Assembly (NCBI GenBank): GCA_036516895.1 | Contig: DATDZD010000016.1 | Location: 1-51,743, forward strand | Source of the DNA: Minisyncoccota bacterium | GTDB taxonomy: Bacteria > Patescibacteriota > Minisyncoccia > Phycocordibacterales > PALSA-1337 | Direction of reading: 5' to 3' | DNA: 51,743 nt | In this document: positions 1-51,743 of the stretch, one piece after another | How the letters are laid out: each line of letters opens with the position of its first letter | Numbering within the stretch: the first letter of the stretch is position 1 | Notes under the pieces: model-generated | The model's input: the letters and a program-made list of their open reading frames with translations, nothing else | What the model was told of the DNA's origin: nothing | The model's database searches: none | Made by a program: the position numbers and the translations under genes

Positions 1-1
1 T

Positions 2-661
2 TTTAACTCTCAAGGAGCGCAGGGCTTTGGCGGTTTTGACTTTTCAAATTTTGCACAACAATACAGTGGACAGAACGGACAATCATTTGAATTTGACCTC
101 GGAGATATCTTTGGCGAATTTTTCGGGGGAGGAAGAAGACCTAGAAAAGGCGCGACTATCACTGTTGATGTTCAAATCACTTTCAAAGAATCAATATTTG
201 GAGTTGAAAAGGAAATTCATATAAATAAAGAGAATGGCAGAGAAAGAATCATTGTCACAATTCCAGCAGGTATAGAAAATGGACAGGGATTGAGAGTCCA
301 AGGAAAAGGTGAAGATGGTCAAGGAGGCAAAGGGGATTTGATTGTCCGCATCTGGGTAGGAGAAGATAAGGTTTTTAGAAAAGAAGGACTAAACCTAATC
401 ATGGAATTACAACTCAAACTGACGACAGCGCTTCTTGGAGCGATTATTGACCTTGACACGCTTGATGGAAAGATAGAATTAAAAATTCCAGCTGGCACCA
501 CTCATAATGAAATATTTAGGGTAAAGCAGAAGGGTGTGCCTAGAGATAGTGATAGAAGCAGAAGGGGAGATTTACTCATTGTGACAAAAGTGGATATGCC
601 AAAGAAGCTCTCAAAGAACGCGCAGAGAATTGTGGAGGAATTGAAAAGAGAAGGAATTTGA
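2..661 (+). CDS. dnaJ: DnaJ/CbpA-type co-chaperone, C-terminal part (5' end lies outside the window)
   Basis: The frame is open from nt 2 (FNSQGAQGFGGFDF..., a G/F-rich linker) into the listed ORF 290..661. It has DnaJ C-terminal beta-sandwich repeats and a tail (GDLIVRIWV, GDLLIVTKVDMPKKL). No CxxCxGxG zinc-finger repeats lie between the G/F region and the C-terminal domain. Confidence 0.8.
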   Translation, partial: FNSQGAQGFGGFDFSNFAQQYSGQNGQSFEFDLGDIFGEFFGGGRRPRKGATITVDVQITFKESIFGVEKEIHINKENGRERIIVTIPAGIENGQGLRVQGKGEDGQGGKGDLIVRIWVGEDKVFRKEGLNLIMELQLKLTTALLGAIIDLDTLDGKIELKIPAGTTHNEIFRVKQKGVPRDSDRSRRGDLLIVTKVDMPKKLSKNAQRIVEELKREGI

Positions 662-769
662 TGAATCTTGCGAAAGCTACGCTTTCTCACTCGATACCCA
701 CTCCAGAGCATACTATCCTGTTTCTTTATATAATTCTCTGTCTTTCAATGTTATGCTATTATTATTGAC

Positions 770-1723
770 ATGAAAAAGATTTTACTTACAGGAATACAGC
801 CAAGCGGAAAGGTTCATATAGGCAACTATTTTGGCACAATGAAGCAAATGGTTGATTTGCAATCTGATTATGATTGTCTCTTCATGATTGCCGATTATCA
901 CGCTTTAAATTTCATCCAAAATGCCGAACACATGAGAGATAATATATTAAATCTGGCTTTAGATTTTATAGCCATTGGCATTGATCCGAATAAATCAACC
1001 ATATTCCGACAATCTGACATCTCTGCTCATACCGAACTTGCATGGGTCTTTGATACTATCACTAGTATGCCGTATCTCATGCGAGCTCACGCTTTCAAGT
1101 CTGCAGAAGCAAAGAATAAAGAAATCAGCGTAGGCAAGTTCAATTACCCAGTCCTAATGGCGAGTGATATCTTGCTTTATGACACAGACATTGTGCCAGT
1201 CGGACAAGACCAGAAACAACATATTGAGTACACTCGCGACATTGCGGAAAAATTCAATCATACATTTAGCGAGACATTCAAACTCCCAGAAGCTCTTATT
1301 ATGAAAGATGTAGCTATTGTGCCAGGAATAGATGGCCAAAAGATGTCAAAGAGTTATGGAAACACCATCTCACTTTTTGCTGAAAGAGAAGAGATAATAA
1401 AAGCCGTAATGAGCATTGTCACAGATTCTGGTGATCCAGAAGATGGGGGTATACCTACAAATGTTTACAATATACACAAATTATTAAAATCAGAGACTGA
1501 AATAAGAGAAATATATGATAGAAATAAGGGCAAATACAAAATCTTGAAAGAAGCGCTGATAGAAGACCTTGATTCTTTCATGAAACCATTACGAGAAAAA
1601 CGAGAAAAGATTTCACAAGATAATAAGAAAATAGAAGCTATTTTAGCTAAAGGAGCTAGTAAAGCGGGAGATAGAGCTTGCAAGAAACTTTTGACAGTGA
1701 AGAAAAATATAGGCGTACTCTAA
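770..1723 (+). CDS. trpS: tryptophanyl-tRNA synthetase
   Basis: 317 aa class I aaRS. It has a HIGH-like motif (GKVHIGNY), KMSKS (QKMSKSYGN) and the typical TrpRS N-terminus (LTGIQPSG). Confidence 0.95.
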   Translation: MKKILLTGIQPSGKVHIGNYFGTMKQMVDLQSDYDCLFMIADYHALNFIQNAEHMRDNILNLALDFIAIGIDPNKSTIFRQSDISAHTELAWVFDTITSMPYLMRAHAFKSAEAKNKEISVGKFNYPVLMASDILLYDTDIVPVGQDQKQHIEYTRDIAEKFNHTFSETFKLPEALIMKDVAIVPGIDGQKMSKSYGNTISLFAEREEIIKAVMSIVTDSGDPEDGGIPTNVYNIHKLLKSETEIREIYDRNKGKYKILKEALIEDLDSFMKPLREKREKISQDNKKIEAILAKGASKAGDRACKKLLTVKKNIGVL

Positions 1724-1909
1724 ACTTTATCAAAATTTTAGAACTTTTTTATCAGAATTTTATCTCTGATGTGTATACTTTTGCCATTATTAGTAATTTT
1801 TAAAAATAATATGCAAAAAAATAAAGAGAAAAAGATGTATATGAAAAATAGCGCGCAGAAAAATATATTGAGAAGAGAAAATGTCTCAAGTAATACAAAG
1901 AGGGAGACG

Positions 1910-2386
1910 ATGAAGGAGAAAACAAGGCATAGTAGAAGAAGAGGATTCACCTTGATAGAAATTCTAGTAGTAATAGGAATCATAGCAGTATTGGCGGCAG
2001 TTGTACTTGTATCTATAAATCCAGCAAGACAATTCAAGCTCGCTCGTGATTCTCAAAGAGTAAGCAATGTCAACGCCATTCTAAATTCAATAAGTCAGAA
2101 TATTGCCGAACATAGAGGCGTCTTTACTTGCGGTACAAATCCTTTAGCTTTGCCAATTGTCCCGACTACTGTAAAAAGCGCCACATCTACAGGCGGTTTT
2201 GACCTTGCTGAATGTGTTGTGCCTATCTATATCTCATCATTACCATACGACCCAAATGCTACAGGAGCTTATTATACGGATATAAATGATTATGATACTA
2301 AGTATGTAATATATGTAGATAACGATGGAAGAGTAACAGCTAGTTCAACGGGAGAAATTACACTATCAATTTCTGTGACCAGATAA
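1910..2386 (+). CDS. type IV pilin-like protein with a prepilin N-terminal cleavage/methylation signal
   Basis: The motif MKEKTRHSRRRG|FTLIEILVVIGIIAVLAAV has G-1, F+1 and E+5 followed by a hydrophobic helix. The ATG at 1910 follows GGGAGA. The longer listed ORF from 1769 would add an implausible 47-aa leader. Confidence 0.85.
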   Translation: MKEKTRHSRRRGFTLIEILVVIGIIAVLAAVVLVSINPARQFKLARDSQRVSNVNAILNSISQNIAEHRGVFTCGTNPLALPIVPTTVKSATSTGGFDLAECVVPIYISSLPYDPNATGAYYTDINDYDTKYVIYVDNDGRVTASSTGEITLSISVTR

Positions 2387-2451
2387 CATTTTGGCTAAAT
2401 AATCTTGAGACCTTATAACGCTTATAACGCTTTCCGTATTATACTAGATGT

Positions 2452-3486
2452 ATGAGTTATAAAATTAAACGACTTATTGTTTTTTCTTTAGCTATAATAA
2501 TACTTGCTATATCTGCCAATGAAGGCAATAAAGATCCTGGGGTGAAAGGAATAGTCAAGGGATTATCAAAAGGTATCTCCAGGGAATTACATGGGAATAC
2601 GCAAAATAAAAATCCCTACTCACAAATTCCTTTGAGTATAGACCCTAAAGCTATTGACCCTGATATTTCTTATACTCCAAATCCTGAAAATATCTTTCCG
2701 AAATTAACAAAAAAGGTAATTATTCCACCACTTCGTCCTCTTATAAGCGCAGAAGCTTATCTAGTGAAAAATCTTGATACAGGAGAGATATATGCCAGTC
2801 ATAATCCTAGGAGCGTTTTTCCTATTGCTTCTTTAAGTAAACTAATTACTTCTCTCGTCGCTATTCATATTATGCAAGCCAACCAAAAGATAACTATAAC
2901 GCAAGATATGATTGATGTTATTGGCGATGCTGGACATCTGGCTACCGCAGAGACATTCAAAGTTTCGGAATTGCTATATCCGCTCCTTCTTGAATCAAGC
3001 AATGATACAGCGGAAGCGTTGGCCGTTTCCTATGGATATGAAAAATTCATAGAACAGATGAATGGCTTTACTAAAGAAATAGGCATGATATCCAGTTCTT
3101 TTAAAGACGCTTCAGGACTTAGTTCGGGAAACTTATCAAATACCGAGGACCTTTTCGTTCTCACCAAATATCTTTATCTAAATGAAAAACCTCTTCTTGA
3201 AATTACCCGCAAAGCAACAATGACTTTGGCTAGCACAACAGAACATAAAGAACATATTTGGAAAAATATAAATCCTTTTTCTCTTGACCCAAATTTCTTA
3301 GGAGGCAAGACAGGTCGCACAAATATAGCAAAAGAGAGCATGATTTCCATATTCAAATATACATATGACAATGTTTCATACCCGATAGCCGTCATAGTCC
3401 TTCGTTCAAATTTCCAAGTGCGCGAGATAGATTCTAGCGTCCTTTTTGAACAATTTTTACAGAAAGTGATAAATAGAAAACTATAG
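2452..3486 (+). CDS. D-alanyl-D-alanine carboxypeptidase (peptidase S11, low-molecular-weight PBP)
   Basis: N-terminal TM/signal segment plus SxxK (ASLSKLI), SxN (ESSND) and KTG (GKTGRT) motifs in the expected order and spacing. Confidence 0.85.
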   Translation: MSYKIKRLIVFSLAIIILAISANEGNKDPGVKGIVKGLSKGISRELHGNTQNKNPYSQIPLSIDPKAIDPDISYTPNPENIFPKLTKKVIIPPLRPLISAEAYLVKNLDTGEIYASHNPRSVFPIASLSKLITSLVAIHIMQANQKITITQDMIDVIGDAGHLATAETFKVSELLYPLLLESSNDTAEALAVSYGYEKFIEQMNGFTKEIGMISSSFKDASGLSSGNLSNTEDLFVLTKYLYLNEKPLLEITRKATMTLASTTEHKEHIWKNINPFSLDPNFLGGKTGRTNIAKESMISIFKYTYDNVSYPIAVIVLRSNFQVREIDSSVLFEQFLQKVINRKL

Positions 3487-3605
3487 TCTAATAAGATACC
3501 ATAAGTGTATTTTATCGGTTGTGGATAGCTCTATTGAATGATATTGGCTATAAGATGTATAATAGTGATAGTCGTTCAAAATTATTATTTTAATAAAAAA
3601 TTATC

Positions 3606-3827
3606 ATGAAAGGACTTCATATTGTTTCTTGGATTCTCCTTGTGATTGGAGGTCTAAATTGGCTTCTTATAGGAGTGGCGAATCTAAATGTTGTTGAGTA
3701 TTTGGGCTCCACATTGGCTACAATTGTGTATATTCTTGTCGGTCTAGCAGCTATTGTAGAAATCTTCAGCCATAAGAAAAATTGCAGTTGTTGTACATCT
3801 TCCGGAACACCTACGCAGGGAATGTAA
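3606..3827 (+). CDS. DUF378-family small membrane protein
   Basis: 73 aa with two TM helices and the DUF378-like signature ILLVIGGLNWLLIGV ... IVYILVGLAAI. Confidence 0.7.
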   Translation: MKGLHIVSWILLVIGGLNWLLIGVANLNVVEYLGSTLATIVYILVGLAAIVEIFSHKKNCSCCTSSGTPTQGM

Positions 3828-3849
3828 TCTGTCAAAAAAATGGTGAAAT

Positions 3850-3881
3850 AAAAAGAGTTTTTTGAAAGCTCTTTTTATTTT
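3850..3881. terminator. bidirectional hairpin terminator between convergent genes
   Basis: AAAAAGAG (3850-3857) pairs with CTCTTTTT (3869-3876). A/T runs lie on both sides, between the + gene ending at 3827 and the - gene ending at 3935. Confidence 0.5.
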
Positions 3882-3934
3882 GTTTGTTTAACTTTATATA
3901 TTCAAAGATAAATATATAACTCTGTATTCTGACT

Positions 3935-4672
3935 TTATATGCTAGCCAGTATGACTGCAAAATAAAGCACTATCACTCCCAATATCGTGGCTACAGAAGT
4001 CCATATTGTGGGATGACTATGATGACTTTCAGGCAAGAGGTCGCTTGCCCCAATATATAAGAAAAAACCTGCAAAAAGAGCCAAGATTATACCCAAGACA
4101 CTTTCTGGGAGAGTAAAGAATAGAGTTGAAATAATACCTAGTACTGGAGCTATGGCATCTACGATAAGCCATTTGAACGCTTGATGTTTATCTCCGTCAT
4201 TTTTGAGAATAAAATTGACAGTATTTATTCCATCAGAAAAATCATGCACGAGCACAGCCATTGTCACAATCGCTCCCACAGCGGTAGACACTTGAAAAGC
4301 TAAACCGATGGCCATACCATCTAGAAAACTATGTATAGAGAGACTGCTCGCTCCCAGCTTTCCTCTGCCCATTGAGACATTATGATTTTTGTCTTCGCTG
4401 ATTTCTTCTATAGAGTGACTATGAAATAGTATAGTCCTATCCAATATCATATATAAAATGAATCCGAGAGCAGTGATAGAAGTTATGAATGAAATATCGT
4501 AGACTCTACTGCCAAGCTCAATAGCTTCAGGTATAAGGTCAAAAAAAGCCACTCCTATAACCGCTCCGGCGCTAAAGCCGAGAATAAGATGGAGTTTGTC
4601 CCTGAATTTCAGAGCAAAAAGACCGCCTAAGAGAGTGGCGATGAAGACAAAAATACTAATTAAAATAAGCAT
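3935..4672 (-). CDS. zupT: ZIP-family divalent metal (zinc) transporter
   Basis: 245 aa polytopic membrane protein with the ZIP signatures HSFLDGMAIG and HDFSDGI. Confidence 0.85.
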   Translation of the reverse strand: MLILISIFVFIATLLGGLFALKFRDKLHLILGFSAGAVIGVAFFDLIPEAIELGSRVYDISFITSITALGFILYMILDRTILFHSHSIEEISEDKNHNVSMGRGKLGASSLSIHSFLDGMAIGLAFQVSTAVGAIVTMAVLVHDFSDGINTVNFILKNDGDKHQAFKWLIVDAIAPVLGIISTLFFTLPESVLGIILALFAGFFLYIGASDLLPESHHSHPTIWTSVATILGVIVLYFAVILASI

Positions 4673-4800
4673 GGGTCAATTATACAGAAAAATTGTGTAT
4701 AACGATAGAAATCACAGATATACAATGAGATAATCTCATGTACTAGCTATTTGTCAATACTAGTGTATACCTATGGATATAATAAAATAGACAACGAATA

Positions 4801-5607
4801 ATGAAAAGAATCAATAAAAAACTAGCGATGAGCACACTGATTATTTTAGCATTATCAATGTTGTGGATACAAACTGTATCTGCACATAAGATACCAGCTG
4901 ATTGTCTTGGTAGTGGTTTGGGAATCAATCTCTATACAAATGTCCAAAGCGCTTATATCGGTAATACCATATCTTATACCGTAGATGTATTTAATGGCAT
5001 CGGTAGTGGGCCTGTTGTCTGTAATGTTTCTAACATTCAAGCGTATATTGTTACACCTGATGGTCAATCTCATCCTATTTCTCTATTACGAACATCATTA
5101 TTAAATGGGGAAATTGATACCTACCCAAATGTCGTGACTTATACTGCAAGAGCTCAAGATGTCAAAGCTGGCAATATATTGACGGCTACAGCAAGTGATA
5201 CGGGAGATATTCATCAGAACGACACCGACAGCCAAGGAGGTGGTAATCAGGGAGTGAATGTAGAAGTCTTGACAGCTCTCGCTCCCAGCCAAACTCCTAC
5301 AGAAACCCCTATGTCAGCAGGTCCTCCTAATGCACCTACAACGCCCACGACACCTACATCCCCTACTACTCCTTCTCAAATACCACCAACAACTTCCGGT
5401 GGAGGTGGTGGAGGAGGAGGAAACAGTGTGCCATTAGTTTCGCCTACAATTATTGTTTCCCCATCAATCACTGTTCCTATTATTCCCAATCTTCCAAATA
5501 CAGGACTTCCTTTTCAAGAAAGAAATACCTTGTGGAATATTACCATATTGATTAGTATCTTTACACTAATATCCACTTTACTTGTTACAAATCTAATACG
5601 AAAATAG
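4801..5607 (+). CDS. sortase-anchored surface protein (LPXTG-type sorting signal)
   Basis: It has a signal peptide (…IQTVSAHK), a beta-rich domain, a Pro/Thr-rich stalk and a Gly8 run. LPNTG (5491-5505) is followed by a hydrophobic helix and a basic tail (IRK). Confidence 0.8.
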   Translation: MKRINKKLAMSTLIILALSMLWIQTVSAHKIPADCLGSGLGINLYTNVQSAYIGNTISYTVDVFNGIGSGPVVCNVSNIQAYIVTPDGQSHPISLLRTSLLNGEIDTYPNVVTYTARAQDVKAGNILTATASDTGDIHQNDTDSQGGGNQGVNVEVLTALAPSQTPTETPMSAGPPNAPTTPTTPTSPTTPSQIPPTTSGGGGGGGGNSVPLVSPTIIVSPSITVPIIPNLPNTGLPFQERNTLWNITILISIFTLISTLLVTNLIRK

Positions 5608-5638
5608 GTCTTAGTCTAGACATTTACATGAGCAATAA

Positions 5639-6244
5639 ATGTATTCAAAATTATTCATCCTTAATATTGTAATAATTGTATTCTCTTCAACAGTTATTTT
5701 ATTTACTGTTGAAGTAAGTTCAGCTGAACCTATCAGACTTGTTCAAAATATAACTCCTAAAGAACAAGTAAGCATTTCAACCGTACAAGAAAATCATGGT
5801 CTGCCAATACGCCTCAATATCCCAAAGATCAATATCTCTGCAGATTTAGAATATGTAAGTCTTACGCCTGATGGCGCGATGGATGTACCAAAAGGCCACT
5901 CAAATGTAGCATGGTTTCAGTTGGGTCCTCGACCCGGAGAAAAAGGAAATTCCGTCATAAATGGACATTATGGCTTGTGGGGAAATGGTGCGCGAGCGGT
6001 ATTTAATGATTTAAATAAATTACAGAAAGGAGACAAAATATATATTGAGGATGAAACGGGAAATATCGTGACTTTTGTGGTGCGCGAAATCAAGACTTAC
6101 AATAAAGATGAAAAGGTTCAGGATATCTTTGGTCCAAGTGATGAATCGCATCTGAATCTTATCACTTGTGAAGGGAATTGGAGTAAGGCGGAAAAAAGTT
6201 ATTCTGATAGACTTGTTGTGTTTTCTGATAAAAAAACAAAATGA
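5639..6244 (+). CDS. sortase (cysteine transpeptidase)
   Basis: It has an N-terminal TM anchor and a catalytic His (VINGHYG), Cys (LNLITCEG, TLxTC-like) and Arg (SDRLVVF). It lies immediately downstream of an LPNTG substrate gene. Confidence 0.85.
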   Translation: MYSKLFILNIVIIVFSSTVILFTVEVSSAEPIRLVQNITPKEQVSISTVQENHGLPIRLNIPKINISADLEYVSLTPDGAMDVPKGHSNVAWFQLGPRPGEKGNSVINGHYGLWGNGARAVFNDLNKLQKGDKIYIEDETGNIVTFVVREIKTYNKDEKVQDIFGPSDESHLNLITCEGNWSKAEKSYSDRLVVFSDKKTK

Positions 6245-6380
6245 ATGGCGGTAGTTCAGTAAAATAAATTTGATTTTATATCGTTTTTTGGTTAAAGTAC
6301 CAACAGAGTCGACTGAATCGACACAGGATAAAGCGCTGCCTTAAAGCGTATGAATAAACTGAGTATTGAAAGAAAATATC

Positions 6381-7049
6381 ATGTTTAGAACTACAAACGG
6401 TTGGATCAGTGAGTATCGAAAAAAAGATGCGCTCTGGATCCATGACGGAAACCCCAAGCGACCCCATGCACTCCTCTCATCAGGGAAACATTCAAACGGC
6501 TTCTTTAACAGTCGTTTAGTAATTCCTGACGAAGTGCTGTTGTGCAATGCCGTTTCTGATCTTCTTGAACTGTTCGCCCAGCAAGGCGGAGATGTCTCGA
6601 AAGTTCAGGGTGTTGTTGGACCACAAACTGGAGCGACCAAACTCGCCGAACTATTGAGTGATCAGGTCATGGCTTTTACCAGAAGCGAATGCTTCTGGGC
6701 TTCACCAGTAAAAAACGAGAGCGGTGGACAGAAATCCATGGTCTTCAATGATGAGGAAAAAGAACTTTTAAAAGGGCAGTATGTTCTGCCTTGTGAAGAT
6801 GTACTCACTACTGGTGGTAGTGTTGATTTAACAATTGACGCTGTTGAAATGTGTGGCGGAGCAGTTATGCCATTTATTCTCGTCTTAGTGAACCGATGCG
6901 GTCTCACGGAAGCAAACGGAAAGAAAATAATCGCACTTATCGATCATCCTATGCCAATATGGACACCTGATAAATGCCCGTTTTGCAAAGACGGCTCTAA
7001 AGCACTATGTCCGAAAGACAACTGGGCTCGTCTCAATGCGTCCTACTAA
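6381..7049 (+). CDS. type I phosphoribosyltransferase-like protein (orotate PRTase-like) with a C-terminal Cys cluster
   Basis: PRPP-binding loop VLPCEDVLTTGGS, and a C-terminal CPFCKDGSKALCP. The ATG at 6381 is preferred over the TTG at 6366. Local G+C is about 52% (line 6541-6600). Confidence 0.7.
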   Translation: MFRTTNGWISEYRKKDALWIHDGNPKRPHALLSSGKHSNGFFNSRLVIPDEVLLCNAVSDLLELFAQQGGDVSKVQGVVGPQTGATKLAELLSDQVMAFTRSECFWASPVKNESGGQKSMVFNDEEKELLKGQYVLPCEDVLTTGGSVDLTIDAVEMCGGAVMPFILVLVNRCGLTEANGKKIIALIDHPMPIWTPDKCPFCKDGSKALCPKDNWARLNASY

Positions 7050-7123
7050 AGTGAAGCTCTCAACAGACAAGAAGGGAAAGTCGGCTATGGCGTAGCCAAC
7101 ATGGAAAGTCCCAAATCAACAAT

Positions 7124-7157
7124 AGCCCAGTACCTAACCAGTGCGTGGGCTGTTTTT
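7124..7157 (+). terminator. rho-independent terminator
   Basis: AGCCCA (7124-7129) pairs with TGGGCT (7146-7151), followed by a TTTTT tract. A second hairpin, GGCTA/TAGCC, lies at 7083-7097. Confidence 0.5.
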
Positions 7158-7164
7158 ATTTAAA

Positions 7165-7560
7165 TTATTCGGTTGTCTTTCCGTCGAATTCATCAGAGAT
7201 GTTGGCTTCACCCTCTTCTTTTGTTTTATGAATAATCCCGTCTTTGTGATGCGGTGGCATGTAGAGGGTATAGAGCTTCATCTGGTCATTTCCTGTATTG
7301 ATGATGTTGTGTTTCGTACCGGCAGGAACGATGATGACACTGCCATCAGCAAGGTCATGAGAAATGTCGCTGAGGATTGCTGTACCAGTACCTTTTTCCA
7401 CTCGCAGAAACTGGTCAACATCATGCACTTCCTCCCCGATTTCCTCTCCAACAAGGAGCGACATCAAAACAAGCTGGCTGTTCTTGTCAGTGTAGAGAAT
7501 CTTTCTGAAATTAGTATTCTCAAGTGAGAGTTTTTCTATGTTTGTAACATATCCTTTCAT
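7165..7560 (-). CDS. cupin-domain protein
   Basis: 131 aa with cupin motifs (GEEIGEEVHDVDQFLRVEKG ... IIVPAGTKHNIIN). Confidence 0.8.
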   Translation of the reverse strand: MKGYVTNIEKLSLENTNFRKILYTDKNSQLVLMSLLVGEEIGEEVHDVDQFLRVEKGTGTAILSDISHDLADGSVIIVPAGTKHNIINTGNDQMKLYTLYMPPHHKDGIIHKTKEEGEANISDEFDGKTTE

Positions 7561-7589
7561 TCCGACATTATATCACGACCTCACTTCTC

Positions 7590-8066
7590 TTAGTTCAAAA
7601 TCCAAATGGAGTAATTCAGATATGAAGCGAAGCTTACCCAGAGAATGTACGGCAGAAGCAACCACATCGCTGGTTTTGAGATTTTGTAAAAGATAACCAT
7701 GGTCCAGACGATTGCCAGCCACATGAAGATGATGTTCACCAATGCCCATAGAGGACTATGTAAACCGAAGAAGATAATTGACCATACGGCATTGAGAACA
7801 AGTTGAAATAAAAATACGCCAAGTGCCTTTCGTACATCTTTATGATCCCAACCCTTCTTCCAAACCAAGAATGCAGAAATACCCATGAGCGCATAGAGAG
7901 TTGTCCAAACCGGACCGAATATCCAGCTGGGTGGGTTGAGGGTGGGCTTAGCGAGCGTTGCATACCATGTAGGGATCGCCGAAAAAGTAAAGATTGAGCC
8001 GATGATACCGGCGAGTTCGGAGATTGTGATTGTTATAATGAGTCTTATAATATTTTTTATTTCCAT
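7590..8066 (-). CDS. tspO: TspO/MBR tryptophan-rich sensory protein
   Basis: 158 aa with five TM helices and Trp-rich TspO signatures (LNPPSWIFGPVWTTLYALMG, WSIIFFG). Confidence 0.85.
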   Translation of the reverse strand: MEIKNIIRLIITITISELAGIIGSIFTFSAIPTWYATLAKPTLNPPSWIFGPVWTTLYALMGISAFLVWKKGWDHKDVRKALGVFLFQLVLNAVWSIIFFGLHSPLWALVNIIFMWLAIVWTMVIFYKISKPAMWLLLPYILWVSFASYLNYSIWILN

Positions 8067-8083
8067 ACTCTCTTAAATATAAA

Positions 8084-8386
8084 TTACTTTTTAGACGGTC
8101 CCCACTGCCAGCGTGGTTTTTCTCCTTTCTTGTAACAAATAATGATGAGAAGAGTGGTGAGTATAATAATTGGCAAAGCGAATGTGAGGAAATTACTTCC
8201 TGAGTCAGGGTTTCCAGGTACATACTCCTCTCTCATAGATACAATCGTAGAGATAAGTGCGATGTAGACAAGGATAACGAGCCATCCCTGCCACTTAACC
8301 GGTACCCATCCCCAGCCATAGAGCTTGGCTTTAAACCAGCGACCATCGGGATTATCTTTTATGTAGTTGATGTATTCCTTGATCAT
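8084..8386 (-). CDS. small membrane protein, function unknown
   Basis: 100 aa with two predicted TM helices. It is probably co-transcribed with tspO (17-nt gap). Confidence 0.5.
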   Translation of the reverse strand: MIKEYINYIKDNPDGRWFKAKLYGWGWVPVKWQGWLVILVYIALISTIVSMREEYVPGNPDSGSNFLTFALPIIILTTLLIIICYKKGEKPRWQWGPSKK

Positions 8387-8637
8387 GTAGGTAATTTTAG
8401 CACAAAAGAGCCAAAAGCGATCAGTTGAAATTCTTGCACTTCCAGTTTCTGGTCCTTGGATGAAATAAGGAATAGAGTTTATTATTATGGCTGAGGGTAA
8501 TTCTAAAGAATTCTAAAAAGTAAAGTGAGAAGGGTGTTAAATGCCCTTTCCAGTCACAAAACAAGTGAATAGTATGTTGTTTTAGCTTTCTATTCACTAA
8601 AAACAATACCAAAGAGCATAGTGCAGTACGCGAAAAA

Positions 8638-8707
8638 TCGTGAAATATCATGTTTTTAACCACATTTTCACGGTTTTGATTGACAAAGTCGTGAAAATCA
8701 CTATACT
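8638..8707 (+). promoter_or_regulatory. fic promoter with repeated TCGTGAAA operator-like motifs
   Basis: TTGACA (8680-8685), a 16-nt spacer, then TATACT (8702-8707), only 8 nt before the ATG. TCGTGAAATATCA (8638-8650) and TCGTGAAAATCA (8689-8700) are direct repeats. An inverted copy, ATTTTCACG, lies at 8664-8672. Confidence 0.4.
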
Positions 8708-8715
8708 TAGGCTAT

Positions 8716-9588
8716 ATGGCAAAAACACCTACAGTTTTTAATAAGATCAATACGCTTAGGGAAAGATACTACAAAGCATCAATCGGAAAAGAAGCACTGA
8801 TTAAGCTTGTGAGCGAAGCAGAAATTGCGGACCATGTATATAACTCAAACGCAATTGAGAACAGCGCCTTGTCTCTTGAAGAAACTGAGAAGATTCTCCT
8901 CCAGATTGACTTAGATCGATATATTACCGAGAGAGAATTATTTGAGGCAAAGAATCTTGCTCGGGTTGTCACATACATTGATAAAAGATCAAAAGAACAG
9001 GAACTTGGTCATGATGTTATTTTATTGCTCCATAAAATGCTGATGTCGAATATTCGGGACGAGATTGCCGGAAGGTTCCGTATGGGTGATGAGCGTGTTC
9101 GTGTGAGTAGTCACATTGCTCCACCAGCTCAGGATATCAACTCAAGTATTCAGAAGATGTTTTCAGAATACAATGCCATAAGTCACGAAAATATTATAAA
9201 ATGTATTGCTCGATTACACCTCGCATTCGAGTATCTTCACCCGTTTAATGATGGAAACGGTCGTATTGGACGAGTAATCAACAACTATCTCCTTATACGA
9301 GAAGGTTTTGTGCCTATCAACATTAAATTCATTGATAGGAAGAAATACTACGATGCTTTTAAGGAATTTGATGAGAAAGGCGCGACTAGGATTATGGAAG
9401 AAATTGTCGCTAAGGCGCTTACTAACAGCTACCACAAAAGACTAGCTTACCTAGAGGGTAAAAAAATTGTTGTCCTTGTTGATTATGCCAAGAAGAATAA
9501 GATATCTCATTCTAACTTGATTAATAAAGCGAACCGTCAGACCATTGAAGCTTTTTTGGAAAGGGGGGTCTGGAAGATTGGAGAATAA
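8716..9588 (+). CDS. Fic-domain protein (class II, N-terminal inhibitory helix)
   Basis: Canonical Fic motif HPFNDGNGRIGR (9238-9273), and the inhibitory (S/T)xxxE(G/N) motif SNAIEN (8845-8862) upstream of the core. Confidence 0.9.
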   Translation: MAKTPTVFNKINTLRERYYKASIGKEALIKLVSEAEIADHVYNSNAIENSALSLEETEKILLQIDLDRYITERELFEAKNLARVVTYIDKRSKEQELGHDVILLLHKMLMSNIRDEIAGRFRMGDERVRVSSHIAPPAQDINSSIQKMFSEYNAISHENIIKCIARLHLAFEYLHPFNDGNGRIGRVINNYLLIREGFVPINIKFIDRKKYYDAFKEFDEKGATRIMEEIVAKALTNSYHKRLAYLEGKKIVVLVDYAKKNKISHSNLINKANRQTIEAFLERGVWKIGE

Positions 9589-9593
9589 AGACA

Positions 9594-9617
9594 AAACCCC
9601 ACAAATTGTGAGGTTTC
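9594..9617 (+). terminator. hairpin downstream of fic (weak terminator)
   Basis: AAACCCCACAA / TTGTGAGGTTT forms an imperfect hairpin directly after the stop codon. The U-tail is poor. Confidence 0.35.
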
Positions 9618-9697
9618 GTCACTAGGGTTCCGCATGTTGGAGGAAGTCAGAACCTCAATAATTGAACGTCATACTGAAGTGTGATACAATTCCAATT

Positions 9698-9877
9698 ATG
9701 AAAACAATAGCTCAATTTAAGGTTTTTAAGGATAAAAATGCCTATATCGCAGAAGGTATTGATTTAGCTATTGTAACTGAAGCCAAAACCCTTGATTCTC
9801 TTGTTAAAAACATATACGAAGCCGTTTCTTTGTATTTTGATAAGGAAATGGTTTACAATAACTTAACAAAAATCTAA
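9698..9877 (+). CDS. HicB-like antitoxin N-terminal domain protein (orphan, no DNA-binding domain)
   Basis: The 59-aa sequence MKTIAQFKVFKDKNAYIAEGIDLAIVTEAKTLDSLVKNIYEAVSLYF fits the HicB/UPF0150 fold pattern. The promoter is TTGAAC (9662-9667), 17 nt, TACAAT (9685-9690). Confidence 0.5.
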   Translation: MKTIAQFKVFKDKNAYIAEGIDLAIVTEAKTLDSLVKNIYEAVSLYFDKEMVYNNLTKI

Positions 9878-9911
9878 AATCTTTATCCGACCAAATAATT
9901 ATATTGTTTGA

Positions 9912-10193
9912 TTATAATTTATCCATTATATTCAATGTGCCCTTATATGATGGCACTAACAAAAAACCTAGTCCCGTGTTATCGAGTGAGAAGGTGCCTA
10001 TAGTAAATAAAATACCTAATAAAAAAATTAAATCACTTCTTGTAATTTTCACTGGCTCCCACATTTGAACGAGTTCCGAACCGTAAAATGGCAGGAATTG
10101 TTTGATTTTCCCGAGACTTCGCTCAATCAGATGAGGCAGTTGTTGGACCAGCCAGAGTGGGTGGTTTAATTGGGTAATTCCAACTATACCCAA
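9912..10193 (-). CDS. hypothetical ORF; possibly a decayed transposase C-terminal remnant
   Basis: 93-aa ORF. Only a weak resemblance of HLIERSLGKIKQF to the RxxIExxFxxLK motif of IS4/IS5-type transposases supports the remnant idea. Confidence 0.2.
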   Translation of the reverse strand: MGIVGITQLNHPLWLVQQLPHLIERSLGKIKQFLPFYGSELVQMWEPVKITRSDLIFLLGILFTIGTFSLDNTGLGFLLVPSYKGTLNIMDKL

Positions 10194-10310
10194 TCTTACA
10201 CAATTCGCTTTATTACGATAAATTAAAACAAGGAAAAAGTCAGGAAGTCTTTATTTGTAGGCATATTTACAGAATACTCTCGCCTTGTAAATAGATATTT
10301 ACAAGGAAGT

Positions 10311-10817
10311 CTATTTCGGTCTATCACCCTTCAATAATCTCTCAAACGCTTCAAGATTGCCCATGGCGTCATGAACAGGGTGATGGTCATGCTTGGTGAT
10401 GCGGAGTCTTTTCCATGATGATGCATCAGTAAAATCTCCAACTAAGCCCGCATAAAAGTCACCAATCCTTCGGGCAGAATATCCAAATGGATTTCTGCCA
10501 AGCGTTCGGTGAAAACTATCATTGATCCACTGCCAGTCGAAAGCAGGATTGTCACTAACAAATCTTGGTCTTTCTTCGCCAGTCATTTCTCGTAACCATG
10601 TATCAAACTTTTCGAATACTTCTTTTTCATCAAACATTTTTCCTGTAGGTACTCTAAACCTAGATTCTTCTTCAGAGTGTATTCGCTCTACCAACACGCC
10701 ATGAAAAGTAGCTTTTGAGGGATATGCAACCGCGCCAAATTCTGTGAGCCTTCCCATGCTCGGACACTTATCATTAGCTTCGCAGTCCACAAAGATTAGG
10801 TTCTTTAGATTTTCCAT
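10311..10817 (-). CDS. DEDDh-type 3'-5' exonuclease (DnaQ-like fold)
   Basis: Exo I FVDCEA, Exo II SDNPAFDWQW and Exo III HHPVHDAMGN occur in the correct order. It is a 168-aa stand-alone domain. Confidence 0.75.
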   Translation of the reverse strand: MENLKNLIFVDCEANDKCPSMGRLTEFGAVAYPSKATFHGVLVERIHSEEESRFRVPTGKMFDEKEVFEKFDTWLREMTGEERPRFVSDNPAFDWQWINDSFHRTLGRNPFGYSARRIGDFYAGLVGDFTDASSWKRLRITKHDHHPVHDAMGNLEAFERLLKGDRPK

Positions 10818-10887
10818 ACATACATTTTAACTCGTATAAAAAAATAAACATAATTTGAATTACTAGACTTCCTCAGCATCTTACGGT

Positions 10888-11232
10888 ATGTTCGTCCGTG
10901 TTATGAAAAAGGGATATAAAAATGCGCATCCAACAGAGATAAAAGGATCTGGATTTATTGGTTACGCCATATGTACCTACAATGATTTGATTGAGCAATT
11001 TGGTGAGCCTCACAATCGGTTCAAGGACGGTCCATGGAAATCTGGTGATTGGAAAACTCAAGTCGAATGGGCTTTCAGGTTATCAGGAAGTAAACCGACT
11101 GTGATAACAATTTACGACTACAAATCTCTCAATCATGCCCGAGCGATTGAAGTATGGCATGTGGGCTGTAAAGGAGATCAAGAGAGGGTTTCAAGCTTTT
11201 TCATACAGCACAAGATACCTTTTGGCAGGTAA
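10888..11232 (+). CDS. hypothetical protein
   Basis: 114-aa ORF divergent from the exonuclease gene (alternative start at 10903). I recognise no motif. Confidence 0.5.
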   Translation: MFVRVMKKGYKNAHPTEIKGSGFIGYAICTYNDLIEQFGEPHNRFKDGPWKSGDWKTQVEWAFRLSGSKPTVITIYDYKSLNHARAIEVWHVGCKGDQERVSSFFIQHKIPFGR

Positions 11233-11357
11233 GCTCAACTTTTAATTTGAAAGTCGCATATTAAAATTTTAGGGCTAAAACTTTAATACACCCCAACGAG
11301 CGATAAGTATAAGTTTGCCACATTGACTTCTAGCCCTCCTCGATCAACGATCAAGGT

Positions 11358-11588
11358 ATGAGTGATATACAGCAAATACTTATCGATATGATCAAGCTCT
11401 CACCAATGGGGGTATTTAAAAAGCATGGTATTGGTATACAGACACAAAATAGAATAAAAGAAGTTGTTGTCGGGGGTTTTATGAAAGAAGTATCTGAGGG
11501 TATTTGCGTGGTCTGTAAAAAGAAGTTAATTAGCGGTAAAAAGCCCATAACTGTGGACAAGTCGCATAAAAAGGTCAAAATAGCCTGA
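11358..11588 (+). CDS. hypothetical small protein
   Basis: 76-aa basic ORF upstream of the ATPase gene. I recognise no motif. Confidence 0.35.
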   Translation: MSDIQQILIDMIKLSPMGVFKKHGIGIQTQNRIKEVVVGGFMKEVSEGICVVCKKKLISGKKPITVDKSHKKVKIA

Positions 11589-11641
11589 AATAGCCTACTT
11601 TTCACTAGTTTATACAATAATTTGTCTAAACGCTTGCAATA

Positions 11642-11671
11642 AATATTGAAAGGTGCTACTCTTTCAATATT
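11642..11671. promoter_or_regulatory. perfect 11-bp-arm palindrome upstream of the ATPase gene (operator or attenuator)
   Basis: AATATTGAAAG (11642-11652), an 8-nt loop, then CTTTCAATATT (11661-11671), ending 21 nt before the ATG at 11692. Confidence 0.4.
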
Positions 11672-11691
11672 ATTAGTAATACCCAAAAATT

Positions 11692-12900
11692 ATGTTACAT
11701 TCAATATCTTGTAAAAATTTTTACTCTTTTGGCGATATAACCGCCTTGAGTTTTGTAGTGAATGACAATGCTCCACAAAACAATGGGTATTTTACTGCAC
11801 CTTCAGGAGTACGCCTCTCAAAAGTCGAGACAGTTATCGGTCCAAACGCTTCCGGAAAAACAAATCTCTTAAAGACTATTCCATTTTTAAAATGGCTTAT
11901 CGTTGATTCTTTTAATTTGAATCCACAATCTCCAATAATCCTTCGCCCCTTCATGTTTGGTGGATATAAAAACAAACCAAGTGAACTCTCTGTTGTATTT
12001 GAGATTGCTACAGGTGTGTATACTTACAGTTTTGTCCTTGATCAAACAAAGATAATTTCAGAAGAATTGAAATTGACTAGCATGGCAAAAGAAAAAAAGT
12101 CTAGTAAAAAGATTTTTTCACGAGTATGGAATGAGACAACCAAACACTATGACCTTGAGGGTGATAATTTTAATCTTCCTAAAGGATTTGAAAATCTATT
12201 ACGAACAAATGCGAGCGTTATAGGTGTTGCCATGCGCCTGAACCATAAGGAAAGTCAGGAAATAGCTAATTTTTGGCAGAGTATAGAAACAAATGTCAGC
12301 GAAGGTGGTTGGATTGGAGATCATATGTTTATTAACCGAGGTGTTCAATTGGCTGAAGTACTCAATTTCTTTAGCGGAAAAGAATCTCTTAAAAAAGAAG
12401 CTGAAAAACTTCTTGCACGTTTTGATCTTGGTTTAAATGCATTTGAAATCAAGAAAGAAAAACAAGAAAATGGAGTATCAATGAGTGTTCAGGTATCTCA
12501 CTCATTTGGTGATCAAAAAGAAATGTTACCAATTCAATATGAATCTTCAGGTACAAAGCAACTGTTTATTCTTCTTAAACATATCTTACAAGCACTCAGT
12601 ACTGGTGGTGTCGTTATCCTAGATGAGTTTGATGTTAACCTTCATCCAGAAATGATGCTGGCTCTGTTTGACTTATTTATTGATCCGAATACAAATGAAA
12701 AGAAAGCTCAGCTTCTATTCAGCACACACAACCATTATATTTTAAGCAAACTTGATAAATATCAGATAACGCTTATTGAGAAAAACGATAAAGGCATGAG
12801 TGAATCTTGGCGCCTTGATGAAATGACCGGTGTACGAGCAGATGACAATTACTACACAAAGTACATCGCCGGTGCTTATGGGGCAATTCCTAAAATATAA
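11692..12900 (+). CDS. AAA_21/ABC-type ATPase (AbiLi / RloA-like, OLD-family ATPase module)
   Basis: Walker A GPNASGKT, signature-like SSGTKQ, Walker B VVILDEFD and an H-loop FSTHNH, with a long insertion between the Walker motifs as in SMC/ABC-like defence ATPases. Confidence 0.85.
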   Translation: MLHSISCKNFYSFGDITALSFVVNDNAPQNNGYFTAPSGVRLSKVETVIGPNASGKTNLLKTIPFLKWLIVDSFNLNPQSPIILRPFMFGGYKNKPSELSVVFEIATGVYTYSFVLDQTKIISEELKLTSMAKEKKSSKKIFSRVWNETTKHYDLEGDNFNLPKGFENLLRTNASVIGVAMRLNHKESQEIANFWQSIETNVSEGGWIGDHMFINRGVQLAEVLNFFSGKESLKKEAEKLLARFDLGLNAFEIKKEKQENGVSMSVQVSHSFGDQKEMLPIQYESSGTKQLFILLKHILQALSTGGVVILDEFDVNLHPEMMLALFDLFIDPNTNEKKAQLLFSTHNHYILSKLDKYQITLIEKNDKGMSESWRLDEMTGVRADDNYYTKYIAGAYGAIPKI

Positions 12901-12905
12901 ATACC

Positions 12906-13337
12906 ATGTCTAGGACCAACCCATTCAAAAAGAAAAGACGAGCAGCGAGTAGAACCTTACTAGTTTTTGGTGAGGGCATGTGCGAAGAAATGTTCCTGAA
13001 ACATATTAAAAGTTTGTACTCATATATCGCAAATATCGCAGTTACTGTTCGAAAAGGAAAAGGTGGTACGGCATTTGATGTGGTAATTGACTCAGATAAA
13101 ATACCTGGCGATTTTGATAAAAAAGTTGTCGTCTTAGATAATGACAAGAGTACAGAGGAAATGCAACAAGCACGAAAAGAGGCTAATAACCGAGGAATTA
13201 TTTTAATTGAAAACACTCCTTGTATCGAAGCTCTTTTGCTCTCAATTCTGGAATCAGGTACCGAATTTTCTTCAAAAACATCTGCATGGTGTAAGAAAGA
13301 ATTTGAATTAATGGCCCTCCCCCCAAAATTTGCATGA
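12906..13337 (+). CDS. RloB-like Toprim-domain protein (AbiLii-like); the last codons and stop lie in the IS left end
   Basis: Basic N-terminus followed by LLVFGEGMCEEMF (Toprim Glu), VVVLDNDK (DxD) and ENTPCIEALLL (resembling SNPCFElWlL). It starts 5 nt after the ATPase stop. Confidence 0.7.
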   Translation: MSRTNPFKKKRRAASRTLLVFGEGMCEEMFLKHIKSLYSYIANIAVTVRKGKGGTAFDVVIDSDKIPGDFDKKVVVLDNDKSTEEMQQARKEANNRGIILIENTPCIEALLLSILESGTEFSSKTSAWCKKEFELMALPPKFA

Positions 13338-13375
13338 TAAACTTGTAATTAATAACTTAATTAATATACAAGCAT

Positions 13376-13630
13376 ATGAAATACAATAGAGTATCTTTAG
13401 ATGTTAAGGAACAAATAATCAGTAGAATTAAAAATGATGGAGTAACTATAAAGCAAGCTAGTGTAGAACACGGAGTGCCAGAATCTACAATAGCTACTTG
13501 GATTGCTAAAAGAGTAGAAGGACAACCTAGTCTGGGAGATATTATAAAGATCAAGAAAGAAAATGATCAATTGAAGATTCTCTTGGGAGAAATTACTCTT
13601 AAGCTATCTGAGACCCAAAAAAAGAAGTGA
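13376..13630 (+). CDS. IS3-family transposase OrfA (HTH)
   Basis: 84 aa with an HTH region (IKQASVEHGVPESTIATWI) and a leucine-zipper-like C-terminus. It ends just after the slippery site. Confidence 0.85.
   Translation: MKYNRVSLDVKEQIISRIKNDGVTIKQASVEHGVPESTIATWIAKRVEGQPSLGDIIKIKKENDQLKILLGEITLKLSETQKKK
13618..13624 (+). promoter_or_regulatory. programmed -1 ribosomal frameshift site (A AAA AAG)
   Basis: The orfA zero-frame codons are AAA (13619-21) and AAG (13622-24). The -1 frame is continuous with orfB (frame of 13627). Confidence 0.7.
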
Positions 13631-14415
13631 GGTGTAGAAGTGATACCTCCAAAACTCTCAGGGCCAAGGAGTTGGGAGTTTCTCTCAGAAGTCTCTACTA
13701 CAGACCCAGACAACCAGACAAAGATTGGCAACTTAAATGTCAAATTGAGGAAGTGCTACGAGAATATCCCTCATATGGTTCTCCACGCATAGCACTTCAT
13801 CTCAAACGTAACCATAAGCCGATTGAACGAGTTATGAAACTCTTCGGTATCAAAGCATATCGTAGAAGAGGTAGGAAATGGAAAAAGACCAAGAATATCA
13901 AGGTAATATATCCAAACCTACTCATTACAACATACCCACAGTATGAGAATCATATTTGGGTATCCGACTTTACCTACATACCATTCCAAGGAAAAACCAT
14001 CTATGTTGCAACAGTAGAGGATCTATTCACTAGAAAGATTGTCGGAGTGTCAGCATATACAACTCATGCGGTTCAACTAATTCTCTCTGCGTTTATGAGT
14101 GCTCTACATAATAATCCTAGACCTATCATTTTCCATTCAGACAATGGTAGTGAATACAATTCAGAGGTATTCATAGGTACTCTACAAACAGTTGGAACAC
14201 AAATCTCCAGATCAGCTCCTGGATGTCCATGGGAAAATGGATATCAAGAATCCTTCTACTCACAATTCAAGGTAGATCTGGGTGATCCTAGTAGATTTAA
14301 GAATATTGGAGAACTAGTATATGAGATATATCACTTGATTTATATCTACAACCACAAAAGAATACATACTTCTTTAAAAATGTCACCGGTACAGTTTGCA
14401 TTAAAAAGTCGCTAG
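13627..14415 (+). CDS. IS3-family transposase OrfB (DDE/rve integrase core), probably expressed as an OrfAB fusion
   Basis: DDE triad contexts WVSDFTYI, FHSDNGSEY and PWENGYQESF. It overlaps orfA in the -1 frame. Confidence 0.9.
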   Translation: MRCRSDTSKTLRAKELGVSLRSLYYRPRQPDKDWQLKCQIEEVLREYPSYGSPRIALHLKRNHKPIERVMKLFGIKAYRRRGRKWKKTKNIKVIYPNLLITTYPQYENHIWVSDFTYIPFQGKTIYVATVEDLFTRKIVGVSAYTTHAVQLILSAFMSALHNNPRPIIFHSDNGSEYNSEVFIGTLQTVGTQISRSAPGCPWENGYQESFYSQFKVDLGDPSRFKNIGELVYEIYHLIYIYNHKRIHTSLKMSPVQFALKSR

Positions 14416-14723
14416 GAATACAATTAACTCAATACAAGTTTAGTGTGCAATGAAATGGGGGAAGTACAGAGGGTTAGATGATAGGAATCATTTGGTCGTC
14501 GGACATCCATATCCGAGACCCGGGCTTTTAAATAAACGACAAAATGGCGGAAAATAAATCAGAGCATCTTTAAGTACGGGCTAGTTTACTAGCTTATACT
14601 TTAAAAAAATTGTGAACCGCAACGCATTTTACCAAAAACTTATTCACTAATCAGTGAAACTGTTGTTTGATAAGCGTAGCAAAGACCTAACAAAGGTTAA
14701 TCCAATTAAAGATGTCCCATTTC

Positions 14724-14760
14724 CCCGAAGGTGCTACGGCATACTTCGGGTTTTTCTTTT
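14724..14760 (+). terminator. rho-independent terminator
   Basis: CCCGAAG (14724-14730) pairs with CTTCGGG (14744-14750), followed by TTTTTCTTTT. Confidence 0.6.
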
Positions 14761-14916
14761 GTTTTATTTTTAAATATTATTATAAATAAAGTAATATTTT
14801 TGATTTGAAATATCTTTCATAAAAAAAAGAATGTGCTATACTACTTTATATAATATAAATGTAGTATAATAATATATTTATATATACATATTTAATATAT
14901 TAAATCACTTATATAA

Positions 14917-15471
14917 ATGGCCTACGATTTCTCAAAATTCAAAAAATCCATAACAACCAGTGAAGAATGGGTAAAAAAAGAGTTTTCTGGCATCCGCACG
15001 GGACAGGCAAACCCTGCTATTTTGGACGGCATAAAAGTAGAATCTTATGGCACCCCCGTGCCAATTTCACAAATAGGCAGTATCATAACCGAGGGCTCTC
15101 GCACTATTCGCATAACTCCTTGGGACATTTCACATACAAAAGAAATAGAAAAAGCAATAAGTATTGCCAATCTAGGTCTTTCTGTATCAGTAGATGACAA
15201 AGGTCTTCGAGTGCATTTTCCTGAATTGACAGAAGAACGCAGAGCGGAAATAGTAAAGATGGCAAAGGAACGACTTGAAGAAGGAAAAAAGAAAATCCGC
15301 ATCTATAGAGATGACGCCATGAAAGAACTTCAGTCAAAAGAAAAAGACGGCTCTCTCGGAAAAGATGATGTCTTTCGTTATAAGAATGAAGCACAAAAGA
15401 TGGTAGATGAGTGCAATAAAAAGCTGGAGGAGCTTTACGCCAAAAAAGAAAGAGAAATCATGAGTAGGTAA
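14917..15471 (+). CDS. frr: ribosome recycling factor
   Basis: 184 aa with the typical RRF sequence (IRTGQANPAILDGIKVESYG ... ITPWD ... LSVSVDDKGLRVHFPELTEERR). Confidence 0.95.
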   Translation: MAYDFSKFKKSITTSEEWVKKEFSGIRTGQANPAILDGIKVESYGTPVPISQIGSIITEGSRTIRITPWDISHTKEIEKAISIANLGLSVSVDDKGLRVHFPELTEERRAEIVKMAKERLEEGKKKIRIYRDDAMKELQSKEKDGSLGKDDVFRYKNEAQKMVDECNKKLEELYAKKEREIMSR

Positions 15472-15573
15472 AATCGGCTCGCCTACTTGCGCTCGGAAGC
15501 TCTTTTATTTGTTCTCCGCCTGCTGGCGGATAAAAATAAAAGACTTCTTCACCGCAGGCTCGCACGATTTTAC
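15467..15573. repeat. about 106-nt imperfect palindromic element filling the frr-rseP spacer
   Basis: The outer stem is GTAAAATCG (15468-76) with CGATTTTAC (15565-73). The middle stem is GAAGCTCTTTTATTT (15497-15511) with AAATAAAAGACTTC (15535-48). The GC core hairpin is TCCGCC-TGCT-GGCGGA (15515-30). Confidence 0.6.
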
Positions 15574-15584
15574 TAAAAAATAAC

Positions 15585-16661
15585 ATGACAATAATCATAT
15601 TTATACTAGTCCTAGCAATCCTCATTTTTGTCCACGAACTTGGACATTTTCTGACAGCGCGAGCGTGCGGAATAAGAGTAGATGAGTTTGCTCTCGGCTT
15701 TGGGACACGACTTTGGCAAGTTAAAAAAGGAGAAACTACATACGCTTTGAATCTCATACCATTTGGCGGTTATGTAAAAATATTTGGAGAAAATCCAGAC
15801 GAAGAATCAATAAACGGTCCAGATAAGGCCAGAAGTTTTGTAAATAAACCGAAATGGCAACAGATAGCAGTTTTGGTAGCTGGAGTCTTTTTTAATTTTA
15901 TATTCGCATGTATTCTTATCTCTTCAGCTTTCATATCCGGAGTACCAGCTTCAATAGAAAGTTATCCTAAATACGCCGATAGTATGACTAATCCTAGAAT
16001 AGTCATCACATATATTGAACCCAATTCTCCAGCAGAAAAAGCCGGGTTAAAAGCCGGCGATGAAATTCAAAATGCTGGTTCAATAGAGACTTTGCAAAAA
16101 TCTATTTCAGAGAGTCGTGACAAAGGCATTGAAATAGATTACAAAAGAAATGATATAGACTCAAGGACAACTATCATTGCCAAAGAGGGAATTGTGGAAG
16201 GAAAATATGCTATAGGTATTGCTATGGATAAAGTTTCTACTTTGAAATTACCTATTCATTTGGCTTTCATAGAAAGTGCCCGTTTTACTCTTCATATGAT
16301 AAAATCAGTGACCGTGGGTATTTATGATTTGATAATTGGAATGTTCAATGGCGTTTCAAAGCTGTCATCAGTCACTGGACCTATTGGAATTGCTGAGATG
16401 ATTGGAGATGCAAGCAATCTCGGTTTTACTTATCTTATGATGTTTACAGCCCTTATTTCCATCAATCTGGGAGTACTTAATCTTGTGCCATTTCCTGCAT
16501 TAGATGGAGGTAGGATACTATTTGTAATGATTGAAGCAATAATCAGACGACCCATCAAGCCCATTGTAGCAAATTCTATAAATGCTGTCGGATTCGGTCT
16601 TCTTATTTTACTTATGATTGTGGTGACTTATAAGGATATAGTTAAATTGTTTGTGAAATAA
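15585..16661 (+). CDS. rseP: RIP metalloprotease RseP (site-2 protease, M50)
   Basis: HELGHF in TM1, a central PDZ-like segment (PAEKAGLKAGDEI) and the NLVPFPALDGG motif. Confidence 0.9.
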   Translation: MTIIIFILVLAILIFVHELGHFLTARACGIRVDEFALGFGTRLWQVKKGETTYALNLIPFGGYVKIFGENPDEESINGPDKARSFVNKPKWQQIAVLVAGVFFNFIFACILISSAFISGVPASIESYPKYADSMTNPRIVITYIEPNSPAEKAGLKAGDEIQNAGSIETLQKSISESRDKGIEIDYKRNDIDSRTTIIAKEGIVEGKYAIGIAMDKVSTLKLPIHLAFIESARFTLHMIKSVTVGIYDLIIGMFNGVSKLSSVTGPIGIAEMIGDASNLGFTYLMMFTALISINLGVLNLVPFPALDGGRILFVMIEAIIRRPIKPIVANSINAVGFGLLILLMIVVTYKDIVKLFVK

Positions 16662-16792
16662 TTCGTATAGAAACCAGAGTAAATATATTGAAAATAATTT
16701 ATCCATATTCTCTACACTTTGACACGCTAATATTAAAAGATATCTTAAAAAAACAACTACACAATGACAAAAATTCATGATAGGATATTGTC

Positions 16793-18028
16793 ATGAAGCA
16801 ATCATTGCTTTTCACCCAAACTCGCAAAGAAGCGCCGAAAGATGAAGTGTCAAAAAATGCCGAACTCCTGATTCGGGCGGGCTTTATTCATAAAGAAATG
16901 GCGGGGGTGTATTCATATTTGCCTCTTGGTCTACGAGTGATGAATAAAATCATTCAAATTATTCGCCAAGAGATGAACGCTATCGGCGGACAAGAGCTTC
17001 TTCTCACATCTCTACAAGACAAAAAAATCTGGGAGCAGTCTGGTAGATGGGATTCAGCTGTTGTAGATAGCTGGTTCAAGACAAAACTCAAAAATGATAC
17101 TGATGTGGGCTTGGCCTTTACTCATGAAGAGCCCCTCACCAAACTCATGACGGAATATTTGAGGTCATTTAGAGATTTGCCAGTATATGTATACCAATTC
17201 CAAACAAAATTCCGAAATGAGGCAAGAGCAAAAAGTGGCATCATGCGCGGTCGCGAATTTGTCATGAAAGATTTGTATTCTTTCTGCAGAGATGGAAAAG
17301 AACACAATGAATTTTATGAAAAAACAAAGCAAGCTTATGTCAATATTTTTGAAAAGCTTGGGCTTGGAGACAGAACATATATTACATTCGCTTCTGGCGG
17401 TTCTTTTTCAAAATATTCTCATGAATTTCAGACGATTACATCGGCGGGAGAAGATTCTATATTTATAGATGAAAAGAAAAAAATCGCTATAAACAAAGAA
17501 GTTCTAAACGACGAAGTCTTGAAAGATTTAGGTCTAAAAAAATCAGACCTCGTAGAAAAAAAAGCTGTGGAAGTGGGGAATATTTTCTCTTTGGGAAATC
17601 GTTTTTCCGAAGCGTTTGGGCTTCTATATACTGATGAGAAGGGCATAAAGAAGCCAGTGGTGATGGGTAGCTATGGAATAGGGCCTGGAAGAATAATGGG
17701 AACCGTCGCCGAAGTCCTTTCTGATGACAAAGGATTAGTCTGGCCAAAGAACATTTCTCCTTTTGATATTCATTTGATTTCTATTGAGGATAAAGGAGAG
17801 GTGGTCAAAAGAGAAGCTGACAAGCTTTATGAAACTCTTATAAAAAAAGGCATAGAGGTTTTATATGACGACCGAGACATTCGCGCAGGAGAAAAATTTG
17901 CAGATAGCGACCTTATCGGCATTCCAACTAGAATAGTAATAAGCGAGAAGACTTTGGAAAATGGAGAAGTTGAAGTGAAAGATAGAATGACGGGGGAGGT
18001 GGAGAGGAAAAAAGTGGGGGAGTTTTAG
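16793..18028 (+). CDS. proS: prolyl-tRNA synthetase, bacterial-type without the INS editing domain
   Basis: The N-terminus parallels bacterial ProRS (LFTQTRKEAPKDEVSKNAELLIRAGFIHKEMAGVYSYLPLG). Class II motifs and an anticodon-binding C-terminus are present. It is only 411 aa. Confidence 0.92.
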   Translation: MKQSLLFTQTRKEAPKDEVSKNAELLIRAGFIHKEMAGVYSYLPLGLRVMNKIIQIIRQEMNAIGGQELLLTSLQDKKIWEQSGRWDSAVVDSWFKTKLKNDTDVGLAFTHEEPLTKLMTEYLRSFRDLPVYVYQFQTKFRNEARAKSGIMRGREFVMKDLYSFCRDGKEHNEFYEKTKQAYVNIFEKLGLGDRTYITFASGGSFSKYSHEFQTITSAGEDSIFIDEKKKIAINKEVLNDEVLKDLGLKKSDLVEKKAVEVGNIFSLGNRFSEAFGLLYTDEKGIKKPVVMGSYGIGPGRIMGTVAEVLSDDKGLVWPKNISPFDIHLISIEDKGEVVKREADKLYETLIKKGIEVLYDDRDIRAGEKFADSDLIGIPTRIVISEKTLENGEVEVKDRMTGEVERKKVGEF

Positions 18029-18074
18029 GTGGACGATTAATTTTTCATATAATATCGTCGATTTACTAACTTAT

Positions 18075-18692
18075 ATGCATATATTCAAAAAAGGAAATTT
18101 CAAACCACTTTCAAATAATTTCAAACAATTAGGTTTAGTTGCTCTGCAACAACTATCTGAGTTTCAAGATAAATTTAATATTCAAGATACTGACACTACA
18201 ATAAATTCAATAAGAGATACTATTGTGGCAAGTTATCTCGGATTTGACTTGGTGAATTGGGATAAACATGGATTTGATGCTAAAAATAATAGAACAGATG
18301 AATTTCTGGAAGTCAAACAATGTAGTTTATCGGCCAAAAGGTGGGGAGGTACTTGGAATGATACGAATTTAGAGAAAGCGAGAGCTTTTTCTAATCCAAA
18401 ATTATTTACGGTGATTGTAGTATGGAAAGGTGCGAGTGACTTACAATTTATGGTATATGGTCAAGATAAGCGTCTGGGCAAGTATCTTCGTGAGCGTATA
18501 AAGAACAGAAAGAAGGGAAGTCGTTCTACACAAAATATTGGAATAGAAAAATTGATAGAATGGGGTTTTTCCGTAATTATTCCACCCGAAAAAGATAAGA
18601 ACCTTATGCTCAATCAGCTCTTAATATACAACAAGAAACTAGAAAAATTTCTTGATTTAAGAAAGATAAAAACTATAGAAGATTCTAGATAA
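18075..18692 (+). CDS. putative type II restriction endonuclease (PD-(D/E)xK-like)
   Basis: It is convergent with, and directly abuts, a DNA methyltransferase gene. A candidate catalytic motif is GFDA...DEFLEVKQ (D...ExK). I recognise no other family match. Confidence 0.5.
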   Translation: MHIFKKGNFKPLSNNFKQLGLVALQQLSEFQDKFNIQDTDTTINSIRDTIVASYLGFDLVNWDKHGFDAKNNRTDEFLEVKQCSLSAKRWGGTWNDTNLEKARAFSNPKLFTVIVVWKGASDLQFMVYGQDKRLGKYLRERIKNRKKGSRSTQNIGIEKLIEWGFSVIIPPEKDKNLMLNQLLIYNKKLEKFLDLRKIKTIEDSR

Positions 18693-19628
18693 CTAAAATA
18701 ATTTCTCTATTTTTTTGGTAGAAGTAATAACTCTTTCAGCAAGTTTAATATAATCTGGATTTATTTCAAATCCTATGTAGTTCTGTCCAAGCTCTTTTGC
18801 TATCGCACATTCAGAACCACTTCCAACGAAAGGCACGAGTACCACTCCGTCATTTTTAGGCATTGCAGACTTGATTAATTTTCTACAAAGTTCTAATGGT
18901 TTTTGAGTCGGATGTTTTACTATTTCATGATTGATATGATTCTTTAATTCTCTTGGCTCGTAAATGCCATTGCAATTTTTGCAAATAAACCATCTCTCAT
19001 TCATGCCAGCTCCTCCCGCTAAAGCCGGTATTTTTATCACATCACGTGGCAATGCGCCACTTTCATGTGCATTATATATTGTCTTTTTACCATTACTACT
19101 ATATCTACCGATAGTCCCTTTTCTTATTTTACCTGCAGCGCCATTTAAAAATCCTTGTGTGTAGGGTTCTCTGATCTCATCTTTATTGAAAATAGGTCTT
19201 TCTTTCCATGCACATATGATAGATTCATGACTTCTTTGCCAGAAATTTAAAGAAGTTACATTCTTATTAGTATAATGCCAAATTAACCATCTTTTATTGA
19301 TTGAAATTTCTACCGAGAGAAAAGCTAATATCTCACTAAACCCGTAGATAAATAATGTTCCAGTCGGTTTTAGAATTCTCACCGATTCATCTATCCAACT
19401 TTTTGACCAATTTATGTATTCATTTAGCTCTCTCTTATCAATATTATTTCCGAAATCTTTTCCGATATTATATGGTGGATCGATAATTATCACATCGCAA
19501 GATTCATCTGGCAGCTTTTTAAGTCCATGTACACAATCGCCAAGAATAACCTTATTAATAGGTAAAATATTGACCTCTAGCTTTTTTTTCTTTTCTATTT
19601 GTTTAGTAAACATCTCCATGACATACAT
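18693..19628 (-). CDS. DNA methyltransferase (N6_N4_Mtase, beta class, probably m6A)
   Basis: Motif IV IIDPPYN precedes motif I VLVPFVGSGSE (beta-class order). HPTQKP is present, and a CxxC...HxxxH insertion (FICKNCNG...HINHE) is present. Confidence 0.9.
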   Translation of the reverse strand: MYVMEMFTKQIEKKKKLEVNILPINKVILGDCVHGLKKLPDESCDVIIIDPPYNIGKDFGNNIDKRELNEYINWSKSWIDESVRILKPTGTLFIYGFSEILAFLSVEISINKRWLIWHYTNKNVTSLNFWQRSHESIICAWKERPIFNKDEIREPYTQGFLNGAAGKIRKGTIGRYSSNGKKTIYNAHESGALPRDVIKIPALAGGAGMNERWFICKNCNGIYEPRELKNHINHEIVKHPTQKPLELCRKLIKSAMPKNDGVVLVPFVGSGSECAIAKELGQNYIGFEINPDYIKLAERVITSTKKIEKLF

Positions 19629-19723
19629 TATCTCTTATTCTATAACCTTATTCAATAAGATGTAGACACTAATGATTATAAACCCCTTTTTCCCATAGCA
19701 TTTCTCATTGAATATGATAATGT

Positions 19724-20803
19724 ATGGCTATGGCAAAGGATTCTATAAAGACTTGGAAAGAACGCCTCTATAACTATCTTTCAAATGATATTGGTATAGA
19801 CTTGGGAACAGCCAATACTATTGTCTATTTGCGAGGGCATGGCATTGTGGTAAATGAACCATCAGTCGTGGCGGTGAACCAAAAGACTGGACAAGTGGTG
19901 GCTATAGGAACGGAGGCAAAAAACATGCTTGGCAGGACTCCGTCGCATATTATTGCCATCAGACCTCTAGTTGATGGCGTGATATCTGATTTTGAAGTGA
20001 CAGAGGAAATGATTTCTTATCTGGTAAAAAAAGCCGAAGAATATTCAAAGAAAATACTTGGTCCGAGAGTTGTGGTGGGAGTGCCTTCTGGCGTGACAAG
20101 CGTGGAGGTTAGAGCTGTGCGAGACGCCACAAAAAATGCCGGGGCGCGAGAAGTCTATATAGTAGAAGAACCCATGGCGGGAGCAATAGGAATTCGCTTG
20201 CCGATACATGAGCCGATAGGAAGCATGATTATAGACATTGGCGGAGGAACTACAGATATTGCTGTCATTTCTCTTGGAGGCATTGTTAGGTCAAAAAATC
20301 TGAAGATAGCCGGCGATAAACTTAATGGCGACATCATGTTTTATATCAGAAATGAATTTAAAATTCTCATAGGTGAAAAAACTGCCGAATATATAAAGAT
20401 AGCTACAGGAGCTGTTGTTCCCGGAGAATCTTTGGAGACAACCATTCGCGGGAGAGACCTTATCACCGGATTGCCAAGAGAAGTTGTCATCACTGATTCG
20501 GATATTCGTGAAGCGATGATGAGTTCTATTGACAATCTAATAGAAGCGGCAAAAGAAGTTCTTGAAACCACTCCTCCCGAAATACTTTCAGATGTTATGC
20601 ACAGAGGAGTGCATCTAGTAGGTGGTGGCGCTCTCATAAAAGGTCTTGACGAGCTTCTTTCTATGGCATTGAAAATCCCTGTATATATTGCCGAGGACCC
20701 TCTTACAGCTATAGCCAGGGGCACAGGTATTATCCTTGAAGACCTTCAAAAATATCAAGATATATTGATAGAAAATGAAGATGAATTGTCTTCTCAAAAA
20801 TAA
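19724..20803 (+). CDS. mreB: rod-shape-determining protein MreB
   Basis: Actin-fold motifs are present: DIGIDLGTANT, MIIDIGGGTTDIAV and VHLVGGGALIKGLD. Confidence 0.95.
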   Translation: MAMAKDSIKTWKERLYNYLSNDIGIDLGTANTIVYLRGHGIVVNEPSVVAVNQKTGQVVAIGTEAKNMLGRTPSHIIAIRPLVDGVISDFEVTEEMISYLVKKAEEYSKKILGPRVVVGVPSGVTSVEVRAVRDATKNAGAREVYIVEEPMAGAIGIRLPIHEPIGSMIIDIGGGTTDIAVISLGGIVRSKNLKIAGDKLNGDIMFYIRNEFKILIGEKTAEYIKIATGAVVPGESLETTIRGRDLITGLPREVVITDSDIREAMMSSIDNLIEAAKEVLETTPPEILSDVMHRGVHLVGGGALIKGLDELLSMALKIPVYIAEDPLTAIARGTGIILEDLQKYQDILIENEDELSSQK

Positions 20804-20804
20804 G

Positions 20805-21629
20805 ATGAATATCAATTTTAATATTCAACAAAAAAGAAGACCGTCATATTTACCTTTTAAAATCATTTTCGGCATAGCTATATCGTTGATAATAATTCAT
20901 ATCATAGCCCCAAGTGCTTTGTCATCTTTTTTCATCCCCATAGTTAGACCTTTCTGGAATATAGAAAACACTGTTCGTTATGGCAATGCTTTCATTTCCA
21001 TATCGGATTTGGTAAAAGAGAATCAAGAATTGAATATGACACTAATCAAAAATCAGATGATTTATGTGCAAGCGAATTCAATGAAGAAAGAAAACGACGA
21101 GTTGAAAGAGATGTTTGGTCGTTCAATATCATCAAGACCGATTCTGGCTCAAATACTTAAGAAACCGCCTTTTTCAGCTTATGATACTTTTATTCTTGAT
21201 GTGGGAAGAGATGTTGGAATTGAAAAGGGTAATATGGTATACGCTTTGGGTAATATTCCTATAGGAGAAATTGCTCTAGTGACTGATAATACTTCAAAGG
21301 TATTGCTTTATTCTTCTTCCGGCGGTAAATTTGATGTCCTAATCGGAGATTCCAATATAGAAGCTACAGCCATAGGCAAAAGCGGAGGAACATTTGAAAT
21401 CACTTTGCCTCGCGATACCAAAATAGTCAAAGGAGACAATATAAAGATACCCAGTTTATCAGATTCTTTTCTCGGTACTGTGGAAGAAATAATATCGGAG
21501 TCATCTCACCCCTTTTCAACTATTCTTTTTCGTCAACCAATAAATATATATGAATTAAGATGGGTGATTGTTGATATGGCGAAGATTTCAAAGCGATTGG
21601 AAATAACTGCTGAAATAAAAGATAATTAA
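20805..21629 (+). CDS. mreC: rod-shape-determining protein MreC
   Basis: It lies directly after mreB and has an N-terminal TM segment, a coiled-coil (ENQELNMTLIKNQ) and a C-terminal beta domain. The ATG at 20805 is preferred over 20775, which overlaps mreB by 29 nt. Confidence 0.8.
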   Translation: MNINFNIQQKRRPSYLPFKIIFGIAISLIIIHIIAPSALSSFFIPIVRPFWNIENTVRYGNAFISISDLVKENQELNMTLIKNQMIYVQANSMKKENDELKEMFGRSISSRPILAQILKKPPFSAYDTFILDVGRDVGIEKGNMVYALGNIPIGEIALVTDNTSKVLLYSSSGGKFDVLIGDSNIEATAIGKSGGTFEITLPRDTKIVKGDNIKIPSLSDSFLGTVEEIISESSHPFSTILFRQPINIYELRWVIVDMAKISKRLEITAEIKDN

Positions 21630-21631
21630 AA

Positions 21632-21910
21632 ATGACAGTTGATAATAAAACATTTCGCATAATAGCTGGCGTGGCGATGTCTGGGTGTATAGTGTGGGGA
21701 TATTGGTGGTTAACATGGGTTTTGGCGATATCCCTTCTCTTCATTTTTTATGATTATTATGAAATTATTTTATGGGGAATAATATATGACGCCATATATG
21801 GACTTCCTTTATCACAATTTTACAATATGCCATATATTTTTAGCATATCAAGCATTGTTCTTTTTACATTGGCTTTTTTTTTGAGAAGAAATTTGATTGC
21901 ATATAAATAG
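21632..21910 (+). CDS. small polytopic membrane protein in the mreD position
   Basis: 92 aa with about three TM helices, 2 nt after mreC and upstream of PBP2. It is shorter than canonical MreD. Confidence 0.35.
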   Translation: MTVDNKTFRIIAGVAMSGCIVWGYWWLTWVLAISLLFIFYDYYEIILWGIIYDAIYGLPLSQFYNMPYIFSISSIVLFTLAFFLRRNLIAYK

Positions 21911-21984
21911 AATGTCTTACTGAATATAAATGGATATAATTAAACATAATAAAAAAGCAAATTGGAAAGTAAAAAAGAGATAAG

Positions 21985-23655
21985 ATGAAAAAAAATAAAT
22001 ACAGAGAAATAGACCCCGATGAGATTTTTATTGATTCGCGCAATCTTCCTCAATTTGATACGAATCAATTTGAAGGACGCCTAGACAAACCGATTTCAAA
22101 ATTAAGTCTGTTATTTATTATTATCGTTTTTGTCTTTATAGCCGGTTCCTATCTGATTCAAGCGTGGAATTTGCAAATAAAAGACGGACAAAAATACGCC
22201 TTGCGCAGTGAAAACAATCGTCTTCGTCATATTCCTATCTTTGCCTCGCGGGGTGTCATATATGATAGAAATGGTGTGGAATTGTCATGGAATGCTCCAG
22301 GCGAGAATTCCGATGTTCCAGCGAGGAAATATAAGCCAATAGAAGGTTTGGCGCATGTCTTGGGATATATTCAATATCCTTCAAAAGACAGTTCCGGATT
22401 TTATTATCAAGAAGATTTTATTGGAATAGACGGAGTGGAAGAATATTATGATGATATTCTTCGTGGAATAAATGGATTAAAACTCATAGAGGTTGATGTT
22501 TATGGAAAAATCCAATCGGAAAATATTGTCAAACCGCCGAAACAGGGAGAAAGTATCGTTCTCTCTATAGATTCACGCGTGCAATCAAAGATGTATTCGG
22601 CTATAAGCGATATCGCTCATCGTGTGGGATTTGCGGGCGGGGCGGGAATAATTATTGATGTGACCAACGGAGAAATTATCGCCATGACAAGTTATCCCGA
22701 ATATGATTCAGAAACCATGTCTTCAAAAACAGATGTGGTTAAAGTCAAATCGTATCTCAATAACAAAGATAAGCCATTTCTCAATAGAGTTGTAGACGGG
22801 CTCTATACCCCCGGCTCTATTGTTAAGCCATATATGGCTATTGGGGCTCTCAATGAAAAGACAATGGACCCATTAAAAAAGATACTAGCCAATGGCTCCA
22901 TTTCTATAGAAAATGACTATGACCCAAAACTGTTCACTGTATTTAAGGATTGGAAAGTATTGGGCTGGCTTGATATGCGACATGCGATAGCCATGTCATC
23001 TGATGTTTATTTTTATCAATTAGGCGGTGGGTATAAAGACCAGAAAGGGCTTGGCATAACCAATATATATAGATATATGGATATGTTTGGCTTTGGTCGC
23101 AGAATAGAAAATTCATTTTTCACTGGAGCAAAGGGAACAGTTCCGTCTCCTCAATGGAAAAAAGATAATTTCAATGGAGAAAGTTGGAGACTTGGAAATA
23201 CATATCATACATCTATAGGTCAGTACGGTTTTCAATCTTCACCAATACAGATTGCAAGAGCCGTGTCAGCTATTGCTGTGAAAGGCATACTGCGAGACCC
23301 TTCTATTATAAAAGGTCAAGTAGGACCAGTTCTCCGTTCTTTGGATATTCCAGAAAGTTATTTCAATATAGTCCACGAAGGCATGCGACTCGGAGCTGTT
23401 GAAGGGACTGGCAAAGCTTTGAATGTGGCTTATGTGAAAATAGCTACAAAAACTGGGACAGCCGAGCTTGGAGTGGAAAAAGCCAATGTTAATTCTTGGG
23501 TTACAGGATTTTTTCCTTATGACAATCCTCGTTATGCTTTTGTTATAGTTATGGAGAAGGGTTCGGTTCATAATCTCATTGGAGCTGTGGCGGCAATGAG
23601 AGAAGTATTGGATTGGATGAATGTTAATACTCCGGAATTCTTTGAAAACCGCTAA
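21985..23655 (+). CDS. mrdA: penicillin-binding protein 2 (elongation transpeptidase)
   Basis: N-terminal TM and PBP dimerisation domain, with SxxK (PGSIVKP), an SxN-like motif (MSSDVYF) and KTG (TKTGTAE). It lies within the mreBCD context. Confidence 0.9.
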   Translation: MKKNKYREIDPDEIFIDSRNLPQFDTNQFEGRLDKPISKLSLLFIIIVFVFIAGSYLIQAWNLQIKDGQKYALRSENNRLRHIPIFASRGVIYDRNGVELSWNAPGENSDVPARKYKPIEGLAHVLGYIQYPSKDSSGFYYQEDFIGIDGVEEYYDDILRGINGLKLIEVDVYGKIQSENIVKPPKQGESIVLSIDSRVQSKMYSAISDIAHRVGFAGGAGIIIDVTNGEIIAMTSYPEYDSETMSSKTDVVKVKSYLNNKDKPFLNRVVDGLYTPGSIVKPYMAIGALNEKTMDPLKKILANGSISIENDYDPKLFTVFKDWKVLGWLDMRHAIAMSSDVYFYQLGGGYKDQKGLGITNIYRYMDMFGFGRRIENSFFTGAKGTVPSPQWKKDNFNGESWRLGNTYHTSIGQYGFQSSPIQIARAVSAIAVKGILRDPSIIKGQVGPVLRSLDIPESYFNIVHEGMRLGAVEGTGKALNVAYVKIATKTGTAELGVEKANVNSWVTGFFPYDNPRYAFVIVMEKGSVHNLIGAVAAMREVLDWMNVNTPEFFENR

Positions 23656-23688
23656 AACTATTACAGACTATTGAACCGTTACGCATTA

Positions 23689-23831
23689 TTGACTTTAAAA
23701 CAATATTTGTGATATGGTAAAGCAAAGGCCATAGACAGAAGGTAATTCGCTTAATGGCGGACATAATATCCTTCCGAGGTTTACTCTAGGGCTTCAGTAA
23801 AGGTCGTCTTATTTAGTAGAATAATATACAA
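23689..23831 (+). promoter_or_regulatory. candidate rplJ promoter and L10-leader region
   Basis: TTGACT (23689-94), 18 nt, TATGGT (23713-18), followed by a 113-nt leader more G+C-rich than its surroundings. The L10(L12)4 autoregulatory leader is known from other bacteria, but its structure is not verified here. Confidence 0.3.
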
Positions 23832-24332
23832 ATGGCACGCACAAAATTAGAAAAAAAGGAGATTATAAAGAAAGTTGAGGATATTGTAAACTCTGCCGAG
23901 TCGGTTGTTTTTGTCAATTTTCACGGACTTAAAGTGGGGGACACCATGAAGGTTCGTAGACAGTTGAGAAGCGAGGATGTGGAATTTTTTGTGGCAAAGA
24001 AAACGCTTGCTCGCAAAGCCCTTGAAAGTGAAAATTTGGGCAAGAAAATTGAAAGCAATCTGCCGGAATTGAGAGGAGAATTGGGTCTTGCGTATAGCAA
24101 AGACCTCACTGCTCCAGCTCGCGAAATATATGGATTTCAAAAAAAATTCAAAGACAGCATCTCTATACTAGGAGGCATATTTGAGTCAAAATATATGACA
24201 AAAGAAGAGATGTTGGTCATTGCTCTTATTCCTAAGCAAAAGACTCTTCAGGCCATGTTTGTCAATGTCATCAACTCGCCTATTCAGGGCTTTGTCATGG
24301 TTTTGAGTGAAATAGGCAAGAAAAAAGTCTAG
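23832..24332 (+). CDS. rplJ: 50S ribosomal protein L10
   Basis: 166 aa with a typical L10 N-terminus (KKEIIKKVEDIVNSAESVVFVNFHGLKVGDTMKVRRQLR). It is followed by rplL. Confidence 0.93.
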   Translation: MARTKLEKKEIIKKVEDIVNSAESVVFVNFHGLKVGDTMKVRRQLRSEDVEFFVAKKTLARKALESENLGKKIESNLPELRGELGLAYSKDLTAPAREIYGFQKKFKDSISILGGIFESKYMTKEEMLVIALIPKQKTLQAMFVNVINSPIQGFVMVLSEIGKKKV

Positions 24333-24448
24333 GGAAAATTGGACAAAATTCTTTCTCTGGACACAAGCTCTTTTTTCTTCGGCAAGCTCAGAAAAAAGAC
24401 TTCTGTCCATCAACGAATTTTGTCTCAATTTTCCGAGCCGATTTTACC
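24333..24448. repeat. about 102-nt palindromic element plus a shared 15-mer in the rplJ-rplL spacer
   Basis: GGAAAATTGGACAAAATTC (24333-51) pairs with GAATTTTGTCTCAATTTTCC (24415-34). TGGACA pairs with TGTCCA. An inner perfect 10-bp stem is TCTTTTTTCT / AGAAAAAAGA. Next comes CGAGCCGATTTTACC (24434-48), the reverse complement of 15467-81. Confidence 0.6.
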
Positions 24449-24488
24449 AAGATATATTATCATTACTTATAATCAATAAATCATCAAA

Positions 24489-24884
24489 ATGGAAAATAAA
24501 ACAGAAATAATAGAAATTCCAGCGAAATTCAAATCTATTGTAGACTCAATAGAGAAAATGTCGGTATTAGACCTAAATGAGCTAGTGAAGCTTCTTGAAA
24601 AAAAGTTCGGTGTTTCAGCGACAGCCGTAGCTGTAGTCGCTCCAACGACAGGAGCTCCAACGACAGAAGAAAAGACTACTATGTCTGTTCATCTTGCGTC
24701 TGCAGGAGAACAAAAGATAGCGGTTATTAAGGTTGTCAAAGAAGTTCTTGCTCTTGGTCTCAAAGAAGCCAAAGACCTTGTAGATGCGGCTCCAGCTCTA
24801 CTTAAAGATGGCATGAAAAAGGAAGATGCCGAAGCGCTAAAGAAGAAGATTGAGACAGCGGGCGGAAAAGTGGAGTTGAAATAG
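24489..24884 (+). CDS. rplL: 50S ribosomal protein L7/L12
   Basis: 131 aa with an N-terminal dimerisation helix, an Ala/Pro hinge and a conserved C-terminal domain ([20 protein letters not shown]...[15 protein letters not shown]). Confidence 0.95.
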
Positions 24885-24922
24885 ATTGCAAGAGCTCGCA
24901 AAATTGAACTCTACTGACTTTT

Positions 24923-25552
24923 ATGGATATTCTCGCACAACTTTTTGGAAGCGTTCTCAGGGTGAAGCTTATGCGTCTTTTTCTTTTCAATAATGAAAAC
25001 GCTTTTGGTCTGTCAGAAATCTCAAAAAGAGTCAAAACTCCTTCAGGTGAAGTGAGGAAAGAACTGACGCGTCTTATCTCGGCAAGCATTGTCAAGAAGA
25101 GGTCGGTGGTCAGGGAAATACATTCAAGAAAGAGCGCAAATCCTTCTGTGCATAAAATCCACGAACTAGGTTATTCTCTTGACCAGAAATTTCCTTATCT
25201 TTCCGCCCTAAAGACTCTTCTTATTACAGTTAGCTTGCATGCCGACGACTCTCTGATGAAGAAATTCACTAATATTGGCAGGATTAAACTTCTTATTGCG
25301 TCAGGAGTGTTTATTCAAGAATGGGATACTAGGGTAGACCTTCTCGTGGTGGGGGATGACCTTAGCATGAATAGAGTTGAAACTGTCATGAAATCTATTG
25401 AGTCGGAAGTTGGAAAGGAAATCTCTTATTCGGCGTTTGAGACTGAAGATTTTGAATATCGTCTCGGCATACATGACCGTCTTATAAGAGATATTCTTGA
25501 TTCTTCGCATACTGTATTGATTGATAAGATTGGCTTAGAGACAAATAAATAG
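24923..25552 (+). CDS. winged-helix DNA-binding protein with a C-terminal nucleotidyltransferase-like region (hypothetical)
   Basis: The N-terminal wHTH pattern is LRVKLMRLFLFNNENAFGLSEISKRVKTPSGEVRKELTRLISASIV. The C-terminal LLIASGVF...VDLLVVGD resembles a minimal NTase fold. Confidence 0.5.
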   Translation: MDILAQLFGSVLRVKLMRLFLFNNENAFGLSEISKRVKTPSGEVRKELTRLISASIVKKRSVVREIHSRKSANPSVHKIHELGYSLDQKFPYLSALKTLLITVSLHADDSLMKKFTNIGRIKLLIASGVFIQEWDTRVDLLVVGDDLSMNRVETVMKSIESEVGKEISYSAFETEDFEYRLGIHDRLIRDILDSSHTVLIDKIGLETNK

Positions 25553-25583
25553 GTTTTTGTTATTTATAAGCTATCCACAAGCT

Positions 25584-25627
25584 CCCTTTGCATCAGCCGA
25601 TGCCATAGGGATTTTGTGTGTTATAAT
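25584..25627 (+). promoter_or_regulatory. terminator-like hairpin followed by an extended -10 promoter
   Basis: An imperfect hairpin CCCTTTGCATC / GATGCCATAGGG (25584-25610) is followed by TGTTATAAT (25619-25627), 40 nt upstream of the ATG at 25667. Confidence 0.35.
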
Positions 25628-25666
25628 TAATTCATTATTAAGTAAGTATTAGAAAATTAAAATTTT

Positions 25667-26359
25667 ATGACTTTTGTACAAAATTGGGGTGAAGTTTTCA
25701 CCAATTCATTACAAGGGATATGGTATGGAATAGCAAGCTTCATTCCTACTCTTGTTATAGCAATAATTGTTTTTGCAATCGGTTGGGTTCTCGCCGCTCT
25801 TATAGAGAAGGTGGTAGAAAGTGTTTTCAAGGCAATAAAAGTTGACAATGCTTTGAAAAGCGCTGGTTTTGAAGATGTTATGAAGAGAACAGGTCATCCT
25901 CTCAATTCGGGCATCTTTGTGGGAGCTCTTATCAAATGGTTTATCATCATTGTCTTTCTTATCGCATCATTTGATGTTTTAGGTCTCACTCAAGTCAATG
26001 ATTTTCTAAAGGATGTAGTTCTCTCATATCTTCCTCAAGTCATCGTCGCTGTACTTGTTCTTATGGTGGCTGTGGTTATTGCTGAAACAATGCAAAAATT
26101 TGTTATGGCAAGCGCTCGCGCGGCGCATGTGAAGTCGGCTCATTTTCTAGGTGTCATCGCTCGCTGGTCTATCTGGATTTTTGCTATACTTACAGCGCTT
26201 TATCAGTTGGGTATTGCTCCAGGTCTTATTCAGACAGTTGTCATGGGTGTGATTGCCGGAGCGGCTCTTGCGTTAGGTCTTGCTTTTGGTCTTGGTGGCA
26301 AGGATTATGCTTCAGGAGTTATTGAAAAAACAATGAAGAGATTGGAGGAGAAGGAGTAG
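25667..26359 (+). CDS. membrane protein with conserved TM-helix repeats (mechanosensitive-channel N-terminal-like)
   Basis: 230 aa with repeated units of 'TM helix plus short amphipathic segment' (IPTLVIAIIVFAIGWVLAALIEKVV..., LPQVIVAVLVLMVAVVIAETMQKFV...). Confidence 0.55.
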   Translation: MTFVQNWGEVFTNSLQGIWYGIASFIPTLVIAIIVFAIGWVLAALIEKVVESVFKAIKVDNALKSAGFEDVMKRTGHPLNSGIFVGALIKWFIIIVFLIASFDVLGLTQVNDFLKDVVLSYLPQVIVAVLVLMVAVVIAETMQKFVMASARAAHVKSAHFLGVIARWSIWIFAILTALYQLGIAPGLIQTVVMGVIAGAALALGLAFGLGGKDYASGVIEKTMKRLEEKE

Positions 26360-26414
26360 AAAATTTAAGGGTTTTTGTTCTGTGGACGAATTTCATCTCA
26401 ATCTTACATAAGAG

Positions 26415-26443
26415 AAAACCGCTTTTATTTGGCGGTTTTTTTG
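26415..26443 (+). terminator. rho-independent terminator
   Basis: AACCGC (26417-22) pairs with GCGGTT (32-37), followed by a T7 tract. Confidence 0.65.
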
Positions 26444-26499
26444 ATGACTATTGATTCTAACTTTCAAATCTTTATTTTTTATTGTATTATGATTTTAAT

Positions 26500-29139
26500 A
26501 TGAAACCTTATGACCACCTAAAGATAGAGAAGAAATGGCAGAAATATTGGGAATCAAAGAAGCTTTTTCAGGCAAAAGGAGATACTAAAAAAGATTTTTT
26601 TCGTAAAAAATTCTACTCTCTCATAGAATTTCCTTATCCTTCTGGAGACGGTCTTCATGTTGGACATATACGAAGCAATACAGCAATGGATATTATTTCT
26701 CATAAACGCAGGAGAGAAGGATACAATGTACTTTATCCCATTGGTTGGGATGCTTTCGGTCTTCCTACAGAAAACTACGCTATCAAGACTGGTATTCAGC
26801 CAGCAGTGGTCACGAAGAAGAATAGCGATATATTTAGACGCCAGCTCAAAGCTCTCGGCTTTTCTTTTGATTGGTCTAGAGAAATAAATACTACCGACCC
26901 AAAATATTACAAATGGACACAATGGATTTTTCTTAAATTTTTTGAAAAAGGTTTGGCGTATAAAAAGAAAATGTCTATCAACTGGTGTCCGAAGGACCTT
27001 ATTGGTCTTGCCAATGAAGAAGTGGTGGATGGTTGTTGCGAGCGATGTGGGACTCCTGTGGAAAAACGGGAGAAAGAACAATGGATGTTGGCTATCACAA
27101 AATATGCAAACCGCCTAGATAAAGACTTGGATGATGTTGATTATTTGGAAAAGATAAAGATACAACAGAGGAATTGGATAGGGAAGAGCGAGGGGGCGGA
27201 GATAGAATTTGAAATTATCTTTAAAAATGGTGGCCACTCCGGCAAAATAACAGTATATACCACTAGACCAGATACAATATTCGGCACAACATACCTAGTG
27301 TTTTCTCCTGAACACCCTTGGGTTACTCTTGCTATCAATACAAATCACAAAAAAGTTTTTGATAATATAGAAGAAGTCAAAAGATATATTATAGAAGCTA
27401 AAAACAAAAAAGAATATGAAAGAATTTCAGTTGAAAAAGAAAAAACTGGAATTGAGCTAAAAGGTGTTATGGCCATAAATCCCGCCACAAAAGAAGAAAT
27501 TCCAGTTTGGATTGCGGACTATGTTCTAGCGGATTATGGCACTGGAGCTGTGATGGCGGTGCCGGCTCATGATGAGAGGGATTATGATTTTGCGAAGAAA
27601 TATGGGTTAGTAATCAAACAAGTCATAACTCCTTATAATACTGAAGTCGCAGGTTGTTTTATAGGTAAGGGCAAAATAATAAATTCAAATCAATTTAACG
27701 ATAAAGATTCAGAATCAATAAAAAAAGAAATTACGGTTTTTGTTGGTGGAAAATGGGTCACAAAATACAAACTCCGCGATTGGATATTTTCTCGCCAAAG
27801 ATATTGGGGGGAACCGATACCTGTGGTGCATTGTGAGAAATGTGGAACCGTGCCCGTTCCAGAAAAAGATTTGCCGTTGAAACTTCCAAAAGTTAAAAAT
27901 TATAAACCGACAGAGACAGGAGAATCTCCTCTTGCAAGCATATCAAAATGGGTCAATACAAAATGCCCAAAATGCAAAGGAAAAGCAAAAAGAGAGACTG
28001 ACACTATGCCAAACTGGGCGGGGTCAAGTTGGTATTATTTGCGTTATATTGACCCAAAAAATAAGAAAGCATTTGCTTCTATGGAAAAATTGGAATATTG
28101 GCTTGGCAAAGACAATACTGGAGGTGTGGACTGGTATAACGGAGGTATGGAGCATACTACTTTACACCTCCTCTATTCTCGTTTTTGGCATAAATTTCTT
28201 TTTGACTTGGGATTAGTACCAACAAATGAACCATACAAGAAGCGCACTTCGCATGGTCTCATATTGGCGGGGAAAAATGAGAAGATGTCAAAATCAAAAG
28301 GCAATGTGGTAAACCCTGACGATATTATAAAGCATGTAGGAGCAGATGCTTTGCGTCTATATGAAATGTTTATGGGACCTTTTGAACAACATATTTCTTG
28401 GGATGAAAATGGCGTGGTTGGTACGAAGAGATTTATTGAAAAGGTTTGGAAATTGCAGGAGAAGGTTGTGGACAGCTATGGTCAAGTTGATATCACAAGC
28501 GAAATTGCCATAGCTAATGGACAGGTTTCCGCGTCCTCTCAGCGACAGCAGGTCTCCCTTCGTGGCTTCGCCAGTCGGGAGATTGCTCTCGCTTGCGGAC
28601 GCGACTTAACCATAGACAGAGGACGCGGATACGAAACTCTAGATATGGTAAATACTGACACACTCATCCACAAAACCATAAAAAAGGTTTCAGAAGATAT
28701 TGAAAATATGAAGTTCAATACCGCTATCAGCTCTATGATGATATTGGTTAATGAGCTTGAAAGACAGCCAACAATTACAATAGAGCATTACTCAATTCTA
28801 TTACAACTTCTCGCGCCTTTTGCTCCGCATGTCACAGAAGAATTGTGGGTAAATTTTGGCGAAAATACAAACAGCAACAAGTCAATTCACCTTTCTCCGT
28901 GGCCTCTATTTGACCAAAGAAAAATTATGGAAGCTTCTACAACTATTATGGTCCAAATTAATGGAAAAGTCAGAGGAAGTTTTATTGCAGATATTAATGC
29001 GAGCGAAGAAATATTAAAAAATACAGCTTTGAATATACGCGAAATAAGAAAATGGATAGATGATAAAGAAATATTGAAGACTATTATTATAAAAGGGAAA
29101 TTGGTTAGTATAGTGACGCGAGATTATGGAACATCATAG
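26500..29139 (+). CDS. leuS: leucyl-tRNA synthetase (carries an in-frame palindromic element at 28521-28605)
   Basis: HIGH (GLHVGHIRS), KMSKS (EKMSKSKGN), a CP1 editing domain and FNTAISSMM. The ATG at 26500 (MKPYDHLKIEKKWQKYW) is preferred over the TTG at 26482. Confidence 0.95.
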   Translation: MKPYDHLKIEKKWQKYWESKKLFQAKGDTKKDFFRKKFYSLIEFPYPSGDGLHVGHIRSNTAMDIISHKRRREGYNVLYPIGWDAFGLPTENYAIKTGIQPAVVTKKNSDIFRRQLKALGFSFDWSREINTTDPKYYKWTQWIFLKFFEKGLAYKKKMSINWCPKDLIGLANEEVVDGCCERCGTPVEKREKEQWMLAITKYANRLDKDLDDVDYLEKIKIQQRNWIGKSEGAEIEFEIIFKNGGHSGKITVYTTRPDTIFGTTYLVFSPEHPWVTLAINTNHKKVFDNIEEVKRYIIEAKNKKEYERISVEKEKTGIELKGVMAINPATKEEIPVWIADYVLADYGTGAVMAVPAHDERDYDFAKKYGLVIKQVITPYNTEVAGCFIGKGKIINSNQFNDKDSESIKKEITVFVGGKWVTKYKLRDWIFSRQRYWGEPIPVVHCEKCGTVPVPEKDLPLKLPKVKNYKPTETGESPLASISKWVNTKCPKCKGKAKRETDTMPNWAGSSWYYLRYIDPKNKKAFASMEKLEYWLGKDNTGGVDWYNGGMEHTTLHLLYSRFWHKFLFDLGLVPTNEPYKKRTSHGLILAGKNEKMSKSKGNVVNPDDIIKHVGADALRLYEMFMGPFEQHISWDENGVVGTKRFIEKVWKLQEKVVDSYGQVDITSEIAIANGQVSASSQRQQVSLRGFASREIALACGRDLTIDRGRGYETLDMVNTDTLIHKTIKKVSEDIENMKFNTAISSMMILVNELERQPTITIEHYSILLQLLAPFAPHVTEELWVNFGENTNSNKSIHLSPWPLFDQRKIMEASTTIMVQINGKVRGSFIADINASEEILKNTALNIREIRKWIDDKEILKTIIIKGKLVSIVTRDYGTS
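28521..28605. repeat. 85-nt GC-rich hairpin element, copy A (in frame within leuS)
   Basis: About 90% identical to 32728-32811. Its arms are CGCGTCC...AGCGACAGCAGGTCTCCC and GGGAGATTGCTCTCGCTTGCGGACGCG. It is translated as QVSASSQRQQVSLRGFASREIALACGRD. Confidence 0.75.
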
Positions 29140-29253
29140 ATTACAGACAATATAAGAATATGGCAATAGACCAATATTTGACTTGTATACAATAAGGTGA
29201 TACAACATATATACAATACAAAGTAATATAGAAGCTATATAAACAAATCTCAT

Positions 29254-30300
29254 ATGGTAAACATAACATTCAAACCAAAGCAATCAACCAAGAGACTTCT
29301 TTCTGTTCTACCAGACAGAGCTCGTGATGTTCTTATCAGCAGATATGGACTTGGCAAAAGTGAAAGAAAAATGACTCTTGACGCCATAGGAAAAACTTAC
29401 GGCATTACTCGTGAACGCGTTCGTCAAATAGAAAATTACGCTTTGACCAATATCAGAAAATCGGACGCTTATAAAGCCGAAAAATCTGTTTTCAGCGAGC
29501 TTGAAGAACTCATTCATTCTCTTGGCGGTATTGTCGTTGAAGATGATTTTTTAGGTTCTTTATCAAAAGACAAGATTCTCCAAAATCACATCAATTTCCT
29601 TTTGGTGATTGGTGATTCGTTTAAGAAAAAGAAAGAAGATGAAGAATTCAAACACAGATGGCATGTCAATGAAGCGTTGGCAAAACAAGTTGAGGAATCT
29701 CTCAAAAAGCTTTATTCTAGTCTGACTGTCGCCGACCTTCTGCCAGAATCAGAGATGGTCAATAAATTCTTGGAACATTTGGAAGATGTTTCAGAAAAAT
29801 ACAAGAATCAAGAGGTGGTCAAAAGATGGTTGGGGCTTTCAAAATCTGTGGGGAAAAACGCCATAGGCGAATGGGGAGTATCTCATTCTCCAAATATAAA
29901 GACAAAAGGAATGAGAGATTACGCTTTTCTAGTTATTAGAAAACACGGTTCTCCCATCCATTTCAAAGAAGTGGCAAAGCAGATAAGCGCAATATTCAAG
30001 AAGAAAGCTCATGTGGCTACTACTCACAATGAACTCATAAAAGACCCCCGTTTTGTCCTTGTTGGAAGAGGTCTCTACGCTCTAGCTGAATGGGGCTATA
30101 TGTCCGGAGTAGTCAAAGATGTCATAAAGAAAATATTAGAGAAAAATGGTCCTCTTAACAAAGAAGATATTATAGATAGGGTCATGAAAGAACGCTATGT
30201 CAAAGAAAACACCATTATGGTCAATCTGCAGAATCAGAAATATTTCAAGAAAAATAAGGAAGGAAAGTATCAGACAATTGGTCAAATAGTGACAGTCTAG
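29254..30300 (+). CDS. sigma-70 region-4-like HTH plus C-terminal HARE-HTH domain protein
   Basis: N-terminal LPDRARDVLISRYGLG...MTLDAIGKTYGITRERVRQIENYALTNIRK matches region 4.2. C-terminal MRDYAFLVIRKHGSPIHFKEVA...FVLVGRGLYALAEWGY matches HARE-HTH, as in the RNAP delta subunit. Confidence 0.65.
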   Translation: MVNITFKPKQSTKRLLSVLPDRARDVLISRYGLGKSERKMTLDAIGKTYGITRERVRQIENYALTNIRKSDAYKAEKSVFSELEELIHSLGGIVVEDDFLGSLSKDKILQNHINFLLVIGDSFKKKKEDEEFKHRWHVNEALAKQVEESLKKLYSSLTVADLLPESEMVNKFLEHLEDVSEKYKNQEVVKRWLGLSKSVGKNAIGEWGVSHSPNIKTKGMRDYAFLVIRKHGSPIHFKEVAKQISAIFKKKAHVATTHNELIKDPRFVLVGRGLYALAEWGYMSGVVKDVIKKILEKNGPLNKEDIIDRVMKERYVKENTIMVNLQNQKYFKKNKEGKYQTIGQIVTV

Positions 30301-30373
30301 TGAGACAGTCTATCATTTCAACATATACAGAGTTACAACCCTGTCCATTTTTTCTTCAATCGGCTATACTATA

Positions 30374-31657
30374 ATGTATATGATTCGTTTCGGAGATTAT
30401 ATTCCTCTTTTATATCTACAATTTGAGCAAACACTTCTACCCGGTGTTTACAATTTTCTTGTCATATTTTCTCTTCCAACACTTACTTTGATTCTTCTCT
30501 GCATATTTTGGCCATTATGGGTGACTTATGTAAGGGCTAAAAACTTTTTTTCAATTAAATATACCGTCTTTGAAATAAAACTTCCGAAAGACACTTATAA
30601 GTCGCCAAAAGCCATGGAGCTCTTGCTTCACGCTATGCACAATACAGCCAATGGCAACAATTTGGCTCAATTTTGGAAAGGAGAGACTAGGCCATGGTAT
30701 TCTCTTGAACTCATTTCAATAGAAGGCAGGGTCAAGTTTATGATTTGGGCGGAAGACAGGAGAAAGATTGGACTCATGTCGGCTCTTTATGCCCAATTTC
30801 CCGGAATTGAGGTGCGTGAGGTGGAAGATTATGCCAAAAGTGTGCATTATGACCCAAAGACTATGAAGATTTGGGCGTCTGAATTCAAATTTACAAAAGA
30901 CGACCCATATCCTATTAAAACATATGTTGATTATGGTCTTGATAAAGACCCAAAAGAAGAGTTTAAAGTTGACCCTTTAGTGCCGGGTATTGAATTCTTG
31001 AGTGCGGTTGGACCAAATCAACAAATTTGGATACAGATTATGATAATAGCTCATATTAAAGGTCAGAAAAAACCCGGACATTTATTTAAAAAAACTGACC
31101 TTTGGAAAGACAAGGCCAATGCGGAGATTGACAAGATAATGCAACGCCATCCAGAGACAAAAGTGGCGGGGAAATTGAATAAAGATACAGGTCGCATTAC
31201 TCCGCCAACTTTGAGCGACCACGAAAAAGAAATTGTCACAGCTCTTGGCAGAAGCATAACCAAATTGCCATTTGATGTTGGTATTCGTGTTCTATATATA
31301 GCCAAGAAAGAAGCGTTTGATACTCCATTTGGCATTGGAGGTTGTATTTCTTTCTTTAAGAATTTTAATACAGAGCATCTGAATGGCTTTCGTCCCGATG
31401 GAGATAAATGGACAAACACACTTGATGCTCCATGGAAAGATTTTAGGGATATTCGCAGGAATCGCTATTCCAATATGGGGCTTTTGGCTTACAAGATGCG
31501 CTCGTATTTTTACCCCCCTTTTGATGCTACTCCTCTTGTTCTCAATACAGAGGAGCTCGCGACTATTTACCATTTTCCCGGCTCTGTTTCCAACGCTCCG
31601 GGTTTGGAAAGAGTTCCTTCAAAGAAGAGCGAAGCTCCTGCTAATTTACCAATCTAG
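30374..31657 (+). CDS. conserved hypothetical membrane-anchored protein
   Basis: 427 aa with an N-terminal TM pair followed by a large soluble domain (EIKLPKDTYKSPKAMELLLHAMH..., C-terminal LNTEELATIYHFPG). I can assign no catalytic motif. Confidence 0.55.
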   Translation: MYMIRFGDYIPLLYLQFEQTLLPGVYNFLVIFSLPTLTLILLCIFWPLWVTYVRAKNFFSIKYTVFEIKLPKDTYKSPKAMELLLHAMHNTANGNNLAQFWKGETRPWYSLELISIEGRVKFMIWAEDRRKIGLMSALYAQFPGIEVREVEDYAKSVHYDPKTMKIWASEFKFTKDDPYPIKTYVDYGLDKDPKEEFKVDPLVPGIEFLSAVGPNQQIWIQIMIIAHIKGQKKPGHLFKKTDLWKDKANAEIDKIMQRHPETKVAGKLNKDTGRITPPTLSDHEKEIVTALGRSITKLPFDVGIRVLYIAKKEAFDTPFGIGGCISFFKNFNTEHLNGFRPDGDKWTNTLDAPWKDFRDIRRNRYSNMGLLAYKMRSYFYPPFDATPLVLNTEELATIYHFPGSVSNAPGLERVPSKKSEAPANLPI

Positions 31658-31685
31658 TCTTGCCTCATAATTCTGAAATTAATAT

Positions 31686-32723
31686 ATGGCTTATACCCCA
31701 ACTCCCACATCGCCTTTTCCCAGAGATTCTTTATCTGGCAGAAATGTCTCACCTATCTATACTTTTCCGTGGAAATCTTTCTTATGGAGATTTTTCTCTG
31801 TCGCATTGGCGATTCTCATCATTCTATTTTTTTATAATACTCGTCCACCAAAAGCTTTTCCGTCTGGCTTTATTTTCCATATAGAGAAAAATACATCTCT
31901 CTCCGATATAGCCGACATGTTAGTGAAGAAAAGAATCATTCGTTCACAGTTTATTTTCAAAGCAAGCACGGTTTTTTTCAATCTTAATTTGAAAGACGGT
32001 GTTTTTGCTGGCGAGTATCTTTTTCAAGAACCGACAAATGTATGGACTACGGCCTACAGAATGGTAAAAGGCGACCAAGGTCTTCCCAGAATAAAAATAT
32101 CTATTCCAGAGGGAAGTACGGTAGATGATATAGCTTTTATTCTTCAGAAAGAAATTCCAAACTTTAATGCTCCATATTTTGTAAAAGTCGCAAAAAGTGC
32201 TGAGGGTTATCTTTTTCCGGATACATATTTCTTTTATCAAAATACTACCGCTCTTGAAATCGTGGATTCTATGCGTAGGACATTTGATGAGAAATTACAA
32301 GGGCTTATTTTCAATATAGGGCTTTCTAGAAGAAAAATAGAAGATATTGTAACAATGGCATCCATAATAGAGAAGGAGGCCTCAAGCACAAAAGATAGGA
32401 TGCTTATTGCCGATGTTTTATGGAAACGCCTTGATGAAGGGATGTTGCTTCAGACAGACCCAACTGTTCTTTATATCACTTCAAATCTTAATAACGGTCA
32501 TGTTTCTATAGCCGATACAAAAATAGATTCTCCATACAATACTTATAAATACAAAGGTTTGCCAAAAGGACCCATTTCAAATCCTAGTTTGGATGCTTTG
32601 AAGGCGAGTATAAATTCTACAAAGAATCCATATTTTTATTACTTGGCGGATAAAAAGGGGAATATGCATTATGCTGTGGATTATGAAGGGCATTTGGAGA
32701 ATAAAGATAAATATTTGAGGTAA
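31686..32723 (+). CDS. mltG: endolytic murein transglycosylase MltG (YceG-like)
   Basis: N-terminal TM segment and YceG signatures (EGYLFPDTYFF, ASIIEKEA, LQTDPTVLY, YNTYKYKGLPKGPISNP). Confidence 0.9.
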   Translation: MAYTPTPTSPFPRDSLSGRNVSPIYTFPWKSFLWRFFSVALAILIILFFYNTRPPKAFPSGFIFHIEKNTSLSDIADMLVKKRIIRSQFIFKASTVFFNLNLKDGVFAGEYLFQEPTNVWTTAYRMVKGDQGLPRIKISIPEGSTVDDIAFILQKEIPNFNAPYFVKVAKSAEGYLFPDTYFFYQNTTALEIVDSMRRTFDEKLQGLIFNIGLSRRKIEDIVTMASIIEKEASSTKDRMLIADVLWKRLDEGMLLQTDPTVLYITSNLNNGHVSIADTKIDSPYNTYKYKGLPKGPISNPSLDALKASINSTKNPYFYYLADKKGNMHYAVDYEGHLENKDKYLR

Positions 32724-32727
32724 AAGA

Positions 32728-32811
32728 ACAGTATCCGCAACCTCTCGGCGACAGCAGGTCTCCCTTCGTGGCTTCACCAGTCGGGAGACTGCTCTCGCCT
32801 GCGGTTGCGAC
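32728..32811. repeat. 84-nt GC-rich hairpin element, copy B (intergenic, 5 nt after the mltG stop)
   Basis: A paralogue of 28521-28605. Its differences include paired, stem-preserving substitutions (CGCGTCC/GGACGCG versus CGCAACC/GGTTGCG). Confidence 0.75.
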
Positions 32812-32968
32812 AAGTTTGGAAAGTTGCAAAAAATTATTTTTTTATGAATATTTTAACTATTTCTCTTGCTTTAAATACATTTTGTAGTAATATGATTATT
32901 AGACAGCACCTTTTGTAAGGTGCTTTGACTTTTTGAAAACCACAAACAAAAATCAACGACATAAACCT

Positions 32969-35900
32969 ATGATATATAGAATGTATCGTCAGATTAACAG
33001 TGGCTTGGAATATGGTTTCTATATTGAAACCACAAGCCAGCTGTCAGGGCAATCACTCAAAAAATTAAAATGGCTTATTGCGGAAACATTTGAAGTGGAA
33101 AAAACTAGACCAGGACCTCAATACCAAGGTAGATTTGTGGTTGAGATAGGACCACGATTGTCAATTGAAACCCCATTTTCATCCAATGCTGTGGCAATAG
33201 CGCATAACATGGATATTCCTGAAGTCATTCGCATCGAGCGGACTCATCTGCACATTACAGGTGACTCTGGAAAAGGAAGGGCATGGGCACTACAAAAAAT
33301 TGATATAATGACCGAACAACATTACCCAAATGGGATTGGGGGCTTTGACACCGGCACTGCGCCGGAACCAGTCAAAGTTGTTGACCTTCTCGGTTTTGGA
33401 CAACTTCTTCTCAGGGAAATAAACTCTGAGCTTGGTTTGGGCATGGATGACAATGATATTGAATATTACTACAATCTTTTTGTACACACTCTCAAAAGAA
33501 ATCCGACTGATGTTGAATTGTTCCAGCTAGGCAATGCGAACAGTGAGCACAGCCGGCACTGGTACTTCAAAGGCAAGATGGTCATCGATGGACAGACAAT
33601 AGAAAAGACTTTGATGCAAATCGTCCAATTTCCATTGGTCAATCTCAATAGGCAGAACAGACAGCATACGAGTCTGGTCGCCTTCAAAGACAACGCCGGA
33701 GTAATCAAAGGATTCAGCACACGCCTTATCCTGCCAGTCACTCCGGGCAAACCTTCGGAAATGCGAGTCCTCGATAAGGTGGTCCATATCACTTGTACCG
33801 CAGAGACGCACAACCATCCGACATTCGTCGCGCCCTTCCCCGGTGCCCAAACAGGCGCAGGTGGACGGATACGCGACAACACAGCAGTCGGGCGTGGAGG
33901 CATCGTTGGTATCGGTGTCGCCGGTTACTTTGTCGGAAACCTTTTCATTCCCGGATATCAAATTCCGGGCGAGGTTGTCGGCAGAGACAAGCCATCGAAA
34001 TACGCTTCGCCTCTCTCAATTCTCATTGAAGGCAGCAATGGCGTATCAAGCTATGGCAATCAGTTCGGCGAACCCCTCACACTGGGCTTTACCCGAACTT
34101 TCGGTAAGCTTATCGGAAGCGAATGGCGTGAACCTCGCAAGCCGATACTCTACAGTGGTGGCGTTGGTCATTTATTTGATGGACACATCACCAAAGAGAC
34201 ACCTGAAGTTGGAATGCTCATCGTGCGCATCGGCGGTCATGCCTATCCCATCGGGGTCGGCGGAGGCTCAGCTTCAAGTATGATGCAGGGAGAGAATTCC
34301 GAGTCGCTCGATTGGAACTCCGTTCAGCGCGGAAACGCAGAGATGGAGAATCGTGCGAACCGGGTCATTCGAGCCTGTGTCGAAATGGGAGATAAAAATC
34401 CCATCTCGAGCATTCACGACCAAGGTGCTGGAGGACCATCGAATGTTCTTACTGAACTCCTCGAACCTCTCGGTGGCAAGATTGACATTCGTGGCATCGT
34501 GCTTGGCGACAAGACGATGTCTGTTCTCAAAATCTGGAGCGCCGAATTCCAAGAAGGATATGGACTCCTGATCAGGGTAGAACAGGTCGGGCTTTTCAAG
34601 TCGGTTTGCAAACGCGAGCGCGTCAACTGCGAAGTTCTAGGAGAGATTGACGGCAGTGGAAACATTGTCGTTCTTGATTCTCAAAACGGGACAACGCTCG
34701 TCGAACTGAACCTGGGGCATATTCTTACGAACATGCCCCAGAAGACATTCGAGTCAAACCGGCGGACCGAAAGCTTCAAGCTTTTGGTCTTGCCGAATAT
34801 CACTATCGGCGAAGCAATCCGGACGGTATTTAAACTTCCTAGTGTGGGCTCAAAGGGATTTCTTGTCAACAAGGTAGACCGAAGCGTCACTGGGCTCGTA
34901 GCACAACAGCAATGTTGTGGTATCGCTCAGATTCCGATTGCAAATGTCAGTGTCAATGCGCAGAGCCATTTCGGTCTGACTGGATCCGCTTGCGCTATCG
35001 GAGAAAATCCGATTCGGATGCTCATTGATTCGGAAGCTGGCGCTCGAATGGTTGTGGGAGAATTCCTCACCAATATGGCGTCAGTGGTAATCAGCAACAT
35101 CGGAGACATCCGGTGCCGTGCAAACTGGATGTGGCCTGCAAAACTGCCTCACGAAGGTGCCCTTCTCTATGACGCCACTCAAGCCATGTCAAATTTGATG
35201 ATAGACTTGGGCATCGCAGTTGATGGAGGAAAGGACAGCCTTTCAATGGCTGCGATGGTACAAGGAAATCTAGTAAAAGCTCCTGGAAGTTTGGTGATAT
35301 TTGGATACGCATCCGTGCCTGACATTACGAAAAAGGTTACACCGGATATAAAAAAACCCGGCAAGAGTGTTTTGGCACTCATTGATCTTGGACAAGGTAA
35401 AAATCGCCTTGGCGGTTCTGCTCTGGCTCAAGCGTTCAATCGACTCGGTGACGAAACACCTGATGTTGATGATCCGAAACTCCTCAAGAATGCATTTGAG
35501 GTAATGCAGATTATAATCAACGAAGAACTGATTCTGTCTCTGCATGATCGAAGCGATGGTGGCCTCATAACTGCAGTTGCTGAGATGTGCATGGCGAGCC
35601 GGTGCGGATTCACTCTAAAGGTCACGAGTTGGAATGTGGTGGACCACATGGATGTTATGGATGAGTTATTCGCCGAAGAGCTCGGTTTCATCATGGAACT
35701 TGACCCTCAAAATGAAAAACTAGTTCGAGTTATCTGTGATAGATTTGGCATTCCATTCACATGGATTGGAACAACTGAATCAACTGAAAGGTGTGTCATT
35801 CGTGATGATTACAAAGAAATATTTAGTGTAACTACCAGAGAACTTCGTCTTTGGTGGGAATCAACAAGCTATCATATTGAGAAACTGCAGGTTACCCCCG

Positions 35901-36856
35901 AATGCGCTAAGGTGGAATATTTTGGACATAACTATCGTTTGCTTAATAATATCGATACAGCTCCATCGTATAAGCTCTCATTCATTCCAGCAACAACGCT
36001 CCCGGAAGTTTTGGAAGCACGAGACAAACCTCGCGTTGCAATATTGCGCGAGGAAGGTACGAATGGTGACAGAGAAATGCAAGCTGCATGTCTGGCAGGA
36101 GGTCTTGCTCCATGGGATGTCACAATGAGTGATCTCCTTGAAGGCAGGATCGATCTGGATTATTTTCAGGGTATCATCTTTGCCGGTGGATTCTCCTATA
36201 TGGATGTGTTTGATAGTGCGAAAGGATGGGCAGGAACAATTCTTTTCAATGAAAAGTTGAGAGAGATGTTCGACAAATTCTATTACGCTCGCCGAGATAC
36301 GTTTTCACTCGGTGTGTGTAATGGTTGTCAGCTCGTGGCTCTTCTTGGACTTGTTCCGTTCGTTAGTGATGCGGAGAATCAGGTTTATGGCAGACCAACA
36401 GATCAGTATCAACCAAGGTTTATTCACAACACTTCGGGCAGGTTTGAGTCTCGATGGGTACAGGTGGAGGTTCTCCCAAGCCCATCGGTGCTTCTTGCCG
36501 GGATGGAAGGTTCAAAACTTGGTGTGTGGGTCGCTCATGGTGAAGGGCGCTTAGTGTGCTCTCACAAAAAAGTGGCTGGGAGAATAAAAGAACACAACCT
36601 TGCTCCTTTCGCATTCATTGATCCATCAGGGTGTCGAACAGAGGTGTATCCGTACAACCCAAATGGTTCGCCAGACGGGATTACGGCACTCTGCTCTCCG
36701 GATGGTAGGCATCTTGCAATGATGCCTCATCCAGAACGTTGTTTCCGTTTGTGGCAATGGCCTTGGATGCCAGAGTCTTGGAGAAAGCTCGAGGCTTCAC
36801 CATGGCTTAGAATTTTTCAGAATGCCAGAACATGGTGTTGGGAAAACAGGGCTTAG
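32969..36856 (+). CDS. purL: phosphoribosylformylglycinamidine (FGAM) synthase, single-chain large PurL
   Basis: About 1295 aa comprising an N-terminal domain, duplicated AIR-synthase-like FGAM synthetase domains and a C-terminal class I glutaminase (GVCNGCQL Cys, MMPHPER His). The ATG at 32969 is preferred over the TTG at 32933. G+C is about 52% (line 34081-34140). Confidence 0.93.
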   Translation: MIYRMYRQINSGLEYGFYIETTSQLSGQSLKKLKWLIAETFEVEKTRPGPQYQGRFVVEIGPRLSIETPFSSNAVAIAHNMDIPEVIRIERTHLHITGDSGKGRAWALQKIDIMTEQHYPNGIGGFDTGTAPEPVKVVDLLGFGQLLLREINSELGLGMDDNDIEYYYNLFVHTLKRNPTDVELFQLGNANSEHSRHWYFKGKMVIDGQTIEKTLMQIVQFPLVNLNRQNRQHTSLVAFKDNAGVIKGFSTRLILPVTPGKPSEMRVLDKVVHITCTAETHNHPTFVAPFPGAQTGAGGRIRDNTAVGRGGIVGIGVAGYFVGNLFIPGYQIPGEVVGRDKPSKYASPLSILIEGSNGVSSYGNQFGEPLTLGFTRTFGKLIGSEWREPRKPILYSGGVGHLFDGHITKETPEVGMLIVRIGGHAYPIGVGGGSASSMMQGENSESLDWNSVQRGNAEMENRANRVIRACVEMGDKNPISSIHDQGAGGPSNVLTELLEPLGGKIDIRGIVLGDKTMSVLKIWSAEFQEGYGLLIRVEQVGLFKSVCKRERVNCEVLGEIDGSGNIVVLDSQNGTTLVELNLGHILTNMPQKTFESNRRTESFKLLVLPNITIGEAIRTVFKLPSVGSKGFLVNKVDRSVTGLVAQQQCCGIAQIPIANVSVNAQSHFGLTGSACAIGENPIRMLIDSEAGARMVVGEFLTNMASVVISNIGDIRCRANWMWPAKLPHEGALLYDATQAMSNLMIDLGIAVDGGKDSLSMAAMVQGNLVKAPGSLVIFGYASVPDITKKVTPDIKKPGKSVLALIDLGQGKNRLGGSALAQAFNRLGDETPDVDDPKLLKNAFEVMQIIINEELILSLHDRSDGGLITAVAEMCMASRCGFTLKVTSWNVVDHMDVMDELFAEELGFIMELDPQNEKLVRVICDRFGIPFTWIGTTESTERCVIRDDYKEIFSVTTRELRLWWESTSYHIEKLQVTPECAKVEYFGHNYRLLNNIDTAPSYKLSFIPATTLPEVLEARDKPRVAILREEGTNGDREMQAACLAGGLAPWDVTMSDLLEGRIDLDYFQGIIFAGGFSYMDVFDSAKGWAGTILFNEKLREMFDKFYYARRDTFSLGVCNGCQLVALLGLVPFVSDAENQVYGRPTDQYQPRFIHNTSGRFESRWVQVEVLPSPSVLLAGMEGSKLGVWVAHGEGRLVCSHKKVAGRIKEHNLAPFAFIDPSGCRTEVYPYNPNGSPDGITALCSPDGRHLAMMPHPERCFRLWQWPWMPESWRKLEASPWLRIFQNARTWCWENRA

Positions 36857-36880
36857 GGTAATGTTCCAAAACCAATCCGA

Positions 36881-36911
36881 CCTCTTGCATAGCGACGCAA
36901 GGGGTTTTTTA
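36881..36911 (+). terminator. rho-independent terminator of purL
   Basis: CCTCTTGC (36881-88) pairs with GCAAGGGG (36897-904), followed by TTTTTT. Confidence 0.7.
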
Positions 36912-37013
36912 TTAAAAACTGCTGTGTTGATTTCTTTCAAAATAAATTTATTTCAAATAGACTGGGAGTCGTTTTAGTAAACAAACCCAAGAAGTGATAA
37001 TATAAATTTACAA

Positions 37014-38276
37014 ATGAATATGGCTAGAATTTGGAATAGATATAAACAGACGAATACCTCTCTTGGCAAGAAGGTCTTTATTGGCATGTCCGGAGGAGTG
37101 GATAGCTCTGTTTCCGCTGTATTACTAAAAAAACAAGGATATGATGTGACCGGGGTTTTCATCAAAGTCTGGCAACCTGAATGGCTTGCAAATACTTCTG
37201 TTTGCACTTGGAGAGAAGACCGACTTGACGCCATGAGAGTGGCGGCAAAGATTGATATTCCTTTTATTACTCTTGATTTAGAAAGGGAATATAAGAAAGA
37301 AGTGGTAGACCATATGATAAGCGAATACAGGGTTGGAAGGACACCTAATCCTGATGTGATGTGCAACGCTTATGTGAAATTTGGCGGATTTTTTGATTGG
37401 GCTATGAAACAAGGCGCGGATTTTGTGGCGACGGGGCATTATGCACAGATTGTTAATATTAAAAGCAATGGGGCAGAATTGACTTCTGAAGGAACTCTCG
37501 GAGCCGCGAAGGCGGCGAGAGGGAGCGCGCCGTCAGCAGACGGCGACGCGTGTCCTGAAGAAGTCAATTCTGCCCCATTGCTTGCTATGGGTATTGACTC
37601 AAATAAAGACCAATCATATTTTCTCTGGACATTAAAAAGAGAACAATTGCTACACATTTTATTTCCCGTTGGAAATATTTCAAAACCAGAAGTGAGAAAA
37701 TTGGCAAAAAAATTTGGTTTACCAAATGCGGAAAAAAAAGATAGTCAAGGTCTTTGTTTTATAGGTAAAATAGATGTTAAAGAATTTCTATCTCATTATA
37801 TGCCTGCGAAGAAAGGCAATGTTCTAGATGTAAAAGGGAATATAATCGGCGAACATGACGGTTCTTTCTTTTTTACCATAGGAGAAAGACATGGCTTTAC
37901 TATTACGAAAAAGACTCCGAATGACGAGCCATATTATATTATCTCAAAGGATATAAGAGAAAATACCATAACTGTTTCAAATAAATCCAAGCAAGGTCAT
38001 TTACCAGATGGTCAAAGAGAGGTGAAATTGAAAGATGTTAATTGGATAAGCGGAAAGCCACCAAAAGTTGGGAGAATATTGCAAGCGAGATCAAGATATC
38101 GTGAGCCATTGCAAAAAATAAAAATCATAGATGAAGTGATAAAAACAGTCGTTACTGTTCACAATCATGAATTAACCATACAATTTGAAAGACCGCAATA
38201 TACTCTTTCATCTGGGCAATCTCTAGTCATATATGATGGAGATATTTGTTGGGGGGGAGGGGTAATTGTGATATAA
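37014..38276 (+). CDS. mnmA: tRNA-specific 2-thiouridylase MnmA (carries an in-frame palindromic element at 37463-37583)
   Basis: PP-loop [10 protein letters not shown], the ATGHYA motif, [10 protein letters not shown] and a catalytic Cys context (DSQGLCFIG). Confidence 0.95.
   Translation: [420 protein letters not shown]
37463..37583. repeat. 121-nt GC-cored palindromic element in frame within mnmA
   Basis: A 25-nt perfect inverted repeat (37463-37487 versus 37559-37583) is extended by 4 more base pairs. The core has two hairpins (37495-37521 and 37525-37549). Line 37501-37560 is 73% G+C. Confidence 0.8.
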
Positions 38277-38283
38277 TTTTCTT

Positions 38284-39120
38284 ATGAGCAATTCTATGAC
38301 CATCACCAAAGCTGATGGTACAAAAGAAAATTTTGAAGAATATAAACTTACTGATTCTCTAAAGAGGGCTGGAGGGTCAGCTGATATTGCCAGAAATATT
38401 GTCGGCCATATCAAAGGAGACCTACAAGATGGCATGCCCACAAGTCAGATTTACGAAAGAGCTTTTTGTTTATTGAGAGAATATTCTATACCCATAGCTG
38501 TCAAATACTCTCTTCGTAGAGCTCTTTCGGAACTTGGTCCAGACGGTTTTCCTTTTGAAAAATATGTGTCCCGCATCTTCAATGCTTGGGGATATAAGAC
38601 TCTTACAGACCAAACTGTTTCTGGGTTATGTGTTTCTCATGAAGTAGATGTCGTAGCTTGGAAAAGAGACAAGCTTGCTATGGCTGAAGTAAAATTCCAT
38701 AATGAATTTTGGCTCAAGTCTGACCTCAAGGTGATTCTTTATGTCAAAGCCAGATTTGACGACTTGCGCCAAAGTTCTTTCAATTATGGAGGAATTGCGC
38801 AGAAATTAGATGAAGGGTGGATTATTACAAATACAAAGTTTACAGACCAAGCCATAAAGTATGGAGAATGTCAGAATATAAAAATGATGGGCTGGAATTA
38901 TTCGCGTGGCAATCTTCATGATGTCATTGAGGAATTGCATTTGCATCCCTTTACTTGTCTTATCTCTCTTTCTAATGTTCACAAAAAAGATTTGCTTAGG
39001 AAAGGCGTTGTGCTTTGCTCTGACATACTCAATCATCAAGGATATTTGAAAGAAATCGGTATGAATACAGAAGATATTCCAAAAGTCATTGAAGAGGCAA
39101 ATATAGTTTGCGGTTCATAA
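38284..39120 (+). CDS. ATP-cone domain fused to a restriction-endonuclease-like (PD-(D/E)xK) domain
   Basis: The N-terminal ATP-cone pattern is ITKADGTKENFEEYKLTDSLKRAG...SQIYERAFCLLRE. The central nuclease-like core is FEKYVSRIFNAWGY...HEVDVVAW...MAEVKF. Confidence 0.7.
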   Translation: MSNSMTITKADGTKENFEEYKLTDSLKRAGGSADIARNIVGHIKGDLQDGMPTSQIYERAFCLLREYSIPIAVKYSLRRALSELGPDGFPFEKYVSRIFNAWGYKTLTDQTVSGLCVSHEVDVVAWKRDKLAMAEVKFHNEFWLKSDLKVILYVKARFDDLRQSSFNYGGIAQKLDEGWIITNTKFTDQAIKYGECQNIKMMGWNYSRGNLHDVIEELHLHPFTCLISLSNVHKKDLLRKGVVLCSDILNHQGYLKEIGMNTEDIPKVIEEANIVCGS

Positions 39121-39151
39121 CTTTCCCAGACTTCATTTATATATTTTATCT

Positions 39152-39742
39152 ATGTCAAAGACCGACCTCATGAAGAAAATAAAAGATGAAGTTATGGCAT
39201 TATCTTCATCACCACTTTATAGATATCGTGCAGAGAATAATTATTTTCCAGTCATAGGTGAAGGCAGTCATGATGCTTGCATTATGTTTGTAGGAGAAGC
39301 TCCTGGTAGAAATGAAGCCAAGACCGGAAAGCCATTTTGCGGAGCGGCGGGTAAAATATTGGATGAACTTTTAGAAAGTGTTGGAATAGACAGAAAAACC
39401 GTTTATGTCACGAATATTGTGAAAGACCGTCCTCCAGAAAATAGAGACCCATCTCCAGACGAAATAGAATCATACGGGCCTTTTTTGGATAGACAAATAG
39501 AGATAATACAGCCAAAAGTTATAGCCACACTTGGTCGTTATGCTATGGGCTATATTATGAAAAAATTTGATTTGGATTTGGAACTTGAACCAATAGGACA
39601 AGCTCATGGAAAAGCGTACAAAGCTGAAGCGTCCTATGGACCTATAAATATTGTGACCCTATATCATCCCTGTGTGGCAGTATACAATAGGAAAACATTG
39701 GATACTCTCAAGAAAGATTTTGAGATATTAAAGAAATATTGA
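39152..39742 (+). CDS. uracil-DNA glycosylase superfamily protein (family 4/5-like)
   Basis: Motif A FVGEAPGRNEAKTGKPFCGAAGKILDELL and motif B TLYHPC. Confidence 0.88.
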   Translation: MSKTDLMKKIKDEVMALSSSPLYRYRAENNYFPVIGEGSHDACIMFVGEAPGRNEAKTGKPFCGAAGKILDELLESVGIDRKTVYVTNIVKDRPPENRDPSPDEIESYGPFLDRQIEIIQPKVIATLGRYAMGYIMKKFDLDLELEPIGQAHGKAYKAEASYGPINIVTLYHPCVAVYNRKTLDTLKKDFEILKKY

Positions 39743-39834
39743 TTTCATTCCTTTTACAATTAGGATGATGAAGGTGAATGGGTATTTTTTTAATTTAATT
39801 TTTATTCATTCTTATTTTATGATAAACTTTCCCC

Positions 39835-41610
39835 ATGACTTCAGCTATGACCTCATCTGAAATCCGTTCAAAATTTCTAGAATTTTTCGAGAAAAAAGGG
39901 CATAAAATAGTCTCATCGTCTTCTCTTATACCGAAAGATGACCCCTCTGTTCTTTTTACGACTGCTGGAATGCAACAATTCAAGCCATATTATACAAATG
40001 ACAAGTCAGCTCTAAAAGATTTTGGCTCAAAGAATACAGTCTCAATACAGAAATGCATAAGGACTTCCGATATAGAAGAGGTGGGGGATGATAGTCATAA
40101 CACTTTTTTTGAGATGCTTGGTAATTTTTCTTTTGGCGGTTATGGCAAGAAAATGGCGATTGAATATGCTTATGAATTTATAACTAGAGAGATGGGTTTG
40201 GATATTTCATATGTTTCTGTTTTTGGCGGTCTCAAAGATAGTTATCTCGAAAGAGATGAAGAGTCTAAGAAGATATGGCAAGCGCTTGGTATCAGAGATA
40301 TAAGAGAAGAGGAGATGAGCGATGTCTTTTGGGGGCCTACGGGTAACTCTGGACCTTGCGGTCCAACAACAGAAATATATTGTAAAAATATAGAAGGTGA
40401 AAATATAGAGATTTGGAATATTGTCTTCAACGAGTTTTATTGTCATGGTTCTCGCGAACAGCTTCTCAATGCACCAAATGAAATCAAGATTGAAAAACTG
40501 CCTTTTCTTGGTATTGATACTGGCATGGGATTTGAACGCTTGCTTTATATTGTTCAGAGAAAAAAAAGTGTTTTTGAGACGGATGTCTTTCAGTCGGTGA
40601 TGGATAAGATAAAGGTTAAATCAGAGAATTGGAATATAAAATCAGCTAGAATCGTTGCGGACCATGTCAAAGCTTCCATATTTATGATTGCCGATGGAGT
40701 CGCGCCTTCAAACACCGATAGGGGTTATGTTTTGAGGAGATTATTGCGTCGCGCGACAAGGTATGCAAAAGTCGTAGATTTAAAGATATATCTGTCCGAA
40801 TTAGTAGATTTTGTGTTAGACGAATACAAGGGATTCCATGAAAATATTTTGAAAGATAAGATTGAAATAAAAAAGGAAATAGATAAAGAGGTTGAGAAGT
40901 TTGACAAGACGATAGGGATTGGACTAAGAGAGTTCAATAAAATTTCCACAACTGATATTTCTGGCAATTCTGCCTTTACTCTTTTTTCATCATACGGTCT
41001 GCCAATTGATGTTATTATAGATTTAGCGAAAGAAAAAAAACTAGTCGTTGATGTTGAGGGTTTTGAAAAAGAGTTCAAAAAACACCAAAATCTTTCCCGC
41101 ACTGGAGCTGAGCAGAAGTTCAAAGGCGGTTTGGCTGATACGAGTGAAATGTCAAAAAGATATCACACAGCTACGCATCTTTTACATCAAGCTCTCCATG
41201 ATGTTTTAGGCAAAAGTGTGATGCAAAAAGGTTCAAATATTACTCCCGAAAGGTTGCGTTTTGATTTTTCTCATGACTCAAAAATGACAAGTGAAGAAAA
41301 AAAGAAAGTGGAAGACATTGTCAATCAAAAGATTGGAGAAGATTTGCCAGTGCAACAAGCGATTCTACCTAAAGCCGAAGCGGAAAAGATTGAAGCTAGG
41401 CATTCTTTTGATGAGAAATATGGCTCTGAGGTTTCAATCTATTATATTGGAAAGAATATGAAAGATGCTTATTCAAAAGAATTTTGCGGAGGTCCTCATA
41501 TTGTAAATACCAAAGAGCTTGCAGGACCAGAAGGAAAATGGAAGTTCAAGATTTTAAAAGAAGAAGCGTTGTCGCAAGGAGTGAGAAGAATAAAAGCTGT
41601 TCTAGATTGA
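39835..41610 (+). CDS. alaS: alanyl-tRNA synthetase, compact form lacking the C-Ala domain
   Basis: Catalytic N-terminus SEIRSKFLEFFEKKGHKIVSSSSLIPKDDPSVLFTTAGMQQFKPYY and an editing-domain HxxxH (HTATHLLHQALHDVLG). It is only 591 aa. Confidence 0.9.
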   Translation: MTSAMTSSEIRSKFLEFFEKKGHKIVSSSSLIPKDDPSVLFTTAGMQQFKPYYTNDKSALKDFGSKNTVSIQKCIRTSDIEEVGDDSHNTFFEMLGNFSFGGYGKKMAIEYAYEFITREMGLDISYVSVFGGLKDSYLERDEESKKIWQALGIRDIREEEMSDVFWGPTGNSGPCGPTTEIYCKNIEGENIEIWNIVFNEFYCHGSREQLLNAPNEIKIEKLPFLGIDTGMGFERLLYIVQRKKSVFETDVFQSVMDKIKVKSENWNIKSARIVADHVKASIFMIADGVAPSNTDRGYVLRRLLRRATRYAKVVDLKIYLSELVDFVLDEYKGFHENILKDKIEIKKEIDKEVEKFDKTIGIGLREFNKISTTDISGNSAFTLFSSYGLPIDVIIDLAKEKKLVVDVEGFEKEFKKHQNLSRTGAEQKFKGGLADTSEMSKRYHTATHLLHQALHDVLGKSVMQKGSNITPERLRFDFSHDSKMTSEEKKKVEDIVNQKIGEDLPVQQAILPKAEAEKIEARHSFDEKYGSEVSIYYIGKNMKDAYSKEFCGGPHIVNTKELAGPEGKWKFKILKEEALSQGVRRIKAVLD

Positions 41611-41688
41611 TAATTTCAAGTGAATATGTGCATAAGTTGATATTTGCACGAAGCTCTCGATTTAATTCATGTGTGTTATAATTTTACC

Positions 41689-42834
41689 ATGGTCTCTCTT
41701 GTGATTGACATCCAAAGCGGGCTTGTGCGAGGCGCTCTCGTGTCTTTTGAAAAAGATGATATTCCCAATATCATTCATTTAGTTTCGCGAGCGATTGTTC
41801 ACAAAGGACATCCTAAAGGAGATTTTCTTACAGAAGCGATGTTTTCTGCTGTTCATGAAGTTTCTTCACAAGTAGTGAGGGAGGGCATATCGCGCATGAA
41901 ATTGTCTCTGGCTTCTATTGCATCAGTTCATTATATTCTGTCTTCGCCATGGATTATTTCTCAAGCGAAAACAATCAATATTCAATATGATGTTGATACG
42001 GAAATAACAGAATCTATGATAAATAAGATTTTGGATGAAGAACGAGTCTCCCTTCTCTCTAAATTTAAGAAAGAGGATTTAAGCCAAAAATACGATTTTG
42101 ACCTGACATTTATAGAGCAAAAAGTATTTGATGTTCGTTTAAATGGTTATTCCGTCTTTAAATATGAAGGGAAGAAAACCAAGCGATTTGATATATCTTT
42201 TGCTGTCACTTTAAGTTCGCAGAAAATTCTTGATAAAATACATGAAGCGGTTTCTAGAACAGTGCATATTAAAGAGAAATATCATCATTCTGGACTCATC
42301 TTGCAATATATTGCCTTGCGCTCTTTGATTGATAAACAAGAATACATGTCTGTTCATGTTCATGGAGAGCTCACCGATATTATTGTCATAAAAAAAGGTT
42401 TAAGTTCTTCTATTGCATCATTTCCCCACGGAATATCCACATTCTTCAGAAAGATGTCAACTTTATTAAGAAATACCATAGAAACAAGCAGTTCTATGGT
42501 CTCAATGTATGTGGATAATCATATACATGACATAGAAAAAAATAGAATAAAAAAAGTTCTTGCTCCTCTTATCAAAGATTGGCAATCACAACTCCTCAAA
42601 TCTTTTACTGCCAACCAAAACAATAAAATCATTTCTTCAAAAGATATAGCTTCTTCTGATTCTATTCCGAATTTTGCGCCAAAATTGGTCTATCTTTCTG
42701 TTTGTTCTTCCTCAAATAAATATTATAAGATTTTCAAGGAAGCGCTTGAAGAGATGGGCTTTGAAGTTGTGACTTTTGATAAATCTCTAATGAAAATCTA
42801 CATGACGGCTTTGTCTCAACTTTCCAATATTTAG
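41689..42834 (+). CDS. hypothetical protein with a possible degenerate actin/FtsA/PilM-like fold
   Basis: MVSLVIDIQSGLVRGALV resembles the phosphate-1 strand. VHVHGELTDIIVIKKG sits where DxGGGTTD would be, but the Gly residues are replaced. The ATG at 41689 is preferred over the TTG at 41644. Confidence 0.4.
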   Translation: MVSLVIDIQSGLVRGALVSFEKDDIPNIIHLVSRAIVHKGHPKGDFLTEAMFSAVHEVSSQVVREGISRMKLSLASIASVHYILSSPWIISQAKTINIQYDVDTEITESMINKILDEERVSLLSKFKKEDLSQKYDFDLTFIEQKVFDVRLNGYSVFKYEGKKTKRFDISFAVTLSSQKILDKIHEAVSRTVHIKEKYHHSGLILQYIALRSLIDKQEYMSVHVHGELTDIIVIKKGLSSSIASFPHGISTFFRKMSTLLRNTIETSSSMVSMYVDNHIHDIEKNRIKKVLAPLIKDWQSQLLKSFTANQNNKIISSKDIASSDSIPNFAPKLVYLSVCSSSNKYYKIFKEALEEMGFEVVTFDKSLMKIYMTALSQLSNI

Positions 42835-42863
42835 CGCAATCATGATATAATCAAAAATATTGC

Positions 42864-44183
42864 ATGGATAAAAAGATTTTACAAGATATTATTCCTTCCG
42901 ACAGACGCACTATACGAAATATTGTGCCCGATAGATTTTCTAGAAAAATACCTATAAAGACGCAAGTGAAAATCAAGGAAAAAACTGAAGGTAAGGGGAA
43001 AATAGACAGGAATTCAAATTCTAATCCTAATAGAAGAAGTTTTTCTGGGATAGTCGTCACCTTTGTTGTGATATTTATCGGTATTGCTCTTATTGCCACC
43101 GCAGTATCTCTTCTTTATTCAAAAGCTGTTGTCACTATTACCCCAAAGATAGCCAACTTTGATGTTTCCGCTTCTTTTACGGCTAAAAAAGACGCTGTCT
43201 CGCCAGACCTTCCTTACGAATTAATGATTTACTCTGATACTTTAAATAAGACAATACTTGCCGCAGATGGACCTCTTTTGGAAACTAAAGCCAAAGGTAT
43301 GGTTATTCTATATAATGAACAATCTATACAGCAGAAGATTGTGGCAGGCACGCGACTCTCCAATGACTCTGGACTCATACATCGCACCACGACTACTGTA
43401 GTCATTCCGGCTATGAAAACAGTCAGTGGCAAAAATACATTCGGTAATATATCAGTAGGAGTGATTGCTGATAAGTCAAGCAATACATATAATATGCCTA
43501 TCATTGATACTCCTGTTGTTTTCAGAGTAGTTGCCTATAAAGGAAGTGATAAATACAACACTGTTTATGGAAAATTAAAAACTGCTATCTCTGGCGGTTT
43601 TTCTGGTAAAAAGAAGATAATTTCTAGCGAGCTTCAAAAAGTTGCTATAAAAGATTTGGAGAAATCTCTTGAAATCAATCTCTTGCGCAAAGTGAAGACA
43701 TTGGTTCCAGAAGGTTATCTTTTCTACAAAGATAGTTATGATATTGATTATGAAATACTTGAGCCAGTATCAAAAGACAAAGACACTGCGGATATATCAG
43801 TCAGGGGAACTATATATGGAGTAATATTCAAGAAAGATTCTCTCGTCAAATCAATAGCCAAGAAAGAATTGGATAGATTTCCCTCTGCAACCTATGAAAT
43901 AAAGGGAATGGATGGACTCGCATTTTCTATAACAAATAAAAAAGATTTTAAAGCCAAGAAGGGAAGTTTGCTGATGTTTAATCTCAAAGGACCTATTACT
44001 ATAGTGGGCACATTTAGAGAAGATGCTTTAAAAAATGAGTTAAAAGGCACATATCTCAAGCAAAGTAACACTATATTTACTCATTATCCCGCCATTGCTA
44101 ACGCTTATGCCATGATTACTCCATTTTGGATGAGGTCTTTTCCTAATTCTACCGAGAAAATCATTATAGATATCAAAAATTGA
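42864..44183 (+). CDS. hypothetical single-pass membrane protein with a large extracytoplasmic domain
   Basis: 439 aa with a basic cytoplasmic N-terminus, one TM segment (IVVTFVVIFIGIALIATAVSLLY) and a beta-rich remainder. It lies 29 nt after the preceding gene. Confidence 0.5.
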   Translation: MDKKILQDIIPSDRRTIRNIVPDRFSRKIPIKTQVKIKEKTEGKGKIDRNSNSNPNRRSFSGIVVTFVVIFIGIALIATAVSLLYSKAVVTITPKIANFDVSASFTAKKDAVSPDLPYELMIYSDTLNKTILAADGPLLETKAKGMVILYNEQSIQQKIVAGTRLSNDSGLIHRTTTTVVIPAMKTVSGKNTFGNISVGVIADKSSNTYNMPIIDTPVVFRVVAYKGSDKYNTVYGKLKTAISGGFSGKKKIISSELQKVAIKDLEKSLEINLLRKVKTLVPEGYLFYKDSYDIDYEILEPVSKDKDTADISVRGTIYGVIFKKDSLVKSIAKKELDRFPSATYEIKGMDGLAFSITNKKDFKAKKGSLLMFNLKGPITIVGTFREDALKNELKGTYLKQSNTIFTHYPAIANAYAMITPFWMRSFPNSTEKIIIDIKN

Positions 44184-44295
44184 CTTTCCATAGACAGTTT
44201 GTTACTATTATCAAATGTGCAAATTGATTGTGCTCTAAAGAGCCGATAATAAAGTTATCAGGGAAATTAAAAGGACAATAAAAGCATTAAATAAG

Positions 44296-44532
44296 TTGAT
44301 AAACAAAGAGAATAGCAAGCAAAAGTCGCTAGAAAATATAGCTTATGGAGTTATAGTTGAAGCTCTTCCAAACACCCTTTTCCAAGTAAAGATTGATGGG
44401 AAAGATGATATTGTGATGGCTTATTTGGCTGGTAAAATGAGAATGCATCGCATTAAAGTTCTTATTGGTGACAAAGTGGAGCTTATGTTGGATTCATATG
44501 GAGGAAGGGCTAGGATAAGCAAGCGTCTTTAG
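44296..44532 (+). CDS. infA: translation initiation factor IF-1 (non-ATG start)
   Basis: S1-like core [60 protein letters not shown]. There is no in-frame ATG upstream of the core, and TTG at 44296 is the first plausible start. Confidence 0.88.
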
Positions 44533-44548
44533 TTATTTATATAATAAT

Positions 44549-44665
44549 ATGAAAGTAAAAGCATCAGTCAAAGCCATTTGTCCAAAGTGTAGCGTTGTCC
44601 GCAGAAAGGGCTATGTATATGTTATTTGCACTGCCAATCCTCGTCATAAACAACGACAAGGTTAA
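44549..44665 (+). CDS. rpmJ: 50S ribosomal protein L36
   Basis: A 38-aa ORF missing from the track (below its length cut-off): [38 protein letters not shown]. It lies between infA and rpsM as in the canonical operon. Confidence 0.9.
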
Positions 44666-44673
44666 ATAAAAAT

Positions 44674-45054
44674 ATGCGCATACTTGGTGTTACAATTCCT
44701 GATACAAAAAGAATTGAGATTGCTCTCACAAAACTTTATGGCGTCGGAAGGTCTCGTTCTGCTTATATTCTAAATAAAGCAAAAGTAGACATTTCTTTGA
44801 AACCAAAAGACCTGTCTGTAGAACAAGAAAATGAGATAAAAAAGATCATAGAATCAATGCGCATAGAAGGAGATTTAAGACGGGAAACAGCTTCAAATAT
44901 AAAACGCCTAAAGGATATCAAATCATATAGGGGCTCTCGCCACGCCAGAAAACTTCCTGGAAGAGGTCAAAGGACCAAGACAAATTCTCGCACCTTAAGA
45001 GGCAATGTAAGGAAAACAATGGGTTCTGGAAGAAAGAAAGAAGAAAAGAAATAA
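44674..45054 (+). CDS. rpsM: 30S ribosomal protein S13
   Basis: MRILGVTIPDTKRIEIALTKLYGVGRSRS... plus a basic C-terminal tail. Confidence 0.95.
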   Translation: MRILGVTIPDTKRIEIALTKLYGVGRSRSAYILNKAKVDISLKPKDLSVEQENEIKKIIESMRIEGDLRRETASNIKRLKDIKSYRGSRHARKLPGRGQRTKTNSRTLRGNVRKTMGSGRKKEEKK

Positions 45055-45063
45055 TATTTATTT

Positions 45064-45618
45064 ATGGGAAAAAAAAGAATTGTCACAACCGAAGAAAAGC
45101 CGGGCAATACTGGGAAAAAAGTTCCAGAAAAAGGAATTGAAAATATTTCCGAAAATATTTCCAATGATATGTCAAAGAACGTTAGAAAGGATACAACAAG
45201 TAGAGATAAAAGCTCTGAGAAAAAAAAAGAGACAAATGACTCTGCTTCAAAACAGGTTTCCTTTCGTAAGAGACTTGATACTGGCATACTTCATGTTCAA
45301 TCCACATACAACAATACCAAAGTCCTTTTGACGAACAATAATGGTCAAGCAATCATGTGGTCTTCAAGCGGTTCTCTTGGTTTCAAAGGAGCCAAGAAAG
45401 GCACGCCTTTTGCAGCGGCGAAAGTCGGCGAAACCTTGGCTGTAAAAGCCCAATCTTTGGGTTTGAAGGAGATTTCTGTCGTTGTAAAAGGAGTCGGTTC
45501 TGGACGAGAGTCGGCCATTAGAGGATTTATTTCAAAAGGGGTAATAATATCTTCCATAAAAGATTCAACTCCTGTTCCTCACAATGGACCCCAACCGAAG
45601 AAGCCTCGCAGAGTCTAA
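45064..45618 (+). CDS. rpsK: 30S ribosomal protein S11 with an N-terminal extension of about 55 aa
   Basis: The S11 core starts near GILHVQSTYNNTKVLLTNNNGQ and ends PHNGPQPKKPRRV. It is preceded by a low-complexity Lys/Glu/Ser-rich extension. Confidence 0.88.
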   Translation: MGKKRIVTTEEKPGNTGKKVPEKGIENISENISNDMSKNVRKDTTSRDKSSEKKKETNDSASKQVSFRKRLDTGILHVQSTYNNTKVLLTNNNGQAIMWSSSGSLGFKGAKKGTPFAAAKVGETLAVKAQSLGLKEISVVVKGVGSGRESAIRGFISKGVIISSIKDSTPVPHNGPQPKKPRRV

Positions 45619-45637
45619 GTCAAACATTATATATTTT

Positions 45638-46252
45638 ATGATTATAGGACCAAAATACAAAATTGCGCGACGACTAGGTGTCTCTGTTTTTGAAAAAACA
45701 CAGACACAAAAATATGCCATGCGTCTTGGCCAAAAAGCTCAAAGAGCGCAGAGTCAGAGTCGTCCCAAAGCAAAAAGCAATTATGGTCTTGGCATGTTGG
45801 AAAAGCAGAAAGCCCGCTATAGTTATGGTATTACTGCCAAACAGTTTGGAAAATATGTCAAACAAGCCATAGAAAAAAAAGGCAATTCATCAGAATTGTT
45901 AATCCGCACTCTTGAGGGTCGTCTTGATAATGTGGCTCTAAGGTCTGGATTTACCACTACACGGCAAGCTGCTAGACAAATGGTCTCCCATGGTCATTTG
46001 ACCGTAAATAGTGATATAGTGACTATTCCTTCTTATGAAGTCAATGTGGGTGATGTGATAGCTATTAGAGAGGGAAGTAAGAAGAAAGCTCTCTTCTTAT
46101 CCCTCGATGAGAGGTTCAAAACAGTGAAGATTCCCGCATGGCTGAAGCTTGATTTTGACAAGAAGGAGATTAAAGTTGAGGGTGTTCCAAGAGCTGAAGA
46201 AAGCGAGCTTCTGTTCAATGTCGGAGCAGTGCTTGAATTTTATAGTCGTTAA
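45638..46252 (+). CDS. rpsD: 30S ribosomal protein S4
   Basis: MIIGPKYKIARRLGVSVFEK... and an S4 RNA-binding domain (RLDNVALRSGFTTTRQAARQMVSHGHLTVN). The ATG at 45638 is preferred over 45584, which overlaps rpsK. Confidence 0.93.
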   Translation: MIIGPKYKIARRLGVSVFEKTQTQKYAMRLGQKAQRAQSQSRPKAKSNYGLGMLEKQKARYSYGITAKQFGKYVKQAIEKKGNSSELLIRTLEGRLDNVALRSGFTTTRQAARQMVSHGHLTVNSDIVTIPSYEVNVGDVIAIREGSKKKALFLSLDERFKTVKIPAWLKLDFDKKEIKVEGVPRAEESELLFNVGAVLEFYSR

Positions 46253-46293
46253 TTATTTTAATAAAGATTTTATCAGAATTAATTTTTAAAAAC

Positions 46294-47262
46294 ATGTCTA
46301 TGCACACAATTATAATTCCATCAAAGCCAAAGGTTATCAAAGAAGACAATTTCAATGGCATATATGAAATAGATGGACTATATCCCGGTTATGGTCATAC
46401 TCTGGGAAATTCTCTTCGTCGCATAATCCTTTCTTCTCTTCCTGGCGCTTCTGTAACTAAAGTTAAAATAAAAGGCGTAGACCATGAGTTCTCTTCAATA
46501 GATGGAGTAAAAGAAGATGTTATAAACATTCTTTTGAATCTCAAGCGTCTTCGCATCAAGCTCATCACTGATGAATCACAAGTTCTTACTCTCAAAGTCA
46601 AAGGCGTGAAGCATGTCATTGCCAAGGATATAGAATATCCCGGACAAGTGGAGATTCTCAACCCAGACATGTTGATAGCTGAACTTACAGATAAATCGGC
46701 AGAGCTTGATATGGATATCACTGTGGAGAAAGGACTTGGATATGTTCCAAAAGAAGTCTTGCATAAAGATAGAGTGGATATAGGAACCATTGCTCTTGAC
46801 GCTACTTTTACTCCTATTAGAAAAGTCAATTACGAAGTGGAAAATATGCGCGTTGGAGACAGAACAGATTTCAATCGTCTTCGCATCTCCATAGAAACAG
46901 ACGGCACTATAGTGCCAAAAGAAGCCCTTGAACAATCAATTCTTCTAATGATTTCTCAACTTAAATCAATTGTGGGATTCAAAGAAGATGATGTGTTTGT
47001 AAAAGAAGAGAAGAAAGAAGAAAAAGAATCCGCAATCAATGTTCCAATAGGTGAATCTGATGTAGAGTTTCTTAAGACCCGTGTCGATTCCATAGGGCTT
47101 TCTCCTCGGACGGTGAAAGCTCTCTCAAATGCTAATATACGGACTATTGGCGGTCTCGCTAGAAAGAAAGAAGTGGATATTCTTGATATTGAAGGTCTAG
47201 GTAGCAAAGGTATTCAAGAAATAAAGAAAACTCTTGCTCAATACAATATTACATTAAAGTAA
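46294..47262 (+). CDS. rpoA: DNA-directed RNA polymerase subunit alpha
   Basis: N-terminal domain signature GHTLGNSLRRIILSSLPGASV and a C-terminal HhH domain (LSPRTVKALSNANIRTIGGL). Confidence 0.95.
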   Translation: MSMHTIIIPSKPKVIKEDNFNGIYEIDGLYPGYGHTLGNSLRRIILSSLPGASVTKVKIKGVDHEFSSIDGVKEDVINILLNLKRLRIKLITDESQVLTLKVKGVKHVIAKDIEYPGQVEILNPDMLIAELTDKSAELDMDITVEKGLGYVPKEVLHKDRVDIGTIALDATFTPIRKVNYEVENMRVGDRTDFNRLRISIETDGTIVPKEALEQSILLMISQLKSIVGFKEDDVFVKEEKKEEKESAINVPIGESDVEFLKTRVDSIGLSPRTVKALSNANIRTIGGLARKKEVDILDIEGLGSKGIQEIKKTLAQYNITLK

Positions 47263-47613
47263 ATGAGACACCATTCATCAAACAGAAAATTCGGCAGGGA
47301 AATGAATCAAAGGTCAGCTCTTCTTCGTTCTCTTTCTCGCAATTTAATAAATGAAGGCAGAATAACAACCACTTTAGCCAAAGCAAAGTCTTTGCGTCCT
47401 TTTGTGGAAAAACTTATTACAAAAGCAAGGGTGGGAACTCTCGCTTCCAGAAGACTCATTATTTCGCGTGTGCAAGGAGATAAAGAAACCAAAATCCTTA
47501 TGGATGACCTTGCCAAAAAATACAAAAGTCGCAATGGCGGATATATTCGTATTATCAAAGTCCAACGCCGCAAACTTGACTCGGCTCCTATGGCTATGAT
47601 TGAATTTGTTTAA
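47263..47613 (+). CDS. rplQ: 50S ribosomal protein L17
   Basis: MRHHSSNRKFGREMNQRSALLRSLSRNLINEGRITTTLAKAKSLRPFVEKLIT... Confidence 0.95.
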   Translation: MRHHSSNRKFGREMNQRSALLRSLSRNLINEGRITTTLAKAKSLRPFVEKLITKARVGTLASRRLIISRVQGDKETKILMDDLAKKYKSRNGGYIRIIKVQRRKLDSAPMAMIEFV

Positions 47614-47622
47614 TATATTTAT

Positions 47623-47967
47623 ATGAAATACACCATAGACGCGCAAGGAAAGAGATTGGGAAGAGTCGCAAGTCAAGCGGTCGTGTATCTCATGGGTAAA
47701 AATTCTGTGAAATTTGCTAGAAATAAAGCGCCAGAAGTGGCGGTTTCCATTACAAATTGCGGTAAGGCGTATATAAATGCCAAAAAAAAGCAGGATAAAA
47801 AATATGTTTCATTTACTGGTTTTAGAGGAGGAATTAATACAGAAAGTCTGGAAAAATTAATAGCTAGAAAAGGAATTGCCGAGGCCTTCAGGAGGGCAGT
47901 ATATCGCATGTTGCCATCAAACAGTTTGCGCAAGAATATGATGAAGAATTTGACTATTACCGAATAA
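47623..47967 (+). CDS. rplM: 50S ribosomal protein L13 (short form)
   Basis: IDAQGKRLGRVASQAVVYLMGK ... RAVYRMLPSN. It is 114 aa and is followed by rpsI as in the canonical pair. Confidence 0.9.
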   Translation: MKYTIDAQGKRLGRVASQAVVYLMGKNSVKFARNKAPEVAVSITNCGKAYINAKKKQDKKYVSFTGFRGGINTESLEKLIARKGIAEAFRRAVYRMLPSNSLRKNMMKNLTITE

Positions 47968-47999
47968 TAATAATCTTTTACTGAATATACCAAAATATT

Positions 48000-48428
48000 A
48001 TGATTACTGTTAAAATGACAACTATAAAGCCAGAAGATAGATATATAGAGACTGTAGGTCGCAGAAAGACAGCCATAGCTCGTATTCGCATTACTCCTGC
48101 GGCAAAACAATCTTTTGAAATAAACGGCAAGAGTGTTGAAGCTTATCTTCCAACAAAAGAATTGGTCATGACAGTAAATGAATCTATTCTTGCGTCAAAA
48201 TTGTCTACTATAAAGTTCAAAATCACAGTTTTGGTGAAAGGAGGAGGGATAAGTTCTCAAGCTGACGCTATTCGCCATGGTCTAGCCAGAGCTCTTATAG
48301 AATATGACCATGAGCTTCGTGGAAAACTCAAGAAAGCCGGTTTTCTCAAACGCGACCCTCGTGCAAAAGAGCGTCGCAAGTTCGGTCTCAAAAAAGCCCG
48401 CAAATCTCCGCAATGGAGCAAACGCTAA
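48000..48428 (+). CDS. rpsI: 30S ribosomal protein S9
   Basis: GRRKTAIARIRI ... GGGISSQADAIRHGLARAL ... RDPRAKERRKFGLKKARKSPQWSKR. Confidence 0.93.
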   Translation: MITVKMTTIKPEDRYIETVGRRKTAIARIRITPAAKQSFEINGKSVEAYLPTKELVMTVNESILASKLSTIKFKITVLVKGGGISSQADAIRHGLARALIEYDHELRGKLKKAGFLKRDPRAKERRKFGLKKARKSPQWSKR

Positions 48429-48553
48429 TTTATTAACAGTCATATCATTCTCATTTTCTCATTTCGCTCATGAATATTTGGAAGACAAAGATATCCTTGT
48501 AGCGGTTTTTTTTATTGCAAAATATTTTTTTACAAGTATACTGATACTATATT

Positions 48554-49153
48554 ATGAATGATAAAAAAGAAGATTCAATTCATCAACCATCTGATGGAGA
48601 AGAGAATATCAAAATAGATGACAAAGAAGAAATTTTAGATGATTCGGTAATTGCCGAAGAATCTGCGGAAGAGACTATAAAAAAGCTTCGTTTGAAACTC
48701 AAAAAAACTCTTGAAGAAAAACAAGAGTATCTTACTGGTTGGCAGAGGACAAAAGCCGATTTCATCAATGCTCGCAAGCGAGATGAAGAATTGCAAAAAG
48801 ATTTTATAAAATATTCCAATGAAAGCCTAATTTCCTCACTCATTCCTGTTCTTGAAAGTTTTAATATGGCTATGGGTAATAAAGAATCATGGGAAAAAGC
48901 GGACAGGAATTGGAGAGTGGGGGTGGAATATATTGCCAATCAGTTAAAAAAAGTCCTTGAGGAGAGCGGGTTGAAAGAAATAAATCCTGTTGGTCAGAAA
49001 TTTGACCCGAATCGTGACGAAGTGGTGGAATATGTGAGAGTTTCAGACCAGAAACAGGATCATATTATTATCTCGGTTATCCACAAAGGTTTCTCTTTGA
49101 ATGAGAAAGTTCTAAAGGCGCCGAAGGTAAAAGTTGGAGAATTTAAGAAATAA
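48554..49153 (+). CDS. grpE: nucleotide exchange factor GrpE
   Basis: An acidic N-terminus, a long helix (YLTGWQRTKADFINARKR) and a C-terminal beta domain (FDPNRDEVVEYV). Confidence 0.9.
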   Translation: MNDKKEDSIHQPSDGEENIKIDDKEEILDDSVIAEESAEETIKKLRLKLKKTLEEKQEYLTGWQRTKADFINARKRDEELQKDFIKYSNESLISSLIPVLESFNMAMGNKESWEKADRNWRVGVEYIANQLKKVLEESGLKEINPVGQKFDPNRDEVVEYVRVSDQKQDHIIISVIHKGFSLNEKVLKAPKVKVGEFKK

Positions 49154-49481
49154 AGTACTATTTTTCAGATATACACATCTGGCTATTGACTTATATCTGT
49201 AATCTGATAAACTGTTTCCAACTTCGCAAGATTGTGTTACGACTGAAATGTGAAGGATTACAAGGTGTTTTCAATGGTTAATTTGAATTTCTTGGGTCCC
49301 TCTATAAATACTTTCTTGCAAACTACTACTCTAAACAACTTTTAGAGCCGAAAACGCTATTGACAAGCGTCTTTTTGTGTATTATATATTTTTAAGTGTT
49401 TTGAATAATTTGTGCGGTTTTTATAAGTTTCTTAATAGTCTTTCTTGATAATTTATTCATTAAAATAATAGTGTAAATAAT

Positions 49482-51743
49482 ATGCAAATCACGAAAAAAT
49501 ATTTCGGTCGATACAAAGAATCGTTGACTATAATGCCGAATCTCATAGAATCCCAAGCTGTTTCTTTCAAATGGCTTATTGAACAAGGCGTTGGTGAAGT
49601 ATTCAAAGAATTTTCTCCAATCAAGGATTATGCTGGAAAGAAATTTGAGCTGTCTTTTTCCAGTTTTGAGCTTACTAAGCCGAAATATGACGAACATTAC
49701 GCAAAAAATAATAAACTCTCTTATGAAGGTCAAATAAAAGTCAAAGTGAAATTGAAAAATAAGATACTTGATTCTACCAAGGAACAAGAAATGTTTCTGT
49801 CAGATTTTCCCCTAATGACTAATCATGGAACATTTATTATTAACGGTATTGAACGCGTCATTGCTCCACAACTTGCCAGGTCATTTGGTATTTTCTTTAC
49901 TTCAAACGAACTCAAGGGTAAGAACTATTTTGGAGCAAAGATTATCCCGACTCGCGGTGTTTGGATGGAAATAGAGAGTGATTCTGATGGCACTATATAT
50001 GTTCGGATTGACCGCAAAAGAAAATTTCCCATCACTTCTTTGCTTAGAATTTTAGGGGCGGAGACAAATGAAGCTATTTTACATTTTTTCAGAGATAATG
50101 TTCTTGCCAAAAAAGCGATTGAACTTACTCTGACCAAAGACCATGCAAAGACTACAGATGAATCCTATATTGAAATTCACAAACGACTCCGCGATGGAGA
50201 TTTAGCCACTGCCGACAATGCCCGTGAGTTTATAGGAAGCATATTTCGTGCTGACCGTTATGACCTTTCTCCTGTGGGAAGATTTAGATTTAATAAACGC
50301 TTTGGCAAGTTAATGGATGAAAAAGAACTTGAAAGAAAAACTATTTCTATAGATGATGTTGTTACTATCATTTCTCATATTGCTCTTTTAAATAATACTC
50401 CCGAAGCGATGGAAGATGATATTGACCATCTAGGAAGCAGACGAGTGCGCTATGTCGGTGAACTTTTACAGCAAAAATTCAGAGTGGGTATGACTCAAAT
50501 GAAGAGAAATATCCAAGACAAGATGTCTACTATAGAGCCGGATATTACTTTGCCGGTCAGTTTTGTCTTTCCCCGTCCTTTGCAAGCCCGCATAAAAGAA
50601 TTTTTCACCACAAATCAATTGTCACAATTCATGCTTCAAGAGAATATTCTCTCCGAGCTTGAACATCTTCGCCTGCTCACAGCGCTTGGTCCCGGAGGTC
50701 TTACTCGCGAAAGAGCGGGATTTGAAGTGCGAGACATTCACCCGTCTCACTATGGTCGTCTTTGTCCAATACATACTCCAGAAGGTCCAAATATTGGTCT
50801 TGTGCTCCACCTCTCTCTCTATGCTCGTATAAATGATTTTGGTATGATAGAAACTCCATACGCTAAGGTCAAGGATGGAAAGATTACAAAAGAAGTTGTC
50901 TATCTCAATGCTCTTGAAGAAGAGAATCATCATATCGCTCACGCAGCTATTCCTTATGATGAATCTGGAAATATAACAAGTGACGAAGTAGAAGTTCGTA
51001 TAAATGGCAAACCGGGAATAGCCAAGAAAGAAACAGTGGATTATATAGATATTGCCACAAATCAAGCTTTTTCTATAGCAACATCTCTTATTCCATTTCT
51101 AAATCATAATGACGCCAATAGAGCGCTCATGGGTTCAAATATGCAGAAGCAGGCAACTCCGTGTCTTATTCCAGAGTCGCCACTTGTCGCTACTGGTATT
51201 GAAAAAAAGATAGTCATTGATACTGGTCGTATTGTGGTAGCTCCTGAAAATGGAGAGATTACTTATCTTGATTCAAAGAAGATTGTTCTTGAGGATAAAA
51301 AGGGCAAGAAATATGAATACAATTTAGTTCATTTCTCTCGTACAAATGGTTTTACCGCTTTTCATCAGAGACCTATTGTCAATGTTGGTGATAAGGTGAA
51401 GAAAGGAGATGTCCTTGCAGATACCTCTACTTCCGATGGTGGAGAAATTGCTCTAGGTCAAAATATGCTTGTGGCTTTCATGTCCTGGTCGGGTAATAAC
51501 TATGAAGATGCCATTATTCTTTCTGAACGAATAGTCAAGGATAGTAAATTCAGCTCTATTCATATTGAGGAATTTGTAGTCAATGTTCGTGATACAAAGC
51601 TTGGACCAGAAGTCACTACTTGCGATATTCCAAATGTTGGAGAAGGTAAGCTCAAGAATCTTGCAGAAGATGGCATCGTCCGTGTTGGTGCCGAAGTTAG
51701 ACCTGGAGATATTCTAGTAGGCAAAATTTCTCCAAAAGGCGAA
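49482..51743 (+). CDS. rpoB: DNA-directed RNA polymerase subunit beta (3' end lies outside the window)
   Basis: The frame is open from the ATG at 49482 to the window end (754 codons, no stop, so absent from the ORF track). The sequence reads MQITKKYFGRYKE...LIESQAVSFKWLIE...FIINGIERVI...GRFRFNKR...LGPGGLTRERAGFEVRDIHPSHYGRLCPIHTPEGPNIGL...ALMGSNMQKQA. Confidence 0.95.
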   Translation, partial: MQITKKYFGRYKESLTIMPNLIESQAVSFKWLIEQGVGEVFKEFSPIKDYAGKKFELSFSSFELTKPKYDEHYAKNNKLSYEGQIKVKVKLKNKILDSTKEQEMFLSDFPLMTNHGTFIINGIERVIAPQLARSFGIFFTSNELKGKNYFGAKIIPTRGVWMEIESDSDGTIYVRIDRKRKFPITSLLRILGAETNEAILHFFRDNVLAKKAIELTLTKDHAKTTDESYIEIHKRLRDGDLATADNAREFIGSIFRADRYDLSPVGRFRFNKRFGKLMDEKELERKTISIDDVVTIISHIALLNNTPEAMEDDIDHLGSRRVRYVGELLQQKFRVGMTQMKRNIQDKMSTIEPDITLPVSFVFPRPLQARIKEFFTTNQLSQFMLQENILSELEHLRLLTALGPGGLTRERAGFEVRDIHPSHYGRLCPIHTPEGPNIGLVLHLSLYARINDFGMIETPYAKVKDGKITKEVVYLNALEEENHHIAHAAIPYDESGNITSDEVEVRINGKPGIAKKETVDYIDIATNQAFSIATSLIPFLNHNDANRALMGSNMQKQATPCLIPESPLVATGIEKKIVIDTGRIVVAPENGEITYLDSKKIVLEDKKGKKYEYNLVHFSRTNGFTAFHQRPIVNVGDKVKKGDVLADTSTSDGGEIALGQNMLVAFMSWSGNNYEDAIILSERIVKDSKFSSIHIEEFVVNVRDTKLGPEVTTCDIPNVGEGKLKNLAEDGIVRVGAEVRPGDILVGKISPKGE

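Follow-up and report, generated by a model that had tools for sequence, protein, structure and literature searches.

How does a GC-rich hairpin come to lie, in frame, within a gene for leucyl-tRNA synthetase (LeuRS), and what sort of element might such a hairpin represent? The question is raised by the leuS gene of a 51,743-nt stretch of DNA, referred to here as the window, whose source organism is a Patescibacterium as judged by its LeuRS relatives. The gene product matches the T. thermophilus and E. coli LeuRS structures at E values of 1e-215 to 1e-188, and has LeuRS homologues in the thousands as seen upon protein searching. The original prediction placed an 85-nt, 28-amino-acid hairpin element within this gene at 28521-28605. 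The GC-rich sequence indeed is present, with the hairpin proper occupying 28525-28605, i.e., the proposed start adds 4 nt, and the claimed read-through is seen in the translation of the open reading frame (26482/26500..29139) as ...GQVSASSQRQQVSLRGFASREIALACGRDL... The predicted size was an underestimate, however, as the inserted material comes to about 177 nt, that is, 59 codons. The features involved are as follows:

26500..29139, plus strand: leuS (LeuRS, 879 aa), starting with ATG at 26500 (the mechanical ORF begins with TTG at 26482); host of the in-frame copy
28474..28650, plus strand: full 'long-form' insert in leuS, 59 codons, about 177 nt, SYGQVDITSEIAIANGQVSASSQRQQVSLRGFASREIALACGRDLTIDRGRGYETLDMV
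28475..28513, plus strand: 5' extension of the long form, GCTATGGTCAAGTTG...GCCATAG, from alignment with loci L006 and L007
28508-28513: first CCATAG direct repeat, inside the 5' extension
28523..28608, plus strand: core hairpin, leuS copy (hairpin proper 28525-28605), covariance model score 103.2 bits
28535-28598: conserved inner part of the leuS core hairpin
28529-28536, pairing with 28597-28604: variable yet complementary outer stem of the leuS core
28606..28632, plus strand: 3' extension of the long form, holding TTAACCATAG, from direct sequence reading
28610-28615: second CCATAG repeat, inside the 3' extension
28618-28632: AGAGGACGCGGATAC, in the 3' extension, where the 5' end of the element is repeated once more in inverted form
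SQRQQVSLRGFASR: peptide stretch encoded by the leuS insert
32729..32814, plus strand: short-form core hairpin in the yceG/mltG-purL spacer, covariance model score 100.9 bits

The linker within which this insert lies, between the motifs KVWKL and HKTIKKV, had been put at about 70 aa and measures 71 aa, versus 31 aa in the T. thermophilus LeuRS 1H3N and 12-18 aa in most close relatives. The long form consists of the core along with partial inverted copies of its arms. That is, the 5' extension corresponds to an inverted and degenerate version of the 3' arm (by eye, about 22 of 32 positions match the reverse complement), and 28474-28515 pairs as a stem of its own upon DNA folding. As seen with BLASTN, the leuS insert is homologous over 126-138 nt to the long forms of L007, which is within a methyltransferase gene, and of L006, which is within leuS, and a segment of the 3' extension is found in L007 as well (ACTTGACCATAGCCAGAGGTCG). 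In the long forms of L007 and of the window, the core is flanked on both sides by the direct repeat CCATAG(C), of which L006 has only the upstream copy. As these long forms are homologous across the repeat, the repeat is counted as a single event.

Could the insert instead be a product of assembly, as had been offered as an alternative? Three strain variants of the 879-aa LeuRS, found on at least seven contigs (NCBI, JGI, ENA), all carry it, and carry it identically. Because those contigs are independent, an assembly artefact is excluded.

The predicted intergenic copy, at 32728-32811 and supposedly about 90% identical, also was found, with 88.8-88.9% identity to the leuS copy across 80-81 nt. 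A 24-mer common to these two copies occurs twice in the window, with zero occurrences expected (100 shuffles). The intergenic hairpin begins 4 nt past the YceG stop (32723) and ends about 120 nt ahead of PurL (start 32933), and purL is missing from the position after yceG in syntenic relatives. A role for this hairpin as a Rho-independent terminator was considered and rejected, as a terminator scan of 32400-33100 called only 32905-32924; a run of T residues starts about 25 nt downstream of the hairpin's stem.

Both copies are GC islands, at about 63% GC in a window that is 37-38% GC, and both fold strongly, the leuS copy at -49 kcal/mol (z = -5.4) and the intergenic copy at -44.2 kcal/mol (z = -4.8). 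The consensus structure of the element, from an alignment of eight sequences, has 28 pairs, with 96.4% of cells paired, versus a mere 33-47% for slid controls. Compensatory change on both sides is seen in 10 of these 28 pairs, a number reached by none of 500 shuffles. Neither the internal loop CTTCG/GTCG nor the apical stem TGGC/GCCA varies among copies, apart from one G:U in the L009 copy and apart from the L012 copy, which has a longer apical segment in place of this motif. It is in its outer stem that the element varies most, yet that stem stays paired. The unit that is conserved is a DNA or RNA hairpin and not a peptide, since the two orientations in which the element is found at the same LeuRS linker (below) encode unrelated peptides. 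For the leuS copy there was no opposite-strand match to the covariance model up to E = 10. The whole window gave no match to Rfam 15 at gathering thresholds, and a permissive Rfam scan of 28300-28800 gave chance snoRNA and lncRNA matches (E >= 1), none overlapping the element.

The claim that this sequence is a repeated element rather than native LeuRS sequence holds, with 11 distinct copies found in three contexts: the LeuRS linker, one loop of an RlmI-like rRNA methyltransferase, and the spacer of the window. We refer to this repeat as family A. Its conserved core measures about 62-86 nt, as against about 150-180 nt for the long form, the architecture of which is common to leuS and methyltransferase copies. 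The LeuRS linker carries family A in at least six organisms and in both orientations: forward in the window, L006 and L001 (P0024/L001), and reversed in L008, L009 and P0036. The forward peptide (SQRQQVSLRG...) is unrelated to that of the reverse orientation (ESSLPTG.ATKG.LLSPRG). In the methyltransferase, family A occupies the loop before motif I in five organisms (L005, L007, L010, L011 and L012), a loop which in its base state is 19 aa long; P0127, P0133, P0134 and P0136 read the element in the reverse frame, and P0213 reads it forward, in another frame. Relative to the G-rich strand there is no orientation bias (about 4 forward to 6 reverse). The element is without stops in five or six reading frames. 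Whichever of the two genes, the two orientations or the three or more frames a coding copy is found in, it has no stops and a length divisible by three, so that the host reading frame stays open.

Alignment of LeuRS homologues, as had been proposed for distinguishing empty from filled sites, found 5 of 120 to carry family A, with 5 of 120 methyltransferases likewise filled and with empty orthologous sites seen for both proteins. The LeuRS carriers are scattered on the tree, each with an insert-free sister, and two carriers distant from one another, P0029 and P0098, have the same EKVxxG / element junction. The methyltransferase comparison also revealed what appear to be decayed remnants, PLSPKGH and DLLSPR. 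In addition, the same two loops, i.e., the leuS linker and the methyltransferase loop, are found to hold unrelated hairpin families. Family B is another such hairpin family, found in the leuS of L003. Family C is found in the window's mnmA, and the in-frame mnmA hairpin that had been suggested as a companion case is real as well. BLASTN found no further copies of family B or family C in 211 kb.

Family A appears to be low-copy and patchy rather than abundant. The covariance model detects two copies in the 51.7-kb window, and roughly 160 kb from related loci adds none to those already described. Searching for an exact 21-mer pattern, one present in 6 of the 11 known copies, gave a single match among 185,579 GTDB representative genomes, this being from a Ca. 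Taylorbacteria MAG, along with two matches in JGI metagenomes, and a scan of viral contigs with a degenerate 30-mer gave no match. A HMMER search with the 59-aa insert peptide against 1.84 billion cluster representatives, among which the insert is rarely included given clustering at 50% identity, returned three matches, all of them spurious (unrelated RCC1-like and similar repeat proteins).

Within the protein, the leuS long form would seem to be tolerated. An AlphaFold model of LeuRS, built from a 120-sequence alignment (a 17-sequence alignment gave pLDDT 51 and was not used), has a pLDDT of 84.7 and a pTM of 0.79. Its sole segment with pLDDT below 50, residues 661-715, coincides with the insert, which in the model sits between helix 636-655, the last before the anticodon-binding bundle, and helix 719-735. 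As modelled, the leuS long-form copy is a disordered surface excursion of about 57 aa at a position compatible with the fold.

Which copies are most alike depends on genome or lineage and not on host gene. The intergenic copy of the window is 96% identical to the L007 copy and 94% to the L006 copy, versus 90% to the window's own copy in leuS. Identity is 96% between the methyltransferase copy of L007 and the leuS copy of L006, and 93% between the methyltransferase copy of L005 and the leuS copy of L001. In a single MAG, GCA_031384385.1, the leuS and methyltransferase copies (L009 and L010) both possess the derived variant AATGGATCTATC/GATAGACCAT, with the L009 copy 84% identical to that of L010 but 69% identical to the other reverse leuS copy. 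At the same time, leuS copies have diverged from one another about as much as have their flanks, and the element is found at a near-identical codon position in leuS and likewise in the methyltransferase gene. Homing to specific sites, or else an old, vertically inherited insertion that has been lost many times, accounts for this recurrence no less well than does random insertion followed by filtering.

As for means of movement, the copies revealed no termini that are conserved, the short forms among them showed no target-site duplication, and neither a cognate transposase nor a flanking motif common to the leuS, methyltransferase and intergenic sites was found. The window's only insertion sequence, an IS3-like (rve) transposase at 13627..14415, was considered as a parent element and rejected, its ends being AT-rich and unrelated. 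Pfam annotation of the 38 ORFs of the window revealed no Y1 transposase, RAYT genes were seen neither in the window nor in related loci, and neither tRNA nor tmRNA was detected in the window with ARAGORN. The idea of an attC-like site, or of a recombination site of another sort, was considered by eye and likewise set aside, as a GTTRRRY-like match in the 3' extension of the window is not kept in L006 or L007.

Our preferred reading, to which we assign a probability of roughly 0.6, is that family A is a low-copy, non-autonomous palindromic repeat of Paceibacteria-type Patescibacteria, resembling the Rickettsia palindromic elements (RPEs) and tolerated by its hosts as a surface loop. Such an element would behave as selfish or else neutral DNA that does not itself encode its mobility, and would be copied, or subject to gene conversion, among a few loci within one genome. 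Its leuS insert presumably is translated, and copies would persist only where the added residues do no harm. For its spread we favor a process of transposition, or of conversion, that would depend upon hairpins formed by single-stranded DNA. Weighing against this reading are the apparently low copy number and few matches elsewhere, the lack of classical transposon marks among the copies found, the recurrence at the same sites, and a divergence of leuS copies that parallels that of their flanks. A bolder version of these ideas, speculative and on balance unlikely, is that family A is not junk DNA, nor a transposon of the classical sort, but a hairpin cassette specific to Patescibacteria which, driven by homing or conversion, refills the same permissive loops of translation genes in either orientation, with a hairpin-recognizing factor keeping the copies of a genome uniform. 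If true, this would represent a new mechanism of mobility or maintenance, possibly also cis-regulatory, for in-frame DNA in ultra-small genomes.

An alternative that we find improbable is that the hairpin serves as a functional cis-acting DNA or RNA signal, bound by a host factor and recruited to leuS, to the rlmI-like gene and to the purL leader. Near-invariant loop and bulge nucleotides in combination with a paired outer stem that varies freely are what one would look for in a recognized structure, and are not typical of transposon termini. So too copies are few, the same sites recur in two translation-related genes, and genome-specific variants at both loci of one MAG could indicate co-evolution with a factor. 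Weighing against a signal, both orientations are found at one LeuRS site, which would make the mRNA loops complementary between lineages; the element is missing from 115 of 120 LeuRS and from about 113 of 120 methyltransferases; and the occurrence of unrelated hairpin families at the same two sites speaks for sites that are permissive rather than for a specific signal. Rfam, moreover, provides no match, and the intergenic hairpin was not called as a terminator. Roles that a signal of this kind might have include co-regulation, provision of an RNase III or stability site, or pausing between domains. Repeated insertion at the same leuS and methyltransferase targets, in either orientation, by a site-specific, homing-like element would explain recurrence without many losses, and it is with such homing that the scattering of carriers each with an insert-free sister, the shared junction of P0029 and P0098, and a likeness of elements by genome or lineage all are consistent. 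We nonetheless consider homing to be improbable. The three site types have no flanking motif in common, no endonuclease or transposase candidate was found, the remnants suggest erosion of old insertions, and a filter for permissive sites is the simpler explanation given further unrelated hairpin families in the same two loops.

Two other possibilities take the insert's relationship to the protein differently, and to each we give very little credence. The segment might be a native, lineage-specific LeuRS module under protein-level selection, a piece of which was secondarily copied to the spacer. Some LeuRS homologues do have the peptide at the same site, and divergence of the element is about equal to that of flanking leuS. 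This reading, though, is already contradicted: reverse copies at that site encode an unrelated peptide, the element is found as well in an unrelated methyltransferase gene and in two frames, compensatory substitutions are at the nucleotide level, the insert is the one disordered segment of the model, and it is foreign copies, rather than the one resident in leuS, that the intergenic copy most resembles. The related proposal of a segmental duplication from leuS into the spacer fares similarly. Its expectation that LeuRS homologues share the peptide is borne out by P0024/L001 and L006, but as an explanation it fails because of the reverse copies in the LeuRS linker, the methyltransferase copies, and the greater likeness of the spacer copy to foreign copies. 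Alternatively, the segment may go untranslated, through its removal from the mRNA or through ribosomal bypassing, as occurs with T4 gene 60 and with mitochondrial 'byp' elements. A very stable, GC-rich hairpin in an AT-rich genome is reminiscent of the latter. An open frame and a length that is a multiple of three, as seen in every coding copy, nevertheless would be needless were the segment skipped, and inspection by eye revealed neither paired take-off and landing codons nor any other signal for bypassing.

Protein-coding palindromic repeats, known mainly from Rickettsia and Wolbachia, thus can now be described from Patescibacteria/CPR, with an essential aminoacyl-tRNA synthetase and an rRNA methyltransferase as hosts; in the literature on these bacteria we found no description of in-frame palindromic repeats or MITEs. 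Selfish hairpin DNA may be viewed, that is, as a recurrent route to new protein loops in reduced genomes. There are practical consequences as well, as such inserts make proteins look more novel and linkers more variable in CPR annotations, and can mislead alignments and domain predictions.

Among known systems, the GC-cluster, double-hairpin and 'byp' elements of fungal mitochondria are GC-rich hairpins that invade coding regions with gene function kept. Family A similarly is a GC-rich hairpin found in coding regions of an AT-rich genome. Fungal elements are organellar, however, and byp elements are skipped by the ribosome and so need no frame, whereas family A copies are open and in frame. 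REPs and BIMEs, which are mobilized by RAYT (IS200/IS605-like Y1) transposases, resemble family A in being imperfect, GC-rich palindromes with genome-specific variants, in conserving the hairpin rather than termini, and in that the family A long form is akin to a partial inverted pair. REPs, though, measure 20-40 nt, lie outside genes in hundreds of copies and have a conserved 5' tetranucleotide, versus a family A core that is 62-86 nt, mostly intragenic, and seen without RAYT genes in the window or related loci.

Bacterial MITEs can also contain open reading frames, e.g., ERIC, the 107-bp Correia/NEMIS species and YPAL (PMC2229807). As with those elements, family A is small, structured and non-autonomous, lacks stops in frames that permit in-frame fusion, has transcripts expected to form stable hairpins, and is dispersed and multi-copy with both filled and empty sites. 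It differs in being far less abundant, and in that the analysis turned up neither conserved terminal inverted repeats matching an IS, nor a parent IS, nor, at short-form copies, TA or other target duplications. The protein-coding palindromic repeats of Wolbachia and Methanocaldococcus jannaschii (cited in PMC2229807) compare with family A in the same way.

Closest in character are the RPEs, i.e., the families RPE-1 to RPE-10 of Ogata et al. 2000, 2002 (as reviewed in PMC2229807, PMC10969869), which are palindromes of 105-146 bp that are fused in frame within 19 conserved Rickettsia genes, with translation and enzyme activity demonstrated for one, gmk (PMC2229807, PMC10969869). Family A, as compared by features rather than by RPE consensus sequences, is likewise a short palindromic repeat forming a long stem-loop, is both intergenic and fused in frame to conserved genes of a reduced-genome bacterium, places its peptide where the protein tolerates it, and has no associated transposase. 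Membership by descent is implausible, since the host is a Patescibacterium and RPEs are restricted to Rickettsia. The family A core is shorter (62-86 nt versus 105-146 bp, with a long form of about 177 nt), is GC-rich in an AT-rich genome, has its termini as its most variable part, and, as seen in 51.7 kb plus about 160 kb, appears to be present in few copies per genome rather than in tens. With family A, furthermore, the same gene site is filled in both orientations and also by unrelated hairpin families, which, along with likeness between loci within a genome, are features little emphasized for RPEs, and which together make the movement and persistence of such elements testable.

A GC-rich hairpin does lie within the leuS reading frame, as the original prediction had it, and is read through in frame as ...GQVSASSQRQQVSLRGFASREIALACGRDL..., while the claimed second, intergenic copy, put at about 90% identity, likewise is present, at 88.8-88.9%. 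That copy begins 4 nt past the YceG/MltG stop and ends approximately 120 nt short of the large PurL gene. The repeat is termed here family A, and the relevant features of the window are as follows:

26482..29139, leuS reading frame, with its likely start an ATG at 26500
28474-28650, long-form family A insert in leuS
28475-28513, 5' extension of the long form, a degenerate inverted copy of the element's 3' arm
28525-28605, hairpin proper of the leuS copy (direct sequence reading)
28618-28632, additional inverted copy of the element's 5' end, AGAGGACGCGGATAC, which with ACTTAACCATAG makes up the 3' extension
32728-32811, intergenic family A copy in the yceG-purL spacer (direct sequence reading)
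32933-36856, purL (large FGAM synthase, 1307 aa), 42-48% GC versus approximately 37% for the window
37463-37588, separate hairpin insert inside the mnmA reading frame (37014..38276), 126 nt, 75% GC, a three-way hairpin

The likeness of the two window copies exceeds chance. That is, a 24-mer common to both is seen twice versus zero times expected (100 shuffles), both are long hairpins with low folding energies (-49 kcal/mol, z = -5.4, for leuS; -44 kcal/mol, z = -4.8, for the spacer), both are islands of approximately 63% GC in a window of 37-38%, and the differences between them are compensatory, e.g., GCGTCC/GGACGC versus GCAACC/GGTTGC.

The host protein is a genuine LeuRS that matches T. thermophilus 1H3N at E = 1e-215, its closest relatives being proteins of Patescibacteria (Paceibacteria, Minisyncoccia). 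For the segment to go untranslated would be most improbable. Measured from the RFIEKVWKL helix to HKTIKKV, the linker that carries the insert is 71 aa long, in line with the approximately 70 aa predicted, versus 31 aa for the corresponding stretch in T. thermophilus and 12-18 aa in most of the 120 closest homologues, hence approximately 55-57 extra residues. An assembly artefact can be rejected as their source, since three strain variants of this 879-aa protein (P0001, P0124, which is that of the window, and P0125), found on at least seven contigs from NCBI, JGI and ENA, all have the identical insert. In a structure predicted from a 120-sequence alignment, a prior 17-sequence run having been unusable, mean pLDDT is 84.7 and pTM 0.79; the sole segment below a pLDDT of 50, residues 661-715, is exactly the insert, flanked by well-predicted helices (636-655 and 719-735). 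The model agrees with an insert that loops out, disordered, from the protein surface where two domains meet, although low pLDDT there is expected in part because few of the aligned sequences have the insert.

Family A copies were sought with an exact 21-mer pattern in public collections, by looking up contigs encoding insert-bearing homologues, and with an nhmmer profile plus covariance model over all fetched DNA. Together these yield 11 distinct copies, which bears out the view of a repeated element rather than native LeuRS coding sequence. Their contexts, including one seen by peptide, are these:

LeuRS linker, forward relative to the gene: window, L006, L001/L002 (P0024)
LeuRS linker, reverse: L008 (P0029), L009 (P0098), and P0036 by peptide
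RlmI-like methyltransferase (PF10672), loop immediately before SAM motif I, reverse: L005 (a Ca. Taylorbacteria MAG), L007, L010, L011
The same methyltransferase loop, forward, in another frame: L012
yceG-purL spacer, intergenic: window

Orientation is unambiguous: on one strand copies reach approximately 81-106 bits, or 49 in the case of the diverged L012 copy, and on the other 30 or fewer. As the two orientations give unrelated peptides (SQRQQVSLRG.ASRE.ALACGR versus ESSLPTG.ATKG.LLSPRG), what is conserved, judging from sequence, is nucleic acid and not protein. Only five of 120 LeuRS homologues are filled by family A, scattered over a neighbour-joining tree with an insert-free sister for each, this being the comparison of filled with empty sites that the original prediction had called for. 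That the insert is a native LeuRS module is a very improbable reading. Five of 120 methyltransferase homologues also are filled, and two more have short motifs, PLSPKGH and DLLSPR, that look like decayed remnants.

The conserved core of approximately 62-64 nt reads CCTCTCRGCGACARCAGGTCTCYC-TTCG-TGGC-NNN-GCCA-GTCG-RGAGACTGYTCTCGCYTGYGG and is closed by an outer stem of 6-8 bp, which varies in sequence among copies with complementarity always kept. The consensus structure of eight copies has 28 pairs, with 96.4% of cells paired (slid controls, only 33-47%) and both-sided changes in 10 of the 28, a number reached by none of 500 shuffles. The internal loop and apical stem are invariant except for one G:U in L009 and for the L012 copy, which has a longer apical segment in place of that motif. 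Family A is stop-free in five frames, or in six where a copy has CGG for CAG.

In the long form, the leuS core is bracketed by CCATAG direct repeats. This architecture is common to the window leuS, the L006 leuS and the L007 methyltransferase copies (BLASTN homology over 126-138 nt), and since it thus spans two host genes the long form seems to have moved, or been converted, as a unit; it may represent nested self-insertion. The L006 leuS, on a 3.3-kb groundwater contig of coverage 2, has an in-frame stop at 1991-1993, upstream of the element, which is likely a sequencing error or instead may mark a pseudogene.

Cores of the leuS copies are 65-88% identical versus 71-85% for flanking leuS DNA, i.e., divergence is about equal. 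L009 (leuS) and L010 (methyltransferase), from one MAG (GCA_031384385.1), have in common a derived covarying variant, AATGGATCTATC/GATAGACCAT, and are 84% identical, versus only 69% between L009 and the other reverse leuS copy. Similarly, identity is 96% between the copies in L007 (methyltransferase) and L006 (leuS), and 93% between those in L005 (methyltransferase) and L001 (leuS). As similarity tracks genome or lineage rather than host gene, exchange between loci, whether by gene conversion or re-insertion, would seem to be required. Copy number appears low: no additional copies were found in approximately 160 kb of related loci, and the 21-mer pattern, which fits only six of the 11 known copies, matched once across 185,579 representative genomes and twice across JGI metagenomes. 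Among copies, no preferred orientation with respect to GC skew was found, nor any cognate transposase among window ORFs.

Both gene sites also house unrelated hairpins. Family B (-55 kcal/mol, z = -6.3), at L003 11858-11980 (= L004 6907-7029), lies in the LeuRS linker of P0052; its peptide motif, RGLSER...ASSAGR, is seen in LeuRS P0052, P0050 and P0005 and, in the same loop, in methyltransferase P0243, and still other inserts occupy both sites. The methyltransferase loop, 19 aa in most homologues, reaches 50-79 aa in P0185, P0203, P0211, P0218, P0219, P0234 and P0235 through varied inserts of low complexity, and seems to be a general insertion hot spot; IPANAGIHVSS in P0211 looks like another translated repeat. 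The mnmA insert, which folds at -87.5 kcal/mol and has outer arms of 31 nt with 94% complementarity, adds approximately 39 aa in frame, KSNGAELTSEGTLGAAKAARGSAPSADGDACPEEVNSAPL, so that two translation genes within 10 kb do carry in-frame hairpins, as had been proposed. It shares no sequence relationship with the leuS element, it lacks a counterpart in MnmA of three syntenic relatives, and no second copy was found in the 211 kb of DNA examined.

The order ychF-leuS-sigma70-DUF8128-yceG-(response regulator)-mnmA-nrdR-like is kept in relatives. In the window, purL is inserted between yceG and mnmA, with the intergenic family A copy at its upstream junction; given its raised GC content and its absence from that interval in syntenic relatives, the gene probably was acquired horizontally. 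Elsewhere, an AAA_21 (AbiEii-like)/RloB pair (11692..13337) precedes an IS3-like DDE transposase (rve; 13627..14415) with AT-rich inverted arms on either side (13330-13358 and 14422-14450), and 11692-14450 as a whole resembles a minor islet of mobile or defence genes. Ribosomal protein S11 (45064-45618) has a 73-aa N-terminal extension, its Pfam domain spanning residues 74-183, and between rplJ (L10) and rplL (L7/L12), at 24321-24445, there is an AT-rich inverted repeat of 34 nt with 74% complementarity.

Recurrence in the same two loops might suggest a site-specific homing element, which is an improbable reading: no conserved flanking target was found among copies, and the presence of unrelated hairpin families at both sites favours permissive loops that collect hairpins over a family-A-specific target. 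Somewhat less doubtful, though still unlikely, is a signal that acts in cis and is recognised by some factor of the host; the nearly invariant internal loop and apical stem would suit such a role, but against it, no Rfam match was found in the window at gathering thresholds or in a permissive scan of the leuS region. Preferred instead, with a probability of roughly 0.6, is a low-copy palindromic repeat working like Rickettsia palindromic elements (RPEs). The hairpin would be kept by selection or templated repair, stop-free frames would let it survive in frame, and copies would be retained only in tolerant loops.

The literature searched yielded no account of elements of this kind from Patescibacteria. 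By their defining features family A appears to be outside the RPE, MITE and REP families, because of its different size, variable termini, apparently low abundance, the lack of target-site duplication (none was found at short-form copies) and the lack of a parent IS or RAYT (none was found in the window and related loci). RPEs themselves are 105-146-bp palindromes that form in-frame fusions within conserved genes, and for the RPE of gmk both translation and retained enzyme activity have been demonstrated (PMC2229807, PMC10969869).

Follow-up and report, generated by a model that had tools for sequence, protein, structure and literature searches.

GC-rich imperfect palindromes in leuS, the mltG-purL spacer and other loci of Patescibacteria: a candidate family of insertion elements with a conserved folded shape

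The window, meaning the whole 51,743-nt stretch of DNA that was analysed, carries mltG/YceG (31686-32723, with the stop codon at 32721-32723) followed by a purL-like ORF (32933-36856). In the spacer between these genes lies a 78-nt GC-rich bulged hairpin, designated copy B (Table 1). A second copy of the same hairpin, copy A, is found at a distance of 4206 nt inside leuS (ORF 26482-29139, 885 codons), where the reading frame is kept free of stop codons and the element, as read in leuS, encodes SASSQRQQVSLRGFASREIALACGRD. Both copies were recovered at the sites given in a preliminary description of this DNA. The same description had copy B starting 5 nt past the mltG stop codon, which is correct for a start at 32728, whereas the conserved hairpin begins 10 nt past the stop. 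Copies A and B have a GC content of 63-65% in a window of ~37% GC, and for the 24-mer core common to both, 0 chance matches are expected in the window. A putative and weak 5' extension of copy B, which overlaps the mltG stop codon, matches the sequence upstream of copy A at 10/16 positions in an ungapped register, a count made by eye and uncorrected for multiple looks. Copy B was found unchanged in 7 contigs from other samples, and no change in the element was seen among strain variants of LeuRS and MltG. The neighboring purL-like ORF, encoding an FGAM synthase, has a GC content of 45-51% against ~37% for the rest of the window, which is compatible with horizontal acquisition.

Within the shared TCCG...CGAC core, copies A and B differ at exactly 8 positions, and 6 of these differences form three compensated pairs (G:C>A:T, T:A>A:T, and A:T>G:C). 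In the outer stem, the 5' arm carries G>A and T>A and the 3' arm the compensating A>T and C>T, giving the two preserved pairs that had been described for the change from CGCGTCC/GGACGCG in A to CGCAACC/GGTTGCG in B. The third compensated pair, A>G matched by T>C, is the change from A:T to G:C that had also been reported. A single T>C converts a G.T into a G:C pair, and a single G>A opens the apical C:G pair in B. With 8 substitutions placed at random, at least three compensated pairs would arise in the A-B comparison with P ~2.5e-5. The original count of 8 substitutions falling mostly as stem-preserving pairs is confirmed. Moreover, the hairpin copies fold far better than their own shuffles (z of -4.9 to -6.5 as RNA and -3.7 to -5.0 as DNA), and A and B beat their shuffles on either strand.

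The collection of more copies had been proposed as a check, and three were found in public data when the six reading frames of the element were searched against proteins. All three, named C, D, and E, are in frame. Copy C lies in a LeuRS whose host protein is the closest relative of the window LeuRS (69% protein identity), copy D in the tail of a ParB, and copy E in a methyltransferase; the DNA of copy E was recovered by a metagenome scan. As contigs of the window organism occur in the samples that yielded the methyltransferase contigs, copy E probably belongs to the same genome as the window. Over the 78 nt, identity among the five distinct copies is at least 87%; they lie in four unrelated contexts and have a GC content of 63-70%, against 37% for the genome. 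By sample and assembly they appear to derive from at least three organisms, namely the window population, the source of the Hainich LeuRS contig, and a separate NCBI MAG. The closest relatives of the host proteins belong to Patescibacteria/Paceibacterota.

All five copies share one minimum-free-energy fold, as DNA and as RNA. The hairpin consists of 29 pairs in five stem segments with a 3-nt loop, and RNAalifold predicts the same 29 pairs independently. The stem segments are separated by bulges and internal loops listed as invariant (T14, TC/T.C, C/C, G29, TT/TC, and G39). In the five-copy alignment, pairing holds in 99.3% of the pair cells, double changes occur at four pairs, and the observed covariation values were matched by 0/500 shuffles. 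When the register of the partners is slid, pairing falls to 32-49%. Most of the variation falls in three adjacent pairs of the outer stem, which differ in every copy and are always paired (Table 1); beyond this 3-bp patch it is confined to the loop tip, one bulge, and pair 18/70, and the remaining positions are invariant. Two G.T wobble pairs were counted against one C.A, too few to choose between RNA and DNA, and G.T intermediates are still present in copies A and E. The preliminary description took the covariation as a sign of selection on the folded hairpin and not on a protein. This view has gained support, as the double changes hold with three more copies and the conserved nucleotides match between the non-coding copy B and genic copies of differing frame and orientation.

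Table 1. Hairpin copies and associated features, with positions in the window or, for copies outside it, the locus
Feature	Position or locus	Strand	Outer stem, 5' arm / 3' arm	Description
Copy A	28528-28605	+	CGCGTCC / GGACGCG	TCCG-CGT-CC ... GG-ACG-CGAC; paired bases 28530-28603; in frame within leuS
Copy B	32734-32811	+	CGCAACC / GGTTGCG	TCCG-CAA-CC ... GG-TTG-CGAC; paired bases 32736-32809; mltG-purL spacer
Copy C	L016 (sequence same as L018)		CGAAGCC / GGCTTCG	LeuRS fragment, Hainich groundwater; leuS site identical to that of copy A
Copy D	L017	reverse orientation	CGCCTCC / GGAGGCG	In frame in the C-terminal tail of ParB, NCBI MAG
Copy E	L019, again in L035 and L036	reverse orientation	CGCGCCC / GGGTGCG	In frame in a class I SAM methyltransferase
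Putative 5' extension of copy B (weak)	32718-32733	+		Partly similar to sequence upstream of copy A
Left tail, long form	28474-28489	+		AGCTATGGTCAAGTTG; reverse complement of the right tail; common to copies C and E
Asymmetric inner segment, long form	28490-28527	+		Decayed inverted 3'-arm copy (28490-28505), conserved block TGCCATAGC (28506-28514), spacer
Right tail, long form	28602-28617	+		CGACTTAACCATAGAC; overlaps the final 4 nt of the hairpin; minus-strand match
Extra segment	28618-28632	+		AGAGGACGCGGATAC; perfect complement of the 5' arm GTTTCCGCGTCCTCT, an alternative pairing partner
Terminator-like stem-loop with T-tail	32905-32924	+		From terminator scan; 94 nt downstream of copy B
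rplJ-rplL spacer hairpin	24333-24437 (full); 24339-24423 (possible AT-drifted relative part)	+		Begins at the first base past the rplJ stop; z = -9.4
frr-rseP spacer hairpin	15472-15570	+		Begins at the first base past the stop; z = -6.4

Comparison with homologous proteins was used to examine the genic sites. In 15 LeuRS relatives the linker between ...KVWKLxEK and HKTIKKV has 10-22 residues, compared with 66 in the window and 52 in the host of copy C; the E. coli LeuRS linker at the element site has 26 aa. The methyltransferase carries 49 residues where its solved homologue (PDB 2igt) has 3. As homologues of both LeuRS and the methyltransferase are found without the insert, the element is an insertion. 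The insertion sites are a tolerant linker in LeuRS, a loop in the methyltransferase, the tail of ParB, and an intergenic spacer, and either orientation occurs. Of the four independent insertions, three lie in ORFs, and two of these three run antisense to the gene that hosts them; all genic copies are in frame and without stops, and the host proteins are unrelated to each other. No consistent direct repeat or target-site duplication was seen in the flanks of the five copies, whose boundaries are fuzzy. Only in copy D does the flanking target match the stem triplet (GGAGG repeated after CGAC), and this was treated as chance. No presence/absence polymorphism was found among strains, and mobility is inferred from the distribution of the copies. 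By GC skew, A and B are oriented forward and E in reverse, and this mixed orientation gives no support for a strictly strand-specific mechanism on single-stranded DNA.

Palindromes unrelated to the element were also encountered in genes. In the window, mnmA (37014-38276) holds an in-frame Y-shaped palindrome of 121 nt and 75% GC (37463-37583), in which 31-nt arms, 94% complementary, surround two small hairpins (DNA fold z = -12.3) and which adds ~34 residues in comparison with solved MnmA structures. In a LeuRS of another member of the Patescibacteria (P0008; L037, 505-685), an imperfect palindrome of ~180 nt lies in frame in the linker that carries copy A (z = -4.5). The LeuRS linker seems to be a recurrent landing site.

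Since copies A and C occupy the same leuS site, their divergence can be set against that of the surrounding gene. Between the two leuS genes, codon positions 1+2 are 85-96% identical and third positions only 58-64%. The hairpin is 87% identical, or 94% without the variable 3-bp patch, and the non-hairpin parts of the composite described below have diverged or been deleted. Of 10 differences in the hairpin, 8 make up four compensated pairs, one converts G.T to G:C, and one lies in the loop; no pair is broken. The hairpin is so constrained well beyond pairing, the alternative being that it was refreshed by conversion or re-insertion. Conservation in place of this kind is unlike a decaying selfish insert and requires continued selection, gene conversion, or re-insertion. 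The left inverted repeat remnant in copy C retains the triplet of copy A (CGT), which suggests rewriting of the C hairpin since the two lineages diverged. Gene conversion of the whole hairpin within a genome is unlikely, as A, B, and E hold different triplets.

Copies A, C, and E belong to a longer composite of ~140-160 nt, and B and D are bare hairpins. The composite adds inverted tails of ~16 nt each (GGCTATGGTCAAGTYG / CGACTTRACCATAGMC) and an asymmetric inner segment in which the conserved block TGCCATAG is present; the inverted 3'-arm copy in this segment was recognized by eye, from comparison with the reverse-complemented 3' arm. Copies A and E also have an extra segment with complementarity to the 5' arm, decayed in the latter. 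Elsewhere in the window the tail motif is absent. When the long form was folded, competing structures and no single convincing three-way junction were obtained.

A wide range of searches was made for further members. With a covariance model based on all five copies, only the 2 known copies were detected in the 52-kb window, even with filters off, none in ~15 kb of extra sequence from the same population flanking the window, and copy E with nothing more on the methyltransferase contig. No additional copies appeared when the sequence was extended outwards from the ends of the window and followed along the methyltransferase contig. An exact 19-mer scan of GTDB species genomes returned 5 hits, all rejected as chance matches in GC-rich genomes with no similarity beyond the seed. 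Three scans of IMG/VR gave chance hits or none, blastn against phages and plasmids gave no match, and a scan of a metagenome collection gave copies C and E only. A six-frame peptide profile search returned P0003 only. An exhaustive HMMER search with the reverse-frame peptide retrieved repeat-peptide proteins (P0128-P0140, with FQSTLPAGEAT / ISIHASRGGSD / FNPRFPRGKR) that are not element copies; their repeats are separated by ~12-residue spacers, and they resemble translated CRISPR arrays miscalled as genes, unrelated to the element. With only 5 distinct copies from very large databases, the family has few copies and is rare in the data now available.

Two further spacer hairpins in the window, between rplJ and rplL and between frr and rseP, have AAGCTCTTTT...AAAAGACTTCT in common; each largely occupies its spacer and is AT-richer than the element. 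The rplJ hairpin gave a weak match in register to the covariance model (15.8 bits, E 0.064), with 32/73 identical positions against 16.3 +/- 4.1 in shuffles and 24/26 pairs kept. For the frr hairpin the match was partial and non-significant (9.4 bits, E 3.6), with short shared motifs in a MAFFT alignment. By these sequence comparisons, the two hairpins may be AT-drifted relatives of the GC-rich element, homology being established for neither. The preliminary description had drawn a parallel between copy B, the frr and rplJ spacer elements, and the IS, all at gene 3' ends. The frr and rplJ hairpins do start right past stop codons; the IS, an IS3-type rve element, is unrelated in sequence to the hairpin.

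Several other features of the genome were recorded. The IS3-type IS (13377-14415) lies upstream of frr and consists of a small orfA and, after it, an orfB for an rve integrase; it is followed by ~340 nt of non-coding, moderately structured sequence (14416-14760) with no Rfam match. Defence-like genes are found near the IS at 11692-13337 and 18693-19628, comprising an AAA_21/AbiEii-type ATPase with a RloB-like partner and a separate N6/N4 DNA methyltransferase, and a Fic protein is encoded at 8716-9588. On the methyltransferase contig (L035, 3117-4530, and L036), genes for a bAvd accessory protein and a reverse transcriptase (RVT_1) are adjacent on opposite strands, a pair that looks like a diversity-generating retroelement.

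Among known systems, Rickettsia palindromic elements (RPE) are short palindromes that insert in frame in unrelated housekeeping genes and between genes, adding a peptide in tolerant parts of the protein (PMC10969869). The present element is likened to these by description: it is a palindrome found in several unrelated genes and spacers (leuS, mltG-purL, the SAM methyltransferase gene, parB), its genic copies are in frame, stop-free, and missing from homologues, its host has a small genome, and no linked transposase is known. Unlike RPE, it resides in Patescibacteria, has a much lower copy number, is strongly GC-rich in an AT-rich genome, and is near-invariant in sequence between hosts save for the compensated 3-bp patch. 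REP sequences are 20-40 bp long, with an 8-9 bp stem and an unpaired GTAG or CGTC tag, and are often located just downstream of genes, with some inside (PMC3733652). The hairpins of REP/BIME-RAYT and the subterminal hairpins of IS200/IS605 are likewise imperfect GC-rich palindromes whose shape is recognized as folded single-stranded DNA, and the variation of stems that remain paired is also REP-like. Assignment to REP in the strict sense was rejected, as the element has 78 nt, 29 pairs, TCCG/CGAC ends, and no GTAG/CGTC tag. Its low copy number is a further difference.

Bacterial MITEs occur as dispersed intragenic and intergenic copies and can make in-frame fusions (PMC10969869). Like the MITEs (Correia, ERIC, RUP, Nezha, and others), which are non-autonomous and have inverted ends, the element has inverted tails of ~16 nt in its long form, and the hairpin itself is an inverted repeat; unlike them, its minimal shared unit is a tail-less hairpin. 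No parent IS with matching ends was found in the window, where the IS3-type rve element is the sole IS. Outside bacteria, GC-rich hairpin repeats known as RHE have invaded the AT-rich compact genomes of sponge mitochondria, including coding regions (PMC2800124). GC-rich hairpin-forming repeats in compact genomes are also reported for yeast mitochondrial mobile DNA (PMC4478555). The analogy with mitochondrial GC clusters, double-hairpin elements, and RHE is one of composition and behavior only, these being organellar with no sequence relation, and the host of the present element a free-living or episymbiotic bacterium. Integron attC sites are imperfect palindromes of 57-141 nt that are recognized in folded form and have conserved extrahelical bases and variable complementary triplets inside the outer boxes. 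They resemble the element in structural logic only, and the apical part, conserved in the element, is variable in attC. Identity with attC was rejected: the RYYYAAC/GTTRRRY boxes are absent from the element, no integrase domain was found among the scanned ORFs of the window, and the copies do not flank cassettes.

On balance we consider it likely that the 78-nt sequence belongs to a family of GC-rich insertion elements of the RPE, REP, or MITE kind, imperfectly palindromic and low in copy number, which is hosted by a Paceibacteria-type (Patescibacteria/CPR) lineage from aquifers, and that its folded shape is selected, probably at the DNA level. The unit is the bulged 29-bp hairpin bounded by TCCG...CGAC; it is inserted in spacers and, within housekeeping proteins, in tolerant loops, and genic copies survive only where the reading frame is kept. 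The property maintained is the folded shape, in which pairs change by matched double substitution or via G.U only; the three adjacent outer-stem pairs and the loop tip are free to vary, and the bulges, internal loops, and most stem bases are invariant. Such a pattern fits a recognizing factor for which sequence and shape both count, with parallels in REP sequences and their RAYT transposases, IS200/IS605 ends, and integron attC sites. The candidate factor would most likely be an enzyme that mobilizes or maintains the element by acting on a single-stranded DNA hairpin or a cruciform. As genic copies occur in both orientations and are equally conserved, recognition at the DNA level seems favored. 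Moreover, because the copies do not share one orientation with respect to host transcription, any cis function within the mRNA, as terminator or stabilizer, would be at most a by-product for copy B. Among ORFs of at least 100 aa in the 52-kb window, no transposase or recombinase linked to the element was found, and no Y1 transposase, RAYT, TnpA, integrase, or other candidate was seen. In full-text literature searches, no account of elements like these was found for Patescibacteria/CPR. Elements of this kind are known as such, and the family, its host group, and the very clean constraint pattern appear to be new.

An unlikely alternative is that the hairpin serves the host, being more than a selfish insert, and is kept by purifying selection at each locus, either as a site at which a lineage-specific protein binds or which it processes, or as a post-stop RNA hairpin that protects or processes 3' ends. 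The contrast between A and C is in its favor, as the hairpin outside the patch has kept its 94% identity beside neighboring neutral sites at 58-64% and the remaining composite has decayed, and the stem triplet private to each copy argues against gene conversion having homogenized the entire hairpin. The spacer hairpins of rplJ and frr, like copy B, start 0-10 nt past a stop codon. However, two of the three intragenic insertions (among four independent ones) are antisense, and an RNA acting in cis would show complementary loops and bulges. Most related LeuRS genes are without the element, which is therefore dispensable for the enzyme. The features of a terminator are absent as well: copy B was rejected as an intrinsic terminator because it has no U-tract, its hairpin is followed by ACAAGTTTGG, and the terminator scan does not call it. 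The separate T-tailed stem-loop further downstream (Table 1) is more likely to be the mltG terminator. The idea, raised in the preliminary description, that the hairpin acts as terminator or stabilizer of mltG does not agree with these observations, nor with three of four insertions being intragenic and two antisense. A tRNA identity was ruled out by search, and Rfam 15 gave no hit at gathering thresholds and one chance-level hit at E up to 10.

A broader version, which we regard as rather improbable, holds that the hairpin is not a decaying selfish insert but a module that purifying selection preserves at every locus, leuS among them. It would then belong to an undescribed shape-reading system of Patescibacteria, in which the 3-bp patch would be unread or serve as an address, or reflect a dependence of the host protein like that on an intron or intein; the frr and rplJ hairpins would be older members.

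Quasipalindrome-templated mutation is an established mechanism, and the compensated changes might be a mechanical by-product of intra-strand template switching (quasipalindrome correction) or of gene conversion between copies, and not of selection. The clustering of the double changes in one 3-bp patch is like that of patch-wise events and unlike that of independent point substitutions, and the CGT remnant in copy C points to block-wise rewriting or replacement of the C hairpin. Against this, correction should perfect palindromes, yet seven bulges and internal loops are invariant in 5/5 copies and G.T intermediates are retained in A and E; as the bulges were never corrected, templated correction is unlikely as the sole cause. 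Conversion, in turn, is not homogenizing A, B, and E, which probably share one genome and differ in the triplet. As a full account, a mechanical origin is thus decidedly improbable.

It is very hard to believe that the element is kept for its encoded peptide as a protein module common to LeuRS, ParB, and the methyltransferase: the genic copies are stop-free and in frame, and those of ParB and the methyltransferase use one reverse frame (...AGESSLPTGEATKGDLLSPRG...), but LeuRS uses the other strand and another frame (+1) with no common peptide, the non-coding copy B is conserved equally, so that no shared peptide can lie behind the conservation, substitutions follow base pairs rather than codons, and the opening of the element consensus in all six frames is unremarkable and not significant, being equaled in 15% of structure-preserving shuffles.

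If the reading of the hairpin as a palindromic insertion element holds, the phenomenon known from RPE, in which palindromes lie in frame in essential genes, extends to the ultra-small, genome-reduced Patescibacteria. The elements lengthen proteins and carry a risk of being misannotated as lineage-specific domains or as terminators. The clean pattern, in which bulges and most stems are invariant and a 3-bp patch covaries, offers a concrete structural target for finding the recognizing factor. Palindromic inserts of this kind may commonly give rise to the protein "insertions" noted in Patescibacteria.

Follow-up and report, generated by a model that had tools for sequence, protein, structure and literature searches.

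A palindromic element within the mnmA gene

The window analysed here, a stretch of 51,743 nt from a Minisyncoccota bacterium, contains a 420-aa ORF whose product matched the tRNA_Me_trans HUH, PRC-barrel and C-terminal domains of Pfam (E 3e-73) and the MnmA proteins 2HMA/2DER of the PDB (E 1e-84 to 1e-87). A palindromic block lies inside this gene and, as claimed in a first-pass annotation of the same DNA, it is read through without any stop codon. The features of the locus and the basis for each of them are as follows:

37014..38276, + strand: mnmA ORF (tRNA 2-thiouridine synthase), 420 aa, host of the element (ORF list, Pfam, PDB)
37461..37583, + strand: translated insert, codons 150-190, 41 residues (translation; AlphaFold2)
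37463..37583, + strand: whole palindromic element, 121 nt (inverted repeat and folds of both strands)
37463..37487, + strand: 5' arm, outer stem (P1 outer), 25 nt, perfect; copy-specific sequence
37488..37489, + strand: GA of the tandem GA/AG mismatch, partner GA at 37557-37558; conserved in the family
37490..37493, + strand: inner 4 bp of P1, AGGA, paired with TCCT at 37553-37556 (MFE pair list)
37495..37523, + strand: hairpin A (P2), internal loop GGA at 37500-37502, GAAG loop at 37508-37511
37525..37549, + strand: hairpin B (P3), AGCA loop at 37535-37538, bulged A at 37546
37559..37583, + strand: 3' arm, outer stem (P1 outer), 25 nt, reverse complement of the 5' arm
37485..37561, + strand: region recognised by R1, the covariance model built for the family core; 86 bits, E 4e-26 (cmsearch, filters off)
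37439..37657, - strand: antisense ORF of 72 aa, a by-product of the stop-free palindrome and no gene (ORF list)

The inverted repeat was found as first described: the 25-mer AAGCAATGGGGCAGAATTGACTTCT at 37463-37487 (+ strand) has its exact reverse complement at 37559-37583, a match that none of 100 shuffles reproduced, and pairing resumes for four extra pairs past a 2-nt GA/GA mismatch (37488-89 and 37557-58). In all, the arms are 31 nt long (25 perfect), 94% complementary and 59 nt apart, and the centre between them is 75% G+C. The two inner hairpins that had been proposed lie at 37495-37523 and 37525-37549 and form, together with the long stem, a three-way junction. The G-rich strand, on which the search pattern used below is read, is the + strand, in the same sense as mnmA. 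The MFE of the RNA was -87.9 kcal/mol (z -11.9) for the + strand and -82.5 (z -10.9) for the - strand, whereas folding with DNA parameters gave -54.7 and -52.5 with z about -12. The G+C content of 37501-37560 was 73.3%, in agreement with the 73% first given; the genome value of about 30% quoted along with it did not hold, as the average is 37.9% for the window and 36.6% for mnmA minus the element.

Exhaustive search of the window with model R1 gave the match at 37485..37561 as the sole real one, and the pattern TCGSAGNCGCGRMGGCGNCKAGA, corresponding to hairpin A, also had a single match, at 37495..37523. Weak model matches at 15515-15530 and 36868-36954 were discarded as ordinary terminator-like hairpins. 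A hairpin between rplJ and rplL (24321-24445) has a near-identical geometry, yet the exhaustive search gave no match to it and it was not assigned to the family. Neither the copy in the window nor those of 18 related loci reached the gathering threshold of any Rfam 15 family, and permissive scans returned sub-threshold matches to generic hairpins only, on both strands.

Palindromes can mislead assemblers, and a chimeric join at the centre of the palindrome had been raised at the outset. Such an artefact is hardly credible: contigs from four different samples and assemblers carry identical DNA, agreeing base for base, the centre is asymmetric and matches the family model with 86 bits, the ORF is intact, and homologous inserts are present in many other assemblies.

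The insert in the MnmA protein

The alignment to solved MnmA breaks at residues 149-189, opposite just 7 residues in 2HMA, which leaves ~34-40 extra residues, close to the first estimate. The 121 nt of the element are not divisible by three; compared to the common loop of 14 aa, the gene is longer by 39 codons. Structure alignment, orthologues and an AlphaFold2 model all placed the insert in a variable surface loop, which in the model is the tip of the β-hairpin made by strands 144-149 and 187-192. Residues 151-184 had pLDDT values below 50 in this model (27-38 for the insert) and the remaining fold was confident; as modelled, the insert would be a disordered surface excursion of ~40 residues.

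The antisense ORF at 37439-37657 that had been pointed out is indeed present in the ORF list, and its peptide SGHASPSADGALPLAAFAAPRVPSE is encoded by mnmA itself in orthologues that have the element in the opposite orientation (P0002, P0037 and P0107). The host gene had been called essential; mnmA is not strictly essential across all bacteria.

In an unbiased sample, in which the mnmA loops were located through upstream motifs only, 36 of 36 long loops were in frame and free of stops. Because all of them keep the frame, the long inserts appear to be translated and not removed. The very stable and compact structure of the block would be compatible with its excision or skipping ahead of translation or in the course of it, whether as an intein, as an RNA resembling an intron or by translational bypass, and the bypass of GC-rich palindromic inserts in some yeast mitochondria provides a precedent. 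Such removal is nevertheless a very improbable explanation, as an open frame in every long loop would be a needless constraint on a segment that is removed, a group I/II intron or an intein would be far larger than 121 nt (~40 aa), the searches matched no family of ribozymes or introns, and the block occurs in both orientations.

Presence, orientation and turnover among relatives

The presence/absence polymorphism that the first-pass annotation had suggested looking for was found among 120 close mnmA orthologues. The element was present in about 12-14 of them, always at one β-hairpin tip and in either orientation; loops of at least 30 aa were counted in 14 of the 120 and a 14-aa loop in 84. 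Among relatives with 83-96% identity, alleles with and without the element are intermingled, and sense and antisense classes of the element are both found in the loop.

With respect to the nearest relative (L001), the copy in the window is flipped and its arms are entirely different. Similarly, L133 and L132 have mnmA genes that are 90% identical and share an 85-nt core with 100% identity, which is inverted in one relative to the other and lies between arms that differ. The core of this pair is conserved far above the flanking gene, with 0 differences in 85 nt against ~10%. Signs of replacement and loss were also seen: L006 has an element of the L132 type plus a leftover arm of the L133 type, and L131, an 'empty' relative, retains the outer stem and 9 nt of the core junction as a deletion remnant.

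Part of this pattern might be produced by a single ancient insertion into mnmA, inherited vertically, in which the core was flipped by arm recombination or template switching and then lost many times, with no mobility involved. Inversion of the centre is known for palindromes, which are also prone to deletion; the element always sits in the same mnmA loop, L131 provides a loss by internal deletion, and the arms evolve by compensated changes. However, an arm-to-arm flip leaves the arms unchanged, whereas those of the flipped pairs window/L001 and L133/L132 are different, and in L006 a second element lies beside the leftover arm of the first one. A single insertion is also at odds with the interleaving of filled and empty alleles, with the same core subtype in unrelated loci and other genes, and with the one clean 14-aa loop, without footprints, shared by 84 of the 120 orthologues. 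We therefore regard this history as improbable.

In other lineages, the same mnmA loop is filled by many unrelated palindromes, which are perfect hairpins of 17-24 bp. Random insertion plus tolerance alone fails to explain this repeated use of one loop by unrelated palindromes. A pre-existing palindromy of the empty loops was rejected as an explanation, since their mean longest inverted repeat was 4.84 bp compared to 4.59 bp in control windows. A homologous peptide encoded without palindromy, the other origin considered at first, is not shared by the distant MnmA orthologues.

Copies across Patescibacteria

Further copies exist elsewhere in related genomes, as found by both a pattern scan and a covariance-model search. 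The exact-pattern scan, carried out on one genome per species, gave at least 120 loci, and ~85 of the matches listed had the full Y structure; among the matches listed, the structured ones were all from Patescibacteria. None of the at least 120 matches listed was a copy in mnmA, so all the mnmA cases come from protein-led searches. The covariance model detected 108 copies in 721 kb of related DNA, 12 of them unseen by the pattern. Several MAGs had 3-4 copies each, on different contigs, and viral contigs searched as possible carriers gave 0 matches. No description of this family for CPR/Patescibacteria was found in the literature; this GC-rich, Y-folding repeat family is previously undescribed.

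The copies are mostly intergenic and often adjoin tRNA or rRNA genes, with sites between convergent tRNA genes, in tRNA arrays and in 23S-5S and secY-adk spacers. Three loci (L065, L069 and L106) share nothing other than a 67-nt core, 94-96% identical, within unrelated flanks. Within a genome, the P1 and P3 stems are usually not the same from copy to copy and, therefore, most copies are not recent duplicates. Clearer borders were found in subfamily 2b, a unit of ~170 nt with conserved terminal inverted repeats TAGAGCATGTTTGAAA and sharp ends, of which at least three copies are present within one MAG. Many copies of another subfamily are bracketed by the direct repeat CGAG[Y], a candidate target duplication; around the copy in the window, a clear target-site duplication was looked for and none was convincing. 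In the DNA examined, neither an autonomous partner with the terminal repeats of subfamily 2b nor a transposase or other mobilising enzyme was found.

Two genes other than mnmA are read through a copy of the family. At a site that separates helicase motifs II and III, RecG contains 54 residues, compared to 3 in 1GM5, and in fusA the reading frame overruns the native stop, which adds ~73 aa. These amount to ~2% of the non-mnmA copies (recG and fusA among ~86). The frame used is not the same, being fwd2/rev1 in mnmA, fwd0 in recG and rev0 in fusA, so the family has no single 'RPE peptide'. Read-through of tpiA and pheS was dismissed, as the elements sit upstream of the real starts. The long stop-free frames of the Kaiserbacteria loci L065, L068, L069 and L106 had no Pfam match, were of low complexity and were not homologous to each other, and were taken as spurious.

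A conserved core within variable arms

The members of the family all share a conserved core, rich in G+C and ~60 nt long, which contains two hairpins and lies inside long arms that differ from copy to copy. The median arm is 22 bp and the total length ranges from 95 to 160 nt, and the copy in the window is typical. Hairpin A, with its GAAG loop and purine-rich internal loop, is the most conserved part, although P2 served as the search pattern and its invariance is partly an effect of ascertainment. In hairpin B, conservation extends to the 3' bulge and the AG[C/U]A loop, and a 2x2 GA/GA loop was present in 33 of 94 copies, always on the pattern strand.

The stems vary by compensation. All 10 pairs of P1 show changes on both sides across the family, and double compensatory changes, with all four Watson-Crick types, were found in P3 in 24-60 of the 94 copies. 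The covariation score was 0.484, compared to 0.146 for shuffles and 0.08-0.18 for slid controls, and of 50 differences in the arms of related copies, 21 were exactly compensated. By these sequence comparisons, the pairing of the stems is genuine and maintained.

The origin of the unique arms was also considered. The junction of the copy in the window had seemed suggestive of arm copying from the flank. Copying from flanking host DNA would explain why the arms are unique, and it was rejected because arm-versus-flank similarity equalled the permutation control. A common terminal motif, AAGAAGG...CCTTCTT, was discarded as well, being at both ends in only 3 of 81 copies.

The G-rich strand was the better folder in 82 of 94 copies and had 99 G·U pairs compared to 34 on the opposite strand, and the GA/AG mismatches stay on it whichever way the host gene runs. 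The orientation of the element was nearly random with respect to the gene strand (40:54) and weakly biased with respect to GC skew (34:60), so an orientation tied to the replication strand, as in a single-stranded DNA transposon model, was considered unlikely. The asymmetry of folding is thus bound to a strand of the element while gene orientation is near random, which argues for a function that belongs to the element and not to the mRNA of mnmA.

A structured module that works for the host, domesticated and not selfish, could have a similar anatomy; it might be a site for RNase III or other RNA processing, a transcript-end element or a protein-binding platform. Under this reading, selection would favour long hairpins in the mnmA loop, where they might for instance limit the production of MnmA through stalled ribosomes or cleavage of the mRNA. 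Loops, bulges and junction that are strongly conserved over covarying stems are the usual signature of a functional structured RNA, and the copies within a genome have diverged like paralogous genes, yet the strand that folds better is in many cases antisense to the mRNA, the orientation is random relative to host transcription (40:54) with both orientations in mnmA, and no Rfam family was matched. The copies lie in transcribed spacers (tRNA, 23S-5S and secY-adk), and the median arm of 22 bp resembles a minimal RNase III substrate, the length of which is ~22 bp; however, the genome of the window has ordinary hairpin-plus-U terminators, and subfamily 2b shows plain MITE anatomy. Within mnmA, a core without changes in 85 nt while the gene diverged by 10%, and the recurrent unrelated perfect hairpins of 17-24 bp, hint at selection for a hairpin, whereas the absence of the element from ~88% of close orthologues and the existence of decay remnants do not fit a needed module. 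We consider a host-serving role to be rather unlikely.

Discussion

The first-pass annotation had likened the block to Rickettsia palindromic elements (RPEs), and the likeness stands as far as behaviour is concerned: it is a dispersed palindrome able to sit in frame within genes (mnmA, recG and fusA). RPEs are palindromic repeats of ~100-150 bp, in several dispersed families, from small AT-rich genomes; they sit in frame inside conserved genes in a way that is compatible with protein fold and function, and nearly half of the copies are in frame in ORFs and encode a conserved peptide (PMC10969869). The family described here also consists of dispersed palindromes of the ~100-150 bp class (121 nt in the window) in small AT-rich genomes, with in-frame copies in mnmA, recG and fusA and, in the window, an insert at a disordered surface site. 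It differs in its host phylum, Patescibacteria instead of Rickettsia/Rickettsiales, in the ~2% of non-mnmA copies that are read through compared to nearly half of RPEs, in its signature, a conserved two-hairpin centre with copy-specific arms, and in the repeated filling of one loop in both orientations. The resemblance concerns behaviour and implies no membership in the RPE family.

MITEs such as the Neisseria Correia, ERIC and BOX/RUP elements are likewise small, non-coding, multicopy, bounded by inverted repeats and located within unrelated flanks, and both fold into long hairpins in transcripts. Subfamily 2b, with its conserved terminal repeats and sharp ends, and the candidate direct repeat CGAG[Y] of another subfamily strengthen this likeness. 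In contrast, the subfamily of the window is conserved in its interior and has arms that pair but differ between copies, its copy in the window shows no evident target duplication, and no parent IS or transposase was found in the DNA examined.

REP/REPIN sequences, mobilised by RAYTs, and elements derived from IS200/IS605 are short, abundant and mostly extragenic, and single-stranded DNA transposons have an orientation strongly tied to replication. The present family is also short, abundant and mostly extragenic, and its function seems tied to one folded strand (the G-rich one, in 82/94), but it forms a three-way junction where those elements form a simple hairpin or a hairpin pair. No GTAG-type motif as in REP/REPIN was seen in the family, no RAYT or TnpA gene was noticed in the DNA examined, and the orientation bias of the family relative to GC skew is weak (34:60) for an IS200/IS605-like element.

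Outside bacteria, the GC clusters and double-hairpin elements of fungal mitochondria are GC-rich mobile palindromes in AT-rich genomes, found in both orientations and at times in frame within a protein gene (yeast var1). GC richness, AT-rich host DNA, both orientations and occasional in-frame sites are shared with the Patescibacteria family; this is a likeness by description only. The mitochondrial elements belong to an unrelated, organellar genetic system, are much shorter and are devoid of a long copy-specific closing stem. The inverted terminal repeat of AAV, an origin in a linear single-stranded DNA virus, has a T/Y shape of ~125 nt with 'flip' and 'flop' forms. The likeness is in shape only, with a long stem that closes two small GC-rich hairpins and a centre in two orientations, whereas the copies described here are internal and chromosomal, the flipped ones differ in their arms, and none came from the viral contigs searched.

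Taking these data together, the block in mnmA is one copy of a family of palindromic repeats of Patescibacteria, probably non-autonomous and mobile and similar to MITEs and RPEs in behaviour. In single-stranded form, the core would fold into hairpins A and B, closed by a long stem unique to each copy in which pairing is maintained. Copies, from several to the order of ten per genome, are dispersed mostly in 'safe' intergenic spots, above all in the spacers of rRNA and tRNA and at the 3' end of tRNA genes. In the lineage of the window, one copy would have entered mnmA at the place that encodes the tip of a β-hairpin, and the gene may stay intact because the frames of the GC-rich element are open and this loop accepts insertions. 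The element would be transcribed and translated as a disordered excursion of ~40 residues that the enzyme tolerates and does not need, and the long hairpin in the mRNA would be merely tolerated as well. Turnover at this site would proceed by new arrivals in either orientation, replacement, and internal deletions that yield arm-only mini-hairpins. Spreading could occur by a transposition-like mobility through a trans-acting protein that recognises the folded G-rich strand, and the arms may stay perfect either because the element is under selection or through correction templated by the hairpin.

Several observations count against this reading, among them the failure to find a mobilising enzyme in the DNA examined or a clear target-site duplication at the window copy, and the repeated use of one mnmA loop by unrelated palindromes. 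A conserved centre with unique arms, as seen in most subfamilies, reverses the usual MITE pattern. The divergence of stems within a genome fits old, conserved and possibly functional elements as well as active mobile ones, and the strong conservation of the core could reflect a function at the host level rather than recent transfer. It is conceivable, though we hold it as doubtful, that the core with its tandem G·A pairs is a new functional folded nucleic acid specific to Patescibacteria, and that the MnmA tip is targeted or selected for a hairpin. Such a core could be the recognition module of a mobility system, in which the centre defines the element and any paired arms serve, or it could be a widespread structured RNA or single-stranded DNA element used by the cell.

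The genomes of Patescibacteria (CPR) are tiny, densely packed with genes and usually considered poor in repeats. If the interpretation as a mobile palindrome is right, they would provide the second independent case, after Rickettsia, of selfish palindromes that remodel proteins in reduced genomes, and a conserved centre with free but always paired arms would represent an anatomy beyond ordinary transposon models. In practical terms, the family offers markers for strain typing, and annotators should be aware that unusual GC-rich 'loops' of CPR proteins, and the antisense ORFs found there, may be DNA elements. The MnmA loop, with its many palindromes in both orientations, constitutes a natural experiment on the tolerance of an enzyme to foreign sequence, and allows testing whether hairpins in coding regions are selected regulators. 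If the core turns out to be functional, it would mean a convergent control of a tRNA-modification enzyme at the nucleic acid level.

The palindrome in mnmA

The palindrome at 37463-37583 was present in the window as the first-pass annotation had described it. Its terminal 25-mer (37463-37487) recurred only once in the window, as the exact reverse complement at 37559-37583, an inverted match that none of 100 shuffles reproduced. The arms were 31 nt long, 94% complementary and 59 nt apart, counting four further pairs beyond a conserved 2-nt mismatch (GA/GA), and the centre held two hairpins:

37495-37523, GC hairpin
37525-37549, GC hairpin

A three-way junction was predicted by folding for both strands, with RNA energies of -87.9 and -82.5 kcal/mol (z -11.9 and -10.9) and DNA energies of -54.7 and -52.5 kcal/mol (z about -12). 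The G+C content was 75% in the core compared to 37.9% in the window and 36.6% in the host gene, so the contrast noticed earlier stood, whereas the genome figure of about 30% was too low. Identical DNA had been assembled independently from four samples. Therefore, the palindrome is not a chimeric join, the refuting case named in the first-pass annotation, and an assembly artefact is effectively excluded as its origin.

The element lay, as proposed, in frame within a 420-aa ORF that both Pfam and four solved structures identify as MnmA. The structural alignment was interrupted at residues 149-189, opposite 7 residues in 2HMA. AlphaFold2 modelled the MnmA fold confidently (mean pLDDT 81) and, when the insert was mapped on this structure, residues 151-184 (pLDDT 27-38) protruded at the tip of a β-hairpin whose strands are 144-149 and 187-192.

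The closest MnmA homologues came from Patescibacteria. Among 120 of them, the loop had 14 aa in 84 and 30-114 aa in 14, with the additional residues confined between 'TGHYAQ' and the 10-residue stretch beyond, so the orthologues were polymorphic for the block. The inserts formed two peptide classes, which turned out to be encoded by opposite strands of a single DNA element. P0116, an orthologue known from its protein, carries in the same loop a 114-aa lysine/glutamate-rich insert outside both classes. DNA was recovered for nine insert-bearing mnmA genes, and all nine had the same Y shape and conserved core; the core ran in the sense direction in five genes and was the reverse complement in the other four. 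All sense copies used one element frame and all antisense copies one other; from the sequences, the antisense ORF remarked upon earlier would simply be the frame translated by other lineages.

A family of Y-shaped elements in Patescibacteria

A search pattern taken from hairpin A (P2), TCGSAGNCGCGRMGGCGNCKAGA, had a single match in each mnmA locus and one in the window. The scan, which covered one genome per prokaryotic species, gave at least 120 matches, about 36 of them chance occurrences in GC-rich genomes outside Patescibacteria (CPR) where the rest of the structure was absent. Among the matches listed there were about 85 complete Y elements, all in Patescibacteria (Paceibacteria, Kaiser-, Taylor-, Zambryskii- and Adlerbacteria, Minisyncoccia and Saccharibacteria); the hosts were MAGs, several with three or four listed copies on separate contigs.

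In an alignment of 94 copies, hairpin B (P3) showed 24-60 double compensatory changes per pair, comprising all four Watson-Crick types, and the AG[C/U]A loop and the 3' bulge were conserved. The covariation score of a curated 58-copy alignment was 0.484, compared to 0.146 for shuffles and 0.08-0.18 for slid controls. The secondary structure is well supported, although the search pattern itself accounts for part of the invariance of hairpin A. The closing stem (P1; median 22 bp, maximum 45 bp) was paired almost perfectly, with a different sequence in every copy. As the family has long closing stems and total lengths of 95-160 nt, the 31-nt arms and 121 nt of the window copy are typical.

The family covariance model, R1, detected only the mnmA copy in the window (86 bits, E 4e-26) and, in the wider search suggested by the first-pass annotation, 108 copies in 721 kb of related DNA, including 12 without a pattern match. 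The copy number per genome would thus be of the order of ten, a rough figure because the loci had been chosen for carrying a copy. No Rfam family matched the element, even in permissive scans; no description of it was found in the literature searched, and CPR are absent from a review of prokaryotic MITEs published in 2024.

Four other features of the window were recorded:

15515-15530, ordinary terminator-like GC hairpin between A/T tracts
24321-24445, long AT-rich imperfect hairpin filling the unusually long rplJ-rplL spacer
32933-36856, 1307-aa purL-like ORF immediately upstream of mnmA, 45-51% G+C vs about 37% in the rest of the window
36879-36912, ordinary terminator-like GC hairpin between A/T tracts, with a U-tract, after purL

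The rplJ-rplL hairpin (34-nt arms, 74% complementary, 57-nt spacer; RNA MFE -45.9, z -5.3) resembled the mnmA element in geometry but was rejected as a family member, as R1 did not match it. The hairpin at 15515-15530 has an AGCA/TGCT loop like that of hairpin B, with a non-significant model E of about 1. Both terminator-like hairpins indicate that the genome uses canonical intrinsic terminators. Judging from its G+C contrast, the purL-like ORF may have been acquired horizontally.

Genomic positions of the copies

Most copies were intergenic. About 17 lay 9-81 nt from a tRNA gene, with long arms starting directly at the tRNA 3' end, and many were placed exactly between two convergent tRNA genes. 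At three such loci (L038:4990-5110, L024:7560-7680 and L100), the palindrome ran into both tRNAs over their terminal 4-8 nt (for example, GCGCACCA ... TGGTGCGC), an overlap that may be fortuitous or may reflect the palindrome growing outwards. After each of the Saccharibacteria copies within tRNA arrays (L040:740-860, L040:1300-1440; L087), the 3' end of the preceding tRNA was repeated directly (GGCGTACCA; CCGGGGCTACCA), as at integration sites overlapping tRNA genes. Two adjacent copies in opposite orientation separated the 23S rRNA 3' end from the 5S gene (L036:695-930), and a long-armed copy occupied the secY-adk spacer at one locus.

Outside mnmA, genuine read-through was found in two cases. 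The recG copy encoded 54 residues, vs 3 in Thermotoga RecG, between motifs II and III. In one MAG, a copy lay over the end of fusA (EF-G; L018:699-916), with loss of the native stop and about 73 aa added; the C-terminal extension could be real or could stem from an error in the MAG. Other long frames over copies were discarded as spurious or upstream of start codons.

The folding strand

The better-folding strand was the G-rich one matching the search pattern in 82 of 94 copies. This strand had 99 G·U pairs compared to 34 on the opposite strand, and in 33 copies it carried a conserved tandem GA/AG mismatch. In contrast to this strand-tied folding, orientation was near random relative to flanking genes (40:54) and weakly biased relative to GC skew (34:60); in mnmA copies inserted antisense, the better-folding strand was not the mRNA. 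Therefore, selection acts on the element's own strand, so the fold would be selected in ssDNA or in the element's own transcript, not in the host message, which fits recognition by a putative trans-acting protein.

Under the main rival explanation, the family has, or has acquired, a host function as a structured element, and hairpins in the mnmA loop are selected. In its favour, the conservation pattern resembles that of a functional RNA, core conservation is extreme and copies within one genome have diverged; the strand result argues against a cis-regulatory role in mnmA, and we consider this explanation unlikely.

Turnover and dispersal

Between two related mnmA loci with genes 90% identical in DNA (L133 and L132), the 85-nt core was 100% identical, inverted and flanked by different arms. 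L132 and L006 shared a 100% identical element within diverged genes, and L006 retained an L133-type arm besides. A purely vertical history with flip-flop inversion could be imagined for such loci; it fits poorly, because the arms of flipped copies differ, and seems quite improbable.

L131, 93% identical to the filled locus L002, kept the outermost stem together with 9 nt from the junction of the core, and by this comparison reads as a deletion remnant. Perfect 8-11-bp mini-hairpins in 4 of 45 short loops (L171, L201, L170 and L131; 14-18 aa) are probably arm-only remnants of decayed elements; empty mnmA loops generally showed no palindromy. Of 50 arm differences between related copies, 21 were matched by an exact compensating change in the opposite arm, which shows that pairing is maintained.

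Three loci (L065, L069, L106) consisted of unrelated DNA apart from a common 67-nt core, 94-96% identical. One subfamily showed classic MITE anatomy, an approximately 170-nt unit with conserved terminal inverted repeats (TAGAGCATGTTTGAAA...TTTCAAACATGCTCTA), sharp borders and unrelated flanks, and the unit may be bordered by TA or TAG; at least three copies occurred in MAG H43-bin093. Its members were:

L013:2300-2520
L059:4850-5015
L090:5350-5520
L124:640-800
L079, L105 and L044

A further subfamily was bracketed by a CGAG[Y] direct repeat.

The element works like RPEs (Rickettsia palindromic elements) and MITEs. The RPE-like behaviour proposed in the first-pass annotation was borne out, but host range and the frequency of in-ORF copies speak against membership. 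It resembles a MITE only in part, as conserved terminal repeats and a flanking direct repeat are confined to some subfamilies, and the DNA analysed contained no parent IS. Unlike both, it has a conserved three-way-junction centre, arms free in sequence yet always paired, and one enzyme loop occupied repeatedly in both directions. We infer a mobilising mechanism for the family, and the element is probably a non-autonomous mobile palindrome that behaves like MITEs and RPEs and is tolerated because the loop is permissive.

The MnmA loop as a hot spot

A further 80 mnmA loci were gathered with peptide motifs upstream of the loop and hence without bias towards an intact downstream frame. Loops ranged from 14 to 67 aa, and the long ones were in frame and stop-free in 36 of 36 cases, as expected if the inserts are translated and neither spliced nor bypassed; their removal at the RNA or protein level is effectively excluded.

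The Y core occurred in only one distant mnmA of this sample (L210, about 46% identity, antisense). Many other long loops were different palindromes without a match to R1, either perfect hairpins of 17-24 bp with tiny loops or nested or multi-hairpin GC-rich inserts. Those at L144:967-1062, L174:964-1035, L189:765-839 and L183:964-1056 would all be translated in frame, and L165, L187, L135, L154, L186 and L207 carried further unrelated in-frame palindromes. So many unrelated palindromes at the same site suggest that the MnmA β-hairpin tip is a general, phylum-wide hot spot for palindromic DNA, for which permissiveness would account at most.
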